Part shown: piece by piece, positions 1 to 64,000 of the stretch | Numbering within the stretch: the first letter of the stretch is position 1 | Layout: each line of letters opens with the position of its first letter | Assembly: GCA_963729445.1 (NCBI GenBank) | Contig: CAVSNU010000005.1 | Coordinates: forward strand, 769,615-833,614 | Reading direction: 5' to 3' | Length of the DNA: 64,000 nucleotides | From: an uncultured Chloroflexia bacterium | GTDB taxonomy: Bacteria > Chloroflexota > Chloroflexia > Thermomicrobiales > CFX8 | The notes under the pieces: model-generated | Told to the model about the DNA's origin: nothing | What the model saw: only the letters and a program-made list of their open reading frames with translations | Database searches by the model: none | Program-made: the position numbers and the translations under genes

Positions 1-822
1 CATCTCGGGTGTAACGACCGACCCCGTGCTGAGACCGATAAAGACATCCGCACCCTTGAGAATCTCCTCAAGCGAGCCGCGCCGGTGCTCCCGGTTCGTC
101 TCCTTGGCGAGATATGCCTTGGCCCAGTTCATACGATCCGGGCGACCGGCGTAAATGGCACCGGCACGGTCGCAAACCACGATGCGCTTGAAGCCTGCCC
201 GGTGGAGCAAGCGGGCGACGCCGATGCCGGCCACGCCTGCCCCGGCGATCACGACGCTGGTGTCGTCGATCCGGCGCTCGGTTACTTTGAGCGCGTTGAT
301 CAATCCCCCGAGCACGAGCACGGCGGTGCTGTGGTGCTGGTTGGAAAAGACGGGAATGTTACAGGCCTTTTCCAGATGGTCGGCAATCGTGAAGGCGCGT
401 GGTGTGCTGATGTCATCAAGACAGATCGCGCCGAACGTTGGCGTGAGGGCCGCGACGGTGTCGACGATGGCGAAAGGGTCAAGTTGGTCCAGGCAGATTG
501 GGAAGGCGTCGATCCCGGCGAAGGTCTTGAAGATGACGCTCTTGCTCTCGGCGATTGGTAAGGCGGCTTCGGGCGGACCGCCTGCACTGCCGAAGAGGTC
601 GGAGCCGTCAGTCACGATCGCGACCGTGTTGCCCCGTGATGTGAGGTCGAAGGCGCGCTCCGGACGCTTGACGATCTCCAGACAAGCTTCGGCGACACCG
701 GGTGTGTAGACAAGGCTTAAGATAGAGCGGTCCCGAATCGGAATTTTGCTCCCAACTCCAATGAGGCCATGGAATCGCCGACGGTAGTCAAGTCCTTCGT
801 CTCGTTGTTCGATAACGTACAC
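1..822 (-). CDS. NAD(P)-dependent malic enzyme, N-terminal ~274 codons (3' end runs off the window start)
   Basis: Absent from the ORF track because there is no stop in the window. Hand translation of the minus strand from GTG 822-820, preceded by GGAG, gives ..LSLVYTPGVAEACLEI..GNTVAIVTDGS..FAGIDAFPICLD..NIPVFSNQHHSTAVLVLGGLINAL..VVIAGAGVAGIGVARLL..GADVFIGLS. These are malic-enzyme and Rossmann motifs. Confidence 0.8.
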   Translation of the reverse strand, partial: MYVIEQRDEGLDYRRRFHGLIGVGSKIPIRDRSILSLVYTPGVAEACLEIVKRPERAFDLTSRGNTVAIVTDGSDLFGSAGGPPEAALPIAESKSVIFKTFAGIDAFPICLDQLDPFAIVDTVAALTPTFGAICLDDISTPRAFTIADHLEKACNIPVFSNQHHSTAVLVLGGLINALKVTERRIDDTSVVIAGAGVAGIGVARLLHRAGFKRIVVCDRAGAIYAGRPDRMNWAKAYLAKETNREHRRGSLEEILKGADVFIGLSTGSVVTPEM

Positions 823-992
823 GGATCTCCGCTTCTACATGTTTGCTGGATGGATCGCAACCATTTCTACAACCAGTGATTGTACGACCATGGCTGTAGC
901 TCGTCACCCTGAACCTTCAAGACCGTATTAAAGTCCCAGGCACATGGGCCTCGCATCGCACTGCTCTGGCGGGTTATGTCGAGCGAAACTGG

Positions 993-2540
993 CTAGGTCA
1001 CACCAATATCGACCCGATGATAGCCGGACGCGCCATCAGGGAGCGGGTCGGCGCTCTCTTCGGTCTGGGTCGTGCCCTCCCCGTCAATGGCGCGGACGCG
1101 TAGAGAAGAGGTACCCGCGGCCGGAGGCGTCCACTGGGAGCGCCAGATGACCCAACTCAACGGAGCTATCTGTTCGACGCGATCGACCGCTTGCCAGGTC
1201 TGGCCCCCGTCGGTGCTTACTTGAACCTCTCGGACGCCACGGTCTCCGGCAAAGGCGACGCCGCCGATCTCGACCGGTCCAGGTTCGACGATGGCCCGCT
1301 CGCCGGGGACGTCGAAGCGCGACATGGTCTTGATCGCTGCCTCTTCCGTCCAGCCGCGCTGTTGCCAGTAGCCGCGGAACGTCTCAACGAGCTCGATCCG
1401 GCGCAGCCACTTCCCGTTCTTGATCCCGTACTTGCCGGGCACAATCAGCCGCGCCGGGAATCCGTGCTTGTCGGGTAAGCGCTCGCCATTCAGCATGTAG
1501 GCGATAATCGTCGTGTGCTCGAGCGCCTTGGACAGAGGAAACGAATCGCTGTAGCCGTCGGTGCCGAAGAAGGCCAGCTTCTGCGCTTGCGGACGCACCC
1601 CGGTCAACGCCAGCACGTCAGAGAGTCTGACGCCTGTCCAGTGGCCATTGGAGATCAAATCGCCCCCGATCTCGTTCGAGATGCAGGTCAACGTCGCCGT
1701 TTGCTCGACCGCAGGCAGGCTGAGCAGCTGTTCGTAACTGACCGTTACCGGCCGCTCCACCAACCCTTTGATGTCGAGTGCCCAATTATCGAGGTCAACG
1801 TTGGGATCGATGAAGTTCTTCGAGACCGTATAGAACTCGGGGATCGGCGTCATTGGCGCCGGAATGTTGTTGCTGCCGCCGCCAATTACGCCGGAGCGTG
1901 CTGCGGCGACGAAACGGCCGAGATAGACGACCCCGGCCAGCGCAATGGCGGAGGCACCTAGCCAGCCCAGAAACTGACGACGATGGAGATTGGCCGGCGG
2001 CGCATCGGCTTGCACTTCGCGTGCCGCGAACCATGTGCCGCTGACAAGGGGGTATGTGAGGTGCATCACCAGCGAGAAGACCAGGAAATCAAGGAAGAGT
2101 GTCCAACCGATCGCGACGAGCTCCTGATTGCTCAACGCAACGCTGGTTCCAAATGAGGTGGCGATCAAGGCAAAGATCACCGTTGGCACCCAGAGCAAGA
2201 TCGTGAGCCCCAGGATGCGTCGAGCGCGTCGACGGGTGGACATCGACTCGCTTGGACTCCGCTCGAAACGCGCGACCAACGCGCCGGCCACGACGATGCC
2301 CACGATGACGGCCAGGAGCAGCACAGGTTTGGCGAAACCCTGTAACAGGCCGAGAAGCAGCGAGAAGAGCGAGATCGGCATGACCTGCAGCGTTGCACCG
2401 GCGACGAGCTCCACCAGCGATCGCGTTTCGCTGACATTGCGTAACAGCAGCATGAACACGACCATCGCCAGCCCGGCGATGGCGCCACTCATAGCCAGAA
2501 AACGTCGCGTTTGTTGAGGTGTGGGGTGCGTACCATTCAT
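993..2540 (-). CDS. Molybdopterin-dependent oxidoreductase (sulfite-oxidase/YedY-like fold) with an N-terminal polytopic membrane domain
   Basis: 515-aa ORF. The N-terminal ~190 aa are hydrophobic helices. The C-terminal part reads ..TLTCISNEIGGDLISNGHWTGVRLSDVL..GTDGYSDSFPL..MLNGERLPDKHGFPARLIVPGKYGIKNGKWLRRIELV..YWQQRGW, typical of the Mo-co oxidoreductase family. Confidence 0.85.
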   Translation of the reverse strand: MNGTHPTPQQTRRFLAMSGAIAGLAMVVFMLLLRNVSETRSLVELVAGATLQVMPISLFSLLLGLLQGFAKPVLLLAVIVGIVVAGALVARFERSPSESMSTRRRARRILGLTILLWVPTVIFALIATSFGTSVALSNQELVAIGWTLFLDFLVFSLVMHLTYPLVSGTWFAAREVQADAPPANLHRRQFLGWLGASAIALAGVVYLGRFVAAARSGVIGGGSNNIPAPMTPIPEFYTVSKNFIDPNVDLDNWALDIKGLVERPVTVSYEQLLSLPAVEQTATLTCISNEIGGDLISNGHWTGVRLSDVLALTGVRPQAQKLAFFGTDGYSDSFPLSKALEHTTIIAYMLNGERLPDKHGFPARLIVPGKYGIKNGKWLRRIELVETFRGYWQQRGWTEEAAIKTMSRFDVPGERAIVEPGPVEIGGVAFAGDRGVREVQVSTDGGQTWQAVDRVEQIAPLSWVIWRSQWTPPAAGTSSLRVRAIDGEGTTQTEESADPLPDGASGYHRVDIGVT

Positions 2541-2646
2541 GGTTGAATAGTCTCCAGTAGTTGAACGCAGGCTCCGGCAAGAGCGGGGGACGTCCCGCTC
2601 TCCTGTAGCATCGTTACTATGTATTACGGATCACCGGTTCATAAGG

Positions 2647-2678
2647 TTGACTGGCTATGCAGAGTGTACGTACACTCT
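2647..2678 (+). promoter_or_regulatory. Candidate promoter (TTGACT 2647-2652, 18-nt spacer, TACACT 2671-2676) overlapped by a perfect 18-bp palindrome AGAGTGTACGTACACTCT (2661-2678)
   Basis: Read directly from the sequence. The palindrome ends 8 nt before ATG 2686, so that start would be nearly leaderless. An alternative start is ATG 2719, preceded by GGAGAGAG. Confidence 0.35.
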
Positions 2679-2685
2679 ATAGCAG

Positions 2686-4402
2686 ATGCCTCATGATGCC
2701 GAACGACCGGAGAGAGATATGGCAGCGCTTCCCAGACCCGTCAGCGACGCACCCTACCCGCTGAGCTCGAAACCGCCGGTCATCAAGCTGCTCACCAGCG
2801 AATCGGCCAGTAATCCGTTCGCCCTGACGATCGCGGCGGCCTGGTCGTGCTACGGTTCGCGGCCGGCCAAGGTTGAGAATGTCCTGAAACTGATGGATCC
2901 CAGCCTGGACGGCGGAGACGAGCTGCGTCCGGCGCGCCGTTCACGAGCCGAGCGTCTGTACCGTGACCTATTCGAGGCGGGTCACCACACGACCTTCCAG
3001 CACGCGAATTTTGTATTCGTACTAGATGGTGTTTCGCGCCTGGCGATCTGGTCCTTTTTCCACCATCACCCGCACTACAATTCGGAGCAAGTGAGCCAGA
3101 GATACCGCGAAGTGTCGGGGAAAGTGATGGTCACACCCGACCTGACTGACCGGCAGGAGGCCGTCTATCGCGCGGCGATGGAGCGCGCCCTCCAGGGGTA
3201 TCGCAACCTCAACGACCTGCTGACGCCGGACGTTACCGCTCGCTACAGCGCCGTCTTCCCGGCACGGGCCAAAGCGAAGGGGGCCGATGCTGAGGAGCGA
3301 CTCGCGTCAGCCGTTCAGAAGAAGACGCAGGAAGTGGCTCGTTATGTCCTGCCATTGGGGACTCCTGCCCACCTCTACCACACGATCAACGGACTCACGC
3401 TGCTGCGCTACTACGTGCTGGCAAACCAGCTCGATGTGCCCGCCGAGGTGCGCTACATCGTGAACCAGATGGTGGCGGAGGTGCTGAAGGTTGACCCGAA
3501 TTTCCTGGGCGGGCCACAGTTCCCGCTGGATCTGCAGATTCTCGGGATGCCGGACACGCTTGAGTACGAGGTCCTGGCAAACCTGCAGGATGCCATCCAA
3601 CAAGACCCGGGCGAGAGCATTCTTCGAGGAGTTCGACGCACAGCTGAACGGCCTCGATTCGCGGCTGGCGAGCTACGACCCGCAGTCCGAGCGCGTGCTG
3701 GCCGACGCCGTGCGCGCGGTGCTTGGGAAGTCCGCTGACGAGCTACCGGACGGCGCGGCGTTGGCGGCCGTCCTCGACCCAGCCCAGAACCACTACCTCG
3801 GGCACCCGCTCTTCCTGGCGATGAACAGCAAGTTGATGCAGACGCTGACGCATGTGAGCTTCACGTTCCAGAAGCGCATCAGCGGTGCTGAGGAAGCGCA
3901 GAACCAGCGCCACCGAGGCACGCTCTCCTCGAGCCCGATTCTCTCCGCGCATCTGCGGCGTGACCCGGATGTGATCGTGCCCTACGACGTGCAGCGCAGC
4001 GAGGCCGCCCTTGAGGAGTATCACGCGACCGTGCAGGCGCTCTGGGACGCCAAGAACATGCTCCTGGACGATGGTGTTGAGCCGGAGAAAGTCCTCTATC
4101 TGCTGCCGAACAGTCACCACGTGCGCTTCTACGAGACAGGCACACTGCTGAGCTACTACTGGAAGTGGGTCAAACGGCTCTGCTTCAACGCCCAGCGCGA
4201 GATCTTCGACTCCGCGTACCAGGAAACCCAGCAGGTCAGCCGTGTGCTGCCGGAGATCGGCACCTACATCAGCCGCCCGCCGTGCGTCGTGCGCTCGGTC
4301 GCCGGTACCAAGCCGTTCTGTCCGGAGGGCGAGCGCTACTGCGGGATTCCTGTCTGGCGCGACTACTCACCGGACACCATTGTGCTGCGGCGAGTGCTCT
4401 AG
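2686..4402 (+). pseudogene. Two-domain ThyX-like (FAD-dependent thymidylate synthase family) gene, interrupted by a +1 frame change near 3610-3618
   Basis: ORF 2686..3738 carries ..GHHTTFQHANFVFVLDGVSR..HHHPHYNSEQVSQRYRE... ORF 3491..4402 in the next frame carries ..FTFQKRISGAEEAQNQRHRGTLSSS..YYWKWVKRLCFNAQREI... The sensible sequence switches frame between ..LANLQDAIQQDPGE and AFFEEFDAQLNG. Removing one base around 'gagAgca' (~3616) joins them. Confidence 0.6.
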
Positions 4403-4429
4403 AGCGACATATCCCTCACTCATGAGCTC

Positions 4430-4467
4430 ACAACGCCCCGGCCCGATCGAACGGGCCGGGGCGTTGT
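4430..4467 (+). terminator. Hairpin with a perfect 16-bp stem (ACAACGCCCCGGCCCG / CGGGCCGGGGCGTTGT) and a 6-nt loop, downstream of the ThyX-like gene
   Basis: Read from the sequence 28 nt after the stop codon at 4402. There is no clear U-tract. Confidence 0.6.
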
Positions 4468-4686
4468 GTGGATGACCGTGACGGGAGACGGGATCGATGC
4501 GACGCGCCGGACGCCGGATTCCTGCTGCCGTCGATCGAGTATCCAGAGAGTCAAGAAGAGAAGCGCTCATCCCCCGATCCGTGCTGCAAAATGGCCTTGT
4601 GCTCGATATGATTATAAGTAGTGTGCGAGATGTCCCCGCTGCTACTCCACCTCTAGCGTTTCATCATCAACGGAGGGAGTCGAGTC

Positions 4687-5274
4687 ATGGCGAACAAGGC
4701 CGTCGTCGTTATTGACATGCTCAACGATTTCGTAACCGGGGCGTTGGCGAATCCCAGAAGCCAGGCAATCACCCCGAACATTGCCGACTTGCTGCGTGAG
4801 GCACGCGAACGCGGTTGGCTGGTGGTCTATGGCAATGACGCTCACCTGCCTGGTGATCCTGAGGAAAGAGTCTGGGGCGCGCATGCCCTCGCCGGCACCC
4901 CGGGTGCTGACGTCATCCCCGAGCTTGCGCCACAGCAGGGCGATTTCGTGCTGCCGAAGCGGTTCTACAGCTCGTTCTATGAGACCGGATTGAGCTCGCT
5001 GTTACGTCAATACGACGTCGGCGAGGTGATCCTGACCGGCCAGCACACCAATATCTGCGTGCGGCACACGGCCTCAGACGCCTTCAACAGCGGTTTTGCG
5101 ATTACCGTGCCGCGCGACGCCGTGGCGATGTTCGAACAGCCCGGCATGAGTGACCAGGAGTACGAGCAACTCCAGGAAGAGGCCCTCACCTACCTGACAA
5201 ATGTGTATGGCGCGCAGATCACGACCGCTCGTGAGATTGCTGAGCGTGCTGTTCCCGAAACAGCCCACCCTTAG
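4687..5274 (+). CDS. Isochorismatase-family cysteine hydrolase (nicotinamidase-like)
   Basis: 195 aa with a GGAGGGAG RBS upstream. Contains ..AVVVIDMLNDF..GNDAH..KRFYSSFYETGL..LTGQHTNICVRHTASDA.. (catalytic Asp/Lys/Cys pattern). Confidence 0.85.
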   Translation: MANKAVVVIDMLNDFVTGALANPRSQAITPNIADLLREARERGWLVVYGNDAHLPGDPEERVWGAHALAGTPGADVIPELAPQQGDFVLPKRFYSSFYETGLSSLLRQYDVGEVILTGQHTNICVRHTASDAFNSGFAITVPRDAVAMFEQPGMSDQEYEQLQEEALTYLTNVYGAQITTAREIAERAVPETAHP

Positions 5275-5401
5275 CAGCTGCGCTCGCATTGGACCGCGAT
5301 AGAGGTCCGCTCGTATGCGTGGTGCCTGTAGAGACAGATGGTACGATGATTCCATTGGGACCCTGGCCAATTTTGGCGCGGAGCGAGGGAGAAGAACCAA
5401 C

Positions 5402-5848
5402 ATGGAATTTAGCGGCGAAGAAATGATCAAGGCACCACGCGAAGCTGTTTGGGCCTTCCTGATGGACCCTCACAGAGTGACCGAGTGTGCGCCCGGGCTC
5501 CAGAGTGTCGAGGTAATCGACGAGCGTCACTTCAAGGCCACGGTACGTGCCGGCGTTGGCATGATCAAAGGCACCTTCAATTTCGACATCGAGTGGCAGA
5601 ACATTGTCGAGCCAAGTCACGCCGAGATGGTCGCCAAGGGCAACGCCGCGGGCTCAGCCGTGGAGCTGCAGAGTACCATGGATCTCGACGAAGATGCCGA
5701 AGGAACGTTGATGAAGTGGTCGGCGAACGTGCGGGTGAGTGGCAAGCTGGCCGGTGTCGGTGGCCGGTTGATGAACCCGGTCGCCGACCGCATGATCAAG
5801 GATATCTTTGGCTGTATTCGTTCAAAACTCGAAGTCGCGAATGCGTAG
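5402..5848 (+). CDS. SRPBCC-fold protein, CoxG-like (carbon monoxide dehydrogenase subunit G family)
   Basis: Internal start MEFSGEEMIKAPREAVWAFLMDP..VSGKLAGVGGRLMNPVADRMIKDIF.. within ORF 5315..5848. Confidence 0.7.
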   Translation: MEFSGEEMIKAPREAVWAFLMDPHRVTECAPGLQSVEVIDERHFKATVRAGVGMIKGTFNFDIEWQNIVEPSHAEMVAKGNAAGSAVELQSTMDLDEDAEGTLMKWSANVRVSGKLAGVGGRLMNPVADRMIKDIFGCIRSKLEVANA

Positions 5849-5877
5849 GCTCCAGTGCCGCCGGTGAGTATCAGAAC

Positions 5878-5905
5878 GGGCCGGTGCTTCTGCCGGCCCT
5901 TTTCT
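5878..5905 (+). terminator. Rho-independent terminator: GGGCCGG/CCGGCCC stem, 8-nt loop, then a TTTTCT tract
   Basis: Read from the sequence 30 nt after the stop at 5848. Confidence 0.7.
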
Positions 5906-6108
5906 GTGCTCATGGACGACAACCCGACGGGTGAAAAGTCCACTCGGGTGGATCCTCGCCTGCTTCCCCTGTGCGCACACGTTGCCCTGTAAGGCGAGGA
6001 TTATGTCGCCTTGTGATCTTGCGCTACTGCCGTCAGTCGCAGTATGGTACCCGCGGCCCCAATGACCGCAGCGACAGCCGGAGCCTGATTCCCTGTAAGG
6101 AGCGATAG

Positions 6109-7221
6109 ATGACTGGAATGCCACCGGTTCAACCCCGTTCCAGGGAGATGGAGATCGTGCGGGTGCTGTTCGATCGGCATCTGCTGGATCGCGCCGTTCA
6201 TCTCGCCGAGGCGCGCTGGGCTGGCTCCGGCGAGGTGGTCCAGTTAGCCTATGCCTGGCCCGAGCTTGAGCCGAGCGAGCGACGCCAGCGTCTTGAAGAG
6301 ATCGGGCCTCAAAAGCTCGCGCAGTTCCGTGCATTCGCGGATCTCCATCCGGAGCTGGCCCAGGTCATCGACACGCTCGAGGCTCAGGGTGCCCTTGCTC
6401 CAGAGTCCGAGCTCGTCGAAGTAACACCTGATTCCGTCTCCTCCGAACCGGTGAAACCAGAGCCGGCTGTCTCTGACGAGGGGGCCGGCCTGCCGGATCC
6501 CGAGCTGTCCACCGGTTTCGAGGAGCGGGACCTCGCCCAGGCACCCGAATTAACCGAGACCGAGCTCCCGTTGTTAGAGAGCGTCGCTACGGACGTTGTG
6601 GACCTGCACGAGGAGATTACCGACTTTGCGGTAGTCGCACAGGAGCGACGCGCCGAGCAGCTGGCGACGGGTGCGGAGACGCTTGAACGCGTGCGCGCAC
6701 GACTCGATGCAGCCGCGCGCCGGATCTCCCCTGCCCCGCTGCTCGGAAGCCTGTCAGCGAGCCAGTCGGGTTCTCGCTTGACGGCGCCCACTCATTCCAC
6801 GCCTGTCACGGCGTCGCCCGCTGCCGAGGTCGGCGAGGGGCGCTTCACGCCCCCGCCTGCGTACTGGCTCAACCGGCTCAGAGAAGAGCAGGTCGTCGTC
6901 GCGGACGGGCGTGCTCTGCCGCCGTCAGACGACGAGTTGGTGGCGCTGGCGAACGAGCTGGGTCTTGGGTTGGCCGAGTTCATGCTTGAGCCCGGCACCA
7001 CACGGGCCGTGTTTGGTGGGCTGGTGCGCAACGGGACCGTGGTTGAGGCGTCAGCCGGACCCCTTCCAAGCGCGTTGGCGGGCCACATGCTGGTGGTGGT
7101 ACGAGGCAGGCTGTTCGCGAAGCAGCTTGAGAGGCTGCGCCGTGGAACGTGCGACATACCGGGCACGAAGGCGACCGTGCGGTTGAGCCCTGCGAGCAAG
7201 CTGGTCGTCATTCCGCAGTAA
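6109..7221 (+). CDS. Hypothetical protein, acidic and Pro/Glu-rich in the middle; no family recognised
   Basis: Longest ORF, and its codon third-position GC bias fits the + frame. The overlapping minus ORFs are Ser/Arg/Ala-rich shadows. The start could be 6109 or 6148 (MEIVRVLF). Confidence 0.5.
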   Translation: MTGMPPVQPRSREMEIVRVLFDRHLLDRAVHLAEARWAGSGEVVQLAYAWPELEPSERRQRLEEIGPQKLAQFRAFADLHPELAQVIDTLEAQGALAPESELVEVTPDSVSSEPVKPEPAVSDEGAGLPDPELSTGFEERDLAQAPELTETELPLLESVATDVVDLHEEITDFAVVAQERRAEQLATGAETLERVRARLDAAARRISPAPLLGSLSASQSGSRLTAPTHSTPVTASPAAEVGEGRFTPPPAYWLNRLREEQVVVADGRALPPSDDELVALANELGLGLAEFMLEPGTTRAVFGGLVRNGTVVEASAGPLPSALAGHMLVVVRGRLFAKQLERLRRGTCDIPGTKATVRLSPASKLVVIPQ

Positions 7222-7240
7222 CGCGAACGCGCGCAAAAAG

Positions 7241-7266
7241 ACGCGGGGCCGAATCGGTCCCCGCGT
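7241..7266. terminator. Hairpin ACGCGGGG..CCCCGCGT flanked by CAAAAAG and GTGTGTT; a second hairpin GTGACAT-agca-ATGTCAC followed by TTTTT lies at ~7281-7305
   Basis: Read from the sequence downstream of the stop at 7221. Confidence 0.5.
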
Positions 7267-7640
7267 GTGTTCGCTGTTAGTGTGTGACATAGCAATGTCA
7301 CTTTTTCGCCGGCAATGCTGCCGGTATCCATCTGCAGTATTCAATTTATGTTGTTTGCTGGCCGTTGAGCGCTGAGGGGCGATCCGTTTCCGAACCTATC
7401 TTGGCAAGCCAGTGTTCGTCTTCTGAGGTGGATGCCAGAATCAGACGCGCGGCCGCGATTTAGCCTCAAGGAGTGGGCAGCGAACCCAGAGCGAGTGGGA
7501 ACTGCCCATTGCGCCACGATACCGTGTCACTCGCCCAACCTCCTCTCACATGAATCGCTCGACTGACTACGACTCAATGATATCGATGACAATTAGCAAG
7601 TGCAAGATCGTACATTTTGTCACAATCGTTATGTCACCTA

Positions 7641-9017
7641 CTAGCTCAACAACGCTTCTTCTTGCATGAGCGCCAGTGTTCTGCTGAAGGCATTCACGGT
7701 CAGATCGATATCCTCCTGGGAGTGCGCGATGGAGGTGATGCCCCGGCTGTTGAAGAGCGCTACCCCTTCGAGCAGCATGCCGACATTTAACGCGGTGGCC
7801 AACGGGCCGGACGTAGCTTCGCGGCCAGCGGGAGCGCCCTCAATCGGCCGGACCAGGTCGCTAGCCGGCGGGAGCTCGTCTCCGCCGAGAGCAACCCGGA
7901 ACATCGAGGCCGCTCCATACACGCAGCCCGGCACTTGTGCATCCCGCAAGGCGGCGTTCATGCCGGTGCGAATCGCCGCAGCCGAGGCGTTTGCCCGTTG
8001 CTGGGTCTCGGGATCGGCGACGAGGCCCATGCAGGCCACGCCTGCGGCGGCTGAGAGTGGGTTGGCGTTGTACGTGCCTGGGTGGACGATCTTGGCTCGT
8101 CCGCCCCGCGCCTCGGGATCGAAGGAGAGCGTGTCGATGATGTCGCCGCGACCGACAACCGCACCTCCGGGCAAGCCGCCTGCGAGGATTTTCGCCAGGG
8201 AGGTTATGTCACCATGAGCTCCGTAGTACTCCTGGGCACCGCCCGGCGCCCAACGGAATCCACTGACGACCTCATCCACGATCAGGAGGGTGCCGGTCTT
8301 TTCGGTAGCCTCACGCAGGAATTGCAAGTAGGCTGCAGGGTCGTCAAGCGTAAAGAAGCTCGGGTGGCTGGTTTCGATGATGACCGCGGCGACTGTCTCA
8401 TCGCGTAACCGCTCTTCCACCTGTGCGTAGTCGCCGCACGGCAGGACGGTCGCGAGTGACTGCAGGGCGATGGGGAGCCCGGGCGAGCCCTGCCCGCCGA
8501 AGGCGCTGTCGCTCCAGCCGTGAAAATGGGTCGCGAACTGGATGAGGTGCGTCCGTCCGGTGAAGTTGCGAGCCAGCCGGATGGCGAGCATGACCGCCTC
8601 GGTGCCCGAGGAGGTGAAGCGTACTTTCTCTGCGCCGGGCACGATCTCGCAGACTCGCTCGGCCCACTCAAGCTCAAGGACGCTGTTGCCGCCCAGATGG
8701 GTACCGAGCTGGAGCTGAGTCTGGACGGCATCGATGACGGCCGGGTGATTGTGGCCGAGGATGAGCGACCCGTGGCCCGTGACGTAATCGACATAACGAT
8801 TACCATCGGCGTCCCACTTGTAGGCGCCCTCGGCGCGGGTGACGCACAGGTTGAACGGGTCGAGGTGCCGACTGTCGTGCGTGATCCCGCCCGGTAACCG
8901 GGTTACGGCGCGCTCGATGTGCGCGGCGGACGCGGGGTGGCGCTGGATGTAGTTGGCGAGAATGGAGCTTTGCTGGACGGCCCGGCTAATTTCCTGTTGT
9001 GTCTGGCGTGAGAGCAT
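7641..9017 (-). CDS. Class-III (PLP) aminotransferase, glutamate-1-semialdehyde aminomutase-like
   Basis: ..DYVTGHGSLILGHNHPAV..FTSSGTEAVMLAIRLAR..LIVDEVVSGFR..SLAKILAGGLPGGAV... Start chosen at ATG 9017 because AGGAGG lies just upstream. The ORF itself extends to 9065. Confidence 0.85.
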   Translation of the reverse strand: MLSRQTQQEISRAVQQSSILANYIQRHPASAAHIERAVTRLPGGITHDSRHLDPFNLCVTRAEGAYKWDADGNRYVDYVTGHGSLILGHNHPAVIDAVQTQLQLGTHLGGNSVLELEWAERVCEIVPGAEKVRFTSSGTEAVMLAIRLARNFTGRTHLIQFATHFHGWSDSAFGGQGSPGLPIALQSLATVLPCGDYAQVEERLRDETVAAVIIETSHPSFFTLDDPAAYLQFLREATEKTGTLLIVDEVVSGFRWAPGGAQEYYGAHGDITSLAKILAGGLPGGAVVGRGDIIDTLSFDPEARGGRAKIVHPGTYNANPLSAAAGVACMGLVADPETQQRANASAAAIRTGMNAALRDAQVPGCVYGAASMFRVALGGDELPPASDLVRPIEGAPAGREATSGPLATALNVGMLLEGVALFNSRGITSIAHSQEDIDLTVNAFSRTLALMQEEALLS

Positions 9018-9148
9018 ACGTCCTCCTGCTGTTGATTCCGCGACGGTTTCCGCACACGCTAGCACCGTTGCCTAGGTCTGGCAAGAGGGGATGAACATGC
9101 CCCGCCAGCGTAGCGCCGGCGGGGCGGGACTGTTCGAGGAGGGGGCGT

Positions 9149-9355
9149 TTAGCCGGCGATTTCGTAGCCTGCTTCGTCCAGTCCAGCCACGAGCTGCTCG
9201 TCGCTCACTTCACCGTTGTGCCGGATGGTAACGATCTTGCTGGCGATATCAACAACGACTTCGTCGACGCCGTCGATCTTGCTCAGCTCGCCGCGAATAG
9301 CCGCGACACAGTGGTCGCAACTCACATCCGGTACTCGAAACGTCTTCTCTGTCAC
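9149..9355 (-). CDS. copZ: Heavy-metal-associated (HMA) domain copper chaperone
   Basis: 68 aa: MTEKTFRVPDVSCDHCVAAIRGEL..VTIRHNGEVSDEQLVAGLDEAGYEI. CxxC metal-binding loop with a ferredoxin-like layout. Confidence 0.8.
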   Translation of the reverse strand: MTEKTFRVPDVSCDHCVAAIRGELSKIDGVDEVVVDIASKIVTIRHNGEVSDEQLVAGLDEAGYEIAG

Positions 9356-9435
9356 GGGTGCTCCTTACGTCTGCTTGAATCCGCGCCTCGGGAGTGGCTC
9401 CACCCAGGTGGACCCGCTCCCGGACTCGCCGCAAG

Positions 9436-9452
9436 TATACCCCATGGGGGTT
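9436..9452. promoter_or_regulatory. C4-N2-G4 palindrome TATACCCCATGGGGGTT resembling CsoR-type copper-repressor operators
   Basis: Lies ~80 nt upstream of the copZ start, in the copZ / 9528 divergent region. The similarity to ATACCCC..GGGGTAT-type operators is from memory. Confidence 0.35.
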
Positions 9453-9527
9453 CCCTGGACGCTACTCAATGGCCAATTAGCGTAGGATAGCAGGGGTGTA
9501 GAAGGCGTATCAGTTGAACGAGTTGAC

Positions 9528-10115
9528 ATGACCGGCACGATCGACGAGCTGTATTTTGGCGGAACCCTGGTGCGATTCATCCACGGGAAGCCAATGGAAC
9601 ACCTGAGTACTGGCCTCTATGTCGGCGCGAATGGACAGGGTGTCATGGCGGCCGGCCTGCCGGCGGAGATTCGCCGAGCTGCCGGGGCCGAGGTGGAGCG
9701 CGAGCTGCGCGGCCACGGTGAGCTGAGGGTGGGCCGCTCGTATCTGACCGGGAGCGGTCAGCTCGCGGCGCGTGGCGTCTCGGCCATCGCCCACGGGGTG
9801 GTGGTGGCCTCTCCGGGAGAGAGTGCTACGCTGGATCGCTCGATCAGCGCACTGCTGGACGGCCTGCGATTGTTGGAAGATGCGGGCTGTCGCGCGGTAA
9901 CGGTGCCTCAGATCGGGTGGCGGGTCGCGTCCCTCGACCCAACCGTTGCGGCGGCGGAGCTCGGACGCGTCGTGATCACGCATCTCCGCAGGAACTCGCG
10001 ACTGGAATCGATTTCGATTGTCAGTATGCAACGTGACTATCTGAATGCGGCTGTCGTGTCCTGTAAGCGCTATATCCTGCTCGACCGCCAGAGCGGGGAT
10101 AAAGGTGTCTCCTGA
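9528..10115 (+). CDS. Macro-domain-like protein (divergent)
   Basis: ..GANGQGVMAAGLPAEIRRAAGAEVEREL..VGRSYLTGSGQLAARGVSAIAHGVV..LLEDAGCRAVTVPQIGWRV.. follows the macro-domain motif order. The call is weak. Confidence 0.45.
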   Translation: MTGTIDELYFGGTLVRFIHGKPMEHLSTGLYVGANGQGVMAAGLPAEIRRAAGAEVERELRGHGELRVGRSYLTGSGQLAARGVSAIAHGVVVASPGESATLDRSISALLDGLRLLEDAGCRAVTVPQIGWRVASLDPTVAAAELGRVVITHLRRNSRLESISIVSMQRDYLNAAVVSCKRYILLDRQSGDKGVS

Positions 10116-10214
10116 GATTCGCGACGAGTACATCGCCGTCGGTTGTGGATTGGCGCTGGCGCTGGTCGTGGCGAGTGGGCTCTTACTCTACCTGTGGTTC
10201 TGGTAACGGTGGCA

Positions 10215-11051
10215 TCATCGTGCCGCCGACCACACCGTGGCATCACTGTCGGCAACGATCTCACCGTCGCGGAGCTCGATCAGGCGGTCGGCAATGTCGA
10301 GCAGCAGGGGATCGTGCGTCGCAACGATGGCGGTGACACCCTCACTGCGGACCAGCGCGCGGATGAGGTCCATGATCGTGCGCCCCGTGCGGGAGTCGAG
10401 TTGGCCGGTGGGTTCGTCGGCCAGCAGTAGCTGCGGCCCGTTGGCGAGGGCGCGCGCGATCGCGACGCGTTGTTGCTCGCCGCCTGAGAGCTCGTGCGGG
10501 CGATGATTTGCGCGTTCGCCGAGTCCGACCATCTCCAGCAGAACCCGGACCCGCTCGTCGCGCACGGCGACTGGCGCCGCCACCATCCGGAGAGGAATCT
10601 CCACATTCTCGGCGGCACTGAGAATCGGGATTAACCCGAATGCCTGGAAGATGAAGCCAATCTGTTTGCGCCGCAGCTCAACCAGATTCTGCTCCTGCAT
10701 GGCCGTCACTTCAGCTCCATTGACCCAGACCCGGCCGGCCGTCGGTTGGTCCAACCCGCCAATCAGGTTGAGCAGGCTCGTCTTGCCACTTCCAGAGCGA
10801 CCCTGGATGGCCACCAGCTGCCCGCGCGGGATGCGCACGTCGATACCGCGTAACGCGTGGACCACACTGACCCCAACGGGATAGTCGCGAGTGACGCCTT
10901 GCGTCTCGACGATGGGCACGCCGACGCGCACCTCGCGCTCAGCGGGACGGGTCCAGGTCCGAACCGCTGGCTCGGCGTCGGTCGGCGAGGCAAAGGTGTC
11001 GCGTTGGCCGCGCTGGCTGGGCGGACGCCAGCGATCGATGTCGTCACTCAT
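10215..11051 (-). CDS. ABC transporter ATP-binding protein (MacB/LolD-type) with a ~45-aa N-terminal extension
   Basis: Walker A GRSGSGKTS, signature LSGGEQQRVAIARAL, Walker B LLLADEPTGQLD. Overlaps the upstream gene by 4 nt. Confidence 0.9.
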   Translation of the reverse strand: MSDDIDRWRPPSQRGQRDTFASPTDAEPAVRTWTRPAEREVRVGVPIVETQGVTRDYPVGVSVVHALRGIDVRIPRGQLVAIQGRSGSGKTSLLNLIGGLDQPTAGRVWVNGAEVTAMQEQNLVELRRKQIGFIFQAFGLIPILSAAENVEIPLRMVAAPVAVRDERVRVLLEMVGLGERANHRPHELSGGEQQRVAIARALANGPQLLLADEPTGQLDSRTGRTIMDLIRALVRSEGVTAIVATHDPLLLDIADRLIELRDGEIVADSDATVWSAAR

Positions 11052-12025
11052 CGGTCTGACACCCCCTTGTCGCGTTCGCTGCCCGCACCCTGGTTGTGGT
11101 CGGGCCAGACACCGACATGATCCTCTTCGAGCGCGAGCCGGACGCGGCGTTCAAGCCTGAGTGCCTCGACATAATCGGTGGGCAGCTGGAGCCTCCCTGC
11201 CCGGTCGAGCACCGCGAACTCTTCCGCGATGATCTCGTGGTGGCCCTCATCGCTCATACCAGCCCGGCGCAGCGTCTCGCTGCTGGTGCGCCCGTCGCGA
11301 ATGGCGACGGTGCGGTTGACGCGCTCCGACACGAGCGGGTCGTGGGTCACGACAATGACGGTGACGCCCTGTTGCTCGCTGACGCTCCGCAGCACGCTGA
11401 AGATCTCGTTGGAGGTGGTGGTGTCCAGCTCGCCGGTCGGCTCGTCTGCCAGGAGCACCCGGGGCGCGTTAGCCAGCGCCACGGCGATAGCGACCCGTTG
11501 CTGCTCGCCGCCCGAGAGCTGGCTCGGCCGGTGACGGGCCCGCTCTCCCAAGCCCACCAGCTCCAGCAGCTCGCGGGCCCGCTCCTTGCGCAGCTTGCGC
11601 GGGGTGCCCTCGAAGATCATCGGCATCTCCACGTTCTCCATGGCGTTGAGGTAGGGCAGGAGGTTGCGGGCCGTCTGCTGCCAGACGAACCCGATCATCT
11701 GGCGCCGGTAGAGGGTGCGCTCGCGCGCGTTCATGTTGAGCAGATCGTTGCCGCCGACCATGGCTTTCCCCGCCGAGGGCACGTCCAGGCCACCCAGAAT
11801 GTTCAGCAGCGTCGATTTGCCACTGCCGGAAGCGCCGACGATGGCGAGGAACTCGCCCTGGTCCACCAGCAGGTCGAGGCCTTGCAGCGCGACGACCTCG
11901 AGGTTCGCGACCTTGTAGATCTTGACCAGATTGTCGCAGACGATCGCCGCGCCGGCACCGTAGACCGGGCGCTGGGCGCTCTCCGCTCGCTCTCTCATGG
12001 TGGAGAAATCCATGGTGTCGGTCAT
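11048..12025 (-). CDS. ABC transporter ATP-binding protein (MacB/LolD-type) with a ~95-aa C-terminal extension
   Basis: GASGSGKST, LSGGEQQRVAIAVAL, VLLADEPTGELD. Start taken at MTDTMDF (ATG 12025) with GGGGA upstream. The ORF extends to 12148. Confidence 0.85.
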   Translation of the reverse strand: MTDTMDFSTMRERAESAQRPVYGAGAAIVCDNLVKIYKVANLEVVALQGLDLLVDQGEFLAIVGASGSGKSTLLNILGGLDVPSAGKAMVGGNDLLNMNARERTLYRRQMIGFVWQQTARNLLPYLNAMENVEMPMIFEGTPRKLRKERARELLELVGLGERARHRPSQLSGGEQQRVAIAVALANAPRVLLADEPTGELDTTTSNEIFSVLRSVSEQQGVTVIVVTHDPLVSERVNRTVAIRDGRTSSETLRRAGMSDEGHHEIIAEEFAVLDRAGRLQLPTDYVEALRLERRVRLALEEDHVGVWPDHNQGAGSERDKGVSDR

Positions 12026-12296
12026 GCATCCCCGATTCTGGTCAAAGGTCCCAGTCAGCATCCGGTGAAATGAGCGGCGCCAGATCTCCGTCGGGCTCAA
12101 CCAACCTGGTGATACCAATGCCGAAAGCCAGACCAATGGCACTGGCAATCACGATCAATGGTGGCTATTCGCCTGCAGCTAGGCGGACTGTCTGCCGTGA
12201 TGATAGACCGAGTGTTCGCAGATAGCCAGCGTCTCGCCCCCGCGTGCCCGAGTAGTCTGGACTTCACACTGCCTTCCTTTCGCTAGAGGGTTGCAA

Positions 12297-15173
12297 TCAC
12301 CGGTCGCCGGCACGCAGAACTTCTCCGAGATTGACCCGGCGCGCGATCAGGCTGAAGGCGATGATGGCGAGGGTGACCGTGCCAGTGACGATGGCTGCGA
12401 CGAGGATGATCGCCGGCCAGGAGACGATCAGTGCGGCCGGCAGGTCAGGTCCGGTGAAGACGTTGAGATCAATACCTGGCTCGATAATTCTGACGATTCC
12501 GACCCCCAGCAGCGTGCCGACGACCCCGGCGACCAGCACGGGCGGAAGCTGCTCGACGGTCGTCAGTCCAAGCGCCTGATTGGTCGAGAGGCCGAGGGTG
12601 CGCAGATAGGCGAGGTCACGAGATCGGGATCGTGCGGTGAGTGCTAACGCAACAACAGCGGCGAGTGCGGCGCAGACGGTCGCCAGGACGACACTCAAGC
12701 GGAATCCGAGGCTTACCCCGGATATCAGGGGAACATCGCGCACGCTGGCGTACAGCGCCTCCCGGGAGGAGAGGCGGGCCGAGCTGGACTGCGTATCCAG
12801 GGTTGCGTCCAGGCGTTCTTCGATTCCCGGTTCACCGCTGACGAAGAGCACGTTGGGGCGCAGCGTGAGGGTGCGGCTGAACTGGGCGATACTGTCGTGC
12901 GAGGCGACGATGAAGGGTTGGTCGATCGGGATGCCGGCAAAGCGATCGCGAACGTCGCGCACAATGAAGGTAATGTCCTGGGAGCGCATGCTGAGCACGA
13001 AGGTCTGGCCGGGCTCCGGAGCCTGGCGGGCCGGCCAGTTGCGGGAGATTATCGCGGGAATCGGATTGGCCGGCTGGCCGATGTCGGTGACGATCTGGTC
13101 GCCGAGCATCGCTTCTGGAAAGTGTGGGTCGGCCGGCGTGCCACCAGCGACGAGCTGGTACGCGTCGGTGTCGATCGCCAGCAGGCGTGCGTTGCCGCTG
13201 CCGCGTGTTCCCTCAGCGGCGAGCTGGTTTGCGGTGGTGATGTGACCGGCAGCGATCGCGTTGACACCGTCCACGCCTGAGAGGTCGATCGCGGATGAGA
13301 GGGTCGCCAGGCTCGATAGTGGATCGACCCGGTAATCTGCGCCGGTTGCCTGCCACGACGACGCGACCTGACCCTCATCGATCGAGCGTTGCACGACGGA
13401 TGAGAACACGGCCAGGGCGACGGCAAGCAGGATCACGAGCAGCGGCAACCGGGCCGCGGTCGCCTGTTGAGAGACCCGGCGCAGGCCGACGAAGAGCACC
13501 AGGTCCCGTCGGAGGGAGCTGAGCCACGCCAGGAACCGGATCGGGATCGGGTAGAGTCTCAACGCCGCGAGACCAGTCGCAAGGCCAAGCAGCACCGGGA
13601 CGGCAGCAAGATAGGGATCGAAGCCCGAGCCGTCACCAGTCACGCCTTCCGGGCTGAGCCCGCGCCGGCGCAGCAGGATAACTCCGGCGACAGCCAGCAC
13701 CACGATCGTGAGCTCGATGACGATTCTGCGGGTAGACGCGCGCCTCTGCGCGCGCGTATGGTCTTCCAGGTCGCGCAGGGGCATGCGGAAGTAGGGTAGG
13801 GCGGTGGCGATCAGGATGAGCGCGGCGACGACGACCATCGCGAGCGTTGTGGCGAGGGAGAGGGGATGGGGCCTGGCATCAACGAGCAACAGTGCAGCGA
13901 CATATCCCAGCAGTGCTGCCGGGCTGGCCAGGAGTACCCCTTCAACCGCCTGGGACACGGTGAGCTGCCGGCTAGAAGCGCCCCGGCCACGATGTAGGGC
14001 GATGCTGGGCCGGCGCCGGTCCACGATCAGGGCCGAGAGCAGGCCGACAACGGCGAACGTGACGGCCAGCAAGCCAATGGCCGCCAGAGCCAGCACGGCG
14101 ATGGCCTGGTGTTGGCGCGCTTCGAAGCGATTGAACAGTCCCGACAGCCCCGTGCGCAGGTAGAACGTGTCGGGCGGTGACGTTCCTCCGGCGCCGGCGT
14201 AGGTGAACTCCGCGTTGAGGACGTCGGTTGAGAGCTGGTCCAGCAGGCCGGTATCAAACGCCTGGGAGTCGACATAATACCGGTAGTTGTAGTTCCAATT
14301 GGCTGTTGGATTGAGGTCGAGCAGCCTCCCATAGTCCTCCGGCGCGATGAGCGACGTTGCGTAGTAGATCAGGGTGTCGGGCGTCTCCACCTCGTCGGCC
14401 CGTTGCAAGCGGGAATCCTGGAACCAGTAGGGCGCGTCGGGCTGCAGCGGCTCGAAGATGCCTGAAACCTCGAGAACGATAGCGTAGTTCAGCGCGCTGA
14501 AATCACGGCTGCGGTGCTGTGGGTCGGAGCTGTCCGGCTCCAGAATGAGCTGTTCACCCACGACCAGCTCGAGCTGGCGTGCGGTCTCAGTCGAGATCGC
14601 AACCTCGAAGATCTCCAGCTGCCCGGCGGCAGGCGGGCAGTTGCCGGCACAGGGTGCTGGAATCGGCTCGCGTGGCGCGGGTAGATCGCCCGTCAGCATG
14701 CGGACGTTCTCATTGATCTCGCTCTGGTAGCGGAAGCGCATGAAGCGCTCGAACGGGAACGGCATGGTCCCGGGAACGTCACTGACGGCGTATCGCGGCG
14801 AGTCGACGACCCAGTTTGAGCTCTCGACGACGCGCTGGATCGAATCCGGCAGCCCGGTCAGGAAATCCTGACCGTTTTGTTCCACGTTGCTGAAGACCGC
14901 GTCGCCTCCTGGCGGTAGCTGGCTGAGGTACTGGGCGTTAAGGTTGCGCTGGAATGTGTTGGCGTGCTCGATGTCGTAGACGAGGCCATCGTCCGACATC
15001 TGGTTATAGAGCCGGGGCAGGGCGGCCAGTACCAGGCTGGCGGTAAAGATCACCAGGATGATAGTCGAGAGCAGCGTGACCTCGCCGCGTAACCGGCGCA
15101 GGATGTTCAGCACGACCGCCGGTGTGGCGGTCACCCCGGCGCTCTGCTTGGGTGTGGAAACCTGTCCGGCCAT
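12297..15173 (-). CDS. Large FtsX-domain ABC permease (YbbP-like, 958 aa)
   Basis: TM clusters at the N-terminus, middle and C-terminus, with large extracytoplasmic domains between them. C-terminal FtsX-like segment ..RSRDLAYLRTLGLS.. Confidence 0.8.
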   Translation of the reverse strand: MAGQVSTPKQSAGVTATPAVVLNILRRLRGEVTLLSTIILVIFTASLVLAALPRLYNQMSDDGLVYDIEHANTFQRNLNAQYLSQLPPGGDAVFSNVEQNGQDFLTGLPDSIQRVVESSNWVVDSPRYAVSDVPGTMPFPFERFMRFRYQSEINENVRMLTGDLPAPREPIPAPCAGNCPPAAGQLEIFEVAISTETARQLELVVGEQLILEPDSSDPQHRSRDFSALNYAIVLEVSGIFEPLQPDAPYWFQDSRLQRADEVETPDTLIYYATSLIAPEDYGRLLDLNPTANWNYNYRYYVDSQAFDTGLLDQLSTDVLNAEFTYAGAGGTSPPDTFYLRTGLSGLFNRFEARQHQAIAVLALAAIGLLAVTFAVVGLLSALIVDRRRPSIALHRGRGASSRQLTVSQAVEGVLLASPAALLGYVAALLLVDARPHPLSLATTLAMVVVAALILIATALPYFRMPLRDLEDHTRAQRRASTRRIVIELTIVVLAVAGVILLRRRGLSPEGVTGDGSGFDPYLAAVPVLLGLATGLAALRLYPIPIRFLAWLSSLRRDLVLFVGLRRVSQQATAARLPLLVILLAVALAVFSSVVQRSIDEGQVASSWQATGADYRVDPLSSLATLSSAIDLSGVDGVNAIAAGHITTANQLAAEGTRGSGNARLLAIDTDAYQLVAGGTPADPHFPEAMLGDQIVTDIGQPANPIPAIISRNWPARQAPEPGQTFVLSMRSQDITFIVRDVRDRFAGIPIDQPFIVASHDSIAQFSRTLTLRPNVLFVSGEPGIEERLDATLDTQSSSARLSSREALYASVRDVPLISGVSLGFRLSVVLATVCAALAAVVALALTARSRSRDLAYLRTLGLSTNQALGLTTVEQLPPVLVAGVVGTLLGVGIVRIIEPGIDLNVFTGPDLPAALIVSWPAIILVAAIVTGTVTLAIIAFSLIARRVNLGEVLRAGDR

Positions 15174-18100
15174 CTAATTATCCTCGCCGAGCCGCAGCAA
15201 TGTGCCGAGGCCACCTCGGCGGAGCACCAGCGCAAGGACGCCGACGACGAGCAGCAACACCGCGACGACGCCCAGCTCCAAGAGCACAATCGTCAGCCAG
15301 GGCACCACCACGATCACGCCCGGCACAACCTGGGTCGCCTGTTGCGTCACCGCGATAAGTGGAAGTACCAGCCAGGCGAGCGCAATTCCAAGGAGGGTGC
15401 CACCAATCAGGCTGATCGCAAGTAACACGCCGTGTTCCAGTGCCATCCAGCGCACCAGCTGGCGCGGAGAGAGTCCGAGGGCGCGCAGCAGGGCAAACTC
15501 GGTCACTCGCTCTCTGGCCGAGACGACGGCGCTCACGATGAAGCCGATCGCGGCAAAAACGGCGGCGGCGACGAAACCGAGCGAGAGCGAGCCGATGTTC
15601 CCCAGGGCGACGGGATCGGAGAGCAGACTCTGGGCGCGTTCCGAACGGCTGTCAACGCTACGGCTGACGAATGGGTCCTGACGCAATGCCTCTGAAACAG
15701 GTTCGATGGCGGCTGAATCAACCTTGAGCCAGAGCTCATCGGGTCCAAGAGTCGCCTTGCCGGGTTCGAAACGGTGCATGGCAACTGTTGCCAGGTCGGC
15801 GATCACGATTCCGTCTGCATCCGCCGCGACGGTCGGGAATCCTCGAATCACCCCGGCGATGGTGACGTTGCCGCGGAGATCTCCCACCTGTAGCTCGGTG
15901 GTGTCGCCCAGCGATGACGCTGTCGATTCGAGAAAGGACTCGCTCACCAGCACCGGGATCGTCTCAGGCAGGGTGGTCCCGGCGGGCCTCAGATAGTACG
16001 TGACGGGGACAACCTGATTGCCGCGCGCTGTGCCGGAACGCACCGCAATGACGAGGCCGCCCTCGGCGGTTGCCTCGGTGACCTCAAAGAGGGGTGCTGT
16101 CTGTACCCGTGCGATTGCGGCACCTGCTGCTTCCCAGATGTCCGGGTCATTGGGGAGGTCAACGTCCGTCCAACCCTCGGAACCAGCGCTATCGCTGACC
16201 TGCAGGGACCGGACTTCGAGCGTGGCCGTTCGTTCGACCACGAGTGGCGCAATGGTCCGCAGCTCAATGTCGACCAGGGCGAGCGGATACGAAGGCCGGG
16301 CCACGGCGCCGTCGGTCAATGGGTAGCTGAGGGGAGTTGCGATCGTGACATCGTCGCCTGAGCTCTCAATGGTGCCGAGATCGACGCGGAAGAGCATGCC
16401 GTTGACATCCTGGAGAACGACCGTAACCGCGGGACTCAACTGGATGCGCCGATCATTCGGCGTAATGTCGTCCGGCAACGCCTGATCCGGTGCCAACGCA
16501 TCCACCTGGAGACGCAGGTTGAGCGCGATCTGCTGGGGTTCGCCGGGGAGCGGCAGCGTCGCGAGCGCAGGGCGTCCAGCCACCAGGCGTGACATCAGCT
16601 CGCTGAACGGCTCATCGGCGAGATCGGGTCGAAACTCAACGAGATCAGCGGCGTTGCCGGCGTCGAGCAGGACGGCCCTCGCGTCCCCGGCCGAACGCGA
16701 GAGCTGCCCCGTCTCGCGAGACACGGGGATGGACTGGCTCACGCCGTCTAGCTGGCTGTAGCTGTCTGGCAGGTTCTGGCGCGGAATCGAGCGGTTCACG
16801 CGCTGGTTGGGAGTGACGCGGATATCGGCGCCGATCTGATAGTCAGCCTGGTCGTCCTGCGAGAGCTTCCAGGTTTCGGAGTAGGAGACGGCGAAGAACC
16901 CGATACTGATGGCGAGGATGAGGAGCAGCGCGGAGCGCGCGTAACGCATCGGCCGGCGCGCGATTTGCCACGCCCCCAGCGCGGGCACGATGCGGCTGCC
17001 GCCGCTCGCCACTGTTTCCGAGAGGCGCGCCAGCAGCGGGATCGTTCGCAGCGCGATCACCGCGCCGGCCAATAGCCCGATCGCCGGGGCCGAGACGAGC
17101 AGGGGATCAATCCCCAGGCGACCCTCGACCGTCTGGGTGATCGGCGCGCTGTAGCGACGGAGCTGCCAGTAGGCGATAGCGGCCAGGAGGAGCAGCACCA
17201 GATCGATGCCGGCGCGCTGCGAGAAGGCTTGCGGTCCCTGTCGCCCGCGAGCGGCACGCGCCCGGTTCAAGGAGCGCGCCGAGATGAGCGCTGGAAGGGT
17301 CAACGCGACCACGCAGGCCAGCCCGGTAAAGAGCGCCAGCAGGTACGCCGTGGAGCTGATGTGCGGCTCGATGGTCAGGTTGATATCGGCGAGCGGACCG
17401 AAGCGATTCAGTAATCGCAGCGCCAGCGCGGCCAGCGGGGGGCCTAGTAGCACGGCCGGTAGCGCGATCAAGAGCCCTTCCATCATCGCCATCGTGGCGA
17501 TCTGGCGGTTGTTCGCGCCGCGGGAGCGAATCAGGGCGGTCTCGACGGCGCGTTGATCGACCAGCAACCCGGCGGTCAGGAGCAGCGCGTAGCCGGCTAG
17601 CAGGGCGAGCTGGATAGTGAGGACCAGGACACCGGAACGGGTAACCAGGAGTGAGCGCTCGGCGCGGCGCAGGATGGTGTCGAGCTCGGTGGTCACCGCG
17701 TACTGGTTGTTGACCTGGGTGTCGTGGTTGATCCGCGCGTTGAGATTCTCCACGTTGCGGCGCAGTCTCTGGATCTCACCAACCTCGAGATTTGGGAACG
17801 TTGGCAGGATGCGCCACCTGGTCTCGCCGGTTTGCGGCGTGAGGGCGTCGAAGAAGACATCACGGGTGACGACAAACGGCCCGTAGGTCGTGAACGAATC
17901 GCTGATCGTCACGCCCTCGATGTCCAATTGGTCATCGAACCAGTAGGGATCGGTCGGGTCATCGATCTGGAAGATGCCGGCGATCTGGATGGCGGGTTGG
18001 TAGCTCTCGTCGCGCCGGTTTGTCATCGTCAGCTCGTCACCGACCCCGATACGGAGCAGGTCAGCCGTGGTCCGGGAGACGACGGTCTGGTACGGCTCGC

Positions 18101-18539
18101 TGGAATCGGCCGGCCAATCCCCAGCGACAAGCGTGACTTTCTCCTCGAAGCGCTCGAAGAAGCTGAAGAGGGCCAGGTTGCGGACCTCGTCTTCGTCCGC
18201 CTGCATTGGCAGGGCGTACGATTCTGAGGTGCCGCGCCGGTAGATCGTCCCTCCGGTTGAACTGAAGTACGCCGCGGTGGTGGTCTGGACGTTCTCGTTC
18301 GCGGCGGCAAAGCGGTCGCCGTCGGTGCGGATGGACACTTCGACATTGACATCACGGACAGCGGCATCTTCAAGGGTGCGGTGGACGCCGCTGAGGGCGA
18401 CGGCGTCCGCATAGATCGGGCCGGCCGCCAGGAGCGTGGTCGCGATCAACACCGTCACGAGCGCAGCCGACAGGATCAGCCAGTCGGCCAGCGAGCGATT
18501 GACGACGATACGCCAGGCGCTGGCGAGCAGAGAGATCAT
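15174..18539 (-). CDS. Large FtsX-domain ABC permease (YbbP-like, 1121 aa)
   Basis: Same architecture as 12297..15173: ..ALIRSRGANNRQI.. and ..EFALLRALGLSPRQL.. FtsX motifs. Its stop abuts the start of the next permease. Confidence 0.8.
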   Translation of the reverse strand: MISLLASAWRIVVNRSLADWLILSAALVTVLIATTLLAAGPIYADAVALSGVHRTLEDAAVRDVNVEVSIRTDGDRFAAANENVQTTTAAYFSSTGGTIYRRGTSESYALPMQADEDEVRNLALFSFFERFEEKVTLVAGDWPADSSEPYQTVVSRTTADLLRIGVGDELTMTNRRDESYQPAIQIAGIFQIDDPTDPYWFDDQLDIEGVTISDSFTTYGPFVVTRDVFFDALTPQTGETRWRILPTFPNLEVGEIQRLRRNVENLNARINHDTQVNNQYAVTTELDTILRRAERSLLVTRSGVLVLTIQLALLAGYALLLTAGLLVDQRAVETALIRSRGANNRQIATMAMMEGLLIALPAVLLGPPLAALALRLLNRFGPLADINLTIEPHISSTAYLLALFTGLACVVALTLPALISARSLNRARAARGRQGPQAFSQRAGIDLVLLLLAAIAYWQLRRYSAPITQTVEGRLGIDPLLVSAPAIGLLAGAVIALRTIPLLARLSETVASGGSRIVPALGAWQIARRPMRYARSALLLILAISIGFFAVSYSETWKLSQDDQADYQIGADIRVTPNQRVNRSIPRQNLPDSYSQLDGVSQSIPVSRETGQLSRSAGDARAVLLDAGNAADLVEFRPDLADEPFSELMSRLVAGRPALATLPLPGEPQQIALNLRLQVDALAPDQALPDDITPNDRRIQLSPAVTVVLQDVNGMLFRVDLGTIESSGDDVTIATPLSYPLTDGAVARPSYPLALVDIELRTIAPLVVERTATLEVRSLQVSDSAGSEGWTDVDLPNDPDIWEAAGAAIARVQTAPLFEVTEATAEGGLVIAVRSGTARGNQVVPVTYYLRPAGTTLPETIPVLVSESFLESTASSLGDTTELQVGDLRGNVTIAGVIRGFPTVAADADGIVIADLATVAMHRFEPGKATLGPDELWLKVDSAAIEPVSEALRQDPFVSRSVDSRSERAQSLLSDPVALGNIGSLSLGFVAAAVFAAIGFIVSAVVSARERVTEFALLRALGLSPRQLVRWMALEHGVLLAISLIGGTLLGIALAWLVLPLIAVTQQATQVVPGVIVVVPWLTIVLLELGVVAVLLLVVGVLALVLRRGGLGTLLRLGEDN

Positions 18540-18626
18540 GGAGGTTGGTCGATTCTATTGTCCGGCACCCGGTAAGAATGTTGCTGCTGGCATGCTAGCA
18601 GAGTGCGGGCCGTAACGGAGAGCATG

Positions 18627-19508
18627 TCACCGGTTGCCGGGCCGCAGGAAGTCGGATAACCCATCGCCGATCAGGCTGAGCGAGAATCCGGTGATCACGA
18701 TCGCCAGCCCCGGTAGAACGCTGATCCACCAGGCGGTCGTCATGAACGGTTGACCCTCGGCGATCATTGCGCCCCACTCGGGCGTGGGAGGCTTTGCCCC
18801 GAGCCCCAGAAAGCTGAGCGACGCCGCCAGCAGAATGTACAGCGCGATATCGGCCATGGCGAAGACAATCGACGGCGTGATGACGTTGGGCAGCAGGTGG
18901 TGGCGCAGCACGCGCCAGTCCGTGCCGCCCATCGCTTGAGCGGCCTGGACATACTCCCGGTGTTTGGCAACCAGGATCTCGCCGCGAATCAGGCGCGCGT
19001 AGACGACCCAGGCCACGATCGCGACCGCGATAAACATGTTGTTCAAGCCCGGACCCAGGATGGACACAATGGCGATGATGAGCACGATGAACGGGAACGC
19101 TTGCACCATATCGACCGCGCGCATGATGATCGTGTCCAGCCAGCCACCGTAGTAACCGGAGAGCGCACCCAGGACGATTCCAATCACGAAGGGTGGGATG
19201 ACGGCAATGACGCCGACCCGCAGATCGATGCGGGTTCCATACAGGACGCGCGAGAAGATGTCGCGTCCAAAGATGTCCGTCCCGAAGGGGTGTCGCAGGC
19301 TCGGGCCCTGGAGGCTGGCGGCGAATTCCTGTGCGTCTGGTTCGTAGGGGGCGATGACCGGGGCAAACAGGGCGATCAGGACTAACGCGCCGAACAGCAG
19401 GCCGCCGGCCATCAGGGTGCGGTTGTTCAGGACGCGCCGCGACCAGTGACGGTGTGACTCCCGCTCCACCGCCGCTAGCCGGGCGGCCGTCGATACCCCA
19501 GCGGTCAT
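18627..19508 (-). CDS. Peptide/nickel ABC importer permease (DppC/OppC-like)
   Basis: 293 aa: ..HPFGTDIFGRDIFSRVLYG.. and the EAA-loop region ..EYVQAAQAMGG.. Confidence 0.9.
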   Translation of the reverse strand: MTAGVSTAARLAAVERESHRHWSRRVLNNRTLMAGGLLFGALVLIALFAPVIAPYEPDAQEFAASLQGPSLRHPFGTDIFGRDIFSRVLYGTRIDLRVGVIAVIPPFVIGIVLGALSGYYGGWLDTIIMRAVDMVQAFPFIVLIIAIVSILGPGLNNMFIAVAIVAWVVYARLIRGEILVAKHREYVQAAQAMGGTDWRVLRHHLLPNVITPSIVFAMADIALYILLAASLSFLGLGAKPPTPEWGAMIAEGQPFMTTAWWISVLPGLAIVITGFSLSLIGDGLSDFLRPGNR

Positions 19509-19530
19509 GTGCGTCTGCCCTCCGTTTGGT

Positions 19531-20472
19531 CTAGCTCAGGCGTATCCGGGGATCGAGAAACGTGTAAATGATGTCGGTTGCAAGGTTGACGCCGATCACC
19601 AGCAGGGCGAACACGAGGGTGGCCGATTGGACGATCGTGTAGTCACGTGCTCGAACGCCGTCGATGAGCAGTTTGCCGGCCCCAGGGAGCGCGAACACCG
19701 ACTCGACGATGACGGTTCCGCCCATCAGAAAACTCGTGTGTATCCCCAGCAAGGTGACATAAGGAATCAGCGCGTTGCGCAAGACGTGCACCGTCATGAC
19801 GTTGCGCTCGCTCAGCCCTTTGGCACGCGCGGTCTTGACGTAGTCCGTCTCCAGTGCCTCGAGAATGCTGGATCGCAAGCTGCGGATCAGAATCGGAGCC
19901 AGCCCGAGCGAGAGGGTCAAGGCGGGCAGGAAGAGATGCAGGAGGTGGTCGACAAAACTGTCGCCAAACCCCGAAACCGGGAAGAGGCCCAGGGAAATGC
20001 TGAACACGATGATAAAGATGATCCCGATCCAGAACGACGGCATTACCATCGTCACCGTCAGTACCGAGCGCACGAAGTTGTCAGCGATGCTGTTTTTCTT
20101 GAGCGCGGCCATGATTCCGAGAGGCAGGGAGATGATGGTGGTGAGGATCACCGTGTAGATCGCGAGCGAGAATGACACCAGCATCCGGCGCCCGATCAAG
20201 GAAGAGACCGGTACGTCGTAGCGCAGCGATTCCCCGAGATCGAGCTGCGCAAGATCGCGCATGTAGTAGGCGTACTGTATCCAGATCGGCTTATCGAGCC
20301 CCATGCTGCGGCGGATGCGCACGATCGCCTCGTCCGTCGCGCGTTCTCCGAGCATAGCGGTCGCCGGGTCGCCGGGGATGAGCCGGATCATGACGAAAAG
20401 GACGATCGTGATCCCCAGAACCACCGGGATCATCTGGAAGCAGCGTCGCAGAATGTATTGCCCTCGGGTCAT
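19531..20472 (-). CDS. Peptide/nickel ABC importer permease (DppB/OppB-like)
   Basis: 313 aa: MTRGQYILRRCFQMIPVVLGITIVLFV..PGDP..; ..DYVKTARAKGLSERNV.. Confidence 0.9.
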   Translation of the reverse strand: MTRGQYILRRCFQMIPVVLGITIVLFVMIRLIPGDPATAMLGERATDEAIVRIRRSMGLDKPIWIQYAYYMRDLAQLDLGESLRYDVPVSSLIGRRMLVSFSLAIYTVILTTIISLPLGIMAALKKNSIADNFVRSVLTVTMVMPSFWIGIIFIIVFSISLGLFPVSGFGDSFVDHLLHLFLPALTLSLGLAPILIRSLRSSILEALETDYVKTARAKGLSERNVMTVHVLRNALIPYVTLLGIHTSFLMGGTVIVESVFALPGAGKLLIDGVRARDYTIVQSATLVFALLVIGVNLATDIIYTFLDPRIRLS

Positions 20473-20537
20473 GCGAATTCTCCCGATCGAAGGGCATGAG
20501 GGCGCTCGTCCAGAGCGCCCTCATGCCGGCCGTGGAC

Positions 20538-22322
20538 CTAGTCTTCGACGAACGTCCGTGCGAAGTTGTACTGGCCCATTGGATGATGGAAATAACCCTC
20601 GACGCGCTTGTTCATCACGTCGATGTACGGCACGACGAAGAGATACACAAATGGCGCGTCCTCCATGTGGATGCGCTGAATCTGAGAGTAGATGTCGCGG
20701 CGCGCCTCCGGATCGAGCGTGACGCGTCCCTCCATTGCCAGATCAACCGCTTCCTGGTTCACCCAACCGGTGCGGTAATTCTCGATCGTCTCCGGGATGA
20801 TGGCGTAGGTCACGAGCTGGTCCGGGTCGATGATGTCGTTCGTCCACTGCGTGTGGACGGCCTCGAAGTCGAACCCGCGGTATTTGTCGTTCCACACTGC
20901 GACGTCGAGTTGTTGAATATCGAGGTTGACGCCAATCGCAGCCCACATATCCTTCAGCGCCGTGGCGAGCTGTAGCTGCTGCTGATTGCCCGCCCGCACC
21001 AGGAACTCAAGCGGGAACCCGTCCGGACTTTCCGACTCCGCCATCAACGCCTGGGCTTGCTCAAGATTGAATGGGTAGCCTTCCTGGTCCGGGTTCCAGT
21101 AGAGCGCGCCATTGGGCATAAAGCTGTTGGAGACTTCGGCATTGCCGAACAGGATCGTGTCGATGAGCGCCTGCTTGTCCGTCGCGTAATTCAGCGCCTG
21201 CCGGACCTTCACGTCGTTGAGAGGCGGGTTGCGGCAATTCAATGCAACAAATTGATTGTTGGTGGACGTCCACAGAATGACGTTCAGGTTCTCGTCTTGC
21301 TGGAGATCGGGAACGCGGTTGAAGGGCACGTCTCCCTGACCGATGATGCCGTCGATCTCACCGCCCTGGACCTGCAGGATCTGGCTGTTGCCATCCGGCA
21401 CGACCGTCCAGATGATCTCGTCGAGCAGTGGCAGGCCTTCCTCCCAGTAGTTCGGGTTCTTCACCATGGTCATCTGCTCGCCCTTGCGCCACTCGCTCAA
21501 CTGGAAGGGGCCGGTTCCCATGGTCTGGTCGACCAGACCATCGACGCCGACTTCTTCGGCAAATGCTTGCGAGATGATGCTGGCATTGAACATGGCGATC
21601 TGGGGCAGGAACGGCGCCAAGGGTTCAGTCAGCGTCATGACGACGGTTGACTCGTCCGGCGTCGCGACCTCCTGTACCTCGGCGACGCTGAACGTCCACG
21701 GACTGGCCTCGGTGTCTCTAGCCCGCTCGATTGACCATTTGATGTCGTCCACGGTCATCTCTGAGCCATCGAAGAACTTCACCCCCGGGCGAATATGGAA
21801 GACATACGTCGCGCCGTCGTCCTGTGCCTCCCATGACTCGGCCAGCCGTGGGATGAGATCGAGGCCGTCCTCGTCAACACCAATAAGCTGGTCATAGATG
21901 CTCATGAACGCCCAGATGTTGATGTTGCCGTCCTGGATCACGGGGTCCAGATTCTCAGAGTCGACTTGTCGCGCGACGATGATTGACCCGCCCGAGGCTC
22001 CACTCGCAGTCGTGGGCTCATCTGGGGACGTCTCTTCAGTAGCTGTCCCCTCATCCGCAGGCGTCTCGTCATCCGCAGGTTCAGCGGCTGCAGTTGCCGT
22101 GACGTTTTGCTGAACGGTGACGCCGCCCGATCCCACGGTCGGGGAGGACGCTGCGGCGGGCGCGCCTTCTTCGGGTTCGTCGTCATCGCCGCCGCAGGCA
22201 GCCAGGATCGCCGAAACGGCAGGCACGCTGAGGGCAAGCATTGATGCGCGTTTGAGAAAGGTGCGTCGATCCAACACACTCGCTTCGACGACCCTGATCG
22301 GCTGGTCGGTAGAGCCATCCAT
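20538..22322 (-). CDS. Family-5 ABC substrate-binding lipoprotein (peptide/nickel type)
   Basis: Start at MDGSTDQ (ATG 22322, GGAGGG upstream). Twin-Arg-like signal plus lipobox ..DRRTFLKRASMLALS..ILAACGG, then an acidic linker and an SBP_bac_5-like body. The ORF extends to 22412. Confidence 0.85.
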   Translation of the reverse strand: MDGSTDQPIRVVEASVLDRRTFLKRASMLALSVPAVSAILAACGGDDDEPEEGAPAAASSPTVGSGGVTVQQNVTATAAAEPADDETPADEGTATEETSPDEPTTASGASGGSIIVARQVDSENLDPVIQDGNINIWAFMSIYDQLIGVDEDGLDLIPRLAESWEAQDDGATYVFHIRPGVKFFDGSEMTVDDIKWSIERARDTEASPWTFSVAEVQEVATPDESTVVMTLTEPLAPFLPQIAMFNASIISQAFAEEVGVDGLVDQTMGTGPFQLSEWRKGEQMTMVKNPNYWEEGLPLLDEIIWTVVPDGNSQILQVQGGEIDGIIGQGDVPFNRVPDLQQDENLNVILWTSTNNQFVALNCRNPPLNDVKVRQALNYATDKQALIDTILFGNAEVSNSFMPNGALYWNPDQEGYPFNLEQAQALMAESESPDGFPLEFLVRAGNQQQLQLATALKDMWAAIGVNLDIQQLDVAVWNDKYRGFDFEAVHTQWTNDIIDPDQLVTYAIIPETIENYRTGWVNQEAVDLAMEGRVTLDPEARRDIYSQIQRIHMEDAPFVYLFVVPYIDVMNKRVEGYFHHPMGQYNFARTFVED

Positions 22323-22365
22323 CGGTCGTACCCTCCATCTCCTGTTCACGGCGTGTGCCTGACTG

Positions 22366-22974
22366 TTACATCGAGTCGCCGGGGTGCAGGGGACAATCTT
22401 CGGGAGCGGCAATGCGCGTTCTGGCCTGGTCGGAAGCGCCGGCTGTGGCTGGCCGGGCGTTCGGAAATGCAGCCTGGGTTGGGGGGTGGACGAAAGCGTC
22501 CGAATGGAACGTGAGTTTCTTCGTGCTCAGGATGACCGTCTCGACGCCGGTAATGCCTTTGATCGGGGCTAGCTTGTCTCGAATGAACTCGTGCAGGTGG
22601 TTGGGCGAGGCGAAGTACGCCTCGGCGATGATATCGGCCGGACCGGTCGTCACTGCTACCCAGCGCACCTCAGTCAGCGCGGCAAGCTTGTCGATCACCG
22701 TCTGGTATTCGACGAGCTCGACCCGCAGGTTGAGGTGAACATGGATGCCAAATCCGAGCTTGGCGCTGTCCGCGTATGCGGCGATCCTGATTACCCGGTT
22801 ACGGAGCAGCGTGTCGAGCCGTCGCTGCACCGTGGATTTCGGCACGCCGAGTTCGCGGGCAATGTCAGCGACCGGCCTGCGGCCGTCGATCTGGAGCGCG
22901 CCGATGATCTGGAGATCGAGCTCATCGACCTGACCTGCATGAACAGCCGGAGCCATCGCCGGCTCCTCTCGCAT
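22366..22974 (-). CDS. Lrp/AsnC-family transcriptional regulator with a ~50-aa C-terminal tail
   Basis: ..LDLQIIGALQIDGRRPVADIARELGVPKSTVQRRLDTL.. HTH followed by an AsnC-type ligand domain. Confidence 0.85.
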   Translation of the reverse strand: MREEPAMAPAVHAGQVDELDLQIIGALQIDGRRPVADIARELGVPKSTVQRRLDTLLRNRVIRIAAYADSAKLGFGIHVHLNLRVELVEYQTVIDKLAALTEVRWVAVTTGPADIIAEAYFASPNHLHEFIRDKLAPIKGITGVETVILSTKKLTFHSDAFVHPPTQAAFPNARPATAGASDQARTRIAAPEDCPLHPGDSM

Positions 22975-23092
22975 GACCCAAAAGATTCCTCGTGCCGGCT
23001 GAACTGGTGTACTGTGTTAATACGGGCAAGATTCTATGGCGGATTGCCAACCAGTCACCTGATTTCCGGGTCAACGAACGATTGCGGCCGGT

Positions 23093-24363
23093 TTAGCGCC
23101 TGCCGCGGTGCCGCTCGGTCACCCCGCCGGTTGGGACTTCAATCTGGGGACGCGGCTCCCACTCCCAGTGGTGATCGAGGTGTAGGAGCCCACGTTCCTG
23201 CATGCTGGTCGATTCGACCCGCAGCATGGTCTCCTGGTGGTCGAGAAAGCGGGATTGCTCGCCGCTGGTATCGAGGAGCGTGGCGCTCAGGCGGATGGTG
23301 CCGGAGGCGATGGGAAACTCAGGTAAGGTCACCCGTGCGACGCGCGTGTCGGGCAGCTTCTCCGCACGCTGGCTGGCGGCTTGCTCCGCGAGCGGTAGCT
23401 CTGCCGGCAGGTTGATCCGCGTCTCCCACAGCTTGACGCCATCGATCTGATCGATCGCGATCTGGAGCGAGAGGATGCTCGTGTCGAGGCCGCCTGGTGC
23501 GCGAATCAAGGCTTCGACCGTCAGATCCTCGCCGGACCGGATCGCGTCGGCCGGCATGCGCAGCTCGTCCAGCGCCCGCACCCGCAGCAGGCTGAAGCGT
23601 GGCTCGTGGGTCATCAGCAGCCGGGCGTAGTGATCGACGACGTCGTTCGCCGGCCCGATATCAATCAGGTGGCCATCAACGAGCAGCGCGGCCCGATCGC
23701 AGAAGGAGCGCACCGTCTCGGCATCGTGCGAGACAAACAGAATGGTCGTGCCCCTGGCCTTGAGATCTGCCAGGGCAGTCAGGCACTTCTCCTGGAACGA
23801 TGAGTCACCGACCGCCAGCACCTCGTCGATGACCAGGATCTCCGGCGCCATCGAGATCGCGATACCGAACCCCAGCCGGGCAAACATACCCGAGGAGTAG
23901 TGCTTGACCGGTGTGTCGACGAAGCGCTCCAGCTCGGAGAAGCGCACGATCTGCTCGTATTTCGCCTGCATCTCCTTGCGGCTGAACCCGTAGAGGCTGC
24001 CATTCAGGAAGATGTTGTCGCGCCCGGAGAGCTCCGGGTGGAAGCCGGCGCCTAGCTCAAGCATGGCGTAGCTGCGGCCGTTGACTGAGACTTTCCCGCT
24101 GCTGGGTTCCAGGATGCGGGTGACGAGCTTGAGCAGAGTGCTCTTGCCGGCCCCGTTGCGGCCGACCAGCCCGATCGTCTCGCCGCGACGAACCCCGAAG
24201 GTCACATCGCGCAGCGCCCAGAACTCCTCCGCATGGCCGCGAGGACGGATCAGACCGATAAACCAATCCTGGAACGACGCGCGCTGCTCGTGGTGCAGGA
24301 CGAAGCGGCGCGACACGTCGCGAAACTCGATGGCGTAGTCGTTCTGGTGGTCACCGTTGAGCA
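23093..24363 (-). CDS. Polysaccharide/teichoic-acid-type ABC exporter ATPase (Wzt/TagH-like) with a C-terminal extra domain
   Basis: GRNGAGKSTLLK, YSSGMFARLGFG, LVIDEVLAVGD. Start chosen at GTG 24363, abutting the permease stop. The ORF extends to 24544. Confidence 0.8.
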
Positions 24364-25149
24364 CTACAGATGCTCTCCAATATGCTTGCTGACGCGTGAG
24401 AACAGGACATAGCCGATGACGAGCAACACGAGCGCAGTGACGAGCGTGCGCGCCATGAAGAGCGGATCGGGCACCCCGCCGTAGTAGAGAACGGTGTGCA
24501 GCTCGGCGATGATCGATGCCATGGGGTTCAGCCAGTACATCCACTGGACGAGATCGGGGACGACGTCTTCCACCCGGTAAAAGATCGGTGTCATGAAGAA
24601 CCAGGCTGTCAGTCCAACTTCAACCAGCACAATCGTGTCCCGGAAATAGACATGCAGCGCTGACAGGATGAGCACCAGCGCGATCAGGAAGATCGTCTGC
24701 ACCAGGATGATGACCGGCAGGTAGAGCAGCCATGGAGAGAAGGAGATACCGTAGACGGCCATGAACGCGAAGAGCACCGGGAGCGCGAGGAGGTAATGGA
24801 TCATGTGTGAGAGCACGACCGAGACCGGCAAGAGCATCCGCGGGAAGTAGACCTTGTTGATGATTGGGGCGTTGTCGGTGATCGCTTTGGTGCCCGCGGC
24901 GACGCTCGTGGCAGTCCAGTTCCAGGCGAGCAGCCCCGTCAGCACGAAGACCGGGAAGTTCTCAATCGTGCCGACGACACCGATGAGCTGCGTGAAGACG
25001 AACGTGAAGACCAGCATCATCAGCAGCGGGTTGAGCAACGACCACATGAAACCGAGGACCGAGTTCTTGTAGCGAACCTTCAGGTCCTTCGAGACGAGGT
25101 TGATGACCAGGCTCCGGTAGCGGATGAGCTCTGCGGCCTGCGCGACCAT
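24364..25149 (-). CDS. ABC-2 type exporter permease (Wzm/TagG-like)
   Basis: 261 aa, six hydrophobic segments: ..LVSKDLKVRYKNSVLGFMWSLLNPLLMM.. Confidence 0.85.
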   Translation of the reverse strand: MVAQAAELIRYRSLVINLVSKDLKVRYKNSVLGFMWSLLNPLLMMLVFTFVFTQLIGVVGTIENFPVFVLTGLLAWNWTATSVAAGTKAITDNAPIINKVYFPRMLLPVSVVLSHMIHYLLALPVLFAFMAVYGISFSPWLLYLPVIILVQTIFLIALVLILSALHVYFRDTIVLVEVGLTAWFFMTPIFYRVEDVVPDLVQWMYWLNPMASIIAELHTVLYYGGVPDPLFMARTLVTALVLLVIGYVLFSRVSKHIGEHL

Positions 25150-25324
25150 GTATCACTTCTCCCAGCGCCAGCGCGATTGCTCGTTTGCAACAGCGACACG
25201 TGAGTATGACCCACTCGTGATGGTAACGCCAAACGATGGCGCGTGGCGATGGCAGGTCGTATCATTCTCAAACGTCTTCCCCCCAACCTCTCGTCGTGCG
25301 TGCCGGTCAATCGCATGTCAATGA

Positions 25325-26643
25325 ATGGGTTCACAGACATACATGCCATGTTTCGCCCGCGGGATCTATCCTGCCTTCAGTTTGCTATGCGCTCTTCTAC
25401 TGCTCGCTGCCTGTGGGAGCGCGAGCGATGCGCGTCCAGCTCGTACCGCGACGGCGCAACCGGCCGAGACTCCATCTGCGGTGAGCGGTCTTCAGTCAAC
25501 TCCATCCGTCTCAGTCCAGGTCACACGTTCGGCCGCTTCTCCAACCGCCCGGACGATCCCGACGCTGACACCAACCGCTACTGTCCCCGCGGAGGAATCG
25601 GAGACCGCAGAAGCGGAATCGCTGGCCCGCCACATCGACCTGGGTGATGTCGAGGCGGAGCTCGAGGAGCTCGTGCGTGAGGTTGACGGCACGGTCGCGG
25701 TCACGCTGGCGTCACCCGACGGGACCGTGCTCTGGGAGCACAACCCGCACGAAGCGATGGAGGCCGCGAGCCTCTACAAGCTCGCAATCATGGTTGAGAT
25801 CTACCGTGAGCAAGCTGAAGGCATGCTGGCATTCGATGATGTGGTGGAGCTCAGAGAAGCTCATTTCAGCGAGGGGCCGGACAGTTATAGCGTTGACGAC
25901 ATTGGCTCGTACGCTGATGTCGAGGGTCTGGTGACGGCCATGATTACCCAGTCGAGCAATGTCGCGGCGTACGCCCTCCTCGGGCTGACCGGTTCAGAGG
26001 CCGTCAACGCTACGATGAACGATCTTGGGCTTGAAGGTATCGAGATCCGCTGGTCGCCGCGCGATGATGTTGCTCCGGCACCGCCCCCGGATGAATCGGA
26101 CGCTGTGCCTGAAGCTCCCGAGGAGCTTGACCCAGGCGTCGAGCCGGAAGAACCGGAGGAGCCGCTGGACGAACCCGCTACCCAAGAGCCCGAAGCGCCG
26201 TTGGACGAACAGGATACGCAAGAGGCGGGTGGGCTGTCCGGCGCGCTCCAGCCCGTGGCAAGGTGGCTCGTCGGTCGGTTCGAGCGTGACAGCGACCTTG
26301 CGTGGGGACGCAGCGTTTAACGTGACGCGAGCATCGGATCTGGCACAGCTGTTGGTGCTGATGCTCAATGGCAGCGGTGGTCAGCGAGAGCGCCAGTCAG
26401 GAGATGCTCGATCTCCTTGGCCGGCAGGAGATCTACGGCGGACTTCCGGCGCTGCTGCCTGAGGGTACGGTGGCGCACAAAACAGGCTATCTTGAGGACG
26501 GCGTTATCAACGATGCCGGGGTGATCTACACGCCGCACGGGCCGCTGGTGGCTGTGGTTCTGACTGAAGGGGTCGGTGAGGTAGCCGCCTATGACATCGC
26601 TTCCCAGATTGGCCTGTTGTTGTATCAGCTGGGGTCAGATTAG
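25325..26643 (+). pseudogene. Class-A beta-lactamase-like serine hydrolase lipoprotein with a Pro/Glu-rich insert; reading frame changes twice (+1 each)
   Basis: Lipobox LLLAACGS. SxxK = ASLYKL, SxN = QSSNVA, KTG = HKTGYL. The motifs lie in three successive frames (ORFs 25325.., 26025.., 26368..). The junctions are at ~26250-26310 and at 'ggcAgcg' ~26373, joining ..LVLMLNG to AVVSESASQEMLDLL. Confidence 0.65.
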
Positions 26644-27036
26644 GCCGCTACCGGATCGGGCGTGGCAGCTGGTCAGCCCGAGTGCGTGAGCGATGGTCGA
26701 ACGGAGATCGTCGGCGTTGATCTCGCGCTTCAGCGCGCCAAACACCGTCCCCCCGAAAGACTGCAGCCGCGTGGTTAAGCCGGCGCCCCGCGAGAGGCAG
26801 AGCACCGCAGTTTGCGCGTCTTTCTGACGGATAGAGATCTCATCGAGTATCGCGAACGGATCGCCTGGGGCCAGGTGAACATCCAGCAGGATAAGATCCG
26901 GGGCCAGGTCAGCGCACATCCTCAGGACGTCATCGGTGATTGAGACAATGTTGAGGTTGATGTCGGTCCCAAGCGCCTCACGCAGACGCTCAGAAAACAC
27001 TGGGTCGTCATCGATCAACAGGACACGCTTTTGCAT
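26635..27036 (-). CDS. Stand-alone response-regulator receiver domain (CheY-like)
   Basis: MQKRVLLIDDDPVF..DLILLDVHL..VLCLS..ALKREI. Start at ATG 27036; the ORF extends to 27099. Its 3' end overlaps the convergent gene by 9 nt. Confidence 0.8.
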   Translation of the reverse strand: MQKRVLLIDDDPVFSERLREALGTDINLNIVSITDDVLRMCADLAPDLILLDVHLAPGDPFAILDEISIRQKDAQTAVLCLSRGAGLTTRLQSFGGTVFGALKREINADDLRSTIAHALGLTSCHARSGSGLI

Positions 27037-27336
27037 CGGGCTAACGTACTCCTCGGTTCCAAGAGGCGCTCGTTGAGCTACCCGCTGGCTGCTTTGCACT
27101 GGTTACGTTCAGTGGTGGGGAGGTCGCACCGGAGTGAACGTACATCCTCAGTATATTCCGCATTGTCACAGGCGCAAGACCCTAGAAGTCCAGTCCTACG
27201 AGGGACGATTTGCCCGGTACTGTGTGACAAAATACGCTAGTGCAAGCGGAAACGACAGGACCAGCGCGAGAAATCGCAAGGGAACACTCGGGTGCGATAA
27301 GTAGTAAGCGCCACCGAAGCTACTCTCGGCAGGCCG

Positions 27337-28597
27337 TTAGTCAAGGGTGCGCATCCCATGCCGGAACACGACGGTGAAGATGCCCATCGCCAGCATCGCT
27401 GCGCCGTGGATGGCCAGAGCGGGCGCCAGGCCGGCGATCTCCGCGATGAGCCCAATCTCGAGGAACCCGATCGTCGTTAAGCCATTGATCATGGACTGCG
27501 CGGCGATAACGCGTCCGCGGACGCGGTCGATAGTGAAAATCTGGACGAGCGTGTCGTTCTGGACGATGTAGAGCGTTTGGAAGCAACCGACCAGAAAGAG
27601 ACTGGGCAGGATCATGGCGTACGAGTCTCCGGCCGCGACCCACAGGATCGCCAGGCCCCAGCCGAGCATCGACACCCAGATGACGCGTCCGCGCTTCCCG
27701 CGTCCGCTCAGCGCTCCCGCCGCTAGTGTTCCGATGAGTGCGCCGATACCGCTGACGCCGTGTAAGAGGCCGAGTGTACTCGCTCCTCCGCCGAGGGTGG
27801 TGATTGCGATGGCCGGCAGCAGCGCGACATACGACATGCCGAACATATAGGGCACGATGTCGTTGACCAGCGCGGCACGCAACCGGAGATTGTCTCTGAT
27901 GTATTCGCGCACGTCGCGCAGATCGCCCGTGAAAGTCCGCATTGCCCGCTCCGGGCTGAACGGCGCTCGGGCAGCGCTCACAGCGGCGGCCGCTTGAAGT
28001 GGTACGAGCAAGATAAGGAGGGCGGCCGGGACATACAAGCCGACCCCGAGCAGCAGTGCCACGCTCACTCCGGCAACGTCCAGCGCGAACCCGCCGATAG
28101 CCGGCGCTGAGATTCTGGCGGCAGTACCGAGAATCGAGTTGGCGGCGATTGCGCTCTGCAAGGCGTTCCGTTCGACCAGGTTCGGGAGCAACGCCGAACG
28201 GGCCGGGAACGAGAATGCGCCGGCGCTGCCGATGATGATGACCGCTACGGCGATGGCCGGGACGCTCAGCATGCCGGCCAGCGCCAGAGCTCCGAGCACG
28301 CAGAGCCCGGCCGCTTTGATGAGAAAGATGCTCGAGAGGATGCGCCGGCGATCGAAGTGGTCGACGAGTACGCCAACGAGTGGAGACATGATGAGCACCG
28401 GCGCCATCTGCATGAAGGAGACTGAGGCCCAGCAGGAAGTTACTGCCGGTCAGCTCGAAGACGATGTAGCCGATGACGGTCATCTGTAGCGAACGTCCGG
28501 CAACTGCCAGGAAGTTGGAGATGAAGAAGCGCCGGAATGGGCCGGAACGCCAGGCGCTCAACACCGCCGCGTTGGAGAGACCTCGCACGCTAATCAC
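27337..28597 (-). pseudogene. MFS transporter (EntS/MFS_3-like) with a +1 frame change at ~28423
   Basis: The N-terminal 60 aa of ORF 27341..28597 (..FRRFFISNFLAVAGRSLQMTVIGYIVFELTGSNFLLGL) continue in ORF 27337..28413 (..MQMAPVLIMSPLVGVLVDHFDRRRIL..). Removing the A in 'ctcAgtc' gives ..LGLVSFMQMAPV.. Confidence 0.75.
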
Positions 28598-28697
28598 CGT
28601 CCGGTATGGCTTTCTCCTCTGGAAGACCTCACTGCACCTATCCCGCCGGAAACGTTAGCATGGTGGTGGATCAAATGGTCGAGAGAGGGAGACACCG

Positions 28698-29096
28698 GTG
28701 CGATTGATCTATGACTCCGAGAAGAACGCGCTGCGGCTTGTCCTTGACGACGAAGACGCCGATGCCGCGGCCGTGACGACTGCGGTTCAGGGCGTGGTAG
28801 ATGTTGCGACGAACGGACGGCTCGTCGGTGTTGAGCTCCGTTCGGCTGCCGGCGAGGATTCCGCCCGCCGGCGTTTACGGCGCTGGCTCGCTGACCCCGT
28901 GGCTGGAGAGTTCACTAGCGTCGAGTCCGATGGAACGGCATACATCGAGTTAACGGTGGGCGACCCGCACGAAGAGGTGCGCTCGTCACCGCTAGACCTG
29001 TTGATTGAAACCGATGCCGCCGGCGAGCTGGTGGCGGTGGTGATCCCCAGGCACGGGCCGGATTATGAGATCTCCTACCCCAGCGGTAACCGCTGA
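28698..29096 (+). CDS. Small protein with two DUF2283-like repeats
   Basis: MRLIYDSEKNALRLVL..NGRLVGVELRSA.. and ..DGTAYIELTV..AGELVAVVI.. match the remembered YD-x-E-x-D-x-L pattern. Confidence 0.5.
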   Translation: MRLIYDSEKNALRLVLDDEDADAAAVTTAVQGVVDVATNGRLVGVELRSAAGEDSARRRLRRWLADPVAGEFTSVESDGTAYIELTVGDPHEEVRSSPLDLLIETDAAGELVAVVIPRHGPDYEISYPSGNR

Positions 29097-29202
29097 TGGC
29101 TCCCCGACCGGCCCGGTGGGCCGCGTAACTGGGTTTGTGAGCTAGGATAGGTCAACTCCGAGACCGCACGAGGTCGTCTCTCCCAGTAGGGATTGCATCT
29201 CC

Positions 29203-30006
29203 CTAGAGACTGCGCTGGCGCTGGATCTCGTAGAGGACGATACCGGCCGCGACGCCGACGTTGAGGGATGTCGCGGTGCCGGCCATCGGGATGAAGATGG
29301 TCTGGTCGCAGCGTTCGATCGTTGCCGCCTCCAGACCCTTCCCCTCACTGCCGACGAACAGCGCGACTGCGCCGGACAGATTTGTCCGCCAGACCGGCTG
29401 CTCCGCCTGAGCCGAGGTGGCCACGGTCTGGATGTTGTGTCGCCGGGTCCATGCGAAGATCTCATCGCGCGTCGAGACACTCGCGATTGGTACATGGAAG
29501 GCAGTGCCCAGACTGGAACGCAGGGCATTTGGGTGCGATGGATCAACGCCGCCATGCACGATAACTCCGCTGGCCCCCAACGAATCCGCGGTGCGGATGA
29601 GCGTTCCCAGGTTTCCTGCGTCTCCAACCTCATCGGTTACAAGGTAGAAAGCGTCTGCATGAGGCACCAGGTCGTCGAGCGCCGCCGGTCTCCATCGAAC
29701 GATCGCCGCTATACCTACTGGATTGTCGCGCGAGGAGATGCGCTCGAACTCGCCGGCTGCGAGCTCGACGACTGGAACGCCAGCCGAACGCATCTCCGTA
29801 ACCGCCCGCCAGGCAACGGTACTGCGCAGACGCCGTGGCTCAAGCAGCACCGCCTCTAACGGATGACCGCCCTCATGCGCGGCGAGTACCTGCCGGATTC
29901 CCTCGACATAGCACGCACCCTCGCGCTCCCGCTCCGCTGGATCGCGGAGCGCTCGAACCCGGCGTATCCACTGCCGATGAGAAGGAGCGGCGCCTGCCTG
30001 GCTCAT
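29203..30006 (-). CDS. TrmH/SpoU-family RNA 2'-O-methyltransferase
   Basis: ..DEVGDAGNLGTLIRTADSLG..LFVGSEGKGL..IPMAGTATSLNVGVAAGIVLYE... ATGA overlap with the upstream M20 gene. Confidence 0.85.
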   Translation of the reverse strand: MSQAGAAPSHRQWIRRVRALRDPAEREREGACYVEGIRQVLAAHEGGHPLEAVLLEPRRLRSTVAWRAVTEMRSAGVPVVELAAGEFERISSRDNPVGIAAIVRWRPAALDDLVPHADAFYLVTDEVGDAGNLGTLIRTADSLGASGVIVHGGVDPSHPNALRSSLGTAFHVPIASVSTRDEIFAWTRRHNIQTVATSAQAEQPVWRTNLSGAVALFVGSEGKGLEAATIERCDQTIFIPMAGTATSLNVGVAAGIVLYEIQRQRSL

Positions 30007-31439
30007 GACTCGTTCATGCGCTGGAACACTCGCGCGGTCTGCTTGATGCCGCGCTTGAAGTTTTCAATGAGAACGCGCTCGTTCGGCGCGTGGGCATTGG
30101 AGTCGGGATCACCAATGCCGACGTTCGCGATGGGCATGCCGAGGTGCTTGACGAAGGCGGCCATCGGGCCGGAGCCGCCGCTCAATGGGTGTAGCGACGG
30201 TGGACGGTCGTAGACGTCCCACGCGGTATCGGCGACCATCTTCACGAATCGGGCGTCTGGGTCGACCCTGGCGGCGTCATATCCGCCGTGCTGGATGACC
30301 TCGATGTCGTCGAAACCCTGATCTATGAGGTGCTGCTTCAGCTTCCCGAGCAGCTCCTCGGCGCTCTGATTGGGAACCAGGCGAAAATCAACCTTGGCCA
30401 TCGCCTCAGCCGGCAAGACCGTTTTCGAGCCCGGGCCCTGGTAGCCACTGCTCAAACCTGAAATCGTGCAGGTAGGCTCGAAAATCGAACGCCGCTGGAG
30501 CTCAAGCCCCGTCGCGTCGTTCAGGAAGCCCTTGAGCTCGTACGTCTGTTTCACCCGCTCTTCCGTCGATGGAAGCTGTCTGAGCAGCTCCAGATCGCGC
30601 TCGCTCGCCTCCCGCACGTCGTCGTACCAGCCGGGGATGAGGATGCGTTCGTTCTGGTCCTTCAGGGTTGAGAGCGCCCAGGTCAGCCGCCAGGCAGCGT
30701 TGGCAAACATCGAGCCTGCCATGCCCGAGTGCGCGTCTCGCGCCGCGGTGCGCACGCGCAGCTCGACGTAGAGATCGCCGCGCATACCAGCGAAAATGAG
30801 CGGCCGCCCGTCGTAGTCCACGCCGCCGAACTCCCAGAGGCAGCCATCTGCCGCCAGCAGCTCGCGGTTGGCCTCGATGAACGCATCCAGGCTACCCGAC
30901 CCGATCTCTTCCTCACCCTCGATGAGGAACTTCACCCCGCAGGGTAATGCGCCGTAGACCGCGCGCAGCGCGTCGATCGCGGCGAGCCGCGAGATGATGT
31001 GACCCTTGTCGTCGCCAACGCCGCGCCCATAGATCGCGCCGTCTCGGATCTCCGGGTTGAACGGATCGGAGTCCCAGAGCTCAAGCGGCTCGGCCGGTTG
31101 GACGTCGTAGTGGTTGTAGCAGAGGACGGTCCTGCCGGCGTCCAGGGACGCCTCACCGTAGACGACCGGGAACCGGTTTGTCGCCATCACCCTGGCGGCC
31201 ACGCCGTACTTCTCTAGCAAGGCGCGCGTCGCTTCGGCAGTCTCGTCGATCTGGCTGCTCTGGGCGGCGACGCTCTGGTAACTGCACAGCTCGGTGAGGT
31301 CAGCCAGATACTCGTCAATGTGCTCGTCAATATACTGGTCTACGGCGGACAGCTTCTCGTCGATCAACGTCAATCCCCTCTGCTCATTCGATTGCTGACG
31401 CGATGCTAACATGATGTTTGCCGGAGATGGGGGTGTCAT
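30003..31439 (-). CDS. M20-family metallopeptidase/dipeptidase
   Basis: 478 aa: ..LCYNHYDVQP..YGRGVGDDKGH..FLIEGEEEIGS..HAPNERV.. Confidence 0.85.
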   Translation of the reverse strand: MTPPSPANIMLASRQQSNEQRGLTLIDEKLSAVDQYIDEHIDEYLADLTELCSYQSVAAQSSQIDETAEATRALLEKYGVAARVMATNRFPVVYGEASLDAGRTVLCYNHYDVQPAEPLELWDSDPFNPEIRDGAIYGRGVGDDKGHIISRLAAIDALRAVYGALPCGVKFLIEGEEEIGSGSLDAFIEANRELLAADGCLWEFGGVDYDGRPLIFAGMRGDLYVELRVRTAARDAHSGMAGSMFANAAWRLTWALSTLKDQNERILIPGWYDDVREASERDLELLRQLPSTEERVKQTYELKGFLNDATGLELQRRSIFEPTCTISGLSSGYQGPGSKTVLPAEAMAKVDFRLVPNQSAEELLGKLKQHLIDQGFDDIEVIQHGGYDAARVDPDARFVKMVADTAWDVYDRPPSLHPLSGGSGPMAAFVKHLGMPIANVGIGDPDSNAHAPNERVLIENFKRGIKQTARVFQRMNES

Positions 31440-32034
31440 GGAGATGCAATCGCAAAATCGGGAGTACGGGTCATGGCTGGAGGGTCAACAAGACGTTCTC
31501 TTGCCCGGGCTGCTGGCGCTCGATCTCGGCTGTGGAATTGGTGACGACGCCAGATATATGATGGATGCCGGTCTGCGGGTGATCGGGTTGGATCTATCGC
31601 CCCAGCGGGTCGCCCGCGCCGCTGCCCGAGCGCCGGGCGCATTTTTCATCGTGGGAAATCTGGCGGACGGGCTGCCGCTGCGGTCCAGCATCGCGGATCT
31701 CGCGATCGCCAGCCTGTCGCTGCACTATTTTGACCGGCGAACAACAGCGGCGATCGTTCAGGATATCGCCAGGGTGTTGCGGCTGGGAGCCGTGTTGCTC
31801 TGTCGGGTGAACGTCGCCGGCGAGAAGCAGGCACTCTGGGGAGTTGGGGTTGAGCACGAGCCGGATTTTTTCGAGGTGGAGCCTGGCCGGTTCAAACGGT
31901 TCTTTACGGAGGATTCGTTGGAGGAAACGCTCCAGCGTCATCTCACCGTTGAAGCGATATGGCTTGAGGAGACCCGAGTGCAGCACGAGTTTGACAAAAA
32001 GACGTTAGTAGCGCGAGCGAGGCGGCAAGCATAA
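31438..32034 (+). CDS. Class I SAM-dependent methyltransferase
   Basis: ..ALDLGCGIGDDARYM..VIGLDLS..ASLSLHYF..GAVLLCRVN. The ORF opens at 31411. TAATG overlap with pyrD. Confidence 0.75.
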   Translation: MEMQSQNREYGSWLEGQQDVLLPGLLALDLGCGIGDDARYMMDAGLRVIGLDLSPQRVARAAARAPGAFFIVGNLADGLPLRSSIADLAIASLSLHYFDRRTTAAIVQDIARVLRLGAVLLCRVNVAGEKQALWGVGVEHEPDFFEVEPGRFKRFFTEDSLEETLQRHLTVEAIWLEETRVQHEFDKKTLVARARRQA

Positions 32035-33131
32035 TGGCGGATATCTACGGCGGTTTGTACCGGCGGCTCATCAGCAGAGTCGAACCGGAACGGGCGCACG
32101 CTCTTGCGCTGCAGGGTTTGCGGAAGATGCACCGGCTGCCAGGCGGGCCCGCGCTTCTGCGGCAGATGCGGCCGGAACCAGACGAACGGCTGCGGCTCCG
32201 TCTCTGGGATCTCCCGTTTGAAAATCCGCTCGGGGTTGCAGCCGGGCTCGACAAGAGCGGAATCGCAGTCGAGCCGTTGATTGCGCTCGGCTTCGGTCAT
32301 GTCGAGACTGGTACCGTGACGCTGGTACCGCAGGCAGGCAACGAGCGTCCGCGCGTGTGGCGAGTCCCGGAAGATCTCGCGGTGCTCAACGCGATGGGCT
32401 TCCCAAGTGAAGGTGCGGCGGCGCTACGGCATGAGCTCTTGCCCCTCAGGGCGCACGGTGTCGTCGGCGTCAATATCGGCAAGAATCGGGACACTCCACC
32501 CGAGCTGGCGGCCGAGGAATACGCCGCCTTGCTTGAAGCGGTGTTTGAGATAGCGCAGTACATCACGATCAACGTGTCATCGCCCAATACTCCCGGTCTA
32601 CGCGCACTCCAGATGTCCGACGAGCTGTCGCGGATTCTCGCGCTCGTCCAGGATGCCAACCTGCGCACTGCCGCGGTCATGCAGCGCGAGCCACGCCCGC
32701 TGCTGGTCAAGATCGCGCCCGACCTGACCGACTCCGAGCTGGAGGCAGTCGCCGAGGCCGCGGTCGCGGCCGGTGTGAACGGGATTGTGGCGACGAACAC
32801 GACGATCAGCCGGCAAGGTATTCCGGAGGTTTACAAGGACTACCCGGGTGGACTGAGTGGGCAGCCGCTTCGTACGCGCGCCAACGAGGTCGTGAGGCTG
32901 CTCTACCGCCGGGTTGGCGGACAGATCCCGATCGTTGGCGTGGGCGGGATCTCAAGCGGAGCGGACGCGATCGAACGCATTCGATCCGGCGCGACACTGG
33001 TGCAGCTGTACACGGCGTTTATTTACGCCGGCCCAGCGCTGCCGGGCAAGATTCTGCGCGAGATGAGCGCCGACGCCGACCGCCATGGCTGGCGCTCGGT
33101 CGTCGACATCGTGGGTAGCCACGCGAGCTAA
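32034..33131 (+). CDS. pyrD: Dihydroorotate dehydrogenase (quinone), class 2
   Basis: ..FENPLGVAAGLDK..GFGHVETGTVT..GVNIGKN..ITINVSSPNTPGLR..PLLVKIAPDL..GIVATNTT..GGLSG..VGGI.. Confidence 0.9.
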   Translation: MADIYGGLYRRLISRVEPERAHALALQGLRKMHRLPGGPALLRQMRPEPDERLRLRLWDLPFENPLGVAAGLDKSGIAVEPLIALGFGHVETGTVTLVPQAGNERPRVWRVPEDLAVLNAMGFPSEGAAALRHELLPLRAHGVVGVNIGKNRDTPPELAAEEYAALLEAVFEIAQYITINVSSPNTPGLRALQMSDELSRILALVQDANLRTAAVMQREPRPLLVKIAPDLTDSELEAVAEAAVAAGVNGIVATNTTISRQGIPEVYKDYPGGLSGQPLRTRANEVVRLLYRRVGGQIPIVGVGGISSGADAIERIRSGATLVQLYTAFIYAGPALPGKILREMSADADRHGWRSVVDIVGSHAS

Positions 33132-33219
33132 CGTGAGATCGTCTGACGTTTCTCATCGCCGTAGCGGCGCGCGTCTGTCCAGTGCTTGCCCTCGGCGAAA
33201 CGGGTGGAATTGAACGGCG

Positions 33220-34305
33220 TCAGGTCTGCGGCTCGCCGTGGATGACCCACTCGGCCAGGCACTTACCGATCGCCGGCCCCGTCTTGAAGGACGAACCTGA
33301 GTCGCCCAGCATGCAGAAGAGTCCTCCCACCGAGGGAATCTGATCGATAATCGGCCGGTGGTCGGGGCTCATGGTGTACATGCCGGACCAACCGCCGCGC
33401 ATCGTCGCGTTCTCGAATGCCGGGAACCGCGCGGTCAGCGTTCGGCGAGCATGATCGATGATCTCCTCAGTCACGACTTCGCTGAAATCCTCCGGCTGGA
33501 GCTGCTCAACGCTGTGCTCCGCGCCAATCAGCGTCGAGCGATGGCCTTCTGGCCGTAACCAGGAGTGGCTGACCGTGTCGATCACGGCCGGGTGTGGACC
33601 GCGGAATCCCTCCGGCCAGTGAAACACGACGAGCTGAACGCGGCGCGGATTCAAGCCAAAGTCAAGCCCCAGCGGTTCAAGCAGATAGTTAGACCAGGCA
33701 CCAGGGGCCATGACGACCACCGGTGTGTCGATACGGCCATTCGTCGTTTCGACAGCTACCACCTTGTCGTTCTCGGTGACGATTCTGGTCGCCTCGCAGA
33801 AGGTCTCGATACGAACACCAAGCTTGCGGGCCGCCTCAGCGAATGCGTAGGTGGTGGCGTTCGGGTCCGCCCAGCCGCTTTGGGCCTCGTAGGCCGCCGC
33901 CCCGATGTCATCGACGCGCATCTCCGGAACGAGCTCCTTGAGATCTTCCTTGGAGATGATGCGCGTATCGATGCCAAGGTTCTGCTGGTCACGGACGTTG
34001 TGTGCAAGCGCTTCTTCGTAGCCGGGAGGCGCGATCTGCACAAAACCGATGCTGTCAAAACCGCAGTCGCCGCCGACCTCTTCGCTCCAGTTACTGAATA
34101 TCTTGAGACTCTCATAGGCCAGCTTCGATTCGAACGGGTTGGTGTAGTGCATCCGCACCAGTGCTCCGGACTTCCCGGTTGCGCCAGCCGCAAGCTGCCG
34201 GCGCTCCAGGAGCACAACGTCGGTCATTCCCATTTTCGCCAGGTGAAACGCGGTGCTCGTGCCGTTGACGCCACCCCCGATGACGACGACATTTGCAGTG
34301 GTCAT
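33220..34305 (-). CDS. FAD-dependent oxidoreductase (DAO / sarcosine-oxidase-beta-like)
   Basis: N-terminal VVVIGGGVNGTSTAFHLAKMG dinucleotide fold, with a DAO-like body. Confidence 0.85.
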   Translation of the reverse strand: MTTANVVVIGGGVNGTSTAFHLAKMGMTDVVLLERRQLAAGATGKSGALVRMHYTNPFESKLAYESLKIFSNWSEEVGGDCGFDSIGFVQIAPPGYEEALAHNVRDQQNLGIDTRIISKEDLKELVPEMRVDDIGAAAYEAQSGWADPNATTYAFAEAARKLGVRIETFCEATRIVTENDKVVAVETTNGRIDTPVVVMAPGAWSNYLLEPLGLDFGLNPRRVQLVVFHWPEGFRGPHPAVIDTVSHSWLRPEGHRSTLIGAEHSVEQLQPEDFSEVVTEEIIDHARRTLTARFPAFENATMRGGWSGMYTMSPDHRPIIDQIPSVGGLFCMLGDSGSSFKTGPAIGKCLAEWVIHGEPQT

Positions 34306-34371
34306 GCAATATGGTCCTTTCGAATCGACGTATTCAGGCCGGTCGTTCGTGGGGGCATTATCGCATGCGTT

Positions 34372-34401
34372 CCCCTCGATCCATGTGTCTGGATCGAGGG
34401 G
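34372..34401 (-). terminator. Hairpin with a perfect 11-bp stem (CCCCTCGATCC / GGATCGAGGGG) and an 8-nt loop, downstream of the Rieske gene
   Basis: Read from the sequence between 34417 and 34305. No U-tract. Confidence 0.5.
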
Positions 34402-34416
34402 ACGGTGATCGATGGG

Positions 34417-36228
34417 TTAGTCGTCGGCCGCCGCTGGCTCATCTGCTTCGGTAGAGGCTTCGTAGATGGCGTCACCCCGGTGGAGGCGGATGGCGGTGCG
34501 GGCCGTCTGGCGCATGGCGCGTGAAGTTGGAGAGTGCGCGGCGAGGTAGCGCGCGACGGCGACCAGTACCCGGTTCGCTGCCGGCGCGTTCGAGTCGCGC
34601 AGTTCGTTGAAGAGCGCGGCACCGGCTTCGAGCATCTGATAGGAGTGGAACTCTGCGTCCTCGCGCAACAGGATGTGCCCAAGGGTCGCAAGCAGTGGCT
34701 CCGGATCGTGACCCAGACTGAGGTAGCGGTGGACCACCAGGGCAGACTCATTGACTTGCTGTTCGCGGTCGGTCAGGTCGAGCAGTTTGCTGAGTAGCTC
34801 GTCAGCGTTGGTTGGCTCGCGATCGATCTTGCGATGCTCAGGCAGCCGGGCGGCGGGCATATTCAGGAAGCGGTCGAGATAGATCCGCATCACGCCATGG
34901 AAGATGCCACGGGCCAGCTCGGCCGACGGAGCCCGCTTGGCGGCCTGATGCAGGGCGTTGGCGTAGGTGAAGGTGTGCAGGACCGTGATCCAGTCGTTGA
35001 ACTCGTTGGAGGTGTGGAACCGGGCCACGCGGACCGCCGCCGCGTACGAGAGTGACCGGGTGATCGCGGTCAACGGCGCACCGTCCGCGATTGCTCGCTT
35101 TACCGCGTTGCCTGATTCCCGAGGATCGTCCTGCAGGAGGATGCCTGCCAGCGACTCCATCTCGTTCCACTGCGGATCGCGAGGCCGGTCAACGAGCTCG
35201 TCCAGGCCGGTTATCATTTCATTGACGAGCTGAACGAGATCGATCGGGTGCCGCCAGGAGCTCTGTTCCTCGGAGCGGTTCGCGTTCGTGAGTGACGGAA
35301 TGACACTCGGCAGGATGTCAGCTGCCTGGTCCCAGCCGACGTTGTCCAGCATCTCGCAGGCTTTGTTGACGAAGTCGAAGGAATGGCCGCCGTCGAGGAA
35401 GTAATGATCCGTGGCGGCTGCGAACAGGATATCGGCGATTGCGGCGGGTTCCATGCCGGAGTTGATAGCGGTCAGGAGTGCACGTTCAGCGCCGTCGCGG
35501 TCTCGAACCTCGATAAAACCGCGGAACCAGGTTTTCATCCTCTCCGGTGAGATGTCCCTCGTGGGCAGCTCGTCGAGCTGGAAGTGCGGCGCCTGGCCGG
35601 CACAGTCGCTGGCGACATGCACCATGCCATGGTAGAGCGCGAGCACCTGGTCCTCGTCCCGCAGCCAGGGTAACATGTTGGTCATGGCTGAGAGGATCGT
35701 CAGTCCGGAGAACCAGCCGCGTTCGCGGTAGCGCGCGCCGAACCTGGCTCCGACTTCGGCGATCTCGCTCCCGGGAACGCCGGCCTCGCGCAACGCCAGG
35801 ACGGATTTGACGATGACCAGGTTCAGATCCTGCTCCATGCCATCGCGCAGGCGTCCCTTCCAGCGCGTCTGCCGATCCTCGACGCGCGGGGTGATATCGA
35901 CATAGACGACGCCGTCTCGGACCTGCGTTGGATAGGTCTTGACATCGTCGGCGAAGGGGTCAAAGGTGCCGCCGCTCTCGAGATCGAAGCGCGCGTGGTG
36001 CCAGTGGCAGGTCAGAATGCCGTCGCGCACACTGCCCTTGTCGAGTGGAAAGCCCATGTGAGGGCAGCGATTATCAACGGCGTAGGGTTTCCCGTCGCTG
36101 ATAAAGATCGCGATCCCGTGCCGCCCACCGGAGATGACGGTGGGGCTGGCAATCTCTTCAATCCGTCCCACTGGAACCAGCGCTGCAGACTGCGATTCGG
36201 CGTCTGACAACGTTGTGCTGCTCGTCAT
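34417..36228 (-). CDS. Rieske [2Fe-2S] domain protein with a ~480-aa helical C-terminal domain of unknown function
   Basis: CPHMGFPL..(17)..CHWHHARF Rieske ligands within the first 110 aa. I recognise no family in the remainder. Confidence 0.75.
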   Translation of the reverse strand: MTSSTTLSDAESQSAALVPVGRIEEIASPTVISGGRHGIAIFISDGKPYAVDNRCPHMGFPLDKGSVRDGILTCHWHHARFDLESGGTFDPFADDVKTYPTQVRDGVVYVDITPRVEDRQTRWKGRLRDGMEQDLNLVIVKSVLALREAGVPGSEIAEVGARFGARYRERGWFSGLTILSAMTNMLPWLRDEDQVLALYHGMVHVASDCAGQAPHFQLDELPTRDISPERMKTWFRGFIEVRDRDGAERALLTAINSGMEPAAIADILFAAATDHYFLDGGHSFDFVNKACEMLDNVGWDQAADILPSVIPSLTNANRSEEQSSWRHPIDLVQLVNEMITGLDELVDRPRDPQWNEMESLAGILLQDDPRESGNAVKRAIADGAPLTAITRSLSYAAAVRVARFHTSNEFNDWITVLHTFTYANALHQAAKRAPSAELARGIFHGVMRIYLDRFLNMPAARLPEHRKIDREPTNADELLSKLLDLTDREQQVNESALVVHRYLSLGHDPEPLLATLGHILLREDAEFHSYQMLEAGAALFNELRDSNAPAANRVLVAVARYLAAHSPTSRAMRQTARTAIRLHRGDAIYEASTEADEPAAADD

Positions 36229-36389
36229 TGGTGCGATCCTTCCGTGCCAATTCGTACGTTCTGCCCTAACAATAGGCAGGGCGAGCTCCGTTTACATCGG
36301 AAGAATGTCGTATGCACCGGTTCCAGACGTGCCGTTTTCCCATCGCGGGAGGAAGATCGATTCCGCATTCATCGCGAGCCAAGATCGCT

Positions 36390-36839
36390 CTATGAAGACG
36401 ACTTCGGGATGATCGAGATCTGGCCGTTTCGCTCAAGGACGGCGTACTTCACCTGATCGAGCCGTTCCAGGCCTTGCGTCGAGCGCGCCGAGGCCCGGAT
36501 GTCATCCTCGCTTATCAGCGATCTCGCCATACGATCGCGTAGCAACTCGCCATCGTTGATCAGGATGAGTGGAAGTCCTTCAATCAATCTGTCTACCGTC
36601 CGTGAGTGCTGCTGCAAGTAAGCAAGGCCGACATCGGTAGTGACCAGGGTGGTTATAACGAGCGCGGAGGCGGTGAAGGATGAGTCTTCGCCCATGAGCG
36701 CTTCCTGGGTTGCCTCACCGATTACCAGAAGCAGCACAAAATCGAACATCGTTACCTGCCCAAGTGTTCGTTTTCCCATGATCCTGAACAGCAGCAGCAG
36801 GAATCCGTAGACGAGTAGTGCCCTTATCACCACGTCCAT
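36390..36839 (-). CDS. DUF421/YetF-like membrane protein
   Basis: MDVVIRALLVYGFLLLLFRIMGKR..GQVTMFDFVLLLVIGE... Start at ATG 36839 with GGGAAGGGAG upstream. The ORF extends to 37076. Confidence 0.7.
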   Translation of the reverse strand: MDVVIRALLVYGFLLLLFRIMGKRTLGQVTMFDFVLLLVIGEATQEALMGEDSSFTASALVITTLVTTDVGLAYLQQHSRTVDRLIEGLPLILINDGELLRDRMARSLISEDDIRASARSTQGLERLDQVKYAVLERNGQISIIPKSSS

Positions 36840-36864
36840 GATATTGGCTCCCTTCCCGTTCGTG

Positions 36865-37374
36865 TTATGGGTAGACGAGTTGCCGAAGTGTTCGTGACGG
36901 ACCATCGACGATGCCGATTTCGGCTGTCTGCATGCCGGGTAGGTCCGGTTTGATGTGAAAGCTGACCTCGGTTGGATTTGTTGTGGACGAGACCCCGAAG
37001 GTAAAGACGTAGCGCTGCTCGCCAACCTCGACCCTGGCTGGTTGAGGGAGGACCTGTTCAAGCTGGACGTTCTCAAGGTAGCTGCTAAGAATCCAGATCC
37101 TCACTTCACCGTCCCGAACCATTTCTGGCGCGAAACTCACGAAGATGACGCCGGGTGATAGTGCCCTCTCGAAACGTTCATACCGGATCACCAGTCCAGC
37201 ATCAGTGGTCTGGGTCGAAGCGCCATTCAGGGGCCCCGATCCCGTGAGGCCAAGTATTGAAATAATGAGGATCAGCGCCAGGAACGCCCAGCCGATGCGC
37301 TGGAACCGCCACGAACGCGCTTCGAAGACTGGGTCTTCTTCAATCTCAATACGTCGGGTAGTTTGGGTGGACAT
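36865..37374 (-). CDS. Hypothetical single-pass membrane protein
   Basis: MSTQTTRRIEIEEDPVFEARSWRFQRIGWAFLALILIISILGL... Start at ATG 37374 with GAAGGA upstream. No family recognised. Confidence 0.5.
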   Translation of the reverse strand: MSTQTTRRIEIEEDPVFEARSWRFQRIGWAFLALILIISILGLTGSGPLNGASTQTTDAGLVIRYERFERALSPGVIFVSFAPEMVRDGEVRIWILSSYLENVQLEQVLPQPARVEVGEQRYVFTFGVSSTTNPTEVSFHIKPDLPGMQTAEIGIVDGPSRTLRQLVYP

Positions 37375-37731
37375 CGTCACATCCTTCGTTGGGACTGACG
37401 TGCTAGGGGTGCCGCCACGAAAGTACTGGTACAGCATGAGCCCGGGAGGTTGATCGGCGATGTACCTGGGCGCGTCAGGTACTCTAGAGTGAGTATATGG
37501 GTCTGCTGGGAGTGACACGCCCGGTGAACTGGAAGTCGTGCGCTGTGACATTGCGAACGGTCCACATCAGAACGAAGACACTGGATGAGGGCGGGTCTGG
37601 GTAGAATCGAGAGTGACGTTCCAGTCACTCGATCGACATTGCAGGTCGATCCTGGATCGGAAAGCGCAGTCAGACGTGGTGCCCGTCCAGCTCGGGGCGA
37701 CGGATGATGAGTGACGTGCAGAGGAGGACGA

Positions 37732-38031
37732 ATGGCACTCAAAAAGAACGTGTCCAAGACTGGACGCTCGTGTCGGGTAACGTTTACGGCTCCGCCGATT
37801 GAGAACGCGGAGTCGATCTATCTCGTCGGTGATTTCAACAACTGGGACGAGACATCTCACCCACTTCAAAAGCGCAAAGACGGCCGGTTTTCTGGCACGG
37901 TCTCGCTGGAGGCGGGACGAGAGTATCGCTTCAGATACCTCGTCGGCGACGATCAGTGGGTCAACGATGACGCAGCCGACAGGTATGTTTCCAATGAGTA
38001 CGGCAGCGACGATTCGGTCGTGCAGGTGTAA
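37732..38031 (+). CDS. Stand-alone CBM48 / isoamylase-N (glycogen-binding, AMPK-beta-like) domain protein
   Basis: ..VTFTAPPIENAESIYLVGDFNNWDETSHPLQKRKDGRFSGTVSLEAGREYRFRYLV... GAGGAGG RBS before ATG 37732. Confidence 0.7.
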   Translation: MALKKNVSKTGRSCRVTFTAPPIENAESIYLVGDFNNWDETSHPLQKRKDGRFSGTVSLEAGREYRFRYLVGDDQWVNDDAADRYVSNEYGSDDSVVQV

Positions 38032-38452
38032 CCATTCCTCGGGGCGGCGTTGCGTCCCTTGGAAAATGTGCCAATGATCGCGAGTGGTGATGCTGTCGCC
38101 ACTCGTCTCTGTTTGTTGCATCTGCACTCTGTCATAGTCTCAGCAACTCCCATTGCTGACGTACTACTCCTGTTCCGGCCAGCTCTGGAACATGACCGGC
38201 AAGTGCCGGATGATGGAGTCTGCCCCTCCAGATGCCAACTGCTCATCTCGCAGGCACGACCACGAACCCCTCAATCATTCGGCTGACTGACGACCGGATG
38301 TCCCTCACAACGATCGCCATCCAAAGCACCTCTAGGCGTGACTACTGGCGGCCGCTCCCTCAAGGCGACATAACATATGCCTCCCCAATACCACGCGTAA
38401 GTCTCGGCCCCAATGGTGAAGGAGCTGACAACGTTGGAGCGCACGCAAGGGG

Positions 38453-38522
38453 TTGACATCACTCATTGCTGTGCTAGAGTGAATGTGTTCGCATAGTGGT
38501 GAGAATGTTCACGTAATGAACA
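38453..38522 (+). promoter_or_regulatory. Candidate promoter TTGACA (38453-38458), 16 nt, TAGAGT (38475-38480), plus inverted repeat TGTTCA-n5-TGAACA (38506-38522) just before the IclR start
   Basis: Read from the sequence. The position fits IclR autoregulation. Confidence 0.4.
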
Positions 38523-38531
38523 GACGGGCCT

Positions 38532-39323
38532 ATGTCAGAGGCAGCACAAACGGTTGTTCGCGCGTTCGACATTCTGTATTGCTTTTCGGAAGAGGAGCCC
38601 GTTCTATCGGTAGCAGAGGTGGCGCAACGCGTCGGCCTGAACCGGACGACAACGCATCGCCTTCTGCACACGCTTGAGCGCTGTCACGCCGTGCAACGCA
38701 ACGCCGCGACCGGCCGATTCAGCCTGCATCCACGTTTGCTTCAGCTCTCAAGCGTCATTTTCAAAGCGAGTGACTTGAGGACGGTTGCTCAAGTTCCGAT
38801 GACTACGCTGTCGGAGAGAACTGGAGAGACCGTCGCGCTGCACGTTCGGGATGGATGGTTCCGGATTGTCTTCATGCAGATCGAATCTCGCCATGACCTC
38901 AAAGTGACCTATCCGCGTATCGGCGAACCAATCTCCCTCAACCTCGGCGCACCTAGCAAGGCGATCTTGGCCTCTCTCTCAACCGACGAGTTAGAGGCTT
39001 TTCTCGAGAACGAGCCACTGGTCGGCACGACTGAAGCGTCGATCACGGACGTTTCGGCCCTGCGCTCCGAGGTGGAAAGAGTACGTGCGCAGGGCTACGC
39101 CGTGTCCTTTGAAGAACGCCGGCGCGGGGTGGCGTCGATCGCCGCTCCGGTCTTTGATGCTTCTGGGGAAGTGGTTGCGGCGGTCAACGTGATTGGTCCG
39201 ACCATTCGAATCGAGGATGGCGATGTACCCGCGTTGGCGACGGCTGTACAAGAGACCGGTCGTGAGATCTCCAGGCGACTTGGGAGCCTGGACGAGACAC
39301 GTCAAGCGGTAGATAAAGGCTAG
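38532..39323 (+). CDS. IclR-family transcriptional regulator
   Basis: ..VVRAFDILYCFSEEEPVLSVAEVAQRVGLNRTTTHRLLHTL.. followed by an IclR effector domain (..GVASIAAPVFDASGEVVAAVNV..). Confidence 0.9.
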   Translation: MSEAAQTVVRAFDILYCFSEEEPVLSVAEVAQRVGLNRTTTHRLLHTLERCHAVQRNAATGRFSLHPRLLQLSSVIFKASDLRTVAQVPMTTLSERTGETVALHVRDGWFRIVFMQIESRHDLKVTYPRIGEPISLNLGAPSKAILASLSTDELEAFLENEPLVGTTEASITDVSALRSEVERVRAQGYAVSFEERRRGVASIAAPVFDASGEVVAAVNVIGPTIRIEDGDVPALATAVQETGREISRRLGSLDETRQAVDKG

Positions 39324-39353
39324 CGGTTGTAGCGAGGTGAAGGGGATTCAAGG

Positions 39354-40610
39354 ATGGCTCAGGTCGTAGGACGTGACTATGTTCCAGGCCAGAATGACGA
39401 ATGGGAACGTCGCTCTCCGGAGGAAGTTCAGATGTCCTCCTCCGATATTGATGAGGCCATCGCTTTTCACCGGGAGCACAGCGCTTCGGGGGATGCGGCA
39501 ACGGTCTTTCGCTGGCAGCCAAAAGAGGTGTTCGCGGATATTCCTGGACTGGAATCAATAGAGCCGCCGAGTGCAGAGCCATTTGCCCGGGTCATCGGTC
39601 CGGTCAAGCGACGTGGTCCTGAGAATGGACTGATCCTTCGCCACGGCTACATCGTCGCGGAATGGGGCGACACTCGGCAGGTAGACATGACCTACAGCGC
39701 CACCAAGAGTTATCTGGCCACCGTCGCCGGGCTCGCGCTCGATCGAGGTCTGATTCGCGATGTCCACGATCGCGTCGGAGACTACGTCCATGACGGCAGT
39801 TTCGACTCGCCGCACAACGCACAAATCACGTGGCACCACCTCCTGATACATCCGGACCCAAAGAATCAGATCGATTTTATTGTCTTCAACTCGGCAAAGG
39901 CGGAGTCGCCGGTTGGTGATCCTAATGTGCGAAGAGCCCTGTACCTGGCCATCGATTATGATCGCTATTTCAGCGAGGTGAGAAAAGGACTCTCGACGCC
40001 AATAGGCGGGGGCATCATCCCGCCGGGAATTGTCGGACACAATCCGGATGCTGCTCCGACGGGCGGTGTCGAGGAAGCAAAGCGCTTGTTGGCTGAAGCG
40101 GGTTATCCAGACGGAGAGGGCTTTCCTGGCTTTAAACTGACGACCTCGCTGGACAATGGTACCTATGGACTCGACGGCCAGATATTTCAGGAGATGTGGA
40201 GACAGAACCTGGGAATCGAAGTCGAAGTTGAATTGATGGAGGGAACAGCTTTCAGAGCGTTCCGTAACTCGCTGAGTGATCCATCTGCCGACTTTGACGC
40301 ATTCTTCATCGGAACCGGTGGCTTCGATCCTACGAACTGGCATGTCATCGCACTCACGTTCGGCGGCGGGCGCTGGGAGAACGCCGAGTTCGAGGAACTC
40401 GTCGCACAGGCATCTCTCGCGACAGACCCCGACGAACGACACGAGCTCCACGCAGAAGCCGATGCGCTTCTGATGCAGGATATGCCGGTGCTGCCATATC
40501 GCGTAAATGGACGTGGTGTGCTCGTGAAGCCGTGGGTGCACAACTTTACGGAATGGCCTCAGAACTCGCCGCGTCCGTTACGGCAGGATATCTATATCGA
40601 CCGCGAGTAG
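39354..40610 (+). pseudogene. In-frame chimera: N-terminal ~165 aa of a beta-lactamase-family serine hydrolase fused to the C-terminal ~250 aa of a family-5 ABC substrate-binding protein
   Basis: ..LILRHGYIVAEWGD..MTYSATKSYLATVAGLALDRGLI..ITWHHLL | IHPDPKNQIDFIVFNSAKAESPVGDPNVRRALYLAIDYD..AKRLLAEAGYPDGEGF..PVLPYRVNGRGVLVKPWV... The junction is at ~39845-39850. Both parents are incomplete. Confidence 0.6.
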
Positions 40611-40777
40611 AACCTAGGGGCATCCGCACATAGAGATTGCCGGATTGTGTAGTCTCGAGAGACATCGTTTCTCTCCAGAAGCGATAGTGTAGGATGCCCT
40701 GACTACCTGTTCACTCCGGTGCGGAGAAACGTTCCCGGCTGCTTCTATTTGTACGGGGGAAAGTTGGTGAGGGATAG

Positions 40778-41566
40778 ATGAGCGACGCGAACCAAGACGT
40801 GCTATTCGAGCGCAAGGGGCCGGTGGCCTGGTTGACCTTCAACCGGCCCGAGGCGCGCAACGCGATGACCTTCGCGATGTACGAGGAGATCGTGCGGGTC
40901 TGCGACGAGATCGAGCAGGACCCGGACATCCGGGTGCTGGTGCTCACCGGCGCCGGTGAAAAGGCCTTCGTGGCCGGCACCGACATCAGCCAGTTCCAGA
41001 CGTTCACCAATCCAGAGCATGCCATCGACTACGAGGCGCGCATCGATCGGGTCGTGACGCGGCTTGAGACGGTCCAGCGGCCGACGATCGCGATGATCCA
41101 GGGCTACGCGGTCGGGGGTGGCGCGGCGCTGGCGATGGCCTGCGACATGCGCATCGTGGCACCCGACGCCAAGTTCGGCGTGCCGATCTCGCGCACGCTC
41201 GGCAACTGCGCTCTCGACCAACGGCTACGCCCGTGCTGATCGAGCCTGATCGGCCCGGCGCGTACGAAAGAGATGATCTATACCGCCAAGATGATCGACG
41301 CCGAGGACGCCAAGCGCATCGGGCTGGTCAACGAGATCGTCGAGGCCGAGTGTCTGCGCGAGCATGTCCAGGGGGTGGCCGAGCAGATCGCCGCCAACGC
41401 CCCGATCACGATCCAGGTGACCAAGGAGTCGGTGCGCTACGTCCTGGAACACAGCATGCCGCCCAAGAACGAGGAGCTGCTGCTGCGGGCCTACATGAGC
41501 GAGGACTTCAAAGAGGGCGTCAACGCCTTCCTCGAGAAGCGCAAGCCGGAGTGGAAGGGACGCTAA
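40778..41566 (+). pseudogene. Enoyl-CoA hydratase/isomerase (crotonase) gene broken by a scrambled 36-bp stretch containing an in-frame TGA (41237-41239)
   Basis: ..LTFNRPEARNAM..VLVLTGAGEKAFVAGTDI..GYAVGGGAALAMACDMRI.. then GNCALDQRLRPC* SSLIGPARTKEMIYTAKMIDAEDA... Both ORFs are in the same frame. Confidence 0.8.
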
Positions 41567-41569
41567 GGC

Positions 41570-42819
41570 ATGAGCGAGACTGACATGACCGCCCAGATGC
41601 CGCTCAGTGGCATCCGGGTGCTGGACCTGGGCCGGCACCTGGCCGGGCCGACCTGCGCGATGTGGCTGGGCGACCTGGGCGCCGACGTCATCAAGATCGA
41701 GAACGCCGGGCGAGGGCGACCACGGCCGCGAGGCCGGCCCGCCCTTCTTCAACGGCGAGAGCGCCTTCTTCCTCTCGGCCAACCGCAACAAGCGCTCGGT
41801 GGCGCTCGACTTCAAGGTGCCGGAAGGGCAGGAGCTCTTCCGCAAGCTGGCCGACACCGCCGACGTGGTGATCGAGAACTTCCGGCCGGGCGTCATGGAC
41901 GCGCTCAACATCGGCTACCAAACGATGGCCGCGCGTAACCCGGGCATCATCTACTGCTCGATCTCCGGGTTCGGGATCGATGGCCCCTACGCCAACCGGC
42001 CGGGGCTGGACCAGATCATGCAGGGCTTCTCGGGGCTGATGAGCATCACCGGCTTCGAGGGCGGCGAGCCGGTGCGCTCCGGCATCCCGATCGCCGACCT
42101 GCTGACCGGGTTGTTCGGCTCGTACGGGGTGCTGGCCGCCCTGCAGGCCCGCGAGCGCACCGGCCGCGGGCAGGAGGTGAACACCTCGCTGCTGGAGAGC
42201 ATGGTCGGGATGCTGGGCTTCCAGGGCGTGCGCTACCTCAACGGCGCCGGCTCGCCGCCGCCGGCCGGCAACCACCACCCGATCAACGCGCCCTACGGCG
42301 TCTTCAAGGCGCGCGACGGCTACCTGACCATCGGCGCCACCGGCGACAAGCGCTGGCCGGCGCTGTGCCGCCTCATCGACGCCCCGGAGCTGCTGGAGGA
42401 CGAGCGCTTCGCGACCAACGGCGGGCGCTACGCCAACCGGCTGCTGCTGGCCGAGCTGATCAGCGCGAAGATGCAGGCCAAGAGCGCCGACGAGTGGGAG
42501 GCGCTGCTGAACGAGGCCGGCATTCCCTGTGGCCCGATCTACTCGATCGAGCAGGCGCTGGAGCACCCGCAGACGCAGCACCGCGAGATGGTGGTGGAGC
42601 GCGAGCACCCCACGGCCGGTCCCGATCCGGCTGCTGGGCCTGCCGGTCAAGTTCAGCGACACGCCGGGCGACATCCACCGCGTGCCGCCGCTGCTCGGCC
42701 AGCATACCGAGGAAGTGTTGCGCGAGATTGGCGTATCCAGCGACGACTTGAACGCGCTGGCCGGGTCCGGCGTGGTTCAGCTGGCAGAGTCTGAGGTATC
42801 GTCGCACGTCGGCGAGTAA
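41570..42819 (+). pseudogene. Family III CoA-transferase (CaiB/BaiF-like) with two +1 frame changes (~41702 and ~42624)
   Basis: ..[33 protein letters not shown] (frame a) / [34 protein letters not shown].. (frame b) / IRLLGLPVKFSDTPG..LLGQHTEEVL (frame c). Confidence 0.8.
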
Positions 42820-42894
42820 GAAATATCCTGACAGGGTCATATTCGGTGGGTGTCGACACGTCGGTCGACCGGGAAACGCCGGGTTACACGTGTC

Positions 42895-42940
42895 GCGGGT
42901 GGTTGATCGCGACCGACGTCGGTCGCGATCAACCACCCGC
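42895..42940. terminator. 46-bp perfect palindrome (23-bp arms GCGGGTGGTTGATCGCGACCGAC / GTCGGTCGCGATCAACCACCCGC) between convergent genes
   Basis: Read from the sequence, and mirrored in the ORF track as identical peptides RVVDRDRRRSRSTTR on both strands. It overlaps the last codons of the DMT gene, whose stop is at 42929. Confidence 0.5.
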
Positions 42941-43852
42941 TGTTGGCGGCGGGGCCTTCCGACGCAGCCGCTTATGCCAGCCGTAGCTGATGGCGACACC
43001 GGCGATAATGAGGATCATGCCGGCGATGCCGCTCAGGCCGAGATTCTCGCTCAGCACCAGCCAGCCGAGAATGAGACCCACCACCGGCGTGATGTAGGTG
43101 ACGAGCGACGCCCGGGTTGCCCCGATCTGCCCGATCAGCGTGTAGTAGAAGATATACGCTATGCCGGTGCCGAACACCCCGAGGACGATCCATGCCGCGA
43201 TGTTGCCGGCATTCAGGTTCTCAGTGCGCACCCAACCGGTGGCGAGCGCGATCGGAGTCGTGATGATCACGCCAATCGTGAGCTGTGCGGTGACGTTCGC
43301 GAGTGCGTCGCCGCGCACGAACTGCCTGGCATAGGCGAAGCCGAAGCCGTAGCAGACGCTCGACATGAGGAGCGCGAGCGCACCCATGCTGGCGCTATCG
43401 CCGATCTCCAGCAGGGAGCTTCCGGTCAAGGCTGCCATGCCGGCGAGACCCAGCAACACACCCATCACCCGCGCGAGGGTGAATCTCTCGCTGCCAAAGA
43501 TGGCCGCCGCGAAGAGCAGGGTGAAGAGCGGGGTAGTGCCGTTCAGAACCGCCGCCAGTGCCGAATCCGCATGCTGTGATCCCCAGGCGATGAGCAAGAA
43601 TGGCACGACGTTGACGAATATCGACATAACACCGAGGTGGAGCCAGATCCTGCCGCCCTTCGGCAGACTGCCGCCACGCAGCGCAAGGATGACTCCGAGC
43701 ACCGCCGCTCCCAGCGCGAAGCGGGCGAGCACCATCACCGCCGGGCTCACAGCTTCGACCAGTACCTTGATGAAGAGGTACGACGAGCCCCAGATCGTCC
43801 CGAGCACCAGTAACCAGACGACATGCCTGATTTCGACCGTGCTTGTGGGCAT
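42929..43852 (-). CDS. DMT-superfamily (EamA-like) transporter
   Basis: Ten hydrophobic segments in two EamA-like halves. Start at MPTSTVEIRHVVW (ATG 43852). The ORF extends to 44059. Confidence 0.8.
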   Translation of the reverse strand: MPTSTVEIRHVVWLLVLGTIWGSSYLFIKVLVEAVSPAVMVLARFALGAAVLGVILALRGGSLPKGGRIWLHLGVMSIFVNVVPFLLIAWGSQHADSALAAVLNGTTPLFTLLFAAAIFGSERFTLARVMGVLLGLAGMAALTGSSLLEIGDSASMGALALLMSSVCYGFGFAYARQFVRGDALANVTAQLTIGVIITTPIALATGWVRTENLNAGNIAAWIVLGVFGTGIAYIFYYTLIGQIGATRASLVTYITPVVGLILGWLVLSENLGLSGIAGMILIIAGVAISYGWHKRLRRKAPPPTAGG

Positions 43853-44064
43853 CGAGGATGGGGTACTTGCCGCAACCGCTTGAACGCCCGTTTTGATTGC
43901 CTGATCCTTTCGAGAGTCAGCTCCGGCACCGGCTGGCAAGTATGCCCTTCGAGCAGGGGCGATGCCCTGATGGAGCCTATCCGAATATGACCATATCGCG
44001 CCACTGATGCTAGTATGACCCGCGACGTATCCGCCTTGAATTCCAGTGAGAAGAGCCACGACTG

Positions 44065-45390
44065 TTGATTACCCGGGAACGAATGCAGTTGCGGGCGCAA
44101 GGCGTCTTCTTTGGCTGGTATATCGTCGCCGGCGCGGGCATGATCCAGCTGCTTCAAAACGGGCTGCTGATGCAGGCGTACGGGGCCTACATCCCATTGC
44201 TGCGCGACGAGTTTGGCTGGAGCTCAGCGGCGCTGGCGGCGGCATTCTCGTTGCAGCGTGTGGAGAGCGGTCTGCTCGGGCCGTTGCAGGGCTGGATGCT
44301 CGACCGTTGGGGTCCGCGGAAGGTTATCGCACTCGGCACGGTGATATTCGGGCTGGGTTTTATGGTCTTCAGCCAGATCAATTCGCTGACGACCTTCTAC
44401 GTTGCCTTCATCATCATGGCCGTTGGTGCGAGTCTGAGCGGCTTCATGTCGCTGACGACAACGATCGTGAACTGGTTCGAGAAGCGCCGCGCACTCGCGA
44501 TCAGTCTTACCCAGGTTGGCATGAGTGCCGGCGGCATGGCGGTACCGCTTGTCGCGCTTGCACTCGTGCAATTTGGCTGGAGAACGACGTCGTTCGCGTC
44601 TGGGGTGATCGTGCTGGCGGTCGGGCTGCCGCTTGCGCGGATCATGCGGCAGACACCGGAAGAGCACGGCTTGCTACCCGACGGTGCCACGCCTGCAGAG
44701 CAGGCTCACCAGGACGCCTTGCGCGTGGCCGCAGATGGCGGCGTCATCGCGAGCTCCGACTTCACCGCTCGCCAGGCTGTGCGGACGCGGGCCTTCTGGT
44801 TCATCGGGTTCGGTCATGCGCTGGCCGTCCTTGTTGTCTCGGCGGTGATGGTGCACCTTGTTACCCACCTGAATGAAGGACTGGGTTTGTCGCTGGGCCG
44901 GGCGTCAGCGATCGTGGCTTTCATGACCGCCGTCACTGCGGTTGGGCAGGTGATAGGAGGGTTCCTCGGCGACCGCTTCAACAAGCGCCTGATCTGCACG
45001 ATCGCGATGTTTGGCCACGCCTTTGGATTGCTGGCGTTGGCCTATGCGACGTCCCTTGTTTGGGTCATTGTTTTCTCGCTATCGCACGGTCTGGCGTGGG
45101 GCATGCGTGGCCCGCTGATGCAGGCGATTCGCGCTGACTATTTCGGCCGCTCATCGTTCGGCCAGATCATGGGTTTTTCGTCCATGATCACCATGCTCGG
45201 CATGACGAGTGGCCCAATCATCGCCGGCCTCATGGCCGACCATTTCGGAAACTACCAGTATGGGTTCACCGTCCTCGCGATCATGGCCGGCTGCGGCTCC
45301 GTCTTCTTCATCTTTGCCACTAAACCCACTCCGCCTGCCGAGAAGCGCCGCGCGGAAAGGTTGGCGACCCAATCGGCGGCGGGGGATTAG
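44065..45390 (+). CDS. MFS transporter (oxalate/formate-antiporter-like)
   Basis: 441 aa, ~12 TM: ..FFGWYIVAGAGMIQLLQNG..LDRWGPRKVIALG.. Confidence 0.8.
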   Translation: MITRERMQLRAQGVFFGWYIVAGAGMIQLLQNGLLMQAYGAYIPLLRDEFGWSSAALAAAFSLQRVESGLLGPLQGWMLDRWGPRKVIALGTVIFGLGFMVFSQINSLTTFYVAFIIMAVGASLSGFMSLTTTIVNWFEKRRALAISLTQVGMSAGGMAVPLVALALVQFGWRTTSFASGVIVLAVGLPLARIMRQTPEEHGLLPDGATPAEQAHQDALRVAADGGVIASSDFTARQAVRTRAFWFIGFGHALAVLVVSAVMVHLVTHLNEGLGLSLGRASAIVAFMTAVTAVGQVIGGFLGDRFNKRLICTIAMFGHAFGLLALAYATSLVWVIVFSLSHGLAWGMRGPLMQAIRADYFGRSSFGQIMGFSSMITMLGMTSGPIIAGLMADHFGNYQYGFTVLAIMAGCGSVFFIFATKPTPPAEKRRAERLATQSAAGD

Positions 45391-45515
45391 GCATCCTGAT
45401 TGGACTTGCGGTCCACGCACCGCTTCATCTCCTCCGCCGCCAGCAGCTTGGCGATGTCCTCCACCAAACCTGTACTAGAGGATCCGCCACGGCGACAACA
45501 ACTATGTATGAAGCA

Positions 45516-45851
45516 TCATGTGGTGAAGTCTGCCTCAGCAATGTCCTTGAGTGCCGCGAGCGTGCGGTCCCAACTGTCAGCGACGGCTTCGATCCCATGG
45601 GCCGCCGAGGCGAGTCGCCCAGGTTGCACGCCGTATCGTACTTCGCGGCCAAAGCGACGGGCCTGGACCAGCCGCGCTCGATCGAGGTGGGCCAGATGTT
45701 TGGCCACAGCCTGCCGGCTGATCGGCAGTCCCGCGGCGATTGTCGTCGCGGTACCCTCTCCTACCACGGCAAGCCGCTCGAGCACGGCCCGGCGGCTGGG
45801 ATCGGCCAACGCCGTAAACACGTCGTCAAACTCGTCGAGCGTCTGCATCAT
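45516..45851 (-). CDS. ArsR/SmtB-family transcriptional regulator
   Basis: ..FTALADPSRRAVLERLAVVGEGTATTIAAGLPISRQAVAKHLAHLDRARLV... ATGATG start overlaps the upstream stop. Confidence 0.85.
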   Translation of the reverse strand: MMQTLDEFDDVFTALADPSRRAVLERLAVVGEGTATTIAAGLPISRQAVAKHLAHLDRARLVQARRFGREVRYGVQPGRLASAAHGIEAVADSWDRTLAALKDIAEADFTT

Positions 45852-46294
45852 CCCACCGCAACTTCGTCGACAACGCGGCAGAGCCGCTCGAGCTGCAGAG
45901 ACCACCCCGTGGCATTGTCGTCGAGTATGGAGTCACGGATCGCCTGTACGCCCGCCAACGAGGCGAATCCGCTCTCCTTGAGTCGCAGGATTACCCCGCC
46001 ATCCTGCTCGACCAGCGTGAATTCGACGAGGGTCGAGTTCCCCTGGGTTGGATTGGCGCCAGGAAACCCACTAGCCCATCGATATGCTGCGTAGCGCGGC
46101 GCCTCCAATCGCTCCACCTGGACCGGGAAACTCCCGTAATTCGCAGTGTCGATCACGACCAGCTCGCCTTCATTGGCGTCCTTATCGAAGAGCAGGTCGT
46201 CACCAACCCAGAATCCCACTTTGGACACCAACGACCACACGTGGTCGATCTCGGCCCGGATGAAGATCTCTCGCTCGATCGCATCTTTGGTCAT
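45848..46294 (-). CDS. SRPBCC-fold protein (AHSA1/START-like)
   Basis: 148 aa: MTKDAIEREIFIRAEIDHVWSLVS.. with the typical ArsR-adjacent Aha1-domain context. Confidence 0.75.
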   Translation of the reverse strand: MTKDAIEREIFIRAEIDHVWSLVSKVGFWVGDDLLFDKDANEGELVVIDTANYGSFPVQVERLEAPRYAAYRWASGFPGANPTQGNSTLVEFTLVEQDGGVILRLKESGFASLAGVQAIRDSILDDNATGWSLQLERLCRVVDEVAVG

Positions 46295-46307
46295 CGTGCT
46301 CGTCCTC

Positions 46308-46802
46308 CTAGCCTTCCTCGAGTCCGTCAGGATAGCGATCCGGCACGAGATTCAATTTGATGTCGTGCTCCATAAGCGCCTTGAGTCCAGCGAGCACAAA
46401 GGTGAATCCTTGCGTTGAATCCAGGGCCTGTTTGCTGACCTCGTCCCCATCTCCGCTAAAGCCGGTGTTCGTGATGCTGACGAACGTCGTGTCGTCTGAT
46501 TGAGGAGTAAATAGCCACTCGACTTTCGTTGAAGGACCGTCCGCCGACCACTCGATGAGTATGCGCTTATTCTGTTCAATTTCCTTTACATGAACATCCA
46601 CCGAGAAACCGTACATTTCCCAGTTCCACTGGATGTGCTCGCCAGGCGCTAGCTTGCCACTACCCTTGGTAAACCAGAATTTGGATGTGATTGCAGGATC
46701 AATAAAAGCGTCGAATACTTCGGCGACGGGTTTTCGAATGAGCATTGCCGTTGTTGCAACTGGAGGCTGTGTAAGTTGAAGAGTGTCCGTAGAGTCTGTC
46801 AT
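46308..46802 (-). CDS. SRPBCC-fold protein (AHSA1/START-like)
   Basis: Start at MTDSTDTLQL (ATG 46802, GAGGAAAAGGA upstream): ..IRKPVAEVFDAFIDPAITSKFWF... The ORF extends to 46865. Confidence 0.75.
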   Translation of the reverse strand: MTDSTDTLQLTQPPVATTAMLIRKPVAEVFDAFIDPAITSKFWFTKGSGKLAPGEHIQWNWEMYGFSVDVHVKEIEQNKRILIEWSADGPSTKVEWLFTPQSDDTTFVSITNTGFSGDGDEVSKQALDSTQGFTFVLAGLKALMEHDIKLNLVPDRYPDGLEEG

Positions 46803-47452
46803 GTGTCCTTTTCCTCGATACGTGACGATACCAAGCAGCTTGGCAGAGGATCGGCCCGAAATCATGAGGCTACTCCTCTAACCTGCAACGCAGAGTAGCA
46901 TATTGGGCTGGGATGCGCAACTTTTCGGTTGCTCTTATGCCTCCAGGGGCGACCCTTATCGCATGAACGATGGCACCAAACACGAGCCGACCCTGACGAC
47001 CAAAACCTGCGCCACACGGGTGCTCGAGGCCGGGACATCGGCGGTCAGGGTCGCCAGTAATTGGGACATGTCAACGTCGAGACGACCGCGATCTACACCC
47101 AGCCGGGCTGAGAGGATCGCATCGAAGCGGTTGAACGGCGGGGTGGGAGTAACGAGATACGATGGCGTCGCCACCCCAACTGCGAATATGTGTGAAACAT
47201 CATGTGGTGAGGTCTAGCCAATAGATATTGACAGCCCGGGTCTAGGCGATTGCAGGTGTAATCTCGGTCGCGATCGACAACTCAACCGGTGATTTATCGT
47301 TTTTTTGTCTTCGGCGCCATATGATAAATGCCTCATATAGTAGTCCGCTCCCTGGGTTGCTGTCTGATCCACACTCCTCGTGCATCTTGGTAGTCGACCA
47401 CGATTTATTTGTCACCGCTTTCGTGGTCGGCCGATCACTGCCTGCGCATCAT

Positions 47453-48370
47453 TCACGCGCCGCGCATGGTGGGGTCGAGGAGGTCGCGCAGCCAGTCGCC
47501 CATGCGGCTGACCACGAGGGTGGTGAGCATCAGGAACAGGCCGGGGAAGATGGCGATCCACCAGGCGCTTTGCAGGTATTGCCGGCCCTCGCCCAGCATG
47601 ATGCCCCAGCTCGGGTTGGGCGGCTGGATGCCGAGCCCCAGGTAGCTCAAGGTCGCCTCCAGGATAATGGCGCGCGCCAGGTCGAGCGTCGTCACGACGA
47701 TCAGCGGGGCCATGGTGTTGGGTAGGATGTGGCGCAGCATGATACGCAGGTGGCCGCCGCCCATAGCCCGCACCGCTTCGACGAACTCCCGCTCGCGCAG
47801 GATCAACACCTGCCCCCGGCACACCCGGGCGTAGGTCACCCAACCGGTGAGGCCGATCACGATCACCAGGTTGGTGAAGCTGGCGCCCAGCACCGCGACG
47901 ACCGCGATGGCGGGCAGGACGCTCGGCAGGGCCAGCTGCATGTCGGCCAGCATCATCAGCACTTCGTCGATCCAGCCGCCGAAATAGCCGGCTAGCAGGC
48001 CCGTCGTGATGCCGATCAGGCCGCCGAAGAGTACCGCGGCAAATCCGACGCCCAGGGAGGCGCGCGCCCCATAGATGACCCGTGAGAGGATATCGCGGCC
48101 AATATGGTCGGTCCCAAACGGATAGCCCGCCACACCTCCCATCCAGGACGGCGGCTCAAGCCGGAGGCCCAGCTGCGACCGGACCGGGTCGTGGGGCGCC
48201 ACCTGCCCCGCGAAGACGGCCATCAACACCACCAGCACCAGAAAGAGCAGGGCGATCCAGAAGAGCGTCGGCACGCGTCGCAGCCAGCTTGGCCGTCGGC
48301 GCTCCACCAGGACGGACCTCTCGCTGGAGGTGGCGGTTGGCTCGGGTTGCGTCTGTAATCGTCCGGTCAT
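47453..48370 (-). CDS. Peptide/nickel ABC importer permease (DppC/OppC-like)
   Basis: 305 aa: ..YPFGTDHIGRDILSRVIYG..EFVEAVRAMGG.. Confidence 0.9.
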   Translation of the reverse strand: MTGRLQTQPEPTATSSERSVLVERRRPSWLRRVPTLFWIALLFLVLVVLMAVFAGQVAPHDPVRSQLGLRLEPPSWMGGVAGYPFGTDHIGRDILSRVIYGARASLGVGFAAVLFGGLIGITTGLLAGYFGGWIDEVLMMLADMQLALPSVLPAIAVVAVLGASFTNLVIVIGLTGWVTYARVCRGQVLILREREFVEAVRAMGGGHLRIMLRHILPNTMAPLIVVTTLDLARAIILEATLSYLGLGIQPPNPSWGIMLGEGRQYLQSAWWIAIFPGLFLMLTTLVVSRMGDWLRDLLDPTMRGA

Positions 48371-49284
48371 TGCACGCGCATCCGTGGATCGACCCAGGCG
48401 TAGATCAGGTCGGTCAGAAGGTTGAGCACCACGAACATCCCGGCGATAAAGATCACGACGGCCTGGGCCACCGGGTAGTCACGGTTGTAGATCGCATTGA
48501 TGGCCAGCAGCCCGACGCCCGGCCAGGCAAAGACCTGCTCGGTGACGATGGCACCGCTGAGGAGGCTCCCGAGCTGCAAGCCGGTGATCGTGATGATCGG
48601 GATCGCCGCGTTCTTGAAGGCGTGCCGCATGACCACCGCACGCTCCCGCAACCCTTTGGCCCGCGCGACCCGGACGTAGTCCTGGCGCAAGACCTCCAGG
48701 AAGGCCGAGCGCGTGAGCCGGGCGATACTGGCCATCGAGAAGGCCGCCAGCGTCACGGCGGGCATGATCAGGTTGCGCCAATCGCCGGTGCCGGAGATCG
48801 GGAGGAGACCGAGCTGCAGGCCGAAGACGAGGATCAGGATGATCCCGATGAAGAAAGTCGGCGTCGACTGGCCGATCAGGGCGATGAACACCGCCACGTT
48901 GTCGACGACGCCATTGGGCCGCAGGGCCGACACCAGGCCCAGCGGGATCGCCACGGCGAGCGCGATGGTGAAGGCGACCGCGGCCAGCTGGAGTGTCCTC
49001 GGTAGGCGCTCGATGACCAGCTGCGTAACCGGCACCTGCTGGCGGACGGACTCGCCAAAGTCGCCGAGCAGCAGATTGCGCATGTAGATGCCATACTGCA
49101 CGATCAGGGGCCGGTCAAAGCCCAGCTGGTGGCGGACCTCCTCGATGTAGGCCGTCGGCGCGTCCGGCGGGACCAGCAGCGCCACCGGGTCGCCCGAGAG
49201 GCGCAGGACGAAGAAGACGGCCGTCACGACGCCCAACAGGGTGAATACCCCACGCACCGCGCGACGGAGGAAGAAGGCGACCAT
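48367..49284 (-). CDS. Peptide/nickel ABC importer permease (DppB/OppB-like)
   Basis: 305 aa: ..DYVRVARAKGLRERAV... 4-nt overlap with the next permease. Confidence 0.9.
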   Translation of the reverse strand: MVAFFLRRAVRGVFTLLGVVTAVFFVLRLSGDPVALLVPPDAPTAYIEEVRHQLGFDRPLIVQYGIYMRNLLLGDFGESVRQQVPVTQLVIERLPRTLQLAAVAFTIALAVAIPLGLVSALRPNGVVDNVAVFIALIGQSTPTFFIGIILILVFGLQLGLLPISGTGDWRNLIMPAVTLAAFSMASIARLTRSAFLEVLRQDYVRVARAKGLRERAVVMRHAFKNAAIPIITITGLQLGSLLSGAIVTEQVFAWPGVGLLAINAIYNRDYPVAQAVVIFIAGMFVVLNLLTDLIYAWVDPRMRVQ

Positions 49285-49344
49285 CGTCTTGGCATCCCCT
49301 CTCAGGTAGACGCTGGGGCGTCCTCAAACCACGTCCCGCTGCGG

Positions 49345-50992
49345 CTAGGTGGCCTTCAGCTTGAGGTTGTAGGCGCGCAGGTCGAACTCCTGGTTTCCGT
49401 TCGGCTGCCACTCGATGGAGTTCTGGACGCCGTAGAGCAGCTCGGGCTGGATGACTCGGAATCCAGGGGAAATGTTCGTCAAAGATCTCGACCATGCGGC
49501 GGTAGATCTCGTCGCGCCGCTCCTGGTCCAGGCTGTTGTGCGCCTCGGCGCCCAGCTCGTCGAACTCCGGTTCGCGCCAGTAGTCCTGTGGACCACCAGG
49601 GCCGAGTAGTCGCCACATCATCCCGTCAGGGTCGCCGACCGTCGACGTCGGATCCGACCACCACATCCCCTTGAAGCTCTTGTCGCGGTTCTTTTGTGCT
49701 CGTACCGTGAACTGGATAACCTCCTCGACCGCGTTGATACCGACGTCTCGCCACATGGCGACGATCGCGTCGCTCATCGGCTTGTCGTTGGCCGTATAGC
49801 CGTCAGTGGTCTCCAGATAGATCGGCTCATTGTCATAGCCGGCTTGCTGCAGGAGGTCCCGCGCCGCGTCCGGGTCGTACGCGTAGGGCGGCTTGTCCGG
49901 GTCGTAGCCGATGGTGTCACCCTTGGCGATGGGACTATTGGGCACGCTGCCCATGCCGCGCCATAGCTCTTGCACGATCGCCTCACGGTCGATCGCCAGG
50001 CTCAGCGCCTGCTTGATCAGGGGGTTGTCGAGCGGCGCGACCTTTGAGTTTACCGCCAGCACATACAGCCCGGCGTAGGGCACGCTCGCGACCTGGGCGT
50101 TCTCACTCTCGTTCACCTGCTCGACCGTGTCCGGCGTCAGATTCACCACGATGTCGCTTTCCCCGGCCAAGAGCGAGGCCACGCGCGAGGACAGTTCGGG
50201 GAGCGGCTTGTATATAACGGTATCGAAGGCGATCGGGCCATCCCAATAGTCTGCGTTCGCCTCCAGGGTCAGATGATCGTCTTTGACCCATTCCACGAAC
50301 TTGACCGGGCCGCTCCCGATCGGCTTGGCGTTGAACTCGTCCGGGCCGACCTCCTCGAAATACTTCTTCGGCATGATCTGGCCGCCGTAGAACGCCAGGC
50401 GGGCATCAAGCAGGGGATCCGGCTCTTTCGTGATGAAGCGTACCGTGTAGTCGTCCGGGGTTTCGATGCTCTCGACGGAGGTGAAGACCGTCGCGACCAG
50501 CGTCTCGGCCTCAGGGTCGTAGGTGCGCTCGATGGTGAATTTGACGTCTGCCGAGGTGAGAGGATCGCCGTTGTGGAACGTGACGTCGTCGCGCAGCTTG
50601 AACTCCCAGGTGTTGTCGTCGATCGTCGCCCATTCGGTGGCCAGCATCGGGTGCAGCTGGCCGTCCGGGCGCCGGGCGACGAGGTTGTCGAACAGGTTGA
50701 AGCTGTACTGAATATCATTCAGTGAGGTACTGAGTTGCGGGTTGAGCACGGAGATATCACCGGCGGTGCCGATTGTCAACGTGTTCGTGGCGGTGTCGCT
50801 TGGGGCGGTAGCGTCTCCAGCGGTGGTCGGCTGCGCGCCGCTTGCGGGCTCGGTCGCGGTGGACTCCGAGTCGCCGCAAGCGACCAGGGCGGCGCTCGTG
50901 GCAGCCAACGCGGTACCGACGAGGAAACGCCGTCGGTTCAACCGAGCCGATTGGAGACGCTGAAGATACTGAACCTTCGTTTCGAGATTCAT
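49345..50992 (-). pseudogene. Family-5 ABC substrate-binding lipoprotein with a +1 frame change at ~49456
   Basis: Signal ..LNRRRFLVGTALAATSAALVACG. The body runs intact to ..IFDEHFPWIP. The conserved tail VIQPELLYGVQNSIEWQPNGNQEFDLRAYNLKLKAT* lies in ORF 49345..49596. Removing the A in 'ccgAgtc' joins them. The 625-aa ORF tail that overlaps the permease is Arg/Gly/Pro-rich and looks non-coding. Confidence 0.8.
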
Positions 50993-51381
50993 CGCACCGC
51001 TCCTTTACATGATGATTGCGGTTGCATTGCCAGGTATGGCACTGCCTCGCTCTCCCCGGGTGGGATTCTCCGCAACGTTTTTGTCTACTCTGATTGGTCA
51101 AGATGATAGCACAGCTCGACAGGCATTCGTACACCATCCGTGGGATTCACCTGGCACATTCGCAATTTTGTACGTGTTGCGTTAATGGCTCGCAGGAAAT
51201 CATTCACTCGCTGGAATCGAAATCCTGGCTAGCAGTCTTCACCGCATGAGCCGTTAGTCTGGTATTGTGGGCCGATCAGTCGGTGTTCCACCAATCCACG
51301 ATGAGTTGGGGCTGCCGGCGTCTCGCTGCTCCACACGGTGAGTACAGCGTTGGCAGGCGGCGCATGGGAAAGGAGCAAACG

Positions 51382-52668
51382 ATGGTCACTCGTGCGAATG
51401 CGGGCTGGCTTGAGCGGGCGGACATTCTCGCGGGAGGCTCCCTGGCCGGGTTTCGCCTGCCGGCCGAGGTCGACTTCGTCGTCGAGCGCGCGGCCGGCGC
51501 CCACCTCTGGGACGTCAACGGGCAGGAGTACATCGACTTCGTCCTCGGCTCAGGGCCGATGATCCTGGGGCACGCGCACCCCGCCGTCGTGGCGGCCGTG
51601 CAGGAGGCGCTTCCGCAGGGCTCGACCTACTACGCACTCAACCGCTACGCGATCGAGCTTGCCGAAGCAATCGCTGACGCGGTCGCCTGCGCGGAGCGCG
51701 TCAAATTCATGTCCACCGGCGCCGAGGCCACGATGTACGCGATCCGGTTGGCGCGAGCGGCGACCGGGCGGTCGAAAGTCCTGAAATTCGAGGGCGGCTA
51801 TCACGGCAGCCACGACGCGGCCATGATGAGTTTTGCGCCTGCCGCGCCTGGCTCTGGATCAGCGCCCGTGCCGGACTCGGCCGGCATCCCCGAAGGCGTC
51901 CGGGCCGATGTGCTGATCGCCCCCTACAACGACGATGAGCTGACGGAGGTGGTGGCGCGCACCCACCGGGATGATCTGGCCGCCATCATTGTCGAGCCGC
52001 AGCAGCGCACCATCCCGCCGAAGCCGGACTTCTTGCCCGCGCTGCGGCAGATCGCCGATGACGTCGGCGCCCTGCTCATCTTCGATGAGGTCGTCACCGG
52101 GTTCCGGCTGGCGTACGGCGGCGCCCAGGCCTACTATGGCGTCACCCCCGACCTGGCCACCTACGGGAAGATCATCGGCGGCGGGTTCCCGCTGTCGGCG
52201 ATCGCCGGCCGGGCCGACATCCTCGATCTCTCGGATGCACGCCGCAAGCGCGATCCGAGCTATGTACACATCAGCGGCACGCTGAGCGGGAACCCGATCG
52301 CCGCGGTCGCGGGTTTGGCGACGCTTGCCCAGCTGCGTGAGCCAGGCGTCTACGAACGCCTGGCTGAGGTCGGCGAGCGCCTGCGCGCGGGCCTGGCTGC
52401 CGCGGCAGCTGCACGTGCGCTACCACTGCAGGTCGTGGGCGAAGGCCCGCTCGCCGCGGTCCACTTCACCGAGCAACCGATTGGTTCGTATCGCGATGTC
52501 CTGACCGGCGACCGGACCCTCATGACGCAGGTCAACACCGGCCTGGTCAAGCGCGGGGTCCTGGTGCAGCTCGCGTCCAAGTTCTACCTGTCGCTGGCGC
52601 ATACCGATGAGGACATCGATACCGGCGTCAGCGCGTTCGAGGCAGCGTTGGCCGAGGCGCGGCCGTGA
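51382..52668 (+). CDS. Class-III (PLP) aminotransferase, glutamate-1-semialdehyde aminomutase-like (paralog of 7641..9017)
   Basis: AAAGGAG RBS: ..DFVLGSGPMILGHAHPAV..FMSTGAEATMYAIRLAR..LIFDEVVTGFR..TYGKIIGGGFPLSA... The ORF opens at 51265. Confidence 0.85.
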   Translation: MVTRANAGWLERADILAGGSLAGFRLPAEVDFVVERAAGAHLWDVNGQEYIDFVLGSGPMILGHAHPAVVAAVQEALPQGSTYYALNRYAIELAEAIADAVACAERVKFMSTGAEATMYAIRLARAATGRSKVLKFEGGYHGSHDAAMMSFAPAAPGSGSAPVPDSAGIPEGVRADVLIAPYNDDELTEVVARTHRDDLAAIIVEPQQRTIPPKPDFLPALRQIADDVGALLIFDEVVTGFRLAYGGAQAYYGVTPDLATYGKIIGGGFPLSAIAGRADILDLSDARRKRDPSYVHISGTLSGNPIAAVAGLATLAQLREPGVYERLAEVGERLRAGLAAAAAARALPLQVVGEGPLAAVHFTEQPIGSYRDVLTGDRTLMTQVNTGLVKRGVLVQLASKFYLSLAHTDEDIDTGVSAFEAALAEARP

Positions 52669-52767
52669 CGTGGGCGCCGTCGCGGTCTTCGACATGGGGC
52701 CCGGAGACGATGCTGCGGCTGACGCCGGATTGACCTCTGGTTGGGAAGGGAAGGGAAGGGACTGCCG

Positions 52768-53160
52768 ATGGATGAGCGCTATGCCACCGGTTTGAGCATT
52801 CGCCGCGAGGTGCTCGGTGAGGAGTACGTCGATAACGCGCTGAAGAACGTGGACGACTTCAACCGCGACTTCCAGCAGCTAGTCACCGAGTACTGCTGGG
52901 GCGCCACATGGGGTGGTGAAGGCCTGGACCGCAAGCAACGCAGTCTCAACGTCCTCTGCATCCTGGCGGCGCTCAACCGGCCGCAGGAGTTCGAGCTCCA
53001 TTTCAGGGGCGCGCTGCGCAACGGCTGCACGCTCGACGAGCTGCGCGAGACGTTGCACCACATCGCCATCTACGCCGGGGTGCCGGCGGGCGTCGAGGCG
53101 TTTCGCCTTGCCCGCAAGGTGCTCTCGGAGCACGCACCGTCCGAGCCGGCCTCGGACTGA
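52768..53160 (+). CDS. Carboxymuconolactone decarboxylase (CMD/PcaC-like) family protein
   Basis: MDERYATGLSIRREVLGEEYV..TEYCWGATWG..LDRKQRSLNVLCILAAL..LRETLHHIAIYAGVPAG.. Confidence 0.8.
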   Translation: MDERYATGLSIRREVLGEEYVDNALKNVDDFNRDFQQLVTEYCWGATWGGEGLDRKQRSLNVLCILAALNRPQEFELHFRGALRNGCTLDELRETLHHIAIYAGVPAGVEAFRLARKVLSEHAPSEPASD

Positions 53161-53171
53161 TCGCCGAACAG

Positions 53172-53199
53172 ACGAGGGACCCCTGCAGGGGTCCCTCGT
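53172..53199. terminator. Hairpin with a perfect 12-bp stem (ACGAGGGACCCC / GGGGTCCCTCGT) and a 4-nt loop, between convergent genes
   Basis: Read from the sequence. Confidence 0.6.
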
Positions 53200-53237
53200 G
53201 CTCGGATTGGTTCGTGGATTGTGCCCGTTTGCCCGCC

Positions 53238-53684
53238 TTAGAACCGCTCGGTGGGCGAGGCAGCAGCCGGGACGTCGCGGACGACGATGGTGTTGGCCAC
53301 CCGGTCGCCCAGACGCTGCTTGGTGGGGCTGGTCCAAACGAGGATCGCGGCGACCAGATACGAGAAGAGGCCATCGATGAGGCGGAACACGTTCCGAATC
53401 ACGGCCTCACGCATCGTGATCGGGGAGCCGTCCACCTTCACCACCTTGAGCTTCAAGAGGCGTTTCCCAAGCGTTGCTCCGGACGTGCCCTCCATCAGAA
53501 TGAAGTAGGCCAGGTAGAGCAGTGTAAAGAGGAAGTTGACGCCGACCGCCGGCCCGTCGGTCGCTTCGAAATCCCCTCCACTTCCGATGGCGAACACAAA
53601 CAGGATGCAACAGGCCCCCAGGGCGAAGATCAGCGAATCAATAATGACCGCGATTGCGCGCGGCCCCACACCAACCGGCTCCAT
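53238..53684 (-). CDS. RDD-family membrane protein
   Basis: 148 aa: ..PRAIAVIIDSLIFALG..GATLGKRLLKLKVV..REAVIRNVFRLIDGLF.. Confidence 0.7.
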   Translation of the reverse strand: MEPVGVGPRAIAVIIDSLIFALGACCILFVFAIGSGGDFEATDGPAVGVNFLFTLLYLAYFILMEGTSGATLGKRLLKLKVVKVDGSPITMREAVIRNVFRLIDGLFSYLVAAILVWTSPTKQRLGDRVANTIVVRDVPAAASPTERF

Positions 53685-53818
53685 ACGGAATCCCCCGCTC
53701 TCCCAATCTACCCTCGAACGGCGTGACAGCTAAGGACTCGCGAGAGCGAGTCCGTCGGTGCCCATGCCGACATAACCCAGATAGAGTACGTGCGCCAGTA
53801 CGTACGGTCAATAGGTCA

Positions 53819-55012
53819 TTAGCCCCACATGCGCCGTACGAGATGGCGGTAGTGCTTTGGGTACCAGCCCAGGGCCGTGATCGGGCCTTTTCCGGGGTAG
53901 CCGGCAGAGGCGAGCTGGCTCGGTGTTGGAGCGACCGTCGCCGCGAGCATGCGCAACCGTTCCGTGGAAGAGCCGGCCCACAGGTCGAGCCGGTCGAGGA
54001 CGCCACGATGCTCGCGGCCGGCCCAGGAGATGTCCTGGAAGCCCACCCTGCTGAGCCAGGCTGCGAGCGCGGCAGTGACATGGGGACGCAGCTCGGCCTC
54101 ATAGTGACCTAGTGTGGGATGGGCGGTCCAGCGTGCCGCAAGAGCGACGGCGGGGTAGACAAAACGGGCGCGCCGCTCGATCCCCGACTTCTCGACGGCC
54201 GTGCGGATCGACGTGACGCCACCCGCCAGATCGACGGCCCGCGCGAAGTCAAAGATGTGAATCATGCGGGCGGTTCCTTCGAGGATCGCGATTGAGAGAT
54301 GCACGGCCAGGTGGAGAGCCATCGCCTGGGGGGACGGGACGGTGGCGTCGTCGACGTGCTGCAGGTTATTGGTGATCCAGGGGGTGATGTCCCAACGGAA
54401 GCCACGGAACATCTCGGTTACTGCACTATGCGACTCGACGTCGCGCGGGTTGCCGGGGTGTTCGCCATCGGTGTCGAGGGGCCGGTCAGCGGCGTCGCAC
54501 GGTCCATAGGTGCGGTGTTTCCAGGACTGACCGTGCAGGCAGTAGCCGGCGTGGGCGAACGCAAGATCGATCTCTCGCTCGCTGGGATGTCGCACCAGGA
54601 CGTCCAGATCGGCCATCGGCCGCCAGCTCACCCCGGCAAGGTCATCGAGGATCATCGCACTGCCTTTGAGCGGCACAATCGTGATGCCGGCACGGTCAAA
54701 AGCGTCGAGCGTGACGAGGAGCTCGTCACGCATGAGCTTGAGACGAGCCAGGTTACGCTGCGCTTGCTCGATGAACCAGGCATCCAGCTCGGCGCCAAAC
54801 GAGATCCGCCCGTCGCGGACACGCTGACCCATGATCGGAGCGATACCCTGAATTCCACACGCGAGCTGTGTGCTCTCAAGTGGGAGGCGGGCCGGCGCGG
54901 AACGAGGTGGCTGATCCTCGTTGAACAGCATGGTGGCGAGCGTGGCGGTCGTGTCGCGGAACACCTCGCGGTCGAGGTGGCTCCAGGTATCAATCACTGG
55001 CGGCATGGTCAC
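53819..55012 (-). CDS. Uncharacterised nucleotidyltransferase-family protein (NTP_transf_5-like)
   Basis: 397 aa: ..IVPLKGSAMILDDLAGVSWRPMADLDVLV.. matches the remembered pattern of that family. Last gene of the GT operon, with a 23-nt overlap. Confidence 0.5.
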   Translation of the reverse strand: MTMPPVIDTWSHLDREVFRDTTATLATMLFNEDQPPRSAPARLPLESTQLACGIQGIAPIMGQRVRDGRISFGAELDAWFIEQAQRNLARLKLMRDELLVTLDAFDRAGITIVPLKGSAMILDDLAGVSWRPMADLDVLVRHPSEREIDLAFAHAGYCLHGQSWKHRTYGPCDAADRPLDTDGEHPGNPRDVESHSAVTEMFRGFRWDITPWITNNLQHVDDATVPSPQAMALHLAVHLSIAILEGTARMIHIFDFARAVDLAGGVTSIRTAVEKSGIERRARFVYPAVALAARWTAHPTLGHYEAELRPHVTAALAAWLSRVGFQDISWAGREHRGVLDRLDLWAGSSTERLRMLAATVAPTPSQLASAGYPGKGPITALGWYPKHYRHLVRRMWG

Positions 55013-56210
55013 GCTTTCCCAGGAGCATTGGCTTGCGGCGCTGTCGCTGGTCCGTCAGGACTTCTTCAGCCAGGCCGAGGTATTCAGCCGCAACGCGATC
55101 CCAGTTATAGAGCTCGGTCGAGCGCTTTGCGGCAAGCTGTCCGAGCGCCCGCACCTCGTCAGGCGAATGACGTGCCCACTGCATGAGATTCGCCAACTCG
55201 TGCACGTCTGAGTAGTAACGCACGGTGTCTCCGCCGACGGCGCGATTGTCCGGCGTGTCGCGGGCCAGGACACAGTTTCCACACGCCATGGCCTCGATCA
55301 GGGCCGGGTGGGTGCCGCCGGAAGCCACCGGAAAAATGTAGGCATAGGCAAAGTGGTTGAGCTCCCAGTAGCCGGAGCCGTAGATCGCTCCAGTCAGTCG
55401 CGCGTTGGCGTTCGCGCCCTTCCGGAGCAATTGTTTGTACCCATCGGCGTAGGGCGCGTCGCCGACGATCACGGTGGGCATGTCCAGCTTTGCCAGGGCG
55501 GTCGCTTCTACCAGGTCAGTGACCCGATTCTCCGGTTCAAGCCGACCGACGTACAAGAAATAGTGGCATGGGTCGAGATCGTGCTCCTCCAGCGTGCCGT
55601 TCATCTCGGCCGGGCCGGAGGTGGCGCCGTAGGGGATGTAGCAGAGGTCGACGCCGCGGTGTGCGCGGTAATAATCCTGGACGTTGCGCGAGTCGGTGAT
55701 CGTGCGGTGGGCGACCTTCACCGAGACGCGCTCGGCTATTTTGAGCATCCGTTTCGCCCAGCCGGGCCACTTGTCGCGCTGCCAGTCGAGCCCGTCCACG
55801 TTCAGGATCACCGGCATTCTGCCGAGCCGCAAGAGTCCACACACCGGGCTATTTCCGACGCCAAACATGAAGACCACGTCGTAACGTGTGAACAACGCAT
55901 GCGCGGCGGAGAGCGTGGAGTGCACGATGGTATCGAGGTATTTCTGCCTGATCGTTGGCAACTTCACCAGCCGCACGCCTCGATAGGTGTCGTAGGGAAC
56001 ATCGATTTGCGGAGTGCGGCAGTAGACGCTGACGTCGTGGCCGAGCGCGGCGAAGCGCGGCGCCAGCTCCTCGACGCAGGTTTCGAAACCGCCATAGTTC
56101 GCAGGTATGCCGCGTGTGCCGAGCAGGGCAATTCGCAAAGCCTCTATCCCTTCGCAACGCGGCGTAGCGCATGTTGCCGCCCGGGTCTCGCCTCCAGGCG
56201 GCGCCGTCAT
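54990..56210 (-). CDS. Glycosyltransferase (GT4-like with a DUF1972-type N-terminus)
   Basis: ..RIALLGTRGIPANYGGFETCVEELAPRFAALGHDVSVYC..; C-terminal ..GGTHPALIEAMACGNCVLA.. Confidence 0.8.
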   Translation of the reverse strand: MTAPPGGETRAATCATPRCEGIEALRIALLGTRGIPANYGGFETCVEELAPRFAALGHDVSVYCRTPQIDVPYDTYRGVRLVKLPTIRQKYLDTIVHSTLSAAHALFTRYDVVFMFGVGNSPVCGLLRLGRMPVILNVDGLDWQRDKWPGWAKRMLKIAERVSVKVAHRTITDSRNVQDYYRAHRGVDLCYIPYGATSGPAEMNGTLEEHDLDPCHYFLYVGRLEPENRVTDLVEATALAKLDMPTVIVGDAPYADGYKQLLRKGANANARLTGAIYGSGYWELNHFAYAYIFPVASGGTHPALIEAMACGNCVLARDTPDNRAVGGDTVRYYSDVHELANLMQWARHSPDEVRALGQLAAKRSTELYNWDRVAAEYLGLAEEVLTDQRQRRKPMLLGKRDHAASD

Positions 56211-56215
56211 GGGTT

Positions 56216-57334
56216 TTACGCTTGGAGCTCGGAATAGGTTTGCAGAAACGCCATTACGTAGCGATCGGCATTGTAGCGTTCCCGGGCAGCACGCCGTGCG
56301 TTCTCCGCCAGCTCGGCGCGGAATCCTGAGTCCTCGATGACTCGTTGCAGAGCGTCGGAGATTGAGCCGGGATCACGCCCGCAGTACAGGCCGGTGACGC
56401 CGTCAATCAGGATTTCATCGCTGCCGCCTCCGTTGCGGGTGGCGACGACCGCGCAGCCGGCCGCCATGCCCTCGACGATAGCCAGCCCGAATGGTTCGGG
56501 ACGTTGTGACGGCACGAGCAGAATGTCGCTGCTCAGGTAGGCGGCAGCGGGATCGCACGTCTCGCCCGTGAAGGTCGTAATCGAATCGATGCCCAGCTCG
56601 TGAGCCAGTTGCTCATACTCGGCCCTGAGCTTTTGTTGTCCGGGCGGCGCGTCCCCAGTGAACGTGAGACGGAACTCCAGGCCGCGCAACGCCAGCATGG
56701 CCGCCGCTTGTAGCGCCTCAGCGACGCCCTTGCGCGGCGAGAGCCGCCCGACGACACCGATGACCGGGGGATTCGTCCGGATGCGGTCGCCGTCTATCGC
56801 GACGAAAACGGCGTTGTGGACGACCCGAGTCCTCGGTGAGCCGATCGAGCGGGCTGTTGCCTGCGAGTTGGCGACGACCAGACCAGGCAACCGCCTGAGC
56901 AGCAGCCGTAAGGGCACGCGGACGATGAATGGCTCGTCGCCCAGAAATTCGTGAACATGCCACAGGTGCGGTTTGCGCATGATGAGCGCGGCGAACACAC
57001 CACAGACAGCGGCGACTGTATTGGAGTGGACGAGCGTTACCCGTTCGCTACGCACGATTCTCGCAAGGGTCACAATACCGAGGAGGAACGCCAGCAGGGA
57101 GCTCGGGACTGCGCGCAGTTGCAGCTCATTGCGCCTCAAGACCAGCATCCGGCGCTTCAGAATGGTTGCGCCGCAGGCCGTGAGCTCGTGGGTGAGCGGG
57201 CCGGGGTGCGGAACGTCAGCCGGCAGAACGACGATGGCCCGGTAGCAGGAAGGCAATCCGCGCACGATTGCCAGCAGGCAGCGGTCAGAGCCATACAGCT
57301 CGTCGCTGGCGTGCACGAAGAGGATCGTCTTCAA
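56216..57334 (-). CDS. Glycosyltransferase family 4
   Basis: ..LVPSQRPEPFGLAIVEGMAAGCAVVATRNGG.. (E-x7-E-type motif). Confidence 0.85.
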   Translation of the reverse strand: MKTILFVHASDELYGSDRCLLAIVRGLPSCYRAIVVLPADVPHPGPLTHELTACGATILKRRMLVLRRNELQLRAVPSSLLAFLLGIVTLARIVRSERVTLVHSNTVAAVCGVFAALIMRKPHLWHVHEFLGDEPFIVRVPLRLLLRRLPGLVVANSQATARSIGSPRTRVVHNAVFVAIDGDRIRTNPPVIGVVGRLSPRKGVAEALQAAAMLALRGLEFRLTFTGDAPPGQQKLRAEYEQLAHELGIDSITTFTGETCDPAAAYLSSDILLVPSQRPEPFGLAIVEGMAAGCAVVATRNGGGSDEILIDGVTGLYCGRDPGSISDALQRVIEDSGFRAELAENARRAARERYNADRYVMAFLQTYSELQA

Positions 57335-58440
57335 CCACCCACACCCAACCGGCTGCGGAGCGTGGCCAGATAGACGTTCACGAGCTGGTCTGCGGCGCGT
57401 TCCCAGGTGAGGTCGCGGACCGCGAAGACCTCTGCGCTGGCCGCCTCGCGGGCCTTCAGGGGATCTCGCAGAATGGCCTCCAGCTCCCTCGCGAAGCCGT
57501 CAGCGTCGTCCGGCGGGACATAGCGAACGACCTCGCCACCGATTTCCAAGAGTGCCGGAATGGCGGAGGCAACCACTGGAGTTCCAAAAGTGAGCGCTTC
57601 GATCAGTGGCAAGCCAAATCCTTCGTGGCGCGAAGGCAGAATCAGCGCTTCGGCATACCGGTACAACCAGGCCAGCTGGCGGTCAGAAACCCCGGCGAGC
57701 ACTTTGAGCCAGGGCCGTTCTTCCGCGAGCTCCGCGCGTACCGATCCTGTGACGACCAGCGATGTGTTTGGTCGAGACTCGCGCAGCGTCTCGAATGCCG
57801 CAATTGCGGTGACCAGATTCTTGCGCGTTGAGTCGTCGCCTACAAACAGGACATAACGATTTGGCCCAACCGCCTCAACTGCGAGGGGCTCGACGTCGTG
57901 TAGATTCGTCGCGTTCCAGATGGCATGCATCTTCTCTGCCGGAATGCGGAACGACTCCACGATCTCGTCGCTTGCCGGCGCGCTCACGGTGACAACCGCA
58001 TCGGCACGCCGCGCTCCTATGCCGCCTATCGTCCGGACGTAGGCGCTCCAGAGGCGGGACGGCAGCAGGGGGCGCTGGAAATCGAGCGCATCATGCAGGG
58101 TCACGATTGTCGGACGCGGGGCGAACCACGGAGCGATGGTCATCGTATGGACGATATGGGCGTTACGAAGCACCGACGCAACCGGGATCCAGCCCTGACT
58201 CCACAGGAGATGGAGGAGACCGTTGAATGGAACGCGTAGCGACGGGGCCAGACGTTCAACGCGTGGCGCAGCGGTCGTGAAGACCTCCAGATCCGGGTCA
58301 TTTTGCAGGCAGCGCAACATCTCGCGCGTATACCGCCCGGTGCCATCCTGGCGATGGCAGTAGGTAACGTCGAACATCACCCGAACACGGGGCAAGGAAG
58401 AGCGTCCCTTGTGCTTTTTCATAACCGAGGTGTGTACCAC
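57331..58440 (-). CDS. Glycosyltransferase family 4/1
   Basis: ..ILPSRHEGFGLPLIEALTFGTPVVAS... 4-nt overlap with the next GT. Confidence 0.85.
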   Translation of the reverse strand: MVHTSVMKKHKGRSSLPRVRVMFDVTYCHRQDGTGRYTREMLRCLQNDPDLEVFTTAAPRVERLAPSLRVPFNGLLHLLWSQGWIPVASVLRNAHIVHTMTIAPWFAPRPTIVTLHDALDFQRPLLPSRLWSAYVRTIGGIGARRADAVVTVSAPASDEIVESFRIPAEKMHAIWNATNLHDVEPLAVEAVGPNRYVLFVGDDSTRKNLVTAIAAFETLRESRPNTSLVVTGSVRAELAEERPWLKVLAGVSDRQLAWLYRYAEALILPSRHEGFGLPLIEALTFGTPVVASAIPALLEIGGEVVRYVPPDDADGFARELEAILRDPLKAREAASAEVFAVRDLTWERAADQLVNVYLATLRSRLGVGG

Positions 58441-58481
58441 ATTTTCTCGCAGTAGTACAGGGTATCATCGCGTTACAAGGA

Positions 58482-61400
58482 GTGAGTCGTGATCTGTCGC
58501 GCGCCGATCGGCAACAGAGGTTGAGCTACCGGAGTCTGCCGGCGCTGATCCTGCTGTGCGCCGCTGTCGTCGCGACGCTTGCACCCCCGTCCGTGCTCTG
58601 GCTGGACGTTGGCTCGCCCGGAGACGAACCGTTCGTTGCCGGCTTTTACCCTGCCGAGATGAACGCGCACGAGTCGTTCCGCTGGTCTGAGGGTGATGCA
58701 ACGCTCATACTGCCGGTCGAGCGATCGGGCCGCTATCGGGTTGAGCTGGCCCTGGCCGTCATCGAACCGGCGGGCCGGACGCTCTCCATGCGCTGTGGCG
58801 ACGACACAAACACGCTCGCGCTCGACAGGCAGCCGGGCAACAGCACCGTGGTGTTTGACTGCCGTGCCGCTGGAGGCGAGCTCAGCGTTGAACTGAGTGT
58901 GCCCACGGTGCAGATCGGCGGCAGCGCCGAGCGTCCTCTGGGCATCTCGGTGCGCGATGCGCGCGTCGCCGCACTTGACTGGCCGGGCATGTTCCTTGCA
59001 CGCGCGCGAGTTGCCACTGCTGTGCTGGGCACGCTCGGCGCCGCCTGGCTGCTCGCCGCGGCGTTTCGTTTTCGGCGGCCCGGCCTGTTTCTGGTGGCGC
59101 TGGCCGGCGCGGGTTGGCTCGCTCTGACGCTCATCCGTCCCGAGTGGGTGTTGCCGGCAGTGGCGGGACCGGCAGGTCTCCTGGCGCTCGTCGGGGGAGC
59201 GGTCGCCTGGTATCTGTCGCGTGACTCGATCCGTGCGGCACGGGTGGTGGCCTTGCTCGCCCCGCTGGCGTTGGTCGTCTTGCCGCAGCAGGAGCTGGTG
59301 TTGACGTTGCCGTCGCGTTGGATCGCTGGCGACCTGAGTGCGGTAGCTCTCACACCCTGGTTGGTTACCGGGACGATCCTGGTAGCCGGGTGGAGCAAGG
59401 CGCTCTACCTGGCGGTTGCCGGGAGCCTTGTTGCACTGGGTACGAGCGCCATGCCGGTGGCTGCGAAGCTCGTGGTCGAGCGCCATGACTTCACGCTGGC
59501 CGTTCCGGATTGGACCGACCAGGTATCAGTGGCCGGTGCATGCTACCTGCTGGCGATTGTGGCGATCCTTCTCGTCGGCATCGCAACCGAGCATCAGCGG
59601 GGTGCCCTCGCGGTCGTCCCGATCGTGGCCCTGGGGCTGGCGGCGATGCTGGGCTGGCGCGTTGCCGTGATGGATTTCAACGGCGACGAGCCTCACTACT
59701 ATGTGACGGCGCGCTCACTGGGCAGTGATTACGATCTGGAGCTGCTCAACAACTATCATGAGGAATCGTATCGAGAGAACACGATCTCACCCGATGGCAA
59801 CATCGCCGTCGTGCGCGACGCTACCGCGGACCGCTATACACCTGTCTTCCAATCAGATCCAGGGCACGGCGAGAACGCCGGCACTACGGACGCGATCCGG
59901 CTGGCTAACGGATCAATGGAGTGGGTGCCGCCGCTTGGCGCGGGGATCTCGCGGACGTTGCTCTTTACTGGAGACTGCGATGTCGACTCAGTGCAGGTCG
60001 CCGCGCCGGACGGTGGCTCGCGCGACGTGCACCTGTACCTGCGTAACGCTGCCGGGCTCGTCATCTGGGAGTCAGAGAGCACCTTCGCCAGTGTTGCGCA
60101 GATACCGCTTCGCAACACGTGTCGAGGTCATCCGTCGAGCTTAACCATCGAATCGAGCAACGGTCCGATCTTTGCCTATGCCGTGGACGAGCACGCCGGA
60201 TTGAAGATGTTGCCCGGTCGCGGCGCGGGAGACCTCGCCCTGCTCGGCAGCCTGCCACGAGATCGCTATGCCTATCCGGACGTCGTGACCGAGCTCGCGC
60301 TACACAATCCCGGGTCTCGGACGGTTACTGCGTCGATCGCGTTGCTTGGCGGGAACAGTGAGCCACAAGACATCCTCGTTGACATCCCCGGCGGAGGGAC
60401 GGCGCTACGGCATCTCCGGACGCAAGGGTATGAGGCGATACGCGTCGATCCGGCTGACCGGTTGGTGGTGCAGGGTATCGGTAGGGTCTGGGCCGGTACC
60501 TACGCCTTGCCTACCATGGAGACGCTAGACGAATGGACTGTCGCGTTGCCTGCCGACGGGACGCACGACTCCGGGGTCTGGCTCAGCCTCGCGAATGAGT
60601 CCGGGGATACTGTCGACGTGACCGTCGATGATGGTGGCGACGATCGCCTCGTCGAGATGTGTGCAGGGTGCTTTGAGACGCTGTTGCTCGCCAGGGGAGA
60701 ACACGAGCGTGAGGTAGTGGTGCGTGCTGAGGGTCACGGGATTGTCGCTTCCGCCGTTCAGTATGAAGAACGGACCGGCTCGCTGCACTTCGATCCCGGC
60801 CTGCCGCTGCTGGCGGCTCCGTTGGCCCGCTTCGGCAGCCCGATGGCAGTGCTGCTGGTGCCTCTTCTGGCGGCTGTCGCGATGGCGCCGGGACTCGTGT
60901 TGTTGCTCAAACGGGTCGGCGTCGGCGAGCCGGGCGCGACCGCCTGTGCTGCCGGCGTAGTCCTGCTGGCCCCGGTGTCGCCCTACGCCACCCGGCTGTA
61001 CACGGAGATCGTGGCGGCCTGTTTGTTGGTCTGGGCACTGGTGCTCTGGGACATGGCCGGTCGGCGTACACAGTATCTCCTCCCCTTCGCAGGGATCGCA
61101 CTGCTCCTGCCGGTGTTACATGGCCGTTTTGTCGTCCTTGCCAGCGCGTTGGGGTTGCTCGTCGTGTTGCGCGTTTTTCCAATGTTGTCACGTCTCAACC
61201 GTCAGTCAGGGGTTGCCCTGGCCGGATCAATGCTCGCGCTCGGACTGCTGGCGGTAGTGGCGGTGCAGCTGAGTGTCGGATTGCGTGAGCGGGTGACGGC
61301 GTCGTACATCGCGACGAACTGGGCCGATGTCGGCCTGGCAGGTGTGGTGTTGGATCGCGGCAGTGGCGTGCTCCCGTTCGCACCCTGGTTGCTACTGGCG

Positions 61401-61943
61401 CTGTTCGTGCCCAGACCGCTACAGCCGCTTCAGCGGGTGGCCCTGGGGCTCGTCTTGTTGCAACTGGCGGCGGTGATCGTTAGAGCGGGAGGCTGGCAGA
61501 CCTGGGGAGCGCCGGCACGCTACGTCCTACCGGTCGTGGCCCTACTGGCGCTCCTGATTGCGCCGGCGATGCAACGGCTGTGGGTTTCCCGTCCGGCTCG
61601 TCCCGTGATGCTTGGGCTGATCGGTTGGGGCGTCGCCATGACGTTCATGCTGCACTGGCTGCCATTATCTGGCTATGTGCTGCGAGGGCGCTACCTGGTC
61701 GACGAGGCGTGGCGAGGCGTCATCGAGTTTTCCCCGATGGTGCTGTTCCCGCGCGTGACTCCGGCGCCGGGTTCGTTCCTCATTGGCACCACGCTGACGT
61801 TCGCACTGCTGGCAGGGGCCGCCTGGTTGCTGTTGAGCAGTACAAGCCTGCGTCCGAAAAGAGCTGTCGGGGCGCAAAGCAGCGTGCGCGAACCTTCACC
61901 CAATCCGATTCCAGGTGAGATCGGGTTCGATGATGGAGGATGA
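58482..61943 (+). CDS. 1153-aa polytopic membrane protein of unknown function with a ~330-aa soluble central region
   Basis: GTG start with AAGGAG just upstream. Hydrophobic blocks span residues ~15-35, ~170-400 and ~760-1120. Divergent from the GT operon with only 41 bp between the starts. No family recognised with confidence. Confidence 0.55.
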   Translation: MSRDLSRADRQQRLSYRSLPALILLCAAVVATLAPPSVLWLDVGSPGDEPFVAGFYPAEMNAHESFRWSEGDATLILPVERSGRYRVELALAVIEPAGRTLSMRCGDDTNTLALDRQPGNSTVVFDCRAAGGELSVELSVPTVQIGGSAERPLGISVRDARVAALDWPGMFLARARVATAVLGTLGAAWLLAAAFRFRRPGLFLVALAGAGWLALTLIRPEWVLPAVAGPAGLLALVGGAVAWYLSRDSIRAARVVALLAPLALVVLPQQELVLTLPSRWIAGDLSAVALTPWLVTGTILVAGWSKALYLAVAGSLVALGTSAMPVAAKLVVERHDFTLAVPDWTDQVSVAGACYLLAIVAILLVGIATEHQRGALAVVPIVALGLAAMLGWRVAVMDFNGDEPHYYVTARSLGSDYDLELLNNYHEESYRENTISPDGNIAVVRDATADRYTPVFQSDPGHGENAGTTDAIRLANGSMEWVPPLGAGISRTLLFTGDCDVDSVQVAAPDGGSRDVHLYLRNAAGLVIWESESTFASVAQIPLRNTCRGHPSSLTIESSNGPIFAYAVDEHAGLKMLPGRGAGDLALLGSLPRDRYAYPDVVTELALHNPGSRTVTASIALLGGNSEPQDILVDIPGGGTALRHLRTQGYEAIRVDPADRLVVQGIGRVWAGTYALPTMETLDEWTVALPADGTHDSGVWLSLANESGDTVDVTVDDGGDDRLVEMCAGCFETLLLARGEHEREVVVRAEGHGIVASAVQYEERTGSLHFDPGLPLLAAPLARFGSPMAVLLVPLLAAVAMAPGLVLLLKRVGVGEPGATACAAGVVLLAPVSPYATRLYTEIVAACLLVWALVLWDMAGRRTQYLLPFAGIALLLPVLHGRFVVLASALGLLVVLRVFPMLSRLNRQSGVALAGSMLALGLLAVVAVQLSVGLRERVTASYIATNWADVGLAGVVLDRGSGVLPFAPWLLLALFVPRPLQPLQRVALGLVLLQLAAVIVRAGGWQTWGAPARYVLPVVALLALLIAPAMQRLWVSRPARPVMLGLIGWGVAMTFMLHWLPLSGYVLRGRYLVDEAWRGVIEFSPMVLFPRVTPAPGSFLIGTTLTFALLAGAAWLLLSSTSLRPKRAVGAQSSVREPSPNPIPGEIGFDDGG

Positions 61944-61969
61944 CAACCCGATCCTCTATGCACAAAGGA

Positions 61970-62001
61970 GCGTACGGGCGCAATGAATTACGCCCGTACG
62001 C
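61970..62001. terminator. Hairpin with a perfect 11-bp stem (GCGTACGGGCG / CGCCCGTACGC) and a 10-nt loop
   Basis: Read from the sequence 27 nt after the stop at 61943. Flanked by A-rich sequence on the + strand and T-rich sequence on the - strand. Confidence 0.55.
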
Positions 62002-62091
62002 AGAAAAAGGGCCGGTCTCAATTCGGTTCCCTGATCAAGCTGGATATTTCCCTAATCAGGCTCCTCCGAAGAACGAGCGGCGAGACGAACG

Positions 62092-62259
62092 TTACGAGAT
62101 AGACTCTTCGTAGCGCCTGGCGACGCCCTGGGTAATGCGGTCGATGACGATCGCGAGGGCGACGATACAGAAACCCGCCTCAGCGCCGCATACAGGGCGG
62201 AGCGGTGAATCATACACGAATGTCGCCTATGCACCAATACCCATCGAGGTAACCACTGC
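62092..62259 (-). pseudogene. 3'-terminal stump of a glycine-betaine/proline-type ABC permease (ProW/OpuAB-like) with an internal TAG
   Basis: Hand translation: AVVTSMGIGA*ATFVYDSPLRPVCGAEAGFCIVALAIVIDRITQGVARRYEESIS*. The ..G..IV.LAI.LDRITQ.. ending is typical of that permease family. Only ~55 codons remain. Confidence 0.5.
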
Positions 62260-62262
62260 CAG

Positions 62263-62919
62263 CTATAAGGGCTTCATCGATTCAGCAATGATCATTAACT
62301 CGAGCTCGCTACTAAGAAGTTGTGTCCGCAGATGCTGGACTCTTATTAACGTCCACGTTGTATCTCTCTCAAACATTATCTCATGAACGTGACCAGTCTC
62401 CCATCGTACCTTCATGTTTCCAGAGTTGTCTTCCCGTGCTACCCAGCCCCCGTTTACTACGTAGCCAGGATATCCATTCACCGCGATCTCGTGATGAAAA
62501 CCTTCCTTGACCATTGGATGTCCTGCATTGGAGAATTGAAGTACGCGGATCGTATCTCGGAGATTTTCACCGGGCCCCTTGTAGGTTAGTTGGGATGTCG
62601 CCGCTCCCCACGCCACTGCCTCCGTCAGTTCAAAGTCATCCGGTATATGCGTGGGAACGTGAAGGGTACCAATTTTCTGCTTTACATCCTCAAGTGTCAT
62701 ACGCGGACCTGCAGCCTGTTGTCGCGACGCTTTGGTCTGCCGATGTCCACGCTGGTCGACGAAGGGCAGTTCGTTGTCCTCGGATAGTGGTCGCAACTGG
62801 ATTAGTTGATGTCCAACCATAATAGATAACCATCCTTCAACGTCTATATACGCAAAGAGGTATAATAACCCGTCAATTGCAGCAATCAGAACAGGCACTA
62901 CCGGCGCCAGGATCTGCAC
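62263..62919 (-). CDS. DUF4367-like protein with an N-terminal hydrophobic anchor
   Basis: ..HVPTHIPDDFELTEAVAWG..YKGPGEN..IRVLQFS..IAVNGYPGYVVNG..VRWETGHVHEIMFERD..ELELMIIAESMKPL* follows the remembered DUF4367 pattern (P-x-G-F .. W .. eLi.iAeSl). The start is uncertain (62919 or 62821). Confidence 0.55.
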   Translation of the reverse strand: MQILAPVVPVLIAAIDGLLYLFAYIDVEGWLSIMVGHQLIQLRPLSEDNELPFVDQRGHRQTKASRQQAAGPRMTLEDVKQKIGTLHVPTHIPDDFELTEAVAWGAATSQLTYKGPGENLRDTIRVLQFSNAGHPMVKEGFHHEIAVNGYPGYVVNGGWVAREDNSGNMKVRWETGHVHEIMFERDTTWTLIRVQHLRTQLLSSELELMIIAESMKPL

Positions 62920-63292
62920 AGCAATGCCAATCTAGGTAGTAGCAGTAGTTGGCGCCGTCTTGGCAACACGCAGGTGGATAATCACACATCGAGTTACAAC
63001 ATGTGCTGTGAGTGCCGTCTGCTACAAAGTAGGAACCGAAACAAGTACCATATGGCCGGTCATCTGGACATTCCCCATGAGGGCCGCCACAGATGTCATC
63101 GGACCTGCAGCCCATCAGCCAATCGGTAAAGTAGTAACATTGGCAGCTACCCGGAAAACACGTACTCGCGGAAGCACTTGAGCCAAAAAGTTGCCCACTG
63201 GCCTGTGGAGGCAGAAACTTAGAGGCGACCGTCGCGACCCCTGCGGCTATCGAGCCTCGAATCAGGCTCCTCCTCGTAGTCGGCTTCCGCAT
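62873..63292 (-). CDS. Twin-arginine-signal, cysteine-rich secreted protein (18 Cys in ~105 mature residues); no family recognised
   Basis: MRKPTTRRSLIRGSIAAGVATVASKFLPPQASG | ..STCFPGSCQCYYFTDWLMGC..TCCNSMCDYPPACCQDGANYCYYLDWHCCADPGAGSACSDCCN. GGAAGGAAGAG RBS upstream. Confidence 0.6.
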   Translation of the reverse strand: MRKPTTRRSLIRGSIAAGVATVASKFLPPQASGQLFGSSASASTCFPGSCQCYYFTDWLMGCRSDDICGGPHGECPDDRPYGTCFGSYFVADGTHSTCCNSMCDYPPACCQDGANYCYYLDWHCCADPGAGSACSDCCN

Positions 63293-63334
63293 GACGATCG
63301 CTCTTCCTTCCTAGCCCAGTAGGCTCTACTCCAA

Positions 63335-63868
63335 CTAATTCGACATCCTAGGTTTCACCGAAACCGCTGCGAGACGCAAGCTAGCTGCAATGGCAAGCAT
63401 TGACAAAGTCGCTGCAATAGTGGCACCAACGGAAGGCACTGCCGCAAATAGCTGAAAGATTGATGGTGCTTCGCCCCCGACCACCACCAGAAGCGCCGCT
63501 AGCGCTAACAGAATTGCATCCCTGACCAAAGTGGGCCATCCCACACGTTCTCGATAAAGAAGGCCAAAACAGCTACACGACAGATTCTGCTTACGCGCTA
63601 TCACTAGCAAAATAGCGACAATAAAGCTTAGGGTCATGAGGACGACGAGAAATGCCCCAACTCTCACTTGGACCCCTGAAAGGAGTAGGAGAGCAGAAGT
63701 TGCTTCAATGAAAGGTAGGGCCCACCCGTAGGCTTTAGCGAAAGGGGGAGCCAAAATGCGGTAATTGACAACGTTGTTGGCAAACGTGTGCAAAGAGACA
63801 AACTTCCCGCTTGCAGAAATAAAAAAGATGCTTCCGATAACTACTCGAATGGCTACTTCAAGCAGCAT
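63335..63868 (-). CDS. MauE/DoxX-family redox-associated membrane protein
   Basis: Start at MLLEVAIRVVIGSIFFISASGKF (ATG 63868, AGGAGG 6 nt upstream). Four to five TM segments and the motif ..NLSCSCFG.., remembered as typical of MauE-like proteins. The ORF extends to 63976. Confidence 0.65.
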   Translation of the reverse strand: MLLEVAIRVVIGSIFFISASGKFVSLHTFANNVVNYRILAPPFAKAYGWALPFIEATSALLLLSGVQVRVGAFLVVLMTLSFIVAILLVIARKQNLSCSCFGLLYRERVGWPTLVRDAILLALAALLVVVGGEAPSIFQLFAAVPSVGATIAATLSMLAIAASLRLAAVSVKPRMSN

Positions 63869-63945
63869 TCCAGTCCTCCTGTGGTCTATCTTCGGCCGAC
63901 TGTGAACGCTCCAAGCAAAGACAGTGCAAGAGCGCTTCGATGACC

Positions 63946-63980
63946 ATAATTGTATATAGAGCTTATGACTGTACAATCAT
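63946..63980 (-). promoter_or_regulatory. Candidate promoter on the minus strand (TTGTAC, 16 nt, TACAAT) embedded in inverted repeat ATAATTGTA-n17-TACAATCAT
   Basis: Read from the sequence: -35 = revcomp of 63971-63976, -10 = revcomp of 63949-63954. AT-rich, about 70 nt upstream of the MauE-like start. Confidence 0.3.
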
Positions 63981-64000
63981 TATACTCTACTAGGCCAAAT

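Follow-up and report, generated by a model that had tools for sequence, protein, structure and literature searches.

The question raised by positions 62263-64000 of the window (the whole 64,000-nucleotide stretch of Chloroflexia DNA analysed here) is what a gene of the MauE family does next to a gene for a small cysteine-rich protein with a twin-arginine leader. An earlier note, made from the letters alone, had proposed that a low-GC islet at this place encodes a MauE-dependent maturation module for a Tat-exported Cys-rich protein other than MauA. The drop in GC was borne out, with 0.507 in 62263-64000 compared with 0.628 (sd 0.025) over the remaining window, and the lowest value among 603 equal-sized windows (0.560) still lay above that of the islet. 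GC3 was 0.49-0.53 in the three islet genes as compared with 0.75 in the adjoining 1153-aa ORF, and host-level GC resumed exactly at the stop of the third islet gene. The islet is foreign in composition and was probably acquired horizontally. The three packed, co-oriented minus-strand genes (MauE, the Cys-rich ORF and protein 3), each with a strong ribosome-binding site, could be read from the sequence as that note had described them, together with an AT-rich promoter-like region upstream of MauE, in which a perfect TATAAT was present at 63984-63979. The features are as follows:

63979 to 63984, minus strand: candidate -10, a perfect TATAAT hexamer in the AT-rich stretch upstream of MauE; the matching -35 would be placed past the end of the window
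63874 to 63880, minus strand: Shine-Dalgarno sequence of MauE, AGGAGGA, 6 nt before its ATG
63335 to 63868, minus strand: putative MauE-family membrane thiol oxidase, 177 aa, with PF07291 and DoxX matches, ATG at 63868
62873 to 63292, minus strand: Cys-rich ORF, 139 aa, preceded by the ribosome-binding site GGAAGGAAGAG
63167 to 63292, minus strand: leader of the Cys-rich protein, residues 1-42, with the twin-arginine motif T-T-R-R-S-L-I, an h-region, the conserved S-K-F-L-P-P and A-S-A↓S
62873 to 63166, minus strand: mature Cys-rich domain, 97 aa, 18 Cys, plus the stop codon; acidic, no Lys
62263 to 62823, minus strand: protein 3, 186 aa, ATG at 62823 with a GAAGGA ribosome-binding site; a signal-less, Cys-free, short DUF4367-superfamily form
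61970 to 62001, no strand: GC-rich hairpin of 14-15 bp

The hairpin lies between the converging protein 3 gene and 1153-aa ORF, and is likely a bidirectional terminator at the downstream end of the islet unit. At the other end, the earlier view that the cluster continues beyond the window, with its upstream half cut off, did not hold. On the gene map of a Logan contig with an identical MauE, two same-strand ABC-transporter permease genes (BPD_transp_1) were found beyond the window edge, which stop about 102 nt past it and are followed by a 233-nt gap and then by MauE. Because the ABC permeases adjoin MauE upstream, the module is complete at three genes, and the genes flanking the islet on either side are ordinary host genes. 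No tRNA or convincing flanking direct repeats marking an insertion were found around the islet, and searches with PADLOC, PHROGs and Rfam were negative.

The 177-aa start of MauE was favoured over a TTG at 63976 because AGGAGGA is placed 6 nt before the ATG; the same start was used by the Logan gene call. The protein scored 92 bits on PF07291 (MauE), for which the cut-off is 27, at E 4.8e-26 and over profile positions 6-126 of 128, and 26.7 bits on DoxX, in agreement with the family assignment made from the letters. Five TM helices were predicted, with K22 in TM1, E55 in TM2 and the active-site motif C98-S-C100-F-G in the TM3-TM4 loop, and in the AF2 model (pLDDT 87.7) helices 68-91 and 111-130 enclose the flexible loop, 92-110, in which this motif sits. 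K22, E55 and C98-S-C100-F-G were invariant in a 31-sequence alignment of the subfamily (A3), whose signature is CxCFGLLYRExVGWxTxxRD. Identity with P. denitrificans MauE was 24%, with the K, the E and CxCF aligned. On these matches the islet MauE classes as a bona fide member of the MauE family.

MauE has been reported to form disulfides as a DsbB-like oxidase whose active site is a CXC motif (Gonzalez et al., March 2026 preprint, bioRxiv 10.64898/2026.03.05.709764). In that work MauE complemented E. coli dsbB in motility and PhoA activity, the CXC was essential, and F-G after CXC in the TM3-TM4 loop was conserved together with a Lys (TM1) and a Glu (TM2) near the predicted quinone site. Replacement of DsbB was demonstrated only for MauE of D. 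aliphaticivorans and C. abyssi; oxidase action in vivo was seen with MauE from two phyla, and quinone docking was part of the same work. The direction of electron flow has been disputed, an earlier reductase proposal being cited there, and MauE is argued to be a generalist and not a dedicated factor; Trx fusions make up 8.2% of MauE proteins (bioRxiv 10.64898/2026.03.05.709764). Read against this study, the islet MauE has all the features which that work showed to be needed for DsbB-like disulfide-forming activity, namely CXC-F-G in the TM3-TM4 loop, the Lys and the Glu; PF07291 is shared as well, and both the islet and the preprint's MauE proteins occur without the remaining mau cluster. The earlier note knew of no such module that had been characterised. 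The mechanism now belongs to a known kind, because the preprint shows MauE to be a DsbB-like oxidase, and the biochemical role of MauE has a basis beyond the genetics of methylamine dehydrogenase (MADH). The preprint contains no neighbourhood analysis ('neighbo' and 'operon' occur nowhere in its text). The islet differs from the preprint pathway in that its subfamily (CxCFGLLYRERVGWxTxxRD) is tied genetically to one substrate family and a DUF4367-like partner, has no fused or adjoining thioredoxin-fold protein and is centred in Chloroflexota, whereas the experimentally tested MauE proteins come from other phyla. With DsbB-DsbA and VKOR the proposed logic is shared, namely that electrons from substrate thiols reach quinone through a small polytopic membrane protein whose redox-active Cys pair is extracytoplasmic. 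However, no sequence or fold similarity to the islet MauE was detectable, and Foldseek with the MauE model gave no DsbB or VKOR match (best E 0.75, TM<0.3). DsbB has two Cys pairs and the islet MauE a single CXC pair; no DsbA-like carrier is encoded near the islet MauE, and the system is proposed to serve a co-encoded client and not the whole proteome.

In the Cys-rich ORF, the number of 18 Cys given earlier was exact, and such a number of Cys codons was reached by none of 2000 shuffles. The leader reads T-T-R-R-S-L-I-R-G followed by a 14-residue h-region and then by A-S-A↓S, which by eye is likely the signal-peptidase site. The Tat signal claimed for this protein was supported at the level of the family, where RR is invariant and Tat-signal models were the only recurrent match (7-8 of 19 members at E<=1, best 1.4e-3), but the window protein itself stayed below the curated cut-offs (PF10518, 14.9 versus 22.7 bits; TIGR01409, 13.7 versus 16.7). 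Across the 19 members, whose twin-arginine consensus is S-R-R-R-F-L, P28, C50, C62 and C75 were invariant as well, and P29 nearly so. The mature domain contains 18 Cys and 3 His, is very acidic and is rich in aromatic residues. All 18 Cys columns were common with the closest homolog (L007) and 16 of 18 with L003, while identity in the mature domain outside Cys was 25-29% for these two (25% for L007, versus 66% in the leader). Between members, Cys positions varied freely except for four N-terminal positions, and Cys counts were mostly even (18, 18, 16, 16, 14, 14, 12, 12). The family consists of a conserved leader and an N-terminal CxC...C...C scaffold followed by a hypervariable C-terminal half, an architecture which suggests a diversifying secreted effector or binder. 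No relatives of the mature domain were found in Pfam, NCBIfam or PDB, including a PDB search with the family profile, and an exhaustive HMMER scan of 1.84 billion representatives gave two relatives only. Word-indexed searches with the Cys-rich ORF and protein 3 yielded no homologs; those of both proteins came solely via MauE neighbourhoods and the exhaustive HMMER scan.

Protein 3 had been called DUF4367-like, and this label held through its homologs but not for the window protein itself, which gave no match to DUF4367 (PF14285) at E<=1. The profile matched three of seven members of the protein 3 family (alignment A2; best E 2e-4), an HMM built from short forms only retrieved the paralog in L016 at E 1.5e-13, and this paralog exceeded the DUF4367 gathering score (28.3 versus 22.1 bits, profile 2-110 of 110). 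Protein 3 is best classed as a divergent DUF4367-superfamily homolog and an outlier of the DUF4367 family, the label being established only transitively via homologs. Its N-terminal 'LIxLxPL' was kept in L003, L007 and L006. A GTG start at 62919, which would add a hydrophobic, TM-like N-terminus, was rejected as the segment is missing in homologs; this hydrophobic stretch is an alternative reading frame of the 3′-end of the Cys-rich ORF. The short DUF4367-like partners have no signal peptide or TM segment, and anchored, lipoprotein-type paralogs adjoin MauE in the loci of the second gene order described below. A scan of viral contigs for protein 3 and a PDB search with its family profile gave no match, and single-sequence AF2 of protein 3 gave an unusable model (pLDDT 31).

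Loci of the MauE subfamily (signature CxCFGLLYRERVGW) were collected, an alignment-based scan of genome contigs succeeding where a single-MauE query had given nothing. Of the 36 distinct loci, mostly from Dehalococcoidia MAGs, a DUF4367-like neighbour was present in 25, a leader or Cys-rich ORF in 19 and both in 16. Two gene orders were observed. Type A (MauE, Cys-rich, DUF4367-like) was seen in the window, L001/2/10, L003/4, L006, L007 and L023, and type B (Cys-rich, one or two DUF4367-like, MauE) in L008, L011, L013, L014, L016, L018, L019, L022, L029, L031, L033 and L036. The DUF4367-like gene always came directly after a Cys-rich gene, and short DUF4367-like genes were paired 1:1 with Cys-rich genes, for instance in two such pairs in L008. 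TatA (PF02416) was found directly downstream of MauE in six loci (L008/L009, L013, L014, L015, L016, L017) and is absent from the window's own islet; Cys-rich, DUF4367-like and TatA genes were the only conserved neighbours of the subfamily. No thioredoxin-fold partner (MauD- or DsbA-like) was found in the cassette or in any related locus. The linked loci lie in GC backgrounds of 0.36-0.66. Judged from this distribution, the three families are genetically linked in about 16-25 independent loci and in two gene orders, which is not a chance juxtaposition. Frameshifts were seen in one gene of several metagenomic copies, which could reflect decay and not assembly error.

The arrangement recalls the mau cluster of P. 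denitrificans plasmid 1 (mauFBEDACJG), where the MauE gene likewise lies close to the gene of a small Cys-rich Tat-leader protein; MauA has 131 aa and 12 Cys in six disulfides, and its maturation genetically requires MauE. The leaders of MauA and of the islet protein are similar in length and in the L/F-L-P position after RR. Specific homology to the MauA leader (same RR to L-L-P spacing) was considered and rejected with a BLASTP E of 0.05; the alignment covered the leader only, and no Pfam match connects MauA with the mature domain. The same leader architecture is seen in generic Tat signals, for example TorA. The islet differs from the mau cluster in having no MauD, MauB, MauG, MauF, MauJ or amicyanin, with the DUF4367-like partner standing in MauD's place, and no TTQ chemistry is implied. 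The absence of MauB, MauD and MauG genes noticed from the letters was extended by tblastn with P. denitrificans proteins, in which MauE alone matched the window (E 8e-5), while MauA, B, D, F, G, J and amicyanin all stayed at E>0.02 in the 64-kb window and gave nothing in 27 loci. The outcomes that the earlier note had named as refuting it did not occur: MauE matches its family, the homologs of the Cys-rich protein conserve their Cys, and the flanks hold no canonical mau cluster.

We consider the islet, with somewhat better than even confidence, to be an oxidative-folding cassette of three genes, self-contained and probably acquired by horizontal transfer, for a new family of Tat-exported disulfide-rich mini-proteins. 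The earlier proposal of a MauE-dependent module for a non-MauA Tat protein outside any mau cluster finds strong support in the comparison of dozens of loci with two gene orders; that MauE serves this client, and what the DUF4367-like partner does, is inferred. In the proposed mechanism, the precursor would be exported by Tat via its conserved RR...(S/A)xFLPP leader and cleaved at the AxA site, after which the 18 thiols would be oxidised outside the membrane to about nine disulfides. The electrons would pass to the CSC pair of MauE, directly or via a host thioredoxin-fold carrier, and then to the quinone pool. The DUF4367-like protein would bind the Cys-rich protein as its cognate partner, perhaps as a holdase in the cytoplasm or an escort that binds the leader, or alternatively be co-exported by Tat 'hitchhiking', which is conceivable because its anchored paralogs are extracytoplasmic. 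The escort or hitchhiker role is proposed because of the likeness to Tat proofreading chaperones (TorD/DmsD/NapD) and Tat hitchhikers (hydrogenase small and large subunits), where a signal-less protein is also encoded beside each Tat substrate; as in those systems, conservation of the islet leader extends past the minimal RR motif. Unlike TorD, DmsD and NapD, to which it is unrelated in sequence, protein 3 belongs to the DUF4367 superfamily, other members of which are anchored outside the membrane.

Several observations count against the cassette reading. Tat usually exports folded proteins, and Tat export sits awkwardly with a fold that depends on disulfides made after export. DsbB-type enzymes usually work through a thioredoxin-fold carrier, and such a carrier is missing from the cassette and related loci. 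The frameshifted copies, the Cys-rich ORF left uncalled by the Logan gene caller, the Foldseek result, the unusable model of protein 3, the dispute on the direction of electron flow in MauE and the generalist view also weigh on this side. A bolder form of the proposal, which we hold to be rather unlikely, is that the mini-proteins are a new conotoxin-superfamily-like class, each co-exported through Tat with its own partner as a pre-formed complex that a dedicated MauE locks directly, without a thioredoxin-fold intermediary, for a role in interbacterial antagonism or surface/ligand binding in Chloroflexota.

What makes the cassette reading of interest is that MauE, which has only lately emerged as perhaps the second commonest disulfide-forming enzyme of bacteria, has been presented as a generalist, whereas in these loci a MauE subfamily is linked genetically to a single client family, to a new partner protein and often to TatA. 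It looks like an undescribed dedicated folding system for a new family of secreted Cys-rich proteins, previously unannotated, Tat-exported and predicted to be disulfide-rich, in Chloroflexota, a phylum with few cultured members and poorly known envelope biology. At about 2 kb for its three genes, and to all appearance transferable, the cassette would be a compact natural test of MauE substrate recognition and of the need for a thioredoxin-fold carrier. It would also place the uncharacterised DUF4367 domain in a functional context for the first time, and bears on the old puzzle of Tat use by MauA-like Cys-rich proteins.

An unlikely alternative, though the likeliest of the rivals, is a toxin or bacteriocin with its immunity gene, the Cys-rich mini-protein being a MauE-matured antagonistic effector and the DUF4367-like protein its immunity or neutralising protein. 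The conserved leader and scaffold with a hypervariable C-terminal half, and the strict 1:1 adjacency with two pairs in L008, would fit such a reading, as would the occurrence of several systems per genome (L011 and L016 on one contig, L013 and L019 on another), the low-GC islet-like composition with patchy distribution, and serine recombinases near five loci. However, no match to defence, phage or toxin families was obtained, genes for lysis or for a dedicated transporter are missing, and a mature domain of about 100 aa, acidic and aromatic-rich, is unlike known bacteriocins; the signal-less, TM-less partners would also be in the wrong compartment unless co-exported.

Quite unlikely in our view is a metal- or cofactor-binding Tat substrate whose Cys ligate metal (metallothionein-like, Cu/Zn/Fe-S), with MauE as a reductase or thiol-maintenance enzyme, or serving other substrates, and the DUF4367-like protein as a metallochaperone-like assembly factor. 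Tat would be used because the metal is loaded in the cytoplasm, and Tat is indeed the usual route for cofactor-containing proteins. The very acidic domain with 18 Cys and 3 His, and a His-rich stretch preceding the RR motif in type-B leaders, agree with metal binding, but Cys positions that vary freely apart from the four N-terminal ones are unlike a cofactor-binding motif, the Cys counts are mostly even, aromatics are abundant, and no CxxCxxC ferredoxin-type or metallothionein-type pattern is present in the protein. Bufferin/Hvf clusters contain MNIO (DUF692) and DUF2063 genes, and they too pair a DoxX-superfamily membrane protein (HvfX) with a small exported Cys-containing precursor with a conserved leader. 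The islet MauE showed a weak resemblance to HvfX (NF050144, a Cu-binding-RiPP maturation DoxX family in NCBIfam; E 0.013), but the match reached 15.6 bits against a cut-off of 80, and the islet has no MNIO/DUF692 or DUF2063 genes. Moreover, its precursor carries a Tat signal and a family core of about 100 aa with 10-18 Cys, whereas the Hvf precursor is a short EGKCG-type peptide with a Sec signal. As for the reductase role, it was proposed earlier, but in vivo the MauE proteins of two phyla behaved as oxidases (both in bioRxiv 10.64898/2026.03.05.709764).

It is very unlikely that the two adjoining ORFs are unrelated passengers or non-genes beside a MauE that works as a general envelope oxidase. 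The published description of MauE as a generalist (bioRxiv 10.64898/2026.03.05.709764), the absence of the Cys-rich ORF from the Logan annotation, the empty word-indexed searches for genes 2 and 3 and the frameshifted copies speak for it, but the observed conservation goes most of the way to refuting it: 16-25 of the 36 loci show the linkage, with two gene orders and over GC 0.36-0.66, the Cys framework is kept 18 of 18, and strong ribosome-binding sites and a foreign composition are common to all three genes.

We give still less weight to envelope redox sensing, in which the Cys-rich protein would be a redox-sensitive ligand whose state is set by MauE and whose signal is transduced by the DUF4367-like protein. 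Pfam annotations often place DUF4367 at the C-termini of anti-sigma factors, and it is typical of their extracytoplasmic parts; the anchored, lipoprotein-type paralogs lie beside MauE in type-B loci; however, a sigma factor, anti-sigma N-terminal domain or regulator was conserved in no locus, and protein 3 of the window lacks both a TM segment and a zinc-finger anti-sigma domain. A fragment of a canonical mau cluster, which the MauE gene beside a Tat-leader Cys-rich small protein superficially resembles (mauE...mauA), is next to impossible and already refuted for the sequence at hand by the empty tblastn searches in the window and 27 loci, the alignment with MauA in the generic Tat leader only and the ABC permeases upstream.

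The Cys-rich and DUF4367-like ORFs can lie in frame, one stop codon apart, and stop-codon readthrough or Sec recoding between them was also considered; it was rejected, as the in-frame arrangement occurred at five of about ten loci, which is no different from the one in three given by chance.

The GC content of positions 62263-64000 was 0.507, against 0.628 (sd 0.025) for the other 62 kb of the window, and none of 603 windows of equal length fell below 0.560, which bore out the low-GC islet that the earlier note had placed from 62263 onwards. Third-codon-position GC was 0.75 in the neighbouring 1153-aa ORF and only 0.49-0.53 in the three genes of the islet, so the drop was not an effect of amino-acid composition; this foreign composition ended exactly at the stop codon of the protein 3 gene, where GC recovered. 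As that note had also described, three minus-strand ORFs occupied the islet, each preceded by an RBS-like sequence:

63984-63979, minus strand: perfect TATAAT upstream of MauE
63868..63335, minus strand: MauE gene, with AGGAGGA 6 nt 5′ of the ATG
63292..62873, minus strand: 139-aa Cys-rich ORF (gene 2), with GGAAGGAAGAG ahead of the start
62823..62263, minus strand: gene of protein 3 (186 aa), with GAAGGA ahead of the start
61970-62001: GC-rich hairpin of 14-15 bp between the islet unit and the converging 1153-aa gene

It had been thought that the upstream half of the locus was cut off by the window edge. The upstream genes were mapped on a Logan contig (run ERR11593883) that runs collinear with the window and encodes an identical MauE of 177 aa, and this did not support such a truncation; two genes preceded MauE on the same strand, one of them a BPD_transp_1 ABC permease whose end lay about 102 nt outside the window, 233 nt short of MauE. 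Since permeases of this kind were found in none of the related loci, the module is complete with its three genes. The other flank was an ordinary glycosyltransferase region, and the search for insertion marks around the islet gave no tRNA, no integrase and no convincing flanking repeat. Module GC lay below that of the flanks in nearly every one of the 36 loci described below, typically by 0.03-0.10 and at most by 0.16, with the window (0.51 vs 0.63) at the large end of the range, so that low GC characterises the module family as a whole and not this insertion alone.

The MauE-family identity of gene 1 was confirmed with PF07291 (92 bits, cut-off 27). In a 31-sequence subfamily alignment, K22, E55 and C98-x-C100-F-G-L-L-Y-R-E-x-V-G-W-x-T-x-x-R-D were invariant, and the AlphaFold model built on this alignment was confident (pLDDT 87.7) and had five helices, its CSC motif lying in a flexible loop that joins TM3 to TM4. 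Comparison with the MauE of a genuine Paracoccus denitrificans mauRFBEDA-amicyanin-JG cluster gave 24% identity, with the K, the E and CxCF aligned. MauE was reported in March 2026 to be a thiol oxidiser with a CXC active site and probably a quinone as acceptor; MauE from two phyla could replace E. coli DsbB, the CXC pair, followed by a conserved F-G, was essential, and the predicted quinone site was flanked by a Lys in TM1 and a Glu in TM2 (bioRxiv 10.64898/2026.03.05.709764). The islet MauE has every sequence feature of that oxidase, an enzyme kind already known as of 2026; a reductase role has also been proposed for MauE, which is a weak point of the oxidase reading. Foldseek with the MauE model returned no similar solved structure (best E 0.75), and the analogy with DsbB is therefore functional and topological rather than one of detectable shared fold.

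The subfamily alignment was scanned against GTDB genomes and JGI metagenomes (patterns CFGLLYRER and CFGLLYRE), giving 30 loci, or 36 distinct loci with earlier look-ups included. Dehalococcoidia MAGs accounted for 14 of the 18 genome loci and a Chloroflexia MAG for one, two more were on small contigs from bins assigned to Desulfobacterales and Rhodothermales, and one protein-search match was labelled SAR202. When neighbour genes were detected by HMM searches of six-frame ORFs, a DUF4367-like gene was adjacent in 25 of the 36 loci and a leader/Cys-rich ORF in 19; 16 loci had both, and several of the others were on contigs too short for a decision. The order MauE>Cys>DUF4367-like (type A) was found in the window and in L001, L003, L006, L007 and L023, the order in type B being Cys>DUF4367-like (x1-2)>MauE(>TatA); L008 contained two Cys/DUF4367-like pairs, and two MAGs carried two systems apiece. 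A gene of about 380 aa for an LVIVD-repeat beta-propeller was inserted in the cluster in the distant loci L002 (2378-3511, type A) and L018 (6812-7969, type B), recalling Helicobacter pylori DsbI, in which a DsbB-like protein carries a beta-propeller domain (PMC4597128). Large serine recombinases (Resolvase + Recombinase + Zn_ribbon_recom) were present less than 8 kb from MauE in five Dehalococcoidia loci (L014 2782-3975; L016 771-2420; L020 11151-11684; L026 13623-14822; L027 11974-13341) and may mark a mobile context.

The 139-aa ORF contains exactly 18 Cys, a number reached in none of 2000 shuffles. Only two true relatives emerged when 1.84 billion representatives were scanned exhaustively with HMMER, and further copies came to light when the genes around the closest homologs of MauE were examined: an intact one in L007 (137 aa), others in L006 (P0047), L002 (167 aa) and L023, those of L003 and L004, frameshifted at a C-run, and many more in type-B loci. 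All 18 window cysteines aligned with cysteines of the L007 protein, the leader being 66% and the other mature residues 25% identical. Judged from its sequence, gene 2 is a real, conserved and very rare protein, with cysteine-keeping homologs whose absence the earlier note had named as grounds for refutation. Across 19 members, R7, R8, P28, C50, C62 and C75 were invariant and P29 and C52 nearly so; a twin-arginine leader with a conserved (S/A)-x-F-L-P-P tail and an N-terminal CxC...C...C...P scaffold were followed by a hypervariable, Cys-rich C-terminal half, with 10-18 Cys in mostly even counts. The only family matches recurring among members were Tat-signal models, in 7-8 of the 19 and with a best E of about 1e-3; support for the proposed Tat signal came from the family, the window protein itself falling under the curated cut-offs. 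In six related loci TatA is the next gene after MauE, which was counted as independent support for Tat export. The mature domain had no relative in Pfam, NCBIfam or PDB. Identity with MauA was rejected, the alignment being limited to the generic leader (E 0.05). Leaders of the type-B loci L011, L019, L022 and L008 start with MWLKRKDRQT and have a His-rich stretch, DHAHEHGHPHEESG, right before RR; anchored DUF4367-like proteins (L005 3980-4750, L012 5792-6610) share this N-terminus, with RRF and a TM segment behind it, and in L037 a fusion protein has the leader ahead of a non-Cys domain of some 290 aa. The leader looks like a module that has been shuffled.

Protein 3 itself had no match in Pfam, and the DUF4367-like label given to it earlier was upheld only through its homologs, 3 of 7 family members matching PF14285. 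It aligned well with neighbours of other Cys-rich genes, with the common motifs VPxYLPxGF, VKxG, NGxPGxxVxGxW, LxFER and ELxxIAxSL. A two-domain paralog in L016 scored above the PF14285 gathering score over the whole profile, and an HMM from the short forms alone detected it (E 1.5e-13); on this sequence evidence, protein 3 is classed as a putative divergent member of the DUF4367 superfamily. The short forms, to which it belongs, are of about 185 aa, have no Cys and no signal peptide and always come directly after the Cys-rich gene; the anchored or lipoprotein forms adjoin MauE and often have two domains. A single-sequence structure model of protein 3 reached only pLDDT 31, and the literature on DUF4367 is almost empty.

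We propose that the Cys-rich protein would be exported by Tat and cleaved at ASA|S, and that MauE would then take up the electrons as about nine disulfides form; protein 3 would be the cognate binder of the Cys-rich protein. The lack of a signal on the short forms, the 1:1 adjacency of these to Cys-rich genes and the use of Tat suggest that protein 3 may be an escort that binds leader or substrate in the cytoplasm, or may be co-exported with the Cys-rich protein as a complex. This scheme has weak points, in that the module encodes no Trx-fold carrier and that Tat export is in conceptual tension with disulfide formation after export. Frameshifted copies in several assemblies, described below, count against it as well. 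The mauE/mauA pair is a precedent for MauE beside a Cys-rich Tat client, and MauA occurs in only about 10% of MauE-containing species (bioRxiv 10.64898/2026.03.05.709764). What is new is a distinct MauE subfamily apparently dedicated to an unannotated family of Tat-exported Cys-rich mini-proteins, together with its constant DUF4367-like partner and frequent TatA linkage; these are described neither in the preprint, which contains no neighbourhood analysis, nor in the searchable literature.

The conserved leader with a variable core, and the pairing of the two genes, would also fit a Cys-rich toxin with a DUF4367-like immunity protein, a reading that we consider unlikely. Binding of a metal or cofactor by the Cys-rich protein would agree with Tat export and with the His-rich type-B leaders, but it is disfavoured by cysteine positions that vary freely. 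Across the loci there was no conserved thioredoxin-fold gene, sigma factor or other mau gene, and a redox-sensing, anti-sigma-like module, lacking any regulator, is very improbable. Coincidental neighbourhood of the islet genes is largely refuted by their conservation across loci. A fragment of a canonical mau cluster was refuted for the sequence covered, in agreement with the earlier note, which had seen no MauB, MauD or MauG-like genes in the window. Searches with PADLOC, PHROGs and Rfam were negative.

Many metagenomic copies of the module carry a single-base frameshift in one of the three genes (L003 981-1056; L004; L007 1293-1344; L011 5943-5995; in MauE, L015, L021, L025, L036 and L038-L040), and the Logan twin (ERR11593883) has a 2-nt offset between MauE and the end of protein 3 that leaves protein 3 shortened to 201 aa. 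Long-read MAGs, in which indel errors are to be expected, supply many of the frameshifted copies; the Illumina-based L003 and L004 frameshifts and the Logan offset are less easily put down to such error, and the frameshifts may reflect either assembly error or real decay.

The non-coding DNA that follows the protein 3 gene repeats two short sequences in the same order: a perfect 14-mer coding R-R-S-L-I of the Tat motif (63260-63273) recurs at 62054-62067, and an 11-mer spanning the start codon of the Cys-rich ORF (63291-63301) at 62144-62154; about 0.01 14-mer repeats are expected in 2.1 kb. These copies may be what remains of a second gene for a leader or Cys-rich protein, but the alignment is patchy beyond the seeds. 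A 57-aa ORF (61940-62113, plus strand), which the Logan annotation lists as a gene, overlaps the hairpin and the intergenic region; it had no homologs and no domains and is probably spurious. The 1153-aa polytopic membrane ORF (58482-61943, plus strand), with no Pfam match, is adjoined by three GT4-type glycosyltransferase genes (53819-58440); it may act as a polymerase or transferase of envelope glycans of a kind not yet characterised.

Follow-up and report, generated by a model that had tools for sequence, protein, structure and literature searches.

Among the known systems nearest to the locus considered here is methylamine dehydrogenase, whose six disulfides require both MauE and MauD (bioRxiv 10.64898/2026.03.05.709764). 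DsbB-like disulfide generation by MauE was first shown in 2026: MauE proteins from two phyla substitute for DsbB in E. coli, their CxC motif being essential, and the CxC-F-G sequence, a Lys in helix 1 and a Glu in helix 2 constitute the active-site and quinone-site residues (bioRxiv 10.64898/2026.03.05.709764). The complementation assays ran via E. coli DsbA, and MauE is presented as a generalist that is active outside mau clusters with a DsbA-type partner (bioRxiv 10.64898/2026.03.05.709764). The P. denitrificans genes are ordered mauE-mauD-mauA, two other clusters have mauD directly before the gene for the light chain, and the P. denitrificans MauA sequence carries a twin-arginine-type (SRR) leader. 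We know of no natural MauE client other than MauA. The sublancin operon of Bacillus subtilis SPbeta encodes its own DsbB-like protein, BdbB, along with BdbA, a glycosyltransferase and an ABC exporter.

The locus described here lies in the window, by which we mean the entire 64,000-nucleotide stretch of DNA analysed, and comprises a gene for a cysteine-rich precursor (62873..63292, minus strand; 139 aa plus stop) with a MauE-family gene upstream and a Cys-free third gene downstream. Our preferred reading, which we hold to be probable, is that the precursor yields a small exported protein of ~97 residues whose 18 Cys would be engaged in about nine structural disulfides, with the adjacent MauE acting as its dedicated disulfide-generating enzyme.

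The cysteine-rich ORF, delimited by translation, relatives and substitution rates, is a real coding gene that is publicly unannotated. It is intact and preceded by the Shine-Dalgarno-like sequence GGAAGGAAGAG; against the relative in locus L009, pN is 0.36 and pS 0.74, with saturated synonymous sites, so that the coding frame assumed by the first-pass annotation holds, and in a codon comparison the codons differ at 36 of 64 identical residues. Synteny searches located relatives in five other loci (L009, L004/L005, L003, L008 and L001/L002), mostly overlooked by gene callers and 32-48% identical; the L004/L005 copies contain frameshifts.

Translation of 62873..63292 on the minus strand bears out the composition first described for this ORF. 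All 18 Cys fall between positions 45 and 138, with CC doublets at 98/99 (TCC), 109/110 (ACC), 124/125 (HCC) and 137/138 (DCC), and the only two Trp, W58 (FTDW; codon 63119..63121) and W122 (YLDW; codon 62927..62929), each follow an Asp. The predicted mature domain (62876..63166, minus strand; 97 aa with all 18 Cys, placed by composition and the Cys column table) is net acidic (12 D+E, 2 R and no Lys), contains 8 Tyr and 5 Phe, and has His and Asp close to several of its Cys. With 18 Cys among 97 mature residues, the density greatly exceeds background. Given that density, scattering the Cys at random over the 97 positions produces a mean of 3.15 CC doublets and at least four with a probability of 0.39, so the number of doublets is at chance level and they carry meaning only because their positions are kept in relatives. 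Both Trp directly following Asp has a shuffling probability of about 0.012, and the pair is indeed present, but it is not conserved: across five relatives the residue before the first Trp reads D/R/G/G/G and that before the second D/A/G/S/T, and position 122 itself reads W/Y/W/W/Y. Since the Asp is not kept and W122 is replaced by Tyr in two of the five, the "D-W motif" is incidental.

Conservation resides in the leader and in the Cys framework. Every one of the eight family members has an even number of Cys (18, 18, 16, 16, 18, 16, 14 and 8 after FxPP). The L004 relative lacks exactly C45 and C99 and the L003 relative exactly C50 and C117; the remaining framework Cys, the four CC doublets included, are kept in the column table of the five relatives. 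Absence of Cys in pairs (45 with 99, 50 with 117) indicates disulfides. Among the residues singled out at the start, the Cys framework, its four doublets and W58, which is invariant in five relatives, thus withstand alignment of homologues and W122 does not; the L015 member has no Trp at all in its mature part. Across the wider family Cys spacing varies, and mature cores cannot be aligned between subfamilies that share a common leader. When pooled, leader residues are 47% identical, against 22% for mature positions other than Cys. A leader kept far better than the non-Cys core, together with unalignable cores, points to a secreted, diversifying effector or binder and away from a carrier for an enzyme cofactor.

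The predicted 42-residue leader (63167..63292, minus strand) runs from T-R-R-S-L-I-R (RR codons 63269..63274) through a hydrophobic stretch rich in Gly, Ala and Ser and the basic residue K25 to F-L-P-P (63206..63217), a linker and A40-S-A42. The RR pair is invariant in 8/8 members, and its offset to F[LVM]PP is exactly 18 residues in all eight. We predict A40-S-A42 to be the signal-peptidase site: A40 and A42 are invariant in a three-sequence alignment, and an AxA-like motif stands 2-6 residues ahead of the first Cys in every member. Against this, at least 14 residues separate the predicted site from the hydrophobic stretch, an unusually long distance. The Tat-type leader proposed earlier is favoured by T-R-R-S-L-I-R, to be compared with the consensus S/T-R-R-x-F-L-K, and by the invariant RR, but its profile scores fall under the curated cut-offs (Pfam, 14.9 versus 22.7 bits; TIGR01409, 13.7 versus 16.7 bits). 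Folded or cofactor-loaded proteins are the usual Tat cargo, and the combination of such a leader with a disulfide-rich protein, also seen in MauA, sits oddly with oxidation after export. The leader nevertheless loses its force as an argument against a purely disulfide-bonded product, for MauA itself joins a twin-arginine-type leader to six disulfides (bioRxiv 10.64898/2026.03.05.709764).

The MauE-family membrane thiol oxidase is encoded on the same strand, 42 nt upstream (63335..63868, minus strand; 177 aa from ATG 63868). The longest form of this ORF starts at TTG 63976; an AGGAGG sequence lies 5 nt 5' of ATG 63868. The match to Pfam MauE (PF07291) is strong (E 4.8e-26, 92 bits against a cut-off of 27), and the protein has the active site C98-S-C100-F-G with conserved K22 and E55. 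In an alignment of eight sequences, which includes P. denitrificans MauE and six relatives, K22, E55, C98, C100 and F101 are invariant. Its closest named relatives belong to metagenome bins that carry the labels Desulfobacterales, Chloroflexota and SAR202, and similarity to NCBIfam HvfX is weak (E 0.013, far under the cut-off). The functional tie between the two genes that had been suspected gains weight from the recurrence of the MauE/Cys-rich pairing in at least eight further loci and in two gene orders. A thioredoxin-fold partner of the DsbA or MauD type is absent from the cassette.

The third operon gene (62263..62820, minus strand; 185 aa from ATG 62820) encodes a Cys-free, DUF4367-related protein; two of nine family members match Pfam DUF4367, with a best E of 2.6e-5. 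Its longest form begins at GTG 62919, and we set the start at ATG 62820 (Met34) because homologues start there and a GAAGGA Shine-Dalgarno-like sequence is present, which places the start 52 nt past the Cys-rich stop. The 47-nt overlap between the Cys-rich gene and the longest form of this ORF is therefore arithmetically correct but probably not a real overlap, homologues beginning at the equivalent of Met34. Read from Met34, the protein lacks an evident signal or membrane anchor, in which the relatives in L006, L007 and L015 differ, and a PDB profile search returned weak, chance-level matches only. DUF4367-like homologues lie 3' of the Cys-rich gene in L001, L003, L004, L008 and L009; in L006, L007 and L015 they come before MauE.

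The triad recurs in two gene orders. In one, MauE, Cys-rich and DUF4367-like genes follow one another, with LVIVD behind them in L001, L002, L003 and L008, without it in L004, and in L009 with a contig that ends before any further gene would show. In the other, seen in L015, L006 and L007, the order is Cys-rich, DUF4367-like, MauE. The LVIVD product of the sister loci L001, L003 and L008 is a beta-propeller lipoprotein some 377 aa long; the window, L004, L006, L007 and L015 do not have its gene. L007 holds four tandem modules and L006 a single one at the same chromosomal site, and in the L007 array MauE is present once per Cys-rich client.

In the window, a stem-loop of 14 pairs (9 G-C) at 61970..62001, found in a terminator-like scan, separates a convergent 1153-aa gene from the cassette and is likely a terminator. 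It lies close to a drop in G+C from 62.8% (window positions 1-61900) to 51.5% (62000-64000), and in the high-GC genomes of the window and of L003 the cassette stands out as a low-GC island. An excisionase-like HTH ORF, recognized by a sub-threshold match, lies upstream in L001. A permease-like fragment noted by eye at 62095..62217 (minus strand) was rejected, Pfam giving it no support.

The whole Cys-rich protein found no match by phmmer in 5.8 billion clusters; a search of 1.84 billion representatives with the mature domain produced a single NHL-repeat match, which was spurious, and a profile of four relatives recovered only two called fragments already known. Pattern and tblastn scans of genome and metagenome contigs also gave no match, and these scans are insensitive, L009 (a JGI metagenome) having escaped them. 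In Pfam, NCBIfam and PDB sequence and profile searches at E<=10 only the Tat signal was detected, with no match of the Cys-rich protein to metallothionein, bacteriocin, keratin-like or granulin families; homology to the first three of these, which would have spoken against an unusual protein, was sought in the same three resources. A collection of 15 billion proteins holds no variant of any of the three cassette genes, even though it includes other genes from this 1.35-Mb contig. We attribute this absence to miscalled genes, as exemplified by a spurious antisense ORF of 68 aa that is on record at 62383..62589 (plus strand) within the third gene. AlphaFold2 gave no usable model (pLDDT 33.5 with a 3-row alignment and 37.9 for the mature domain alone).

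A plausible course of events can be outlined. The precursor, with its 42-residue twin-arginine leader (as read, RR, a hydrophobic stretch, a basic residue, F-L-P-P, a linker and A-x-A), would be exported in a reduced state, probably via Tat. At the external face of the membrane, the co-transcribed MauE may then use its CxC loop to oxidize cysteine pairs of the client and hand the electrons to membrane quinone, either directly or via a thioredoxin-fold partner encoded elsewhere; this step is proposed because of the active-site residues and the published complementation of DsbB by MauE. Cleavage after A-S-A would release an acidic, Lys-free, aromatic-rich, disulfide-knotted mini-protein, with predicted bonds C45-C99 and C50-C117, that could work extracellularly, its partners being the co-conserved DUF4367-like protein and, where sister loci encode it, the LVIVD lipoprotein.

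Other readings give the Cys different work to do, and the one drawn originally from Tat export (a metal cluster, a thioether or a quinone) runs against the even Cys number in 8/8 members, the pairwise losses and a neighbour from a disulfide-generating family; genes for MauG, radical SAM, flavoprotein or MNIO proteins occur in no fully visible cassette. A Tat-exported binder of Fe-S clusters or of Cu or Zn on thiolates, loaded in the cytoplasm, would explain the leader, Tat being the usual route for cofactor-loaded proteins, and would suit a protein so very rich in Cys, several of them with His and Asp nearby. Clusters for bufferins, which are copper-binding peptides, also hold DoxX/MauE-type genes (PMC12452194), and the MauE resembles HvfX, if weakly and far under the cut-off (NCBIfam E 0.013). 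Yet Cys parity and paired losses fit disulfides; a ferredoxin-type CxxCxxCxxxCP motif is lacking and spacing is not kept across subfamilies; neither MNIO (DUF692) nor DUF2063 occurs in complete cassettes; DUF2282 and metallothionein went unmatched; and a partner that oxidizes thiols would destroy thiolate ligands. We assign metal binding a low probability. A reading that we regard as very improbable makes the protein the small subunit of a quinoprotein resembling methylamine dehydrogenase, with a Trp-derived TTQ- or CTQ-like cofactor and the LVIVD propeller as heavy chain. The parts do parallel a mau cluster (a long Tat-type leader, a disulfide-rich subunit of ~10 kDa, MauE and a beta-propeller), W58 is invariant in the five relatives, and hhalign of the whole protein with six MauA/AauA sequences gives P=9e-6. 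That signal comes from the leader, however: with the mature domain alone P rises to 0.19, a score equalled by 68 of 200 column-shuffled controls, and six members tested against Pfam Me-amine-dh_L show no match at E<=10. W122 is Tyr in 2/5 relatives and the mature part of L015 is Trp-free; MauG, MauD, amicyanin, flavoprotein and radical SAM genes are absent from complete cassettes; and LVIVD is missing in the window, L004, L006, L007 and L015. Slimmer again is the chance that W58, beside an invariant Cys, forms a cysteine-tryptophylquinone-like cross-link in the window-type subfamily, self-catalysed or MauE-assisted, with LVIVD as the large subunit; were it so, the cell-surface quinoprotein would represent a mau-like enzyme made from unrelated parts and without MauG.

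A bacteriocin- or toxin-like secreted peptide, in which a hypervariable disulfide core behind a conserved leader is oxidized by a dedicated MauE, much as BdbB serves sublancin, and the DUF4367-like protein serves as immunity or handling factor, would refine the function within the preferred reading and does not contradict it; we think it rather unlikely, with some real chance. It accommodates the 47% leader identity against 22% in the non-Cys core, the unalignable cores behind one leader type, the four tandem modules of L007 against one in L006 at the same chromosomal site, the low-GC island in the window and L003, and the sub-threshold excisionase-like HTH ORF upstream in L001. Against it, the export, processing and immunity genes that bacteriocin clusters usually contain are absent, and a mature domain of ~97 aa that is strongly acidic departs from most antimicrobial peptides, which are cationic. 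Finally, a chance ORF or decaying remnant on a foreign island might be suspected from frameshifts in the L004/L005 copies, a window without the LVIVD gene and the lack of any variant of the three cassette genes among 15 billion proteins. Miscalling accounts for that lack, and an intact ORF with a good ribosome-binding site, along with a leader and Cys framework kept across six loci despite saturation of synonymous sites, makes a non-functional gene scarcely credible.

Under the preferred reading of a disulfide-rich mini-protein with its own MauE, the locus would offer a natural, hard-wired MauE client whose 97 residues hold about nine disulfides, in a cassette without a thioredoxin-fold intermediary. 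It adds a strictly conserved leader motif, F-x-P-P, which follows RR at a distance of 18 residues, as well as a DUF4367-like partner conserved alongside, and it makes testable the direct oxidation of a substrate by MauE, the use of Tat leaders on disulfide-rich proteins and recognition of the leader motif. The locus further reveals a blind spot, since public protein sets lack most of the family, the window protein among them: searches of billions of proteins return nothing because gene callers omit these genes or take the wrong strand.

Comparison with known systems begins with the mau clusters. Like MauA, the Cys-rich product appears as a small exported disulfide-packed protein with a long twin-arginine leader, encoded just downstream of a MauE-family protein that, for MauA, is required for maturation. 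The leaders are alike in layout, each with RR, a hydrophobic stretch ending in LLP (here FLPP) 18 residues on, a linker and AxA. MauA has 12 Cys with one doublet, in contrast to 16-18 Cys and four CC doublets here, and its mature domain has no detectable sequence relationship to the Cys-rich protein. A resemblance noted by eye ('SYLIAYRDCC' versus 'SYFVADGTHSTCC' and 'CDYWRHC' versus 'FTDWLMGC') was rejected on the mature-domain hhalign result (P=0.19, 68/200 shuffles equal); the whole-length P=9e-6 to MauA/AauA is put down to generic leader similarity. The two TTQ tryptophans of MauA are unmatched in the family. Whereas mau clusters contain MauD, MauG, MauB and amicyanin, the cassette has the DUF4367-like protein as its conserved third partner; di-haem MauG, MauD and MauB are absent from the complete cassettes (L001, L002, L003, L008 and L015), the window itself extending no more than about 130 nt past MauE on its upstream side, and the propeller of complete cassettes is LVIVD, not Me-amine-dh_H.

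Sublancin shares with this locus a secreted disulfide peptide from a gene cluster with a dedicated membrane disulfide oxidase, and differs in that its oxidase is of the DsbB family, its leader is of the Sec or ABC-transporter kind and its disulfides number 2 rather than about 9. The resemblance to eukaryotic disulfide-ladder mini-proteins such as granulins and conotoxins is one of design only, namely CC doublets with distant partners, a conserved signal region and a hypervariable core on a fixed Cys framework; for granulins there is no Pfam match, and their pattern differs from CC-x3-C-x5-CC-x6-C-x6-CC-x8-C-x2-CC in the Cys-rich protein. Bufferins and other MNIO-modified Cys peptides are likewise exported and encoded beside a DoxX/MauE-superfamily gene (PMC12452194, PMC11626156). 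Their core genes, however, are MNIO (DUF692) and DUF2063, neither of which shows up in Pfam annotation or ORF reading of the L001, L002, L003, L008 and L015 cassettes; the bufferin leader is Sec where this family has a Tat-type leader; and bufferins form thiooxazoles, whereas Cys parity here indicates disulfides. By Pfam and by reading of the sequence, the Cys-rich protein has neither a DUF2282 match nor an EGKCG repeat. Within the MauE family itself, the activity outside mau clusters argued for in the preprint fits this locus; the preprint describes a generalist, and the MauE of this cassette appears hard-wired to one hyper-Cys-rich client gene.

A minus-strand reading frame of 139 residues (62873..63292) encodes a protein whose 18 Cys span residues 45 to 138 of the translation, with CC doublets at 98/99, 109/110, 124/125 and 137/138 and two Trp, one in FTDW and the other in YLDW. 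The first-pass annotation had singled out this Cys count, the four doublets and the two D-W contexts, and all are present in the translated frame. At the N-terminus, T-R-R-S-L-I-R precedes a hydrophobic stretch rich in Gly, Ala and Ser, and the ribosome-binding sequence is GGAAGGAAGAG. When the predicted mature part is shuffled, four doublets are close to chance expectation for 18 Cys in 97 positions (mean 3.15, P=0.39), and Asp before both Trp has P about 0.012.

A phmmer search of the whole protein against 5.8 billion clusters returned no match; the mature domain had a spurious NHL-repeat protein as its sole match among 1.84 billion representatives, and Pfam, NCBIfam and PDB searches gave only a sub-threshold Tat signal. 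Relatives were traced through the upstream MauE-family gene, which has homologues, by inspecting the contigs of the closest ones. There, Cys-rich twin-arginine ORFs lie directly after MauE, most of them uncalled or called in the wrong frame: locus L009 (586-999, 48% identity with the window protein), L003 (5578-6000), L008 (789-1268), a frameshifted copy in L004/L005 and a more divergent one in L001/L002 (1625-2128). Against L009, pN is 0.36 and pS 0.74, and 36 of the 64 identical residues use different codons; judging from these substitutions, the Cys-rich gene is real and under purifying selection, contrary to the non-coding frame that the first-pass annotation had named as a possible refutation. 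The L004 copy carries a 1-nt frameshift after '...GCSY' (993..1060) in both the L004 and L005 assemblies, with a second 1-nt indel 20 nt further on in L005; this is either a decaying gene or an assembly error. Among the genes called publicly on the source contig (1.35 Mb, NCBI/ENA), no start variant of any of the three cassette genes is present, and a 68-aa ORF running opposite to the DUF4367-like gene (62383..62589, plus strand) is recorded; the low-GC cassette therefore seems to have been miscalled.

The MauE-family neighbor (63335..63868, minus strand; Pfam match 92 bits) most likely starts at ATG 63868, with AGGAGG just upstream. A TATAAT hexamer (63979..63984, minus strand) lies about 110 nt upstream of this ATG, so close to the window end that any -35 element would fall past position 64000. 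In an alignment including P. denitrificans MauE, residues C98-S-C100-F-G, K22 and E55 are invariant. A March 2026 preprint describes MauE of two phyla substituting for DsbB in E. coli, an essential CxC followed by conserved F-G, a predicted quinone site lined by conserved Lys and Glu, and a requirement for MauE and MauD in forming the six disulfides of methylamine dehydrogenase (10.64898/2026.03.05.709764). The MauE active site is intact and the operon order MauE, Cys-rich Tat-type precursor, DUF4367-like gene is conserved, which supports the proposed tie between the Cys-rich gene and its MauE-like neighbor.

The leader of every family member has RR, an invariant F-[LVM]-P-P motif at a fixed distance of 18 residues past RR, and, 2-6 residues upstream of the first Cys, an A-x-A-like site. 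The same elements occur in a second subfamily (L015 482-928, L006 4805-5197 and two L007 ORFs), whose Cys-rich cores defy alignment with the window protein. The pooled identity reaches 47% for the leader versus 22% for non-Cys mature positions, and the mature domains are acidic and nearly devoid of Lys. Alignment, which the first-pass annotation had proposed for finding the invariant Cys and Trp, gave this picture: the Cys framework with all four doublets is kept within the window subfamily and W58 is invariant among five relatives, but the residue before W58 varies (D/R/G/G/G), position 122 is Tyr in two relatives, and the L015 mature part has no Trp. Cys after FxPP number 18, 18, 16, 16, 18, 16, 14 and 8. 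The L004 protein lacks exactly C45 and C99 and the L003 protein exactly C50 and C117, absences that, read from the alignment, are what two disulfide pairs classically leave behind. With even Cys numbers in 8/8 members and Cys lost in pairs, the earlier suggestion of a cofactor finds no support.

Known families were also weighed. Membership in the MauA family was suggested by motifs lining up by eye, and whole-length hhalign against MauA/AauA light chains (P. denitrificans, P. aeruginosa AauA, Novosphingobium, Burkholderia and two from Thermomicrobium roseum) gave P=9e-6, with the alignment carried by the leader. Mature domains alone gave P=0.19, with equally high scores in 68/200 column-shuffled controls; MauG, MauD, MauB and amicyanin are absent from every complete cassette, so MauA membership is not supported by these comparisons. 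Bufferin-type clusters require MNIO and DUF2063 genes (PMC12452194), neither of which lies in any complete cassette. Granulin, metallothionein and keratin-like families gave no match, the latter two having been named beforehand as possible refutations. Two AlphaFold2 runs on the window protein gave models of low pLDDT (33.5 and 37.9). Separately, Thermomicrobium roseum plasmid NC_011961.1 bears two divergent MauA-like light-chain genes (717..1169 and about 5900..6312, the second unannotated), with genes nearby for three hypothetical proteins (400-456 aa, unmatched in Pfam), a MauE fusion of 596 aa, a protein with weak likeness to Redoxin and a sigma factor of the ECF type; these may constitute an unusual mau-like system in Thermomicrobia.

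The third gene (62263..62820, minus strand) encodes a Cys-free, DUF4367-related product (2/9 members match DUF4367, best E 2.6e-5); this domain is found with LolA-like proteins such as B. subtilis SsdC (10.1101/2025.01.13.632879). The 47-nt overlap reported for its longest form is arithmetically right, but its homologues start at the position matching Met34; 62820 is thus the probable start, which leaves no overlap. The longest form (62820..62919, minus strand) adds 33 residues, among them a hydrophobic run, ILAPVVPVLIAAIDGLLYLFAYI, that might anchor the protein in the membrane. N-terminal anchors occur in the L006, L007 and L015 relatives, but the close relatives from L003, L008 and L001 leave no space for such an anchor.

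The triad formed by the Cys-rich protein, the DUF4367-like protein and MauE occurs in two gene orders. In L007, modules of a DUF4367-like gene and MauE are repeated four times in tandem (1894..8564) where L006 has one (4805..6567) at the same chromosomal site, adjoining mfd, amt and glnB. The L007 modules are separated by uncalled Cys-rich twin-arginine ORFs, one of them broken in two by a frameshift (4647-4814 and 4693-5085); the first module has instead a protein of 256 aa with a signal peptide, 6 Cys and 12 Trp. An LVIVD beta-propeller is added in the sister cassettes L001, L002, L003 and L008, being a lipoprotein in L001 and L003, and is absent from the window, L004, L006, L007 and L015. 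The cassette is a low-GC island (51.5% versus 62.8%; region 61950..64000), seen from a sharp drop at about 62000 to the window end, and the L003 cassette (5001..7819) has 53.8% G+C between flanks of about 64%; this composition suggests horizontal movement. Upstream of the L001 cassette, a small ORF (69..278, plus strand) matches HTH_17 (excisionase-type) below threshold, at 22.6 versus 27 bits, in keeping with a mobile context. A stem-loop (61970..62001; 14 pairs, 9 G-C) between the cassette and a convergent 1153-aa membrane-protein gene is likely a bidirectional terminator. In a locally G+C-rich patch, a 41-aa ORF (62095..62217, minus strand) containing FCIVALAIVIDRITQG resembles by eye the C-terminus of an ABC-transporter permease, for which Pfam gave no support; it could be what is left of a gene that the island disrupted.

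In the proposed mechanism, the precursor would be exported by Tat while reduced, MauE would oxidize about nine Cys pairs on the membrane's outer face and pass electrons to quinone, and the leader would be cut off after A-S-A, yielding a stable, acidic, knotted mini-protein presumably acting at the cell surface with partners. No thioredoxin-fold partner is encoded in the cassette. A secondary hypothesis is a diversifying secreted effector, hinted at by the conserved leader with its hypervariable core, by the expansion in tandem and by the island-like base composition. We class the Cys-rich protein as most likely a client to which MauE is dedicated outside mau clusters, belonging to a family that is undescribed and for the most part unannotated; by analogy, the window MauE and its Cys-rich partner may work like the MauE-MauA pair.
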